Assembly: GCA_965285935.1 (NCBI GenBank)
Contig: OZ260662.1
Span: 104,098,001-104,162,000, forward strand
Source of the DNA: Ophelia neglecta
Taxonomy: Eukaryota
Length of the DNA stretch: 64,000 nucleotides
Reading direction: 5' to 3'
This document shows positions 1 through 64,000 of the stretch, one piece after another. The notes under the pieces were generated by a model. It saw only the letters and a list, made by a program, of their open reading frames with translations, had not been told where the DNA came from and searched no databases. Both the position numbers and the translations under genes were made by a program. Each line of letters opens with the position of its first letter. Position 1 is the stretch's first letter.

Positions 1-15011: not shown

Positions 15012-15439
15012 GCCGGAGCAATCCTGGGATTGAAGCAGGATCTAATGGCTCTGAGGAGGTTAGGTATAAAATGGTTATTTCTGACAAGACAGAGAGTGGA
15101 AATATCTCTGATGCGGTATTGATTTCCACAGTACAAGAACAACGCCACACTTTGTACCCTCCGGACAAACGACCACGTTCAGCGGTAGAAGGCGACTACG
15201 AGACTACAGAGCGTGCCAGACATAGATCCCTGCCTGAGGGACAACTGCCCGATGGCGGAGCCACTGGTCAAGAAGTGTTATACTCAAAATTAAACGACAG
15301 TTCATTGGACGTTAACCCTAGATATAGCGAAATATATGACTCAGATAGGGGGCAGCCCATTTCGGGCATATATTCAGAAATAATAGGACGCACTGGTGAA
15401 ATTCTGTATTCCTCAGCAGACACTGACATGGGGGTTTAA
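15012..15439 (+). CDS. Putative terminal coding exon (~142 aa) resembling a receptor cytoplasmic tail with several Tyr motifs; upstream exons not identified
   Basis: ORF 14990-15439 is polar and disordered-looking with DYETT, VLYSKL, RYSEI, IYSEI, ILYSSA. Candidate acceptor tttgccatag|GC at 15011/15012 (phase 1); in-frame TAA just upstream at 14972-14974. Confidence 0.5.
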
Positions 15440-15700
15440 CGGACACAGTGGCATGGGGGTTTAACTGTGATATGGTGGCATGGGGGTTTAACTGTGATAT
15501 GATGGCGTGGGGGTTTAATTGTGTCACAGTGGCATGGGGGTTTAACTGTGATATGGTGGCATGGGGGTTTAACGGACACAGTGGCATGGGGGTTTAACTG
15601 TGATATGGTGGCATGGGGGTTTAACTGACACAGTGGCATGGGGGTTTAAGTGTGACACGGCGGCATGGGTGTCTAATTGTGACACAGTGGTATCGGGGTT
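15419..15700. repeat. 25-27-bp minisatellite, ~11 units (CTGTGATATGGTGGCATGGGGGTTTAA-like)
   Basis: Units read directly; the first unit contains the TAA stop of the 14990-15439 ORF. Confidence 0.93.
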
Positions 15701-15996
15701 TCACGTATGACATTTGCTAACTGTTAACGACTGTAAAGCTCCTAGAGAGGCTTAAAATCCAGATTTTTGGAAACCATAGCCTTTTTTCGAGGTTACCGAA
15801 AACAAAAAGACGGCAGATCGTGTAGCTTTACCAACAATGCATCGTAAAAGTAGTACACATAACATAGTGACATAAGCAACTTTTTTCTTTACAAACGTGA
15901 ATTGCTTTGTTCATAAGAAGAAACTCGGGAATTAATAGCCATCATTGGTAAGATGTAGCAGCACCGTATCCTCAGGCTTGTGCGGCTTCTCTTAAA

Positions 15997-16198
15997 NNNN
16001 NNNNNNNNNNNNNNNNNNNNNNNNNNNNNNNNNNNNNNNNNNNNNNNNNNNNNNNNNNNNNNNNNNNNNNNNNNNNNNNNNNNNNNNNNNNNNNNNNNNN
16101 NNNNNNNNNNNNNNNNNNNNNNNNNNNNNNNNNNNNNNNNNNNNNNNNNNNNNNNNNNNNNNNNNNNNNNNNNNNNNNNNNNNNNNNNNNNNNNNNNN
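15997..16198. other. Assembly gap (N run)
   Basis: 202 N. Confidence 0.99.
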
Positions 16199-17164
16199 AT
16201 CGCAGGCGTGGCAGCCACTTACGTGACAGGATGAATCATGTAAAACCTTTTGAGGTTTGTCCTTTAAGAATATAATAATTTGATTTTGCATATTTTCATG
16301 AGGCAATATGTTTCTAATAAACAATCAATTCTTGGTTAAAAAGAGTTCCACAGTGTACATGTACTTCAATTATAAGTTTATTCATCATATGACACATGTA
16401 CATTTCCAGAGCAATCAATAATAATAACATAAAATAAACAAAATTAAAATCTATAGAGAGCAGAGAAGCTAATTGATAATTATATTGTATGTCATAAAAT
16501 ACGGATTCCTTGTCATATAGGAACACAGTGAAGGCAGCAAAAGGCAAACAAAGAATATCAAAACGAATTAATAATTATTATCTCAACGCAAAATATACTA
16601 AATCTTCAACAGGTCTACAAGACTATTTGATCCCCGGCTGTTAAATCCACCGGACTACAAAACCTATGTAAATAAGTCCCCGGGGACGAAATGAATAACT
16701 TTGAGACCGGATACAAAATATACTAGATTCCTAGACCGCCGGACTTAAAATACTAGGATTTCAAAAAGCGGGACCCCTGGGTTTCGATTAATGTAAATAC
16801 ATGTAGTCAAGAGGGAACTTCCACGCAGGGTCGTATAAAAGTTGTACACCGGAATAATCAACAATTATCTTAAATGTTTCGTACACTGCTGAAGCTTACT
16901 TTCTAATAGGTAGCATGAATACTATTTGTATGAATATATATATAAATTCAATGCATGCCATCAAGTATAAAACTAATATTTGCTGCTTCCCTTAAACAAA
17001 TATATTAATTGTATAGAAAACAAGGAACGTCATACATAGGAACAAGACCATGATAGTCAGCAAATTAATTACTGGTCATTAGCAGTTAAATGCGCTTCTA
17101 TTATTGTAAGAGAGTTTTTCTAACATCACTTCTGTTTGAATCAAACCGATTGCTCCCACGGTGT

Positions 17165-17852
17165 CAGGAAAAGGCGAACGAGCTCAAGTCATGTCGCGGG
17201 CGAAAGACTCCCCATCTATGGTTGTACTTGTACTAGGAGTCCCGGAAAGGCGTGCGAGCTCAAGTCATGTCGTAGGGAAAAAGACTCCCCATCTATGGTT
17301 GTAAGTTTACAAGGAGTCCAGGAAAGGCGTGCGAGCTCAAGTCATGTCGTAGGGGAAAGACTCCCCATCTATGGTTGTAAGTTTACAAGGAGTCCAGGAA
17401 AGGCGTGCGAGCTCAAGTCATGTCGCGGGCGAAAGATTCCCCATCTATGGTTGTACGTTTACAAGGAGTCCAGGAAAGGCGTGCGAGCTCAAGTCATGTC
17501 GCGGGCGAAAGACTCCCCATCTATGGTTGTACTTGTACTAGGAGTCCCGGAAAGGCGTGCGAGCTCAAGTCATGTCGTAGGGAAAAAGACTCCCCATCTA
17601 TGGTTGTAAGTTTACAAGGAGTCCAGGAAAGGCGTGCGAGCTCAAGTCATGTCGTAGGGGAAAGACTCCCCATCTATGGTTGTAAGTTTACAAGGAGTCC
17701 AGGAAAGGCGTGCGAGCTCAAGTCATGTCGCGGGCGTAAGACTCCCCATCTATGGTTGTACGTTTACAAGGAGTCCAGGAAAGGCGTGCGAGCTCAAGTC
17801 ATCTCGTAGGGGAAAGACTCCCAATCTATGGTTGTACGTTCACAAGGAGTCC
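17165..17852. repeat. 76-77-bp tandem array, ~9 units, overlapping the last codons and 3' UTR of the ANK-ART gene
   Basis: GACTCCCCATCTATGGTTGT recurs at ~17206, 17283, 17359, 17435, 17511, 17588, 17664, 17740, 17816. Confidence 0.95.
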
Positions 17853-20800
17853 CACGAAGACAGTGACTCCTCTCCGCTTGGTGGTCCATTCCAACTCACT
17901 GTTAGGCAACATTGGGTCTATCTGACTTGTAGCTCCGATGGTCTGGTCACCGACATCATATGATCCCGGCATGATTCGCACTTGCAACGCTACACGCGCA
18001 TGGCGAATTATCTCGGTGGTTGGTTCAATGTACCTGCAATTGGGATATACGTCATTACCTGTGTTTAAGATGCAGTATGTATATACGCTTTGTTCTTGAT
18101 GAATTCCCACCAATTAATGGACTTTTCTTGGTAAATAAATTTTGCCTTTCCGGGTATCCATCCCCGTTTTATTATTAAAAATGGTTAGTTTGATGTGATG
18201 TACGTTTACCTACCCGTGTTTAGGGGCATATACCTCAAGTCCAGAATATCGGATTGACGGGGAAAGATAAATCTTGCTAACGTCATGATTTTGAGGTGGC
18301 TTCATGGCCGGATTGTCCTCATTATAATGGTTGATTAGCAGTCGGAGGCGGTCTCCTTCCGGTGTGTAGTCACCTGCAAGTGGAAGCGCCTCTTGTGACA
18401 AACATGTCAATGATTAATGATGCATTCTTCTTTAGGAATATTAATATACGTACCCTTAACTGATTAAGGGAATAATCGAATATGGTCATCCTTGAGTTCT
18501 CTTATTTCTTCTCATTAGTGGCACAAATTAAAGTGATTTAAATTATTCATGCCTGGCATTAGAAGTTCCCCGGTCTCTAGAATGTTCTTCACGCAGTCAA
18601 CTCGGGTCCCATGGAAAGCCACGTGCCATATTTCAAAGACCTTCTGGCTGGTTGCCTTCCCCGGTTGTACGCTGTGGCAAGTGATATCAAATATTAATTT
18701 GTTATCATTTATATAAGTTATAAGCTAATTTACAGTAATAAAACTATGGATTGATGACTGTGGGCCTGCGGTTGGCGGTTCCTGGGGATTGATGTTAGCA
18801 GGCCTGTAGTTGACGGTTCCCGGGGATTGATGCTTGTGGGCCTGCATTTGACGTTTCCTGGAGATTGATGTTTCTGGGCTTGCAGCTAACGATAATGATT
18901 CTGGTGGGCCTGCCGTTAACGTTTCCTAGGGATTGATGCCTGTAGGCCTGCAACAGACGGTTCTTGGGGATTGATGGATGTGGGCCTGCAGTTGACGGTT
19001 TTTGGGGATTGATGCCTGTAGGCCTGCAGTTGACGGTTTTTGGGGATTGATGCTTGTGGGCCTGCAGTTGACCGTTCTTTGGGATTGATGCTTCTTGGCC
19101 TGCATCTGACGGTTCTTGGGGATTGACGCTTGAGGGCCTGCATCTGCTTATGGGCCTTAAATAACCTTCGTAAACAGACCACCTGTATATTCAGACCTTG
19201 GGTGGTCTTAATTCAGAGGTTTCACTCTATTCGCGTTTAATGGTTTTCTTTGGCTGTCGGGCGTCCAATCCCTTTGCTGCTAGTATTTTGAGAATGCTAT
19301 CACACAGTTTATATACTAGTATTTATATATATACCTTTAATTAATGTCTGGATTTAAGCAACAGTTTATGTCTCAGCTATACTCACTGGAGACCAAACTT
19401 GACCCATCCTACCGGGAGAGCGTAGGGTTTGGGAGGTTGTCCACGGTCGTAGTACCGCTTGTGTCCTCGTTTACTGAGGCAGCTCTCACAGAAACACACG
19501 TCAAGTTTGGAATCAAAAAAATTATCTGGAAAAAAGCCCATTTGAATATGTATGAAGACAGTTGATAACAGCCCACTACATGTTTCAGGCAGACTCCAAA
19601 GTGACAATATCTCATACACGTCGTTATCGAAACCATTCCTTATTTAATAAACTAATAAATATGGAAATGAATAAATAGCCTTTATAACAAAAAAACAACA
19701 ACTAGAAATGCAAATGAAAATAATGTAATTTGATAACTAGTTGTATTTATCAAGAAATAACTTACCTGGCAAATGTAAGCTGTTCTTAAACTGTCGGCAT
19801 TTCCTGATATTTTCACACTCTTCTGTCTTCCTTTCGGCCAGGTAAAATTTAGCTTCTGTCTTCATTTCGGGCAGGTATTTAGAAACCCTGTGGATAAAGT
19901 TTTTCCCTTTCCCTCTCTTGGGATTGCGGTCCCCACTTCTTTCTAACATTTTGACAATATCTAAATAACCTTTTGATCTTGCTATATCGATTGGGGACTC
20001 ACCCTGGTCAGGAGAAGGATTGGCACCTCTCTCTAACAGAGCTTGAGCACACCCAATGTGGCCATTTCGACAAGCAATGCACAAAGGTGTCTCTCTTGTA
20101 CTTCCTCGACAATTTATGAAAGCCTCTTTTCTACCTAGCAAATGGCGGAGACTTGTTTCGTGACCTCCCATATAGGCGGCGCTTAGCGGGGTCAATCCTT
20201 CTTTACTAACGCTATTTACAGAGGCACCTTTTTCTAATAAAACTCGGCAACAATCGGCGCTTCCACTTGCGCTTGCGAGCAAAAGGGGGCTTTCCCCATA
20301 AACATTTATGGCATCAATAGAAGCACCGTGGGCAAGAAGTTTACGGCAGATGGCGACATCGCCTTTTGCGGCTGCGTTATGTAGAGGAGAAAAGCCATCG
20401 TTATCGCTTTTGTTAACGTTCGCAGCACGGGTCTCTAGCAGGAGACTGGTGCAATCAATGGAGCTGGAAAGATGAAGCGCTGTTCTGCCATCTCTGTCTG
20501 GTTTCTCAACAGAGGCTTTGTTCTGTATTAAAGTACGGCAACAAACCACATGACCGCTTGCAGAGGCTACGTGCAAGGGAGTCTGACCATGCCTTGCCAG
20601 AATATCATAAGAAGCAACATCTCCCTGTAAAATGGAGCTACAAGTTAAAAGACCGTTCATGCTATTTCGGTTGTGTGCGGTCAAACTACTATTGTCTTGG
20701 TAGTCAATATTTGCGCGGCTTTCTATCAAAACGAGACAGCAAGCGTTATGACCTCCGTAGGAAGCCGCGTGGAGGGGGGTAAGACCATTCTTGGTCTGGA

Positions 20801-22128
20801 TATCACACGAAGCCCCCTTCTCTAGTAACAGAGAACAGCACTTAAAATGGCCGTTCAAGCTTGCTTTGTAAAGAGGGGTCAATCCTTCGCTGTCTTTATT
20901 ATCAATAGGGGCGCCATTTTCTATCAAAACGCGGCAACAAGCAACATGGCCTCCGTCAGAAGCCACGTGGAGGGGGGTAAGACCATTCTTGGCCTGCATA
21001 TCACAAGAAGCCCCCTTCTCTAGTAACAGAGAACAGCAGTTAACATGGCCATTAAAACTAGCTCGGCAAAGAGGTGTCGACCCTTCTTTGTCTTGAGAAT
21101 CAAGGAGGGAGCCATGCTCTGTCAAAATGTGGCAACAGGCTATATGGCCTAGGTCGGAAGCTATGTGTAAGGCAGTACGACCTTTATGGTCTTGGATATG
21201 AACTGAGGCGCCGAGCTCTACCAAACGACTCACAACTGAAGAGTGGCCTCTTTGACAAGCGACCATCAACCCTGTCATTCCATCCGGGTCTTGGGTATTC
21301 ACATCTTCTGTGAGCAGAGCACATTCCAAACTCTCAAGGTCGTTTCTATGACATGCTTCGAGGATTCCCTGAAAAATCAAATTTGATTATGGAACTGGGC
21401 AGGCTTCTAGTTATTAGCCATAATCAGTAACTGATGTTTCATTCGATCCGCGGCTACTTGATCAAAATCAAACAAGGATAAGTATAGCGCAAGGCTTTTG
21501 ATTAAAAGCGGACGCGCGGAGCCCTGCGGAGGTAAATCCCGAAATTAGAACAGAGCATTAGACCTATTAAATATGTCCCTAACCCTTTCCCTAACTCCAG
21601 ATATAACCCTCAGCCCTAACCCTAGCCTTGCTGACAATTATTTTCTTCATGCCACTCAGAAATACCCATGGCCTCCGCTTCCGCATAGCTTCCGCACGTC
21701 CGCATTTAATCAAAAGCCTAGCGCAATGGACCGAAATTTTAAAACATCAATGAAGCCTGGCTTACAGGCACGCTTTTCTTAGTTCATTAGCATATTTATG
21801 AAGAATAGAAGACAGTTTAACAGGAAATTGATACTCGGCACGTTAATTATCTTCATAAACCTTACTTTCTGGGGTCGTTTTAAAAATTGCAGTAAACATT
21901 ACATTAAGTTCTCGAATATTGCTCAGATGCTGACAAACCTACCTTTCTATGGTCAGTAAACATTACATTAAGTTCTCGTATATTGCTCAGATTCTGCCAG
22001 GGTGGCCAATGCACTGATTCTGCCAAAACAATTCTGACTAGAACCTGGCTTAGGGCTGACAAACCTACCATTCTATAGTCTATCTGTTGTGGGCAGCGCT
22101 CCTGAATTATTTTGTCTGCGGACGACAT
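17826..22128 (-). CDS. Ankyrin-repeat + NEURL4-like ADP-ribosyltransferase domain protein, ~762 aa; coding exons 22128-22069, 21368-19766, 19525-19387, 18671-18553, 18373-18214, 18033-17826
   Basis: Phases fit (0,1,2,1,2); total 2289 nt with no internal stop. About 14-15 ankyrin repeats (GxTPLHxAxxxGH). C-terminus CRQFKNSLHLPDNFFD...CFCESC...RGQPPKPYALPVGWVKFGL...WHVAFHGT...ILETGELLMPGD...IYLSPSIRYS...ARVALQVRIMPGSY...IDPMLPNSELEWTTKRRG...GLLVNV follows the NEURL4 C-terminal ART domain motif by motif. In-frame TAA upstream of ATG 22128; acceptor at 22170/22169 implies a further 5' UTR exon. Confidence 0.9.
18748..19157. repeat. ~39-bp intronic minisatellite, ~10 units (GGGATTGATGCTTGTGGGCCTGCAGTTGACGGTT...)
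   Basis: Units read directly; lies in the intron 19386-18672 of the ANK-ART gene. Confidence 0.9.
21493..21718. mobile_element. MITE with ~30-bp TIRs, 8-bp TSD and internal CCCTAA-like repeats
   Basis: Left GGCTTTTGATTAAAAGCGGACGCGCGGAGC; right GCTTCCGCACGTCCGCATTTAATCAAAAGCC. TAGCGCAA at 21485-21492 and 21719-21726. Confidence 0.85.
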
Positions 22129-22462
22129 CTCACTCGGTGTATCGACGTTAACTGGTGGTTAACTCATCTCTGAAATAAATAAAATATACGCAGCGGACAA
22201 TGTAATAGCATTAAACAGGAATAATCATTAAGCAGGCCCAAATTCATCAAAAACCAACAGCTGGATACCGACGCGACGAAAAGGGGATGGCTGCGGGTTT
22301 TAAGTTTCGTTCCAGGTGGTGTAGGTTTGAGGCTGAACGGTGTTCTGCTCTATTAAGCGGGATTATCAATAAAACCGGAAGCCACTTTGGAGCTCCTACT
22401 CGGGATGTCAATTCGATCCATTCATTCTTGGCGAGCTGCACAGGATTGCCTGCGCTGTGGTG

Positions 22463-22487
22463 TGACGTCATATAAGGGAATTCCCTT
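22463..22487. promoter_or_regulatory. CRE (TGACGTCA, 22463-22470) + TATAA + palindromic kB site (GGGAATTCCC, 22476-22485) upstream of the ANK-ART gene
   Basis: Exact consensus matches clustered in 25 bp, ~300 bp upstream of the 22169 exon start on the minus strand. Function is inferred. Confidence 0.5.
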
Positions 22488-22736
22488 CATTCCCCGGTAA
22501 AAACCTGACCCGCGAGACCCTTGGGAATTTTGCCCCCCCCCCCCCTTCCTGAAATCCTGGATCCGGCGCTGTCACTGTGATTTTATTGTACCTCTATGAG
22601 GGATTTGAGAATTGGTAAATTTAAGCAAATTATTTTCTTTTTCGTTTTTGCAATGCACTCTCTTTCTTAAATTAATGAAATCATAATAAAAGGCTTTTCC
22701 TTGCACCGAAACCGTCAAAATAAGGCTGTTTTGTTA

Positions 22737-22951
22737 GAGGGGCGGATTCAGGGGGGGGGGGCACCGGGCCCGCCAAAAAAGTGGGCCTGGACCAGGGCCT
22801 ATTTCCGGACTCACGCAAGGTGGTTTCAAAGGGTTGGTAACGTGGACTATCCAGACATTTGCCAACTGTAGACATATTTGTTGGCAACAAATCATAGGTC
22901 AGCCTTGGGTATTTGCCCCCCCCCCCTCCTGAAATCCTGGATCCGCCACTG
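22737..22951. mobile_element. hAT-like MITE (CAG(T/G)GGCGGAT termini), inverted relative to 27422-27629; partial ends also at ~22535-22571 and ~27116
   Basis: Ends GAGGGGCGGATTC...GGATCCGCCACTG; the interior is the reverse complement of the 27422 copy. Confidence 0.75.
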
Positions 22952-36886: not shown

Positions 36887-37159
36887 GGAACTCATCGTTT
36901 GGTCTACATTCATGAGTGACATAAAGAAACTCATCGTTTTGTCTACATTCATGAGTGACATAAAGGAACTTATCGTTTTGTCTACATTCATGAGTGACGT
37001 AAAGGAACTCATCGTTTTGTCTACATTCATGAGTGACATAAAGGAACTCATCGTTTTATCTACATTCATGAGTGTCATAAAGGAACTCATCGTTTTGTCT
37101 ACATTCATGAATGACATAAAGGAACTCATCGTTTTGTCTACATTCATGAGTGACATAAA
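36887..37159. repeat. 39-bp tandem repeat, 7 units
   Basis: Units read directly; 273 bp = 7 x 39. Confidence 0.95.
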
Positions 37160-38714
37160 GGCTAGCGATGCCAATTCATGCTTCGCCCGCGATGATGGTA
37201 ACCAGTTCATAGCATGCTGCATAATCATGAAGTAGTCACGAATTCTTTTCGTGTAGTAGCAGAAGAAGGGAGACATGTTGTCAGTTATTGTCCAAAACAC
37301 TTCAATTAGTTGGATAGTTATAGCACTCAGTAAGCCTATGACCTATCATGTCCCGACAATTGTCCACACAAAAGAGACAGCGTCTCAGAAGACTAAACAG
37401 ACCCACGTACTCTATAACATTAGGCGAATATTATCATATGACTTTAATTCAGTATTATGAGATTTTTCTGCCTTTTGCCTCCATGCCCCCCCCCCCACCC
37501 CCCACCCCACCCCCTACCCCGCTGCCTCATCCTCATCCCACCATAGTCAAAGCTCCCTAACCGCTCACATGCGGGGCAGTCTGCCTTCTTCATTCGACCT
37601 CCATTGCAAGGCGCCAACTCCCCCCCCCCCTGTTTCTCCATGGTTACCTACCCCCCCCCCCCCTCCCGCCTTCGCCCAAGGTATCTAAAAAGACGCAAGT
37701 TAGTCTAGTGTCATATGTCTATATGAAACGTAGGCCAAAATACAGGTGGAATAGTCTGCAAATGCATCATAGTATCACGGCATTATTCATAACTAACCGA
37801 CAGAACATGACTCAGAGTAGACAATGCAACTATTATGCAGTTATGAAAATATCAATATTAAAATAAGGAACGTTCGAAAATATGTCAATTAATTTCTGAC
37901 TTAAAACCTCACCAGACTAACGTAGCTATCTATGAATTCATCCAGAGAAACATGTGGCGTCGATCATGATATGCCTTAATTCTAACTGGCTCAATTCTAT
38001 TCTACATTGAGTATGGACAAATAAACAGCATACATATAAAGGCTATTCGAATTCGGGGTTGCGCTGTAACACAATCTTGCACCGTCACCCACGTGACCGG
38101 CCGCTCCCAGTGAACGTCAGAGCAGCAATGATGAACGGACCGCGCCGGGCTACAGGACGCTTAACACAAACAGCCATCCAGACGGCTTGATCTGATAGGA
38201 AAAACCGTCTGCTAGGATCAGCTTGTACATGATCCTGCCTCGATAGTTTGAGATTTTAGATTATGTTTTCCAATTTGAATATTTAAAATATGCAGATCTT
38301 CAATATATTGTTATTTGAATCCATGTACATTGTCGAGCATACATTTTTGCTGTTGCTGGCGCACACCCGACACTGGCACATCCCTTCACGGGCCATTACA
38401 CAATTTAAATAATATAATACGTAGATCTATACTATTTTTTGATACTAACACCGTGCTTGCGTGTCGTAATGTAACAGCGACACGAGTTCTTAACCCTGGA
38501 TATCATACACCTGCTACATCTAAAGAACTTCAACCGATCAGAACTGCGCGTGGTAGGGCTCCCATACACATCGACTTTCCCCGACTTTCCACAGACCTAG
38601 TGGGAGTCTTCATAACATCGAGTTATCAACTTCCAGGTAAGCTTGTCTGGAGAGCTCACGGGGGTTTCTCTTGCTATTTCAGCTATTAGTGTGTACATTG
38701 CTCGTCTTGCACAG

Positions 38715-38917
38715 GGAGTCTCCGTGGTCCAGTGGGTAGCGTGCTGGACCTCTGACCTCCAAGGTCTGAGTTCGAACCCAGCTTGAGAGGGCTGTTTTCA
38801 ACCTAACCTTGTGTCGGGGGAGTGATTCATCAGACCTTCGCCTCATCTTTCCAAGAGACTCCCTGTCCCGATATGACCTCTCAAGTGTTGAAAGGGACGT
38901 TAAAACCCAAACATTTA
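38715..38917 (+). mobile_element. tRNA-derived SINE with 10-bp TSD
   Basis: A-box-like TGGTCCAGTGG, B-box GAGTTCGAACC, 3' end TGTTGAAAGGGACGTTAAAACCCAAACATTTA. TSD TCTTGCACAG at 38705-38714 and 38918-38927. Empty site in the paralog at 7635-7644. Confidence 0.88.
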
Positions 38918-39818
38918 TCTTGCACAGACGAGAGTGGACGCATTGTTCATTGTTTCGATCAAAATGAATTTGTATATTTGTTTCTAACTTATATCTCTTT
39001 ATATGCTATTCAGTCTGGACCTAATTGTCAAGTACAGTCAGAGATGCTTATACCAAGAGATTGGAATCGGGTTTTTCTTATACATTGCGCAAATCGTAAT
39101 AGGTTATTCGCACACGAGCTCACGCTGTACGCAGGATTTTGTGCGCGAATTTTCGAGAGCCGCTATTATGTTGCGGATGTATGTTACATCTTTTTGTAAG
39201 CGAAGCGAGACTCTTATAGTAAAGTGCATGTGTATGGTATGTAAAACAAGCCTGTTTAGCAGATAATCTTAAATGTTATGCTGTCTTTACTAATAAAAAT
39301 AACGAGATCCAAAAGCAGAAAAAGAAGTTTTAGCGTCTCACGGTCTGCAATTATCATGTGTGATAGCCCACGTCTCAAATTTCTGCAATTTTGTTTTTAA
39401 GCTTTAGTATGTCGCTACAAATAGCAAAAAAGGAGAAAGCTCGCGATGGGAGGCGATCCTGCTATCTTTGCATGCGGAAAAGATGTGCATACGCTTTAAC
39501 TTACAGCCATTTTGTACTCTGCAATGTTAAGATTTACATAGAACATAAACAATAGAACGTGGTCACATAACATACAGTTATTTTATTGATTTTTATATGC
39601 AGACGTACTTCTGTTTATACAAAAATATCTATTTGATACAGGACTATGTAAGTAGAGAATTTATACTATACTGTTGTACCTGTAAAGGGTTTGTTGGAAG
39701 GGGGCCCATAGGATGAAAATAAGGGAAGTGAACGGGTCTTTATACCAATGATTTTCAATGATTCTAGTTTATGTGATACTATTCAAAAACTGTAGTAACC
39801 TCTATATGACCTTATATA

Positions 39819-42800
39819 TATATATAGCTTTTATTCCTCCACTTTCTGGAGAGTACATTTTTATCATGCAATACATAAATAGGCAGCTACATATGTGCAT
39901 TATATACAATCATATTTACAACGACCGCACCTCTGAGGTGTGCTATGTACATATATATTTACAATACATATTACTACGATAATATAAGGGGTATGAATCA
40001 GTGTACAGGGATTTACAGTTAGTTTACACCTCAACCTGTAGACCGTTACAGGAGCATTATCACTCAATATGACCTCTCAAACGGCGGCTGTACATTTCAT
40101 GGAGGGTATACAGGACTTGAGTTCAATAGGACCTGAGGTATGATTCACAGGTAAGTAAGACAGCACAAGGATCGTCATAGGGACCGATGTCAGTAATACA
40201 TTTCTCAAGGTAAGTAAAAATGTGCATTCTTTCATGTCTTAAGACCTCACATTTCAGCAGGAAGTGCTCCAGGTCATCACCCCGGCAACCGCAGAGCGGG
40301 CACCAATCGCCAGTAGACTCCAAGTATCTCCCGGAATGGGCATAGAGGACAGATGTTTTTGTGGCAAGCTTGAAAATAATCTGAGTTCCTTTTATTGCCC
40401 GCATATCTCGCGCACATCTCCACCACTCATTGCCTTTATAATTTGGCATCATCTGCCGATACACCTTAAGTTTTGAGCTCAGCACACATTCAACCTTCCA
40501 GGATTGTTCCAGGACACGGAGTGAGAGATTTCGAGCATGTGCCCTCCACTGTTCCTTCTTAGGGGTAATTCCTGTTCGTAACCATAACCAGAGCTCACGA
40601 AGGATTCCATACTTTGAGAATGTTTCGACCATAAGTCCGATGGGACTGTCAACCACAAACGTTCCTCGAACTGAGTATCTAGAGAGAGTCCTAATGGCCA
40701 ATGATCTGTAGATACAGTCGCAATCAAAGCTGAGCAAATCTCGCATAACTTTGAGTCTTTGTAAGTCCAGGAATGACTCTACTGTTCTCCATCCTATATT
40801 CGCCAAAACAGCCGCATTGCAGGTGTTAGGTGACAAGTTCTGTATAAGCCTGGAGAATCGTCTATGCTCCTTTTCCAGGCGCTCCAACTGCGCAGTTGTC
40901 AGGTTTACCAGTTCCAATCCATACAGAAATCCAGGTATTACAATAGACCAGTATAGTTTAGATAGTGTCCTGGTATTAAACAGACCATGGGACGTCCCAG
41001 CTGCCATGAGTGCGCACAGTGTCCGACTAGCCTTCTCTGCCCTCTGACGGAGGAGCGCCGACATGGCGTGTGATGAGACAGCAAGCGGGACACCTAGATG
41101 GACAGCACAGTCTTTCACAGGTATTTGTCCGGGCTCCAGAAAGCAAGCATGGCTTTCGAGGCTATCTTGCTTGGCTCCAAGACATAGCATCTCACATTTC
41201 TTAACGTTATACTTCAGGCGCCACTTGTTGCTGTATAAGCTGGCAATATCAAGCAGCTGCTGCATTCGGCTGTGGTCGATTGCGAGCAGGGAGACATCAT
41301 CCGCAAAACCCGGGCACGACATATCCATTCCTAGAACATGTGCTCCTAAATGACTCCTGGTTATCTCAACAAATAAATCATTGTAGAAAAGTAAAAACAA
41401 CAGCATCGAGAGCGGTCCTCCTTGGTGCAGTCCCTGTAATGTTTTAAACCAGCCGGATAGTCCGTTTCCAACTCTCACACAGCACATAAAGTCAGTATAC
41501 CAGTTTCGCATCAACCGGAGACTACCACCTCTTATTCCCATGTCGTACAGCTTGAAAAGTAGCCCGTTCACCCAGACACTATCAAACGCTTTCTGACAGT
41601 CTAACATAGCCACATACACTACATTATTTTCATCCAGCAGTTCGTATACTGTCTGTCGGAGCAAAAGGGCGGTGTGTTTGCTTGAGCAATTGCCCTGAGC
41701 TGCACCCTGAAGGCTGTTTATGAGGCATTTTTCCTTTGCAAAATCCTCGAGCCTCCGTCTCAAAAGACCTTCCATGACCTTACCCAAGACTGGTAATAAG
41801 CTGATCCTTCTATAGCTGTCTTTATTGCGGGGGTTTTTGTTTCCGCCTTTGAACACAGGTATCTCGATTGCCCTTTTAAACGCCCGTGGGATATGTTCCA
41901 ACTTCACAATTGCGTTATAGAGGGCAGTCAAAATTTCCATTGTTTTACCACCGCCATACTTTAGATGTTCTGCAGACATGTTGTCATATCCAGCTGCTTT
42001 TCCCATTTTTGCACGCTTGACGGTTGCCGTGGTTTCCTCTACTGTGAATGGCTTCCCGAATACTTCACACTCCTCGGGGTTATCCTCGGTAAGGTAAGTT
42101 TTCAGTTTTCTTTCAACACTGTCTTTAAATGCATCAACAAAGTTAGCATCCTGAGAAGGCGAGGTAAGTGTACGGAAATATTCACACCAATCTTCTTTAA
42201 TTTCATGAATGTCTGTGAGGAGGCGACCATCATCATTTTCGATCAGATTGACTTTGGATCCCACCCTCGGCTTACGTCTCTGGTTTACAAGTCGCCAGTA
42301 ATGGTCTTGTGTCAACTCGCCCGATTTGATAATTTCCTCCTGTTCCCGGTCGTCATGATCATGACAAGCTCTTCTCCTCTCCTTTCTATATTCTGATTTG
42401 GCCATTTTATAATTACGGTATAGTAGATTCATTGGGTCTCGTGGTCTGCCGGCTTCCACCCACTTTTGAAAATGCTCTTGTTGATGTTTCTTAGCTTTCT
42501 TTACACAATCATTCCAGTAGGGTTTTAACCATTTCCTATATTGTATTTTCGGAATAGATTTTTCTGCTTCAAGGGTTAGTATATTTGTTAGTTTTTCAAC
42601 ACAATCTTCAAGGTCTTGGCTTCTCAGTAGTTTGGGTGTAACGTGTCCTAAGTGTATATCAAAGTCACATTCTATTGCTTTTGCTACCTTGGATGTGTAA
42701 GTACGACTTATATCTTGGTCTGTGATCCCTCGCCAGTTCAGTCTAGTCAGGCCCACTTCCTCTACATGTAACATTTTCTCACACGTATTAGTACATATGT

Positions 42801-42845
42801 CAAGCAGCATGGGCAGATGATCAGATGTTATTTCAACTTCGTCCT
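39819..42845 (-). mobile_element. 5'-truncated non-LTR retrotransposon (end of APE + RT + C-terminal Cys/His knuckle), RTE-X/CR1-like (clade tentative), 9-bp TSD
   Basis: ORF part 42845-40123: SDHLP, YRRISLL, LDCQKAFDSV, QGLHQGGPLS, FADD, CPLC...HFLLKC. AATAAA + (TA)n tail. TSD CCTTATATA at 39810-39818 and 42846-42854. Empty sites at 8152-8160 and 52152-52160. Confidence 0.93.
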
Positions 42846-43377
42846 CCTTATATAATTGTAATATTGTATTGATAACCTTCGTGAATTTTCCGTTTACTTT
42901 TCCTGAACAGCCGCTTTTATCCCAGTGTCTGGTATATTCCAGGACGTCATAACCAAATTGCTTCATCGAATGTTTGTGACAGGCCCTTATGCAAAATGGC
43001 CGCCGCTGAAATGTTGCTAAGATGGGCCTTCTGCGTTCAAATATTAATATATATATATATATATATCTTTATTCCTCCATAAATGAAGAGTATGCTACAG
43101 TAAAGCAAACAAATATTCTGACTGCCACCAATATATAGGAGAAACATAACTATAAATAAATAAGGCCATACACACATTAAGAACACAAAAGCTGACCATA
43201 AACTTAAGTTAATAATACATAATAATATATAATAAAGCCTATTCTTTTTGTTTTGACATAAAAGGAGATATCAAGTAGTGCCACTACGGTATATAACTTA
43301 CTTCTGTATACTAATTTCTACTGTGCAGTCGTTCAGTTAGAGCTCTAGTCATGATCATTAATTTACTTTAATAGGAA

Positions 43378-46300
43378 TTATACTGTCCGTTTGAAACAGA
43401 GTGGTTTGCACACTGAGCAGTTCCAGATATGGCTAGAAATGTTCCGCCAAGACTTAATGTTCCAGTTCATAAATAGTTCATGCTCTTCCGCTGTAAACAT
43501 GGCTGAGCAGTCACCAAGACAATACCTCACTAGTTGCTCATCATCACAACTGTTTAACAGTACTTCGACCCACACTGGTAGGGAGCTAAGTCCGACCTCC
43601 CAGAATACTTCGCGTTCACAGCTGTATCGCGAACACGAGCACATCATGTGTACGAGCAAGTCACTGTACGGCCGTTGGCATAAATAGCATGTTCCCGGAA
43701 TATTCGCTGGGACCGTATACAGTTTTGCGAAGTCCATGACTGATTTCAATTGATTGATGTGGGTTCTTCCATAGGACCATATTCCGGCGTATTTAGTTCC
43801 TTCTTGAGTCTGGGAAACTCGTATATGTCTCCATCTTTCTAGGGTGGGCTCGTGTACGATTGTCGTTACACTCTCGTACTTCTTAATCACATCCTTTACT
43901 ATCTGAGACCATATGCGTCGTTCCGGGAAGTGCCCATTTTCCAGGAACTCAGTGATGTGGTCTTTTAAGTCATACTTCTCAAGACAATTGAAAACATCTG
44001 GAATGAAACCTGTCTGGTTTCCATTAACACCACTTCCCATTACAAATATCCACAGGCGAACAAGGAAAATCACTTTCGTCGTGGCTTTATGGTTCAACCT
44101 ACACAGTCGTCCGAAGAAGCGCAGCTTCTGGGCATCAAGATGCGAGTCAACGGAACTCCATCCCAGCATTCCAAGGGCTATTTCTGTTCTGGTAGTTGGG
44201 TGAAAATTTTGAATATTTTTTGCACATTTCCGGTGGCTTATTTCGAGCAGTTTTTTATCACTACCATTCAAACTGTTCCATAATTCACATCCATAGAAGG
44301 CACTAGCTCTCACCGTCGTATTGTAAATTTTGGACATTGTCGCCGGTGTCGCTCCAAGTCTTCGCATCATGGCCAATTGACTTTGCATTTTCAGCCCTGC
44401 TCGTTTCACACTCCCATCTAGATTGAAAGTGTCGTTCAATAGTACCCCTACGTGCACTTCTTCGCTCGACTGTGGTATTTCCACTCCATCCATTTCTAAC
44501 TTTGCCAATATCCTCTTCTTTTTTCCACTAAATATCATTAACTTGGACTTGGACGGGTTAAAAGTGAATCTCCATTTCCTTGAGTATCTGTCGCATAGGT
44601 CGACCATCCGTTGGAGATTATGGGGGCTATCTGCCATAAGCACAACATCGTCCGCTTGGGTTGGGCATCCAACAAAATGACCCTCTACCGACAAGCCAAA
44701 CCCCGATTTCTCCAGTTCCCATAACATGCCGTCATAGTGAGCCATGAAATACCATGGACCCCACACCGAACCCTGAAACACAGACTGTAGTATCGGGAAT
44801 TCTCCCGACGGAACTCCGTTCAACAGTACTTGATTTCGTCTACTCGAATAAGAGTCAACTACTAGTCTCCAGTACTTTCCACGAACACCAAGCTTATGAA
44901 GCTTCGAAAACAAGCCCTGATGCCAAACGGAGTCAAACGCCGTAGCAGAGTCCAACATACACGTGTAGACGGAGGATCCCCTTTCTGTGAAGTGTCTGAT
45001 GCTCTCTTGGAGCGTGAAAGACGTCATTAAGCTACAGTGTTTTTCCTGGTAAGCGTTTTGCAGGGGGTGTGGAAAGTTTAAATTATGTTTCTGTGTCCAA
45101 TTTATAAATCGTTGTAGAGTGACCCTCTCCCATAGCTTATAAACTACTGGCAGGAGAGTTATCCCCCTGTGATTTTTCCGATCATCGCTGTGTTTGCGCG
45201 AGCCTTTAAACACGGGAATGATTTGTCCTAACTTCATATTATTTGGCGTTTTTCCGGTGTCATACATTGTGTTGAACAGCCTACACAACACTGTCACTAG
45301 TGCTGCTCCGGCATACTTCAAGTGTTCGTTTTGTAAGCCGTCGTGACCAGGTGCCTTCCCTCTTTTGAGCTTCCATATTGCTTGCCTGACTTCTTCCTCA
45401 TTTAACGGCTCTCCCAAAATCGGATCGTCTTCTGTTTCAGTTAGCGTATGTAAAGCTTCAAACTCTCTTGCTACATGATCTTCATTATCTTTCCTAAATT
45501 TCGGATTATCCTTCGGGGTGTAAAGTTCTGCAAAATGCTCTCTCCATGCTATGGCCATATCCTCTGCGTCTCTTATCACCTTTTCACCAATTCTGAGTTC
45601 ATTCACTATTTTCCCAGCCTGTTTTTGACTACTTTTCAGTAGGCAATATAACTTCTTTTGGTCTGTTTCCGCTGCTACTTCAATTTCCGTTTCTACATCA
45701 TATCTCATTTTGTTTTCACACTGGCGTCTCAGGAGTCTGTATTTGCGTTTTTCATTTTTATACGCGACATACGAGGCGAACTGCTGACCTCGAGGTCGTC
45801 CTTCTGAGTCCCAAGTCTTCTTGGCAGCCCTCATCTTGTCCTGAATATCCGGAAGACCACTTCCCCGCCAGTATGGCTTGGTAATAGAATATGGTCTAGT
45901 AATTGGCAATGAACACTTCGCGGCTTTGTAAAGAGAGTCTACTATTTGTTTGTACAGCCTCTTGGTCAATTCTTCGTCCGCTCCATTAAGTTGATTGATA
46001 TTTATCTGAGTGATAAGTTCATTTGCTTTTGCTCCATAAGAAGAATAAATTTCCTGCACAGACAGTCTATTCCAGGCATATCTCACAGAAAGCTTTACTG
46101 GCTGCACTTTAGAGATTGGTTCAGTCTTCATTATAACTATAACTGGATTGTGGTCGCTTACATTCATACAATGTTCAGACGTAACCTGACAGTTCGTAAT
46201 AGTGTCCATCTTAGTTTTGCTAATGAGAATGTGGTCTATTATGCTCTGAAATTCACAGTTAGCACCTTGACTAAATGTGTAGGTTGGTCCGGAACATTGG

Positions 46301-46890
46301 TTCACAACTGCCAGGGACAGAAAGTCATTTCTTTGAACGAATCTTTCTAGTTCACTGTCCCTATGATTGCCTGAGCGGACACGACTCCTGTGTCCATTGA
46401 GCTGAGCGTTTAAATCACCCATGATTATGACTTCACTGTATGCTTGATATTCTAAGGTGAGTATTTCAAGTTCATTTAATGCCTCATTAAACTGAGCACT
46501 CCCAGCATTTGACGAGGGAAGGTATGCCGACAACAAGGTAAGACACGTATTTCGGGTAAGACACAATTGTACACCAATAATTCGATCACTTGATGGTAAA
46601 CGCCTTATATTGCTTGATAATTCTTTCTTCCACATTATGGCCACCCCACCTTTCCCACGTTTATATGGGTCAACAATGTTTAGGTCATCGTCTGAAATTC
46701 CAAAGGATTCATAATGTTCATGGATGCTGGCTAGAAAGTCTACTCCATTGGGAAATAGCCAATGTTCTGATATTGACAATATGTCTATATTGGCTGTATT
46801 CAATAGATGGAGCATGTAAGGCGCGTTACGCATGGCCCCCTGACAATTAAAAGTGGCCAGGGTTAATTCAGTTCTATTTATTATAGCCAT
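43378..46890 (-). CDS. LINE ORF2: apurinic-type endonuclease + reverse transcriptase, 1170 aa
   Basis: APE motifs TFNCQG, ISEHW, GKGGVAI, MGDLNA, IDHI, SDHNP; RT motifs HRGITLL, LDSATAFDSV, QGSVWGP, QADD; C-terminal CYLC...HMMCSC. Confidence 0.95.
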   Translation of the reverse strand: MAIINRTELTLATFNCQGAMRNAPYMLHLLNTANIDILSISEHWLFPNGVDFLASIHEHYESFGISDDDLNIVDPYKRGKGGVAIMWKKELSSNIRRLPSSDRIIGVQLCLTRNTCLTLLSAYLPSSNAGSAQFNEALNELEILTLEYQAYSEVIIMGDLNAQLNGHRSRVRSGNHRDSELERFVQRNDFLSLAVVNQCSGPTYTFSQGANCEFQSIIDHILISKTKMDTITNCQVTSEHCMNVSDHNPVIVIMKTEPISKVQPVKLSVRYAWNRLSVQEIYSSYGAKANELITQININQLNGADEELTKRLYKQIVDSLYKAAKCSLPITRPYSITKPYWRGSGLPDIQDKMRAAKKTWDSEGRPRGQQFASYVAYKNEKRKYRLLRRQCENKMRYDVETEIEVAAETDQKKLYCLLKSSQKQAGKIVNELRIGEKVIRDAEDMAIAWREHFAELYTPKDNPKFRKDNEDHVAREFEALHTLTETEDDPILGEPLNEEEVRQAIWKLKRGKAPGHDGLQNEHLKYAGAALVTVLCRLFNTMYDTGKTPNNMKLGQIIPVFKGSRKHSDDRKNHRGITLLPVVYKLWERVTLQRFINWTQKHNLNFPHPLQNAYQEKHCSLMTSFTLQESIRHFTERGSSVYTCMLDSATAFDSVWHQGLFSKLHKLGVRGKYWRLVVDSYSSRRNQVLLNGVPSGEFPILQSVFQGSVWGPWYFMAHYDGMLWELEKSGFGLSVEGHFVGCPTQADDVVLMADSPHNLQRMVDLCDRYSRKWRFTFNPSKSKLMIFSGKKKRILAKLEMDGVEIPQSSEEVHVGVLLNDTFNLDGSVKRAGLKMQSQLAMMRRLGATPATMSKIYNTTVRASAFYGCELWNSLNGSDKKLLEISHRKCAKNIQNFHPTTRTEIALGMLGWSSVDSHLDAQKLRFFGRLCRLNHKATTKVIFLVRLWIFVMGSGVNGNQTGFIPDVFNCLEKYDLKDHITEFLENGHFPERRIWSQIVKDVIKKYESVTTIVHEPTLERWRHIRVSQTQEGTKYAGIWSYGRTHINQLKSVMDFAKLYTVPANIPGTCYLCQRPYSDLLVHMMCSCSRYSCEREVFWEVGLSSLPVWVEVLLNSCDDEQLVRYCLGDCSAMFTAEEHELFMNWNIKSWRNISSHIWNCSVCKPLCFKRTV

Positions 46891-46893
46891 GTC

Positions 46894-48798
46894 TTAATAG
46901 TCCAACCACTTCCTCGCGTAGGTGTCGCCCGGCCAAAAGTTCTCTTGGCACATGGAGAATCCGAGGGACCTGGACACCTCCATTATACTGGCCTGCCGTT
47001 GTGATCTGTTGCTAAGGAACAGCTTTATGCTTCCCTCCTTTGCTACCACACCTTTTTGGCGTAGATAGTCAACAAACTCCCTTTCCCCGAGTTTTCTATC
47101 TATGTTTCCTACATATAATTTTATTGTCTCTGTTCCTATGTTGGTCTCTCCAACCCATGATGGGATATGTTTCTCTTCTCCTGGGATAAGTTTGTTCCCC
47201 GCAGTCGAACGAGTACTATGATAAATTTGTGTGCCGGTTGTAGGCCTATATCTCGTTTTGTCTGGTCGCGGTGTTTTCGGAGAGTCATACGTTTCCGTGC
47301 TTGAGGTGGAATCTGCCTGCCCGTCGAGCTCATGGCCATTGGCTGCTTTTTCCGTCGGTCTCTCATGTAAATGTCCCGCGGACATGGGGCTGGCACGAGG
47401 CGGTACGAGTCGAGTCTGTGCAATGAAAAGCTGTTGATTCCATAACATAGTATTGACAGTCTGACAAAACTGTTGATTTTGTTTTGTTAAAGAGTCATGA
47501 GTTTTGCTTTTATGTTCCTCTAGGCAGGCAGCGAGATGCTCCACACGGTTGATGGCATCCTTGCGGTTCTCTTCGCATACAGTTGGGCAAAGTTCTGACC
47601 GGGGGGATTTACTGTGACACTGTGTGCTTTTGGGCTCGCCAGTGTCTTGTGGCGCGTTTTGCATCAATTCTTTCATATGTTCTCGTAGGGTCTTGATGGT
47701 GATGGAATTTTCCTTACATAGTTTTGAGAGTGAAGCTACCTTTGTGTCTCCCAAGTTATTGTTAATTTTCTTTTTGAAATCCCCATGTGAATTTATTGTT
47801 CTTTGAACTTCGAATGAGGTCTCATCTTGTTTTAGTTTAAGGCTGGTCAGTGTAGAATTTGCCTCATTGAAATGGCCTCTGAGCGCGAGTAGTTTTTCTG
47901 CGTTCTCCACTAATGTTTCTGTATTTCCTTTAATTCTATTTTGGGTATCACATTTGAGTAATTGGATCTCATTTCTCAGTTCCTTAATAACACGTTCTTG
48001 TGTGTTGCCCGTTTGCTTTGCTTTATCGAGTCTTTCGATAAATTCTTTTCTCAGTTCCTTGATAATACTTTCTTGTGTGTTACTGTTCTGCATAGATTTA
48101 TCCAGCTTTTCGGAAATCTCAGTTTTTTCTCTTTCGAGTTCTTTAACTGTAACCATGAGGCTGGTCAGCTTTACTCCAAAAATTCCCATTTGGTCCGTGA
48201 TCATTTGCAGTTCCAGGCTCCTGTGTCTAGGCATTGCAGAGTATGTATCCTGGGATTGAGAGCTTGGTTTACTTGGGGTATTCTGGGATGATTCATCAAT
48301 TCCCGGCCGGGCCGTTACAACATCTCGCAAAACATCGGGCGACTCACCTTTGATAAAACTCAGCAGTTTAAAACTGTCTCTGGCTAACTTTACTCCTATT
48401 GAGTCGCCCTTGCGGGTTTTCGGTTGCTTTCGCCGTACTAGGGTACCAAGGGGACAGTTACTAATTTGTTGTGCCTTCTCATACAAATCCCGTCTAATCA
48501 GTCCTAGTTCTTGGTCCGTCGTAGCTTTCTCTATCAGAGTTACTATAAAATTGTCCTGCGGAAGCCCATCGACGTCAAACTGGTACTTGTCAAATGTGCC
48601 AGTGGCTTGCGACGCCTGCGAGAATTCCACTTCTGTTACTTCAAGCGGGTCACCCGTGAGATTGTTTTCATAGTTGTTAACCCATGATTGTTGGCCGCAT
48701 GTAATACCAGAGAACTCCTTAAAACTGTCATTTGCTATTTCCAGGGCCGAAAACAGGGATTTTGACAGGGGCTCCATGGGGTAATTCGCTACTTCCAT
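46894..48798 (-). CDS. LINE ORF1: coiled-coil + C-terminal RRM-like domain, 634 aa
   Basis: Directly upstream of ORF2; long heptad region with an internal repeat (NTQESIIKELR / NTQERVIKELR); C-terminal IKLYVGNI...FWPGDTYARKW. Confidence 0.85.
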   Translation of the reverse strand: MEVANYPMEPLSKSLFSALEIANDSFKEFSGITCGQQSWVNNYENNLTGDPLEVTEVEFSQASQATGTFDKYQFDVDGLPQDNFIVTLIEKATTDQELGLIRRDLYEKAQQISNCPLGTLVRRKQPKTRKGDSIGVKLARDSFKLLSFIKGESPDVLRDVVTARPGIDESSQNTPSKPSSQSQDTYSAMPRHRSLELQMITDQMGIFGVKLTSLMVTVKELEREKTEISEKLDKSMQNSNTQESIIKELRKEFIERLDKAKQTGNTQERVIKELRNEIQLLKCDTQNRIKGNTETLVENAEKLLALRGHFNEANSTLTSLKLKQDETSFEVQRTINSHGDFKKKINNNLGDTKVASLSKLCKENSITIKTLREHMKELMQNAPQDTGEPKSTQCHSKSPRSELCPTVCEENRKDAINRVEHLAACLEEHKSKTHDSLTKQNQQFCQTVNTMLWNQQLFIAQTRLVPPRASPMSAGHLHERPTEKAANGHELDGQADSTSSTETYDSPKTPRPDKTRYRPTTGTQIYHSTRSTAGNKLIPGEEKHIPSWVGETNIGTETIKLYVGNIDRKLGEREFVDYLRQKGVVAKEGSIKLFLSNRSQRQASIMEVSRSLGFSMCQENFWPGDTYARKWLDY

Positions 48799-49223
48799 TT
48801 TACTTTTGGCGCTCTATTGTCAGGCCCACAGAGCACGGCCTCACAGATGTTAAATAGCCCTCTGTGAACGGCTTAAACTGACGCGTTGAGGTGAATCGCT
48901 TGGCTTTCACACCTTTTTGGCAGCGCTGGCTTGGGTTGTTTAACAGCTTTATTTGCTTCTACGATGAAATTAACAAAGGCCCTGGGCGATATAATGGCTA
49001 CCATAAGTTTTCATGGTAGAAAAAAGTTTAAAACAGTCAAAATTCGACCTTACTTTCAGCCGCACTTAGTCCCGTGTCTCCCTAAGACATTAACACACAA
49101 ATCCTAGCAGTGTCCCGTCATTTGGATGATATCTAACTCTCCGAAAAGGCAATATCTCTTTTGAGAATACAGAAAGACCCAACCAACTTGGCGCCATCTC
49201 AACTTTAGTTCAATCTATTTGTT

Positions 49224-49495
49224 GGAACTCATCGTTTGGTCTACATTCATGAGTGACATAAAGAAACTCATCGTTTTGTCTATATTCATGAGTGACATAA
49301 AGGAACTTATCGTTTTGTCTACATTCATGAGTGACGTAAAGGAACTCATCGTTTTGTCTACATTCATGAGTGACATAAAGGAACTCATCGTTTTATCTAC
49401 ATTCATGAGTGACATAAAGAACTCATCGTTTTGTCTACATTCATGAATGACATAAAGGAACTCATCGTTTTGTCTACATTCATGAGTGACATAAA
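49224..49495. repeat. 39-bp tandem repeat, 7 units (one unit 1 nt short)
   Basis: Units read directly. Confidence 0.95.
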
Positions 49496-51050
49496 GGCTA
49501 GCGATGCCAATTCATGCTTCGCCCGCGATGATGGTAACCAGTTCATAGCATGCTGCATAATCATGAAGTAGTCACGAATTCTTTTCGTGTAGTAGCAGAA
49601 GAAGGGAGACATGTTGTCAGTTATTGTCCAAAACACTTCAATTAGTTGGATAGTTATAGCACTCAGTAAGCCTATGACCTATCATGTCCCGACAATTGTC
49701 CACACAAAAGAGACAGCGTCTCAGAAGACTAAACAGTCCCACGTACTCTATAACATTAGGCGAATATTATCATATGACTTTAATTCAGTATTATGAGATT
49801 TTTCTGCCTTTTGCCTCCATGCCCCCCCCCCCACCCCCCCACCCCCACCCCCACCCCCGCTGCCTCATCCTCATCCCACCATAGTCAAAGCTCCCTAACC
49901 GCTCACATGCGGGGCAGTCTGCCTTCTTCATTCGACCTCCATTGCAAGGCGCCAACTCCCCCCCCCCTGTTTCTCCATGGTTACCTACCCCCCCCCCCCT
50001 CCCGCCTTCGCCCAAGGTATCTAAAAAGACGCAAGTTAGTCTAGTGTCATATGTCTATATGAAACGTAGGCCAAAATACAGGTGGAATAGTCTGCAAATG
50101 CATCATAGTATCACGGCATTATTCATAACTAACCGACAGAACATGACTCAGAGTAGACAATGCAACTATTATGCAGTTATGAAAATATCAATATTAAAAT
50201 AAGGAACGTTCGAAAATATGTAAATTAATTTCTGACTTAAAACCTCACCAGACTAACGTAGCTATCTATGAATTCATCCAGAGAAACATGTGGCGTCGAT
50301 CATGATATGCCTTAATTCTCACTGGCTCAATTCTATTCTACATTGAGTATGGACAAATAAACAGCATACATATAAAGGCTATTCGAATTCGGGGTTGCGC
50401 TGTAACACAATCTTGCACCGTCACCCACGTGACCGGCCGCTCCCAGTGAACGTCAGAGCAGCAACGATGAACGGACCGCGCCGGGCTACAGGACGCTTAA
50501 CACAAACAGCCATCCAGACGGCTTGATCTGATAGGACAAACCGTCTGCTAGGATCAGCTTGTACATGATCCTGCCTCGATAGTTTGAGATTTTAGATTAT
50601 GTTTTCCAATTTGAATATTTAAAATATGCAGATCTTCAATATATTGTTATTTGAATCCATGTACATTGTCGAGCATACATTTTTGCTGTTGCTGGCGCAC
50701 ACCCGACACTGGCACATCCCTTCACGGGCCATTACACAATTTAAATAATATAATACGTAGATCTATACTATTTTTTGATACTAACACCGTGCTTGCGTGT
50801 CGTAATGTAACAGCGACACGAGTCCTTAACCCTGGATATCATACACCTGCTACATCTAAAGAACTTCAACCGATCAGAACTGCGCGTGGTAGGGCTCCCA
50901 TACACATCGACTTTCCCCGACTTTCCACAGACCTAGTGGGAGTCTTCATAACATCGAGTTATCAACTTCCAGGTAAGCTTGTCTGGAGAGCTCACGGGGG
51001 TTTCTCTTGCTATTTCAGCTATTAGTGTGTACATTGCTCGTCTTGCACAG

Positions 51051-51259
51051 GGAGTCTCCGTGGTCCAGTGGTAGCGTGCTGGACCTCTGACCTCCAAGGT
51101 CTGAGTTCGAACCCAGCTTGAGAGGGCTGTTTTCAACCTAACCTTGTGTCGGGGGAGTGATTCATCAGACTTTCGCCTCATCTTTCCAAGAGACTCCCTG
51201 TCCCGATATAACCTCTCAAGTGTTGAAAGGGACGTTAAAACCCAAACATTTAACATTTA
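51051..51259 (+). mobile_element. tRNA-derived SINE (duplicated copy of 38715-38917), tail (AACATTT)x2
   Basis: TSD TCTTGCACAG at 51041-51050 and 51260-51269. Confidence 0.88.
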
Positions 51260-53156
51260 TCTTGCACAGACGAGAGTGGACGCATTGTTCATTGTTTCGA
51301 TCAAAATGAATTTGTATATTTGTTTCTAACTTATATCTCTTTATATGCTATTCAGTCTGGAACTAATTGTCAAGTACAGTCAGAGATGCTTATACCAAGA
51401 GATTGGAATCGGGTTTTTCTTATACATTGCGCAAATCGTAATAGGTTATTCGCACACGAGCTCACGCTGTACGCAGGATTTTGTGCGCGAATTTTCGAGA
51501 GCCGCTATTATGTTGCGGATGTATGTTACATCTTTTTGTAAGCGAAGCGAGACTCTTATAGTAAAGTGCATGTGTATGGTATGTAAAACAAGCCTGTTTA
51601 GCAGATAATCTTAAATGTTATGCTGTCTTTACTAATAAAAATAACGAGATCCAAAAGCAGAAAAAGAAGTTTTAGCGTCTCACGGTCTGCAATTATCATG
51701 TGTGATAGCCCACGTCTCAAATTTCTGCAATTTTGTTTTTAAGCTTTAGTATGTCGCTACAAATAGCAAAAAAGGAGATAGCTCGCGATGGGAGGCGATC
51801 CTGCTATCTTTGCATGCGGAAAAGATGTGCATACGCTTTAACTTACAGCCATTTTGTACTCTGCAATGTTAAGATTTACATAGAACATAAACAATAGAAC
51901 GTGGTCACATAACATACAGTTATTTTATTGATTTTTATATGCAGACGTACTTCTGTTTATACAAAAATATCTATTTGATACAGGACTATGTAAGTAGAGA
52001 ATTTATACTATACTGTTGTACCTGTAAAGGGTTTGTTGGAAGGGGGCCCATAGGATGAAAATAAGGGAAGTGAACGGGTCTTTATACCAATGATTTTCAA
52101 TGATTCTAGTTTATGTGATACTATTCAAAAACTGTAGTAACCTCTATATGACCTTATATAATTGTAATATTGTATTGATAACCTTCGTGAATTTTCCGTT
52201 TACTTTTCCTGAACAGCCGCTTTTATCCCAGTGTCTGGTATATTCCAGGACGTCATAACCAAATTGCTTCATCGAATGTTTGTGACAGGCCCTTATGCAA
52301 AATGGCCGCCGCTGAAATGTTGCTAAGATGGGCCTTCTGCGTTCAAATATTAATAGCTAGCTATGAGACTGGTAATAATAAGCAAATCTTGGCTAGGGCT
52401 TCAACACACTACTTTCATTAAAGATATTAAGTATTATCAGCCGCGCCTTTCTGACATGCGATAAATCTCTATGATAATTTTGACGGGCGTGTTTACCTTT
52501 CTTCTATGTCCATTTCCTTCGGGAACACGGACACATTTTTCCTGCTGATTCCAGAAAAAGACGTTATACGACGCGCTACCTTTGCGGTTCCTCTCTCTCC
52601 ATCGTGGTAATCTTGCTGTGGATCCCACTTCATCTTAAATCATTCTATAGAACTTTACATAATTCATCAACGTCTTAGGGTGGGTTCAGTCAACGCCAGT
52701 CTCGTGAGTGGTGTTGATGGGTATATTTATAAAAATCAAATGAGAGCAGTAGTATAAGAATAGAAACCATTTTATTTGCAGCCATGAATGCCTCAATAAT
52801 GGTTGTCTTCATCCCTTATGCTTAAAGTACCAATGTTCAATATTAAAGTTAGCTTTATCTCACGGATTGGTTAGATAATTAATACCTAGTTGAAAGAGCC
52901 ATTTCTCGCCTGTCCTGTGCATTATATGTAATATATTCAATCATAAAACTGCGGACAGTGGTCTTCTTTGTATTGCACAGGAGGCGAACTATGAATGCTA
53001 TATCTCATTATACAATATATGTGAATCACACATCCTCATGATACAAACAATATTTCTTAAAGCAGGTAACCGTTTAACCAATGTAAGTAATATAAAAGCT
53101 TTCTTGAGGATTCTCGATGTTACCATAAATGGAGTGCAATCCCGATTTATAGAGCT

Positions 53157-53300
53157 GCTTTAGTTTCCCATAGACAACATTTTTGCCTTGAAATGAGGTG
53201 TTGCGCCAAACTATTCCGATGGGGACCAACTGCGCCATATGGATGCAGATTTGTATCTTGTTAAATTATGAATACGATTTTGCGACTAGTTTGCTGAAGG
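53157..53300 (+). mobile_element. Degenerate Penelope-like RT fragment (paralog of 9140-9285)
   Basis: RQTIPMGTNCA...YEYDF visible in ORF 53198-53383. Confidence 0.65.
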
Positions 53301-55969
53301 GTGATCACCCTCCCTCCCCAACTACCCAAGCTGACTATTTTCCCCGGAGGAGACATTTGATTTGGCCTTGGTTGCCATGGTAACAGCCATATGAAATATG
53401 AAGCTGAGAGCCCCGCATACAATAGCCTGTAACCCTTAATATATATTTTAAATGGCAAAATAATTGATTATACCAATTAAAATAACAATTAAATCATACA
53501 TACAATCAAGCTTCCAGGGTTTGGCTCTATATCCTTTGCATGGTGTACGTTTTGACACTGAGATTCGACCTGAAGTAAAGCCATATATTGAGCTTTTACT
53601 CTTTTTTTTAACGAGAAGTAAAATTTTGTCCGATACTTTGCCCCGGCCATCGAGTGTCCTGGTGCCACATTTTCTTTTTGTATTTATTTATTTCACAAGC
53701 CTTCTCCAAACGTCTCTAAGACCAGGGAAACTTTTCCGGATGAAGTCGAAATAAAATATCACCTTAATTAATAAGAAATAAATGCTTGCTAAATACAGTT
53801 ATATGTTTAATTGGCTGTATTAAGCTTTAACATTTTTGCGAATTAGCTACCATATTCACAGGAAGGTACGGTCATCATCATAACGGCTAGTGACAAATAT
53901 AAGGAATTTCCACATATCTTATATCTATTCTCAACGAAACTTTTATTAACGATATCTTACTCAAAATGTATCTGTTTAAAATGAGCAAAACCCTGTTCAA
54001 AGTTATATAGTAGCATAATAAATATGGTACGGTGACCATACAGTTTGTTTACATGGCCGTAATGAGTTGCTGTTGAGGAGGAGTAACGGTTTCACCAATT
54101 ATATTATGAAAAATGTATTATTTTCACCAGGCCTTAGAGGCAATCTGCTATAAGTAGATAAATCTTCCATTGTTCGATGTTTTGATGACTAGGACTTTGT
54201 TTAAGTAATTTAGGCTAGAATAAGTGTTCAAGTCCCGTTAATATGCCGTAATATGGGCACAAAAATGACAATTGTATATGTTCTCTTGGGTTTACAATAC
54301 TGGTGCAGTTGTGGCACCGGTATAAGTATGGAGGATTCGCAGATTGTTAGCTCCGGTAATCAACAATCTTTTCTACATGTTTTATACCGTTTACATTGGC
54401 CACACTTCTAAAACTGAAGTGTATTGCACGTAAGACACCTACAACGCAGTATTACACGTTTCCCTTAGCTGTCTCCTGCTGATTGACTACTTGAAGTCGT
54501 AAACAAACGAACAGCCTTGTGTGATAAGAAGCGTGTATACAATTGAATTGACTTTTGTATGACTTGCACTATAAAAGAACGTTTACATGGTAGAATTATA
54601 CAAACAGCCAATTAACAATAAAATGTCTCTACAATATTGATTCAATCTGTACAAATTTGGTGTCGAATTGAACGATTTGTAACATTTTTTTTATTCCAAT
54701 GAAAGGTTTTACATGCTTGTCATAAATCACAAGTTAATGTCTAAGAGTGTCATAACGTAGACGATGACTTTCTATCATAAGTTGTCCTTCAACTTCGAGT
54801 TAAACCAAGATAGATATTCAGGGCCTTTCCTGTATTCAAAAACCTAAATTAATTACAATATACTATTACTTTAGTCTAGTATCTAGTAGGTTTTACTATT
54901 GTCTGATTATAATATGTATATTCTTATTGACAAGTAGATGTTATGCAGTGCATTGGCAAAATGTGAGACAAGTAAATTACAGGACATTTACAGTAATACC
55001 TCAGGTCCTTAGTTACGACACAACAGAACAGTTCGGTTAGCGTATAGAGAACAGTTCAATTCATTTCACAAGGAGCCTCCAGAGTTTTAAAGGGGGAAGG
55101 AGTGTAGAAAAGCAGGGAAATCAAAAATTTCACTATAAATAGGAATTTCCATTCTAATTACAGTTAAATACATTATCTACTAGTTTACCCAAAATTGATA
55201 ACAATTATTTACGTCATTTAAATGTTAGGCTTCGAGATATTTCAGAGAATATCAGGTTAAATACAAAATTAATGGTAATTAATTAATAACTTCCATTGGA
55301 CTGTTGTGATCCTATAGGGAATATTCCCCAAAGTGCGGTATCACGAGGTTGTCGTTCGAGTGCGAGTGATGTAGCACTTTGTGACAAAGTTCCAATTCAA
55401 TTTCAATTCAATTCAAACTGATAAGAGAAATAAAAATAAAATAAATCACGCATATAAAACCAAATAAACGATCAATTATTTCCGTTACAAGAATAAGTAT
55501 CAATTACTAACAGTATTGTTAGGGAACTGGGCGATAATGCCGGTGGGGCAGCCAGTGGTTCCTGTTGAATTTGGACCAATTTATTGGGCATTTCTTGACT
55601 AGCGATTTTGCTTTATCTGCCGGACCTCCACTTCCGCTTTTTTTTATTGAAAATGAGGCCAATGTTAAAAATGAAAAGCCTATACCTGTAGCATAAGGAG
55701 GGGGGGGGGTACAAAGCCAGGTTTGACAGCGTTTTAAAGTGGCTTATATGAAGGAGACAATATTTCGCGTCAATATGATAAAGAACAGTTTCGAGCTATG
55801 GGTAAAAATGGTGTCGCTGGCCTTTGGGGCAGCTTTACACAGCATGTAGTGAAGAGCGGAGTAATTTGGAAGTTCATTTTTATATGAAAAAAAATTAATA
55901 GCAAAGTCCATTAGAAAACAAAACTGACAGCTTTTGTCAACAGTTTAAGAGAGTTACCAGAAAATGCAA

Positions 55970-56048
<79 letters not shown>
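55970..56048. repeat. (CT)n microsatellite just upstream of discoidin copy C
   Basis: ~39 CT units; much shorter at the paralogous site 11938-11972. Confidence 0.95.
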
Positions 56049-56051
<3 letters not shown>

Positions 56052-56179
56052 CTAGATATGAACCTTAGTCACGTATGGCGGTATGAACTATAAAATATTA
56101 TCATCCATACTCCGTCATGTTTGTTTTATTATTAAACACAATCCGTCATTTATTTTTAGTTCAACAATAGACACGGCTG

Positions 56180-59100
56180 ATGGGTGCTTCCACCGGCATG
56201 TTTCCTAAGGCAATGGTTGTTCTACTCTTTTGGGGTAGCTTCCGCCAAATTGTACCATGTGAGGTGTTACCGAAGGCAATGTTGGAAAATACTCAACAGC
56301 AATTGATTGAATTGAAGGAGGCAATTTCTAGTAAGAACACTTAAATCCCTTTCTGATATTATTTTAATACAATTTAGCGCTACTTCTGTGGTGGATATTG
56401 GTAGATTGAATAACGGGCTAATAGTAAGTCAGAGCTGCACATAGTGGGAATACGTTTAAGGAAACGGCCAACGAGGACAAATATATTCTTTACTTCCATT
56501 TCATCCAATGGTTTTAAAGACTTAGTGTCAACATGCTATTATTTACCGTTATTATACAATGTGCCCGTTTAGTTAAATACATGCATGTTTTTTTTTCAGA
56601 TATGACAGAGATCCTCTACTGGGATGACGACAATGAAGGTATGAACAACGCTGACGCTAAAAATTTGCAGATAACCTGTAATACTAAATGTTAAGAGTAT
56701 TTAAGTTAACTGTATACCTTGCAGCGTAATACTGCGTTTGAGTTTTCAGACATAAGGTGTTTAACTCGAAAGATGCGATTCATTAGTAGCACAATCCCGT
56801 AGTTCACTGAGTCAAAGTATCCAGGCCAGTAGCAGTTTTGACAACAGTTGTCGTTCTAGCTAACAGGAGTCAGGTTCTGATATTACTCCCCGTGAGCAGG
56901 ATTCTGCATCACCTTACATCTTGATTCAGAACGATGATCCACAGTGGTCCTAACAGAACAATAGACCACAGTGGTCTTGACAGATTCATTGGTCCGCCAG
57001 ACAGGATGGGACAGGGTACCCGATGAGATCGGCTTTTCTGTCAAGTTAGTGTGGGCACGGCGGTGCCAAAACCGACTAGGTTCAAAAATGTGAAGCTGAA
57101 CAAACGTTTCTGGTGGCTTTTGGCACCAGACACTCATATAATGAAAGGCCCATTACCTTTCTGGGATCGCGGAACCACACATGTCACGTTTGTGATAGTT
57201 CCTGTCGGTCAGGTAAACGTGGAAAATATCAATTATGAGACCAACCGAATGTGTGAATTGAGAGGCTTAAAAAAATAGACGGGTCTTCTATCTAGAGCAA
57301 GCATCTCCGGCGAGACAAGGTTCATTTGAATGATACTGAAAAAAGTGAACTAATATTGGCCATATTCCATCGTCTTTTATGGCCTACGCCAAAAGGTCAC
57401 ACTTCTAAGTACGGTGGTCTCACCAGTGAAACAGGACCAGTATAGCCTTATTAACTAATTACCGAAACGTGACAGCACAAAATGCCGTTTCAAAATAAGC
57501 CACATTAATATTCATAACTTTGGAGCAAATAGAGCAGCTTAGAAATTCATGAGGTGACAATGCTATTGACAAATTATCATTGAATGTCCCATTTTTAATC
57601 GAACAATATATGATGGTGACATTGATATTAGTTAAACTATGTACCGAACTGACAGAGGTAGCAGACACGGAGGAGGGGTGGCCTTGTATGTCTAAAGATG
57701 GCATTTGTCACACTCTTGTAAATAACTCGGAGAACGGAGTTGAATGGAATGATAGTCGGTACAATCATAGATATAGAAAATACATTATACATATCTATGG
57801 TACAATGTACAGGCCTCCCTCTGCCGAAAATAGCTGTTCGAGATCATGTTGGACGACATCGAATCTGCTACAGGCGATTCACATTCCGTTTTACTCGGTG
57901 GTCTCAATTTTAATTATGGCCATTATTGTTCACTTCCCACGAATATTGTCCATTATATCGAGGAGCTCCTGTTCCTAACGATAGCCATATAATTATTTTG
58001 TCAGCGGAGATTTCTCCTACGATTGCCGTGGCAGGCCATCTTAGAAGAAAAGGTAAACGTTAGCCCAGTGTTGATAGTATACACTACTGTTTTTCTGCCA
58101 CATTTTTAATTATTGTTTAACAATATTTAACATGGTGTTATTGAAGTGATAAGAACCTTACATCAAATTAAAAGATTCGAAAACAGAGCAGCCCGCTTTA
58201 TTTGACTACAGCGTTTCACGGTCTGGATATAGTCCAGAAACATGGCTTACAACCCTTCGCTGAGCGTAGAGAATATTTCGTGAACATTCTCACTTTTAAA
58301 TGTATTATAATCAAGCTCCTGTCATGTTAGAGGAAAGTTTAACCTTGGTTCAGGAACTAAAATCGCGTAACACATGCCTAATCAACTCTTATTCAATGGT
58401 TACTAAACGTCTCCAATATGCGATTGTGACCCAGGCCTTTGAGTAAAATAGTGATATAAGATACCCGACTAAAGTCCACTCCTGCAAAAGGCCGAGTAAG
58501 TTATTAAATGATTGGCCTTGCTCCTATGTCGTTTATTATCATTATTATGGTGATGTTGCAGTTCATACAGTTTTATTAACCTTACGTATTTGTAATTGTT
58601 CTTTTTATGGGTTTTATTTAGCGTGTTATGCAATTAATTGTTATGTTATTAATTGTGTGTGGACTAGAGACAATGTAACTGGGACGAACACCTGCGGCAG
58701 ACAGGGCTATTCAGAACAACGAAATTTGACAATAAATAAATAAATCCCATGAAGATTGCTGGGCTTATGGTAAACAAACACTCTAGATATGTTGATTCTG
58801 CCCATTTAGAGCGCTAAATCAGCTGTATAAAAATTAGGATTTTATTAATCCCTTGCAGCATTGATTAGTGGACGTAACTCTGTACCAGACAGCGGTTTAA
58901 CTGCTTCCAGCTCACACCCGGATCTTCCACCACGATGCTCTCGTCTCGGGATCCCTACTCCTGCCACCTGTGATAATGCGGCCTGGCATCCAAACCGTCC
59001 GTTTGAGAATAGTTGGATCCAGGTATCGAATCATTTAATCAACATTAATGATGCAAATGAATTTTTATTATGAATTATATTATCATCCTTCGAGGTTTTT

Positions 59101-59704
59101 ATCTATGAACTTTGGTTTGGATGATGATGATGAATAGAAGAAATAAAAATTGATTTCCTGAAAGGTTGATTTGGGCCGGACTTTTGACATCCACGCTGTG
59201 GAAACCAAAGGCCGAGCCAATAACGAACAATGGACAATGACGTATCGCATAGATTGGCTGGATCAAACCCTTTCTCGATTTGTTTCTTACCTTGATCCAC
59301 AGCACCAGGGAGTAAAGGTTAGTTATACATTCCTCAAAAAACAGTTATGGTGTTTGGTTCACCATATTTCTTCTGATTAACTATTGATTCACCTCTTCAA
59401 TGAATTTAGTACCAGCTGTGGTGAAAAAGGGACAACGTAGCACCACTTTATACGTCGGAAAAATTGAAAATTGAGCTCTGCTAGCGAGTTGTCCATTTTT
59501 CTTAATCGCCTCTAATAAAACATGCAACATTTTTGTTTTTAAAAATGACACTCTTTGCAGACGTTTGTTGGCAATTCTGGTCGCGACACTCTTAAAAGAA
59601 ATAGATTCAGTCCCCCGATCAGAGCTAGAGTGGTGAGGCTTTATCCACTTACCTGGCACAAAGTTCCTTCTCTCCGCTGGGAGTTGTATGGTAAACCAGT
59701 CTAA
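56180..59704 (+). CDS. Secreted coiled-coil + F5/8 type C (discoidin) domain protein, copy C, 216 aa; coding exons 56180-56330, 56600-56638, 58859-59022, 59165-59317, 59561-59704
   Basis: Same exon phases as copy A; 651 nt with no internal stop; motifs LTASS, AAW, WIQVDLG, AVETKGR, QWTMTY, FSPPIRARVVRLYP, LRWELYG; AATAAA at 59741. Confidence 0.9.
57500..58745 (+). mobile_element. Degenerate CR1/L2-type LINE relic in intron 2 of copy C, with 3' (AATA)n tail
   Basis: Same broken APE/RT motifs as 13410-14065, continuing to AATAAATAAATAAAT at ~58731-58745. Confidence 0.72.
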
Positions 59705-61770
59705 ATGATATTTTTAAAGCTATATTACCTTACCATATTGAATAAACAAATCGGCCTGCCAAAGAATGATTGTGTAGGATTTCCTACTAGCAATTATTAT
59801 ATGTAAAATTGTGCTTATCTAATTAAAACAGCAAGACAAATAAGGCCGACTTTGTTATTTATAGACTATTTACGAATACCGATCACGGAGACTATAACGC
59901 TATCGAGAGCTACCATTTAATCTAAGATAAAAAAAGCAATGAAGATATATAAGTCAGAGTACACCAACCTTGAACAATGCACATAACAAAGCTGCTCGAC
60001 CTCGCAAAAATTGATTTGCGACATTACCGACATTAGACATAAGGCTATCTTTAGGCAGAATACAAGATAACATTTATATCACGCACGAACTACTAGAGAG
60101 ATATAAAACATTAGTATCCACGCTGATAGCAGGAGGGCATATAATAGAATAGAATTCCCATATTATAAACCAGAGTATATTGAATATAAGCAATACAATC
60201 GTTAATTGCAATGCAATAATAAACATTAAAGAAAAAAAAGGAAAGAAATGGTCATATTCAATAGAATCTGCCATTTAATGCGTCTGTTCTTTTAAACCAT
60301 TTGGAGAAAATGAATTGCAAAGAATCATTTATAGCTCTGATAATTTCGGACTTGAAGGGAACGCTCAGGACTTTATAATCTGCTCGTTTGCAATCATTTA
60401 TAGGTATCTGCGCGCTTAGAACCTTATTAATGAAAACTGCTAAATTTAAATTATGTTTATAAATATCCAACACTTAACACTATTTAATATATGTGGGCTT
60501 CCAAACTAAAGCGGGCGGTCATGTTAATATGTTGTAAGGCGTGATTATTCGGCCCAAATAGGGGCCTAACAGAAGCCTAATCATGAAAATATTCCACTGG
60601 TCTGAACAATTAAATCATACAAAGTTCCATCCAGCGTCTTTATATCCTTAAACGTCTGTGACAAAATAACTAGCATATTTAAAACTCGAGAATACGTTCC
60701 GGGCACTTGGCTCAACTTGAAAACATATCGTACGCTTCATAAAAAATCTGGATGTCAATATTGGCCCAATATGCATTTAGGGTCATGTCTCAGAGAGCAC
60801 TTGAGCTTCTTCCATAGGAGAATGTACCTGGGGTTAAATAATCAAAATCATCTTCAGGGTTGGGGGTGGGGTTTACCAACGAACCAATGAGTACTACTCT
60901 GTGCTACGACAAATATTCACTGTCTGTCAATGTGCTTACATGTCGTCTGTGAAAATATTAGGCCTACCCTGCCAAAAGTGGAGCAAAGGCCGACTATTTG
61001 AGTAGTAGCTGTCTCCGGCAAACTATAAGTATGCACTCTAATCTATTGTCTAGGAGTCTATTCTACAGCAGGCTACCACTTGTTCACGCGCATCCTTCCG
61101 GCGCACAAACTATTTTTCGTACAATTCGCACTTGGTCCTTTTATCCTTTAATTTTTCTAGTTTTCAGATAAGTTACCTGCATACTGTTTCTGGATTCATA
61201 CGTTTAACTGTTTGCTTTCATTATGACCCCGTTCGTACGCGCACCATCCAAAACGAATGAATAAAAACTGTAATATCGGCGTTTTTACATTAGAATTTTT
61301 CATTTCCGGTAAATCCAACATGGCACCTGGGGGGAGACTGGAAATCACGTTTCTGGAGTTTGTTAAGTACAACTTTAGTTCAATCTATTTGTTGGAACTC
61401 ATCGTTTTGTCTACATTCATGTAGTTGCCAATTCATGCTTCGCCCGCTATTATGGTAACCAGTTCATAGCATGCTGCATAATGATGAAGTAGTCACGAAT
61501 TCTTTTCATGTAGTAGCAGAAGTAGGGAGACATGTTGTCAGTTATTGTCCAAAACACTTCTCGATTAGTTGGATAGTTATAGCACTCAGTAAGCCTATGA
61601 ACTATCATGTCCCGACAATTGTCCACACAAAAGAGACGGCGTCCCAGAAGACTAAACAGTCCCACGTACTCTATAACATTAGGCCTTCGATTCAGACAGG
61701 AACGATGTATCGAATATTATCATGACTTTAATTCAGTATTATGAGATTTTTCATGAAACTCTTCAATACA

Positions 61771-64000
61771 TTAACTTTTTGAACTTTTATTCACTCAGGA
61801 ACTCCGTGTGGAGTATGGAGTACAAAAATTATAAATTATTTTCCATAAACAGCACATAAATACAGTTCTTAATTAAGAGAAGTTTGTCATTACAACACCT
61901 GATTTTCTGATAAACACTGCTATTTTTACCATACATTTACGATTTTGTAACAGTGATCCGAGTTTATACAGACTCGGTCTAGATCTATAATAGTTTGGGA
62001 TGTATCTTGTACGAAGAGCTTTGATATCTGGAGAGTCGCATTCGAAAAATAAATGGTACTCATCCCCCAACTTTTCACTATTACATAAATTACAGTACCT
62101 CAGATATCTAGGTGTAACAATTCTGCTATGTCTGCCAGTTTCAACAGGGAGTTTATGGTTGCTCAATCTAAATTTACACAGTACTGTTCGAAGGTTTTCG
62201 GGTAAATCAATTAGATATTGTTCAAACTGTAGTTGTTGTTTAAATGAACGGTAAAATGTACACAAATCTTTAGTAGCAATTTCATTACACCAATTCTGTG
62301 TAAAATGGTCTTGTAAAGTACGCTCAACTTTCATTTTTAACCATTTTGTATTTATGTCGTTATGATTCATATTAAAAAGATTACTATTTCCAGTAGAGTC
62401 TAACACATTTTTTACACTGTTGAGCCAAGGGCATTTGTATGTATTATCAATAAAACACGTCATTAATAATTGACAAAGTTTGTAGCATAGTTTGTTAGTG
62501 TTTCCAGTGATCAGCTTTCCCCAGAAAGCCGCCATTCTACTTTTAACGAGGATATCTAGTGGGTACCGCCCCAGTTCGCCATACACCATACCATTATATG
62601 TGCTCTTTCTGACTTTTAGTACACGTTTACAGAAACCAAGATGCGCTGTTTCTATTACTGTATTGTTGCCTCCACCCCAAATCTCACAGCCAAAAGTAAG
62701 AATAGGTACAATGGTTCTGTCATATAATTCCATGATAACATCAATGGGTAAGTTTAGTACATTTGCTCGGCTGAGAAGGCTAAAAGATGCTTTTCTGGCC
62801 TGTTCAACAAGATGTTTCTTGCATAGGTCTACATTTCCATTGTGCTTAATAACAATGCCCAGGTATTTAAAACTATACACTATTTCAACAGTTTTGCCTT
62901 CATAGTAAAATTCAACATTACTGGTCTTTCTTCTACTAAAAATTAACACTTTGGTTTTCTCTACATTGACATTAAGTTTCCATTTTTGACAATAACCTTC
63001 AAGGTCTTTTAATCCTTTCTGGAGATTTTGGGAACTATTGGCAATTAAGACAGTATCATCGGCATACATGATAATGAGAAATTTAAGAGCGTATTCTAGT
63101 TCGAGCACAAAACCATCATTTGACTTGGTTTCTAACGTACTTTCTAGATCATTAACATACAATGAAAATAATATCGGGGACAAGTTTTCACCTTGTCTTA
63201 CACCTACAAGGCTGCTGAAATATTCAGAGCATTTACCATTTACAAGCAGGCACGACTTAATGTTATAATACAGACTTCTAATAGTTTTCATAATTTTAGT
63301 GTCGCAACATATACCTTGGCTGTCAATTTTGTACCAGAGCCCCTCCCTCCAAACAGTGTCAAAGGCCTTCTGGTAATCTACGAAGGCACAAAACATTTTT
63401 TTCTTTGACTTGAGAGAATAGTTTACAAGACAGTAGAGCAACAGAGAATGGTCAAGAGTCCCATAACCACGCCTAAAGCCGGCCTGATTTTCACTAAGAA
63501 GTTGATTAGCTTCGACAAAGTTTGACAAACGTTCATTAAGAAGCGACGTGAAAAGTTTACCAATACACGACAATAAAGTGATACCTCTGTAGTTATTCGG
63601 TTCACTAGTACTACCTTTATTTTTATAAATTGGGACAATTAAGCCAATAGACCAATTTTCCAACACTGTCCCCTCGTCGAGAATACGATTAAACAGTGCT
63701 TTATAAAGAGGGAGCATTTTGATTTTTGTACTTTTTAAGAATTCGTTAATAATGAAGTCACAACCACTGGATTTACCAGTTTTCAGCTTGTCAATACCTT
63801 TGGCTATCTCCTGTAAGTCAAACTGTCTATTAAGTATATCGTCATTCAACATTGGGTGGCTATGGTCTATGGTTACATCAGTGTCGCCTGTATTTATGGT
63901 CTCTACATTATTTAGTTATTTAAAATGTTTAAACAGATCAGCAAAGTTCGCCTTTATATCACCCATCTTCTTATTATTTATGAGGTTCCAGTACATTTTG
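61771..64000 (-). mobile_element. Non-LTR retrotransposon (RT region, RTE-X-like), extends beyond the window; nonsense codon at 63918-63916
   Basis: ORF 63852-61873: NYRGITLLS, VDYQKAFDTV, GVRQGENLSP, YADD, FRLSNHKLPVETGRH, CNLC...HLFFEC. Upstream in-frame KMYWNLIN...HFK*LNN. The 3' end abuts host CTCTTCAATACA (empty site at ~6451-6462). Confidence 0.93.

What the first reader, a model, noticed from the sequence alone, without database searches (positions are those of the whole stretch)
17826..22128. Ankyrin-array + NEURL4-type ADP-ribosyltransferase fusion: a tankyrase-like layout built from a non-PARP ART
Seen: the 547-aa ankyrin ORF is only one exon. Splicing to four small downstream exons adds a domain matching the NEURL4 C-terminal ART throughout (CxCESC, RGxPPxxYALPxGW, WHxAxHG, LSPS..Y, AxVAxQVxxxPGSY, DP...ELEW.TK..G). 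Known: NEURL4 places this ART after NHR repeats, while tankyrases place ankyrin clusters before SAM and a PARP domain. Here there is no NHR, no SAM and no PARP-type signature. Inference: a lineage-specific, ankyrin-targeted ADP-ribosylating enzyme made by domain shuffling, possibly an intracellular sensor-effector in innate immunity. I do not know a characterised protein with this architecture.
Basis: partly seen in the sequence, partly recalled or inferred. Interest (0 to 1): 0.9.

Follow-up and report, generated by a model that had tools for sequence, protein, structure and literature searches.

The report
Ankyrin array fused to NEURL4-type ADP-ribosyltransferase
An invertebrate-type gene joins about 14 ankyrin repeats to an apparently intact PARP-like ADP-ribosyltransferase domain of the NEURL4 family; the fusion is real, but it is one more of at least a dozen partner combinations this domain forms, not a unique invention.

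Summary
On the minus strand, one large exon (21368-19766) encodes about 14 ankyrin repeats. Four small exons (19525-19387, 18671-18553, 18373-18214, 18033-17826) together encode one ~210-aa domain. Of 2035 six-frame segments in the window, only these four hit a family profile, in order and covering it end to end (E 2e-24 to 4e-10).

The domain is the C-terminal ART domain of NEURL4 and its paralogues. The window keeps the family residue at 36 of 40 strongly conserved columns, including HGT, YLSPSIRY and ELEW.

The fusion does not rest on splice prediction alone. The last 17 codons of the ankyrin exon already encode the conserved C-x5-C-xxFKxSLxL start of the domain.

A natural proxy homologue folds with pLDDT 94, and its best PDB matches are all PARP catalytic domains.

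The ART family is promiscuous: it is also joined to NHR/SPRY, ARM, LRR, ZU5, kinase, SH2, WWE, ZZ, actin, Mib-SH3 and a conflict-type glycosyltransferase. One ankyrin+ART protein already exists in a protist transcriptome. No ankyrin+ART was found among about 100 animal family members.

An immune role, expression and catalysis are untested. One intron has a GC donor. The joined model was deliberately not built.

The parts
22069..22128 (-). Putative first coding exon (ATG, 20 codons, phase 0, donor GTAGGT). Unverified.
   Evidence: Read from the sequence. It joins in frame to the strong acceptor at 21370-21369. No homology support.
19766..21368 (-). Large exon: ankyrin array, short basic linker and the first part of the ART domain. 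Ends in phase 1 with donor GTAAGT.
19935..21368 (-). About 14 ankyrin repeats (N-cap, 11 clean cores, one degenerate repeat near residue 228, and two C-terminal repeats). Contains a 198-bp (two-repeat) tandem duplication at 20720-21161.
   Evidence: Pfam Ank_2 E=1.8e-98. Motif count. TRF. Closest solved structures are ankyrin-1/2.
19767..19817 (-). Start of the NEURL4-type domain inside the ankyrin exon: C-x5-C-xxFKxSLxLP (CENIRKCRQFKNSLHLP).
   Evidence: Aligns to the nearly invariant C25, C31 and L38 columns that precede FFD..CYCxxC in 11 homologues (A3).
19387..19525 (-). ART exon B: FFD, CFCESC, RGQPPKPYALPVGW. Donor GTGAGT, phase 2.
   Evidence: HMM E=2.7e-19, model positions 6-54.
18553..18671 (-). 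ART exon C: WHVAFHGT (motif I, the NAD-binding His), ILETGELLMP. Donor is GC (18552-18551), phase 1.
   Evidence: HMM E=4.3e-15, model positions 55-102. The L001 relative has a GT donor at the same position and phase.
18214..18373 (-). ART exon D: variable loop plus IYLSPSIRYSG (motif II). Donor GTAGGT, phase 2.
   Evidence: HMM E=4e-10, model positions 85-142.
17826..18033 (-). ART exon E: ARVALQVRIMPGSY, DP..NSELEWTTKRRG (motif III, the catalytic Glu), the native C-terminus GLLVNVQP, and the stop.
   Evidence: HMM E=2.3e-24, model positions 134-210. The family ends with GLLVKxE at the protein C-terminus.
17165..17852 (.). 76-bp satellite (9 copies, 91% matches). Its first unit overlaps the last 27 nt of the CDS and the stop codon.
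   Evidence: TRF; sequence.

Best explanation
This is a real, apparently intact, intron-containing animal gene of about 762 codons. Its product is a cytosolic-type protein. It has no signal-peptide-like start and no transmembrane-type domain hit.

The protein has three parts. The N-terminus is a continuous solenoid of about 14 ankyrin repeats. A basic linker of about 40 aa follows. The C-terminus is a complete NEURL4-family, PARP-like ADP-ribosyltransferase domain. That domain begins with a Cys-rich knuckle: C-x5-C, then C-x-C-x2-C.

Proposed mechanism (inferred). The ankyrin solenoid recruits a protein partner or substrate. The ART domain binds NAD+ through the His of HGT and the YLSPS..Y segment. 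It then uses the Glu of ELEW to transfer ADP-ribose to the recruited protein or to itself, as shown biochemically for the human NEURL4 C-terminal domain.

Evolutionary origin (inferred). The gene arose by exon or domain shuffling within a family whose four-exon ART cassette is repeatedly placed behind different recognition modules.

What is shown: the gene structure, the homology, motif conservation, and the ART fold of the family. What is inferred: splicing in vivo, catalysis, the targeting role of the ankyrin array, and any biological role.
For: Structure and frame:
- Exons and phases are consistent, and the CDS sums to 2289 nt with no internal stop.

Homology:
- Exon E matches 321 representatives, the best at E=8e-23.
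- All four exons match collinearly and adjacently in about 25 long proteins. In Ptychodera 'neuralized-like protein 4' (P0203) they fall at 798-841, 844-880, 887-927 and 931-997.
- The family includes true NEURL4 orthologues of 1430-1645 aa with NHR repeats.
- Only these four window segments hit the family HMM, and they cover it fully.

Conservation:
- 36 of 40 columns conserved at >=85% carry the family residue. The other three scored columns show D->H, R->K and F->Y.
- The fortieth column is the Gly at the split codon of the exon C/D junction, which the DNA also specifies.

Fusion:
- The end of the ankyrin exon aligns to the conserved start of the domain (A3). ANK and ART therefore share one exon.

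Intron conservation:
- The four intron positions and phases that bound exons B-E are identical in the closest relative locus, L001.

Fold:
- AlphaFold2 of the natural proxy P0203:789-997, with a 70-row alignment, gives pLDDT 94.1 and pTM 0.90.
- Foldseek against the PDB returns only PARP1/2/4/16 catalytic domains at the top (E about 1e-4, probability 1.00).

Biochemistry from the literature:
- The human NEURL4 C-terminal domain ADP-ribosylates in vitro. The HGS->AGA and ELEW->ALAA mutations abolish this (PMC8932523, read).
Against: - There is no transcript evidence.
- The donor after exon C is GC rather than GT.
- A 76-bp satellite abuts and overlaps the stop codon. The first downstream AATAAA on this strand lies 1.45 kb away.
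- The neighbourhood is rich in LINEs.
- No orthologue was found, so purifying selection could not be measured.
- Foldseek TM-scores to PARPs are only about 0.4.
- The fold test was run on a homologue that is 44-66% identical to the window exons, not on the window's own joined domain.
- The PARylation and localisation claims for NEURL4 rest on a single study.
Confidence: 0.7

Rival explanations
1. Recently formed or decaying gene. The ANK-ART fusion is a young shuffling product that is unexpressed or mis-spliced, so it makes no functional enzyme.
For: - GC donor at 18552-18551, where the L001 relative has GT.
- The satellite overlaps the 3' end of the CDS.
- No orthologue or identical protein is present in 5.8 or 1.84 billion sequences.
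- LINE-rich surroundings.
- Exon 1 is unsupported.
Against: - There are no stops or frameshifts across 2289 nt.
- 36 of 40 conserved family columns are retained, including all catalytic motifs.
- GC-AG introns are a normal minority class (established knowledge). This one keeps CAG|GC.
- The junction restores the conserved LLMPGD sequence.
- The C-terminus matches the family's native end.
Confidence: 0.15
2. The protein is made, but the ART domain acts as a pseudoenzyme: an NAD+/ADP-ribose binder or a scaffold, not a transferase.
For: - Several PARP-like domains (TASOR, LRRC9, PARP13) are inactive (PMC7955679, PMC10450202).
- PMC7955679 lists NEURL4 activity as 'not determined', with an H-L-E rather than H-Y-E triad.
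- The structural match to PARPs is only moderate (TM about 0.4).
Against: - His, the motif II segment and the invariant Glu-Trp are all kept. Inactive relatives typically lose the His or the Glu.
- In vitro activity of the human NEURL4 domain depends on exactly these motifs (PMC8932523).
Confidence: 0.12
3. Two separate genes. The ankyrin ORF ends at 19737 and the ART exons belong to another transcript.
For: The ORF runs on for 9 codons past the proposed donor to a stop at 19737. There is no RNA evidence.
Against: - The last 17 codons before the donor encode the conserved C-x5-C-xxFKxSLxL start of the ART domain. The next conserved block (FFD..CxCxxC) begins exactly at the acceptor 19525, in the right phase.
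- The L001 relative has an intron at the same position and phase.
- No other domain partner lies anywhere in the window.
Confidence: 0.03

Closest known systems
NEURL4 (neuralized-like protein 4) C-terminal ART domain. Predicted by de Souza & Aravind 2012; activity reported by Cardamone et al. 2022 (PMC8932523).
   Same: - Homologous over the whole ~210-aa domain.
- Same Cys-rich start.
- Same HG[ST], [FYL]xSPSxxY and ExEW motifs.
- Same position at the extreme C-terminus.
- PARP-like fold by modelling.
   Different: - There are no NHR (neuralized homology) repeats. The N-terminal partner is an ankyrin solenoid.
- The protein is about half the length of NEURL4 orthologues (762 versus 1430-1645 aa).
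- It is a paralogue in a shuffled subfamily, not an orthologue of NEURL4.
Uncharacterised NEURL4-ART paralogues of marine invertebrates. Examples: Ptychodera flava XP_070553384 (SPRY+NHR+ARM+ART), Branchiostoma LRR+ZU5+ART, SH2+ARM+ART, Mib-SH3+ARM+ART, GT4-conflict+ART.
   Same: - Same ART cassette (about 45-68% identity per exon for the closest named ones, lower for others) at the C-terminus, behind a recognition or adaptor module.
- In the closest locus, L001, the same four-exon structure.
   Different: None of the ~100 animal members examined carries ankyrin repeats.
Gefionella okellyi EP00698_P012571 (P0178), a 428-aa protein from a protist transcriptome.
   Same: Same two-part layout: N-terminal ankyrin repeats, then a C-terminal NEURL4-type ART with intact motifs.
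   Different: - Only 4-5 ankyrin repeats.
- The organism is a malawimonad protist, so the layout is probably an independent fusion.
- About 40-55% identity in the ART domain.
- Uncharacterised.
Tankyrase 1/2 (PARP5a/b)
   Same: An ankyrin repeat region N-terminal to a catalytic domain of the H-Y-E, PARP-like fold class. The logic of ankyrin-recruited ADP-ribosylation is the same.
   Different: - No SAM domain, and no Pfam PARP domain.
- The ankyrin part is closest to ankyrin-1/2, not to tankyrase ARCs.
- The catalytic domain belongs to a different family.

Membership tests
NEURL4-type ART domain family | Significant sequence homology across the whole C-terminal ~210-aa domain of NEURL4 orthologues and paralogues. 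| tested here: met
   phmmer of exon E: 321 hits, best E=8e-23. The four exons match collinearly in about 25 proteins. The family HMM is covered at positions 6-210 by the four exons. The domain start aligns at the end of the ankyrin exon.
NEURL4-type ART domain family | Catalytic motifs H-G-[ST], [FYL]-x-S-P-S..Y and E-x-E-W (the H-[YL]-E triad). | tested here: met
   WHVAFHGT, IYLSPSIRY and NSELEWTTK are present. H73, G74, S126, P127, Y131, E190 and W191 all carry the family residue.
NEURL4-type ART domain family | PARP-like (ARTD-type) ADP-ribosyltransferase fold. | tested here: inconclusive
   Met for the natural proxy P0203:789-997: pLDDT 94.1, and top PDB matches are PARP1/2/4/16 catalytic domains, E about 1e-4. 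The window's own joined domain was not folded, because the joined step was left out by rule. TM-scores are about 0.4.
NEURL4-type ART domain family | NAD+-dependent ADP-ribosyl transfer. | not testable with these tools
   Needs biochemistry. Reported for human NEURL4 only (PMC8932523).
NEURL4 orthologue (whole protein) | Multiple N-terminal neuralized homology repeats (NHR, PF07177). | tested here: not met
   No Neuralized or SPRY hit in the ankyrin ORF. tblastn of NHR-bearing relatives against the whole window matches only the ART exons.
Tankyrase (PARP5) | PARP catalytic domain (PF00644). | tested here: not met
   No Pfam PARP hit on any exon at E<=1, nor on 29 full-length or mid-length family members at E<=1e-4.
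Tankyrase (PARP5) | SAM domain between the ankyrin region and the catalytic domain. | tested here: not met
   No SAM hit. Only about 40 aa of basic linker separate the last ankyrin repeat from the Cys-rich start of the ART domain.
Tankyrase (PARP5) | Ankyrin repeats organised as ARC substrate-binding clusters. | tested here: inconclusive
   Ankyrin repeats are present. The closest solved relatives are ankyrin-1/2 (E=2e-158), with tankyrase-1 at E=1e-41. ARC-specific features were not examined.

The most novel reading that the evidence does not exclude
The NEURL4-type ART is the shared executioner domain of a large, so far undescribed family of invertebrate intracellular sensor-effector proteins. 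Interchangeable recognition modules feed one ADP-ribosylating output. These modules include ankyrin (as here), LRR, ZU5, NHR/SPRY, ARM, SH2, kinase and a conflict-type glycosyltransferase. On this reading the window's gene is the ankyrin-guided member, a functional analogue of tankyrase that evolved independently from a different ART family.
Probability: 0.2. Interest if true: 0.75.

Novelty: new variant of a known kind. Interest (0 to 1): 0.42.

Why it matters
NEURL4 is the least understood of the PARP-like transferases. Its activity, targets and localisation rest on a single study. A compact ankyrin+ART protein would be an easier object than the 1560-aa NEURL4 for testing what this domain does. 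It could also show whether a recruiting module sets the domain's targets, which would parallel tankyrase.

More broadly, the searches show that the ART cassette is shuffled behind many recognition modules and is multiplied in hemichordates, amphioxus, brachiopods and corals. That pattern resembles lineage-specific immune or conflict gene families, and I could not find it described in the held literature. The single gene in this window is one instance of that pattern, not a surprise in itself.

Tried and rejected
- Ankyrin ORF as a query against 5.8 billion proteins. It was swamped by generic ankyrin proteins (best 29-37% identity). No orthologue and no self-hit were found, so the species stays unknown.
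- Pfam on the single ART exons. No hit; the family has no Pfam model.
- PDB sequence-profile search with the family alignment. Nothing below E=0.2.
- ART-region searches with P0203 and P0130. They returned 41 and 59 proteins, none with ankyrin repeats.
- A paralogue in the window. None.
- NHR, LRR, ZU5, kinase, SH2 and ARM exons near the gene. None.
- Upstream ORFs from 22.1 to 34.7 kb. Nothing gene-like.
- Rfam and tRNA scans, run to look for clues to the organism. Empty.
- Bacterial and archaeal genome scan. The second, with A4, found one locus. It is an intron-flanked, coral-like last exon on a 2.3-kb contig filed under a Phycisphaerales MAG, so it is contamination, not a bacterial homologue.
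- Literature searches for described invertebrate expansions or ankyrin fusions of this domain. Nothing was found. The two Aravind papers that first described the family are not held, so I cannot say which architectures they listed.
- Rejected idea: that the C-terminus is an artefact of the satellite. The family ends with the same GLLVKxx motif.
Full report
**Scope and rules kept.** I analysed the spliced model exon by exon, always by reference. The fold test was therefore done on a natural homologue. The two N runs (15997-16198 and 34786-35327) were left untouched. Neither the window nor the fetched loci (L001, L002) looked human. The best matches of the ART exons are marine invertebrates and protists at 40-69% identity.

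**1. The observation.**

The minus-strand ORF 19737-21380 (547 aa) is an ankyrin array. Pfam gives Ank_2 at E=1.8e-98. I counted 11 clean repeat cores plus degenerate and capping repeats, about 14 in all.

From the DNA, the ankyrin exon opens at a strong acceptor (ttgatttttcag|G, exon start 21368). It closes at CCAG|GTAAGT (exon end 19766, phase 1).

Four small exons follow:

| Exon | Coordinates | Junction | Phase |
|---|---|---|---|
| B | 19525-19387 | donor GTGAGT | 2 |
| C | 18671-18553 | donor GCATGA | 1 |
| D | 18373-18214 | donor GTAGGT | 2 |
| E | 18033-17826 | ends with the stop | - |

A possible first exon lies at 22128-22069 (ATG, 20 codons, donor GTAGGT). With it, the lengths sum to 2289 nt, which is 762 codons plus the stop.

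**2. Is it more than chance?**

phmmer with exon E alone, against 1.84 billion representatives, gave 321 hits at E<=1e-3. The best was 8e-23.

BLASTP of the four exons against those hits shows them matching side by side and in order in about 25 long proteins. In Ptychodera flava 'neuralized-like protein 4' (P0203), exon B falls at 798-841, C at 844-880, D at 887-927 and E at 931-997.

I built a profile from 66 family domains without the window rows and searched all 2035 six-frame segments of the window. It hit only these four:
- E=2.7e-19, model positions 6-54
- E=4.3e-15, model positions 55-102
- E=4e-10, model positions 85-142
- E=2.3e-24, model positions 134-210

Together they cover the model end to end.

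Of 40 columns conserved at 85% or more, the window has the family residue at 36. Three others differ (D->H, R->K, F->Y). The last one is the Gly of the split codon at the C/D junction, which the DNA also encodes.

**3. The fusion is physical, not only predicted.**

The last 17 codons of the ankyrin exon (CENIRKCRQFKNSLHLP, 19817-19767) align to the nearly invariant C-x5-C-xRFKxSLxL block. That block immediately precedes FFD..CYCxxC in eleven homologues from six phyla (A3). The ART domain therefore begins on the same exon as the ankyrin repeats and continues at the acceptor 19525 in the correct phase. This all but excludes the two-gene reading.

**4. Conserved gene structure.**

The closest relative I could find is L001, a 32-kb ENA contig. 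Its identity to exons B, C, D and E is 51-53%, 61-67%, 63-67% and 64-66% respectively. It carries two ART genes, both split into the same four exons. In the plus-strand copy, read base by base, introns lie at the same positions and phases, including the one before exon B.

At the position of the window's GC donor, L001 has a canonical GT. The GC junction in the window restores the family's LLMPGD sequence. No alternative GT donor keeps both the frame and the conserved residues. I read it as a GC-AG intron, but it is also the weakest point of the model.

L001 has no ankyrin match. Upstream of its ART exons are Cul7/CPH and ZZ hits.

**5. What the domain is.**

Region searches with two natural family members returned 41 and 59 proteins. 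They include clear NEURL4 orthologues: 1430-1645 aa with NHR and SPRY, from Branchiostoma, Haliotis, Octopus, Pecten, Pinctada and insects. They also include many shorter paralogues.

The literature gives the following:
- An ART domain was predicted in the NEURL4 C-terminus (de Souza & Aravind 2012, cited in PMC8932523).
- It was described as a family distinct from PARPs (PMC3417536).
- PMC7955679 lists its triad as H-L-E: HGS, LLS, ELE.
- The human domain ADP-ribosylates in vitro. HGS->AGA plus ELEW->ALAA abolishes this (PMC8932523).
- Suskiewicz et al. call it PARP-like but not a PARP family member (PMC10450202).

The window has HGT, YLS(PS) and ELEW.

**6. Fold.**

No solved structure is detectable by sequence.

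AlphaFold2 of P0203:789-997, with a 70-row alignment that included the four window exons as separate rows, gave mean pLDDT 94.1 and pTM 0.90.

Foldseek against the PDB returned PARP1, PARP2, PARP4 and PARP16 catalytic domains as all top matches (E about 1e-4, probability 1.00, TM about 0.4).

In the model the three motifs sit where an ART fold expects them:
- HGT is at the end of a strand (69-75), followed by a helix (77-86).
- The SPS..Y segment follows a strand (123-126).
- E-x-E-W opens a strand (190-193).

**7. Architectures.**

Pfam scans of 29 family members, plus precomputed domains for about 80 more, show the same C-terminal ART behind many partners:
- NHR, with or without SPRY and ARM
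- LRR
- ZU5
- LRR+ZU5
- protein kinase
- thioredoxin+kinase
- kinase+TPR+NHR
- SH2+ARM
- Mib-SH3 repeats, with or without ARM
- actin
- ZZ+NHR
- WWE (Euglena)
- a 'GT4-conflict' glycosyltransferase
- tandem ART-ART

Several species hold many copies. At least nine distinct Ptychodera flava proteins lie on one 50.6-Mb record. Branchiostoma species have about twenty, and Lingula about eight.

Ankyrin+ART appeared once: P0178 from the malawimonad Gefionella okellyi, with 4-5 repeats. None of the animal members examined has ankyrin repeats.

In the window itself there are no NHR, LRR, ZU5, kinase, SH2 or ARM exons, and no paralogue.

**8. The ankyrin part.**

Its closest solved relatives are the 24-repeat membrane-binding solenoids of ankyrin-1/2 (E=2e-158). 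Tankyrase-1 ARCs come far lower (E=1e-41).

The exon contains a 198-bp (two-repeat) tandem duplication at 81% identity, so the array has grown recently. There is no SAM domain. The linker is about 40 basic residues.

**9. Mechanism and rivals.**

Best reading (confidence 0.7): an intact gene for an ankyrin-guided, NEURL4-type, PARP-like ADP-ribosyltransferase made by domain shuffling.

Rivals:
- A young or decaying, unexpressed gene (0.15). The arguments for it are the GC donor, the satellite on the stop codon, the missing orthologue and the LINE-rich setting.
- A pseudoenzyme (0.12).
- Two separate genes (0.03).

An innate-immune role is suggested only by analogy. The partner modules and the copy-number expansions resemble immune or conflict gene families. 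Nothing here tests it.

**10. Verdict.**

The catalytic domain family is known. This layout is uncharacterised and, so far, unseen in animals. The family is so promiscuous in its partners that one more partner is a modest surprise. I rate it a new variant of a known kind, interest about 0.4. The broader pattern of shuffled, expanded NEURL4-type ART genes in marine invertebrates is the more interesting lead.

Noticed in passing
window 17165-17852: 76-bp satellite (9 copies, 91% matches). Its first unit includes the last 27 nt of the CDS and the stop, so the repeat seems to have grown out of the gene's 3' end. The first AATAAA on the gene's strand after the stop is at 16377-16382, just before an N run.
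   Followed up: partly
window 18763-19146: 38-bp minisatellite (about 10 copies, 75-84% matches) inside the intron between ART exons B and C.
   Followed up: no
window 20720-21161: 198-bp tandem duplication (2.2 copies, 81% matches) inside the ankyrin exon. It equals two ankyrin repeats, so the array expanded recently.
   Followed up: no
window 18551-18552: The intron after ART exon C has a GC donor. The closest relative (L001) has GT at the same position and phase.
   Followed up: yes
window 40123-48798 and 61873-63852 (minus strand): Non-LTR retrotransposon ORFs: 43378-46890 (endonuclease + reverse transcriptase), 46894-48798 (no Pfam hit, possibly ORF1), 40123-42966 (RT) and 61873-63852 (RT).
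   Followed up: partly
window ~22520-22570, ~22905-22950, ~23370-23400, 27301-27694: Dispersed repeat with a long G run (ggatccaggatttcagga-Gn-caaa) and related ORF fragments (GPEIGPGPGPLF). Probably a short mobile element.
   Followed up: no
L001 1-1090 (minus) and 8900-10260 (plus): Two NEURL4-type ART genes on one ENA contig. Cul7/CPH and ZZ domain hits lie upstream of them. These are HERC2-type modules, which is notable because NEURL4 is a known HERC2 partner.
   Followed up: partly
L002 1212-1487: A coral-like ART last exon, flanked by stop codons, on a 2.3-kb contig filed under a Phycisphaerales bacterium MAG. Most likely eukaryotic contamination of the bin.
   Followed up: yes
P0184 (Euglena gracilis); P0145, P0152: WWE (a poly-ADP-ribose-binding domain) fused to the NEURL4-type ART in Euglena, and proteins with two ART domains in tandem. 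Both fit an ADP-ribosylation role for the family.
   Followed up: no
window 15997-16198 and 34786-35327: N runs (202 and 542 bases). Left as they are. ORFs listed across the second one (34754-35406) are artefacts of the Ns.
   Followed up: no
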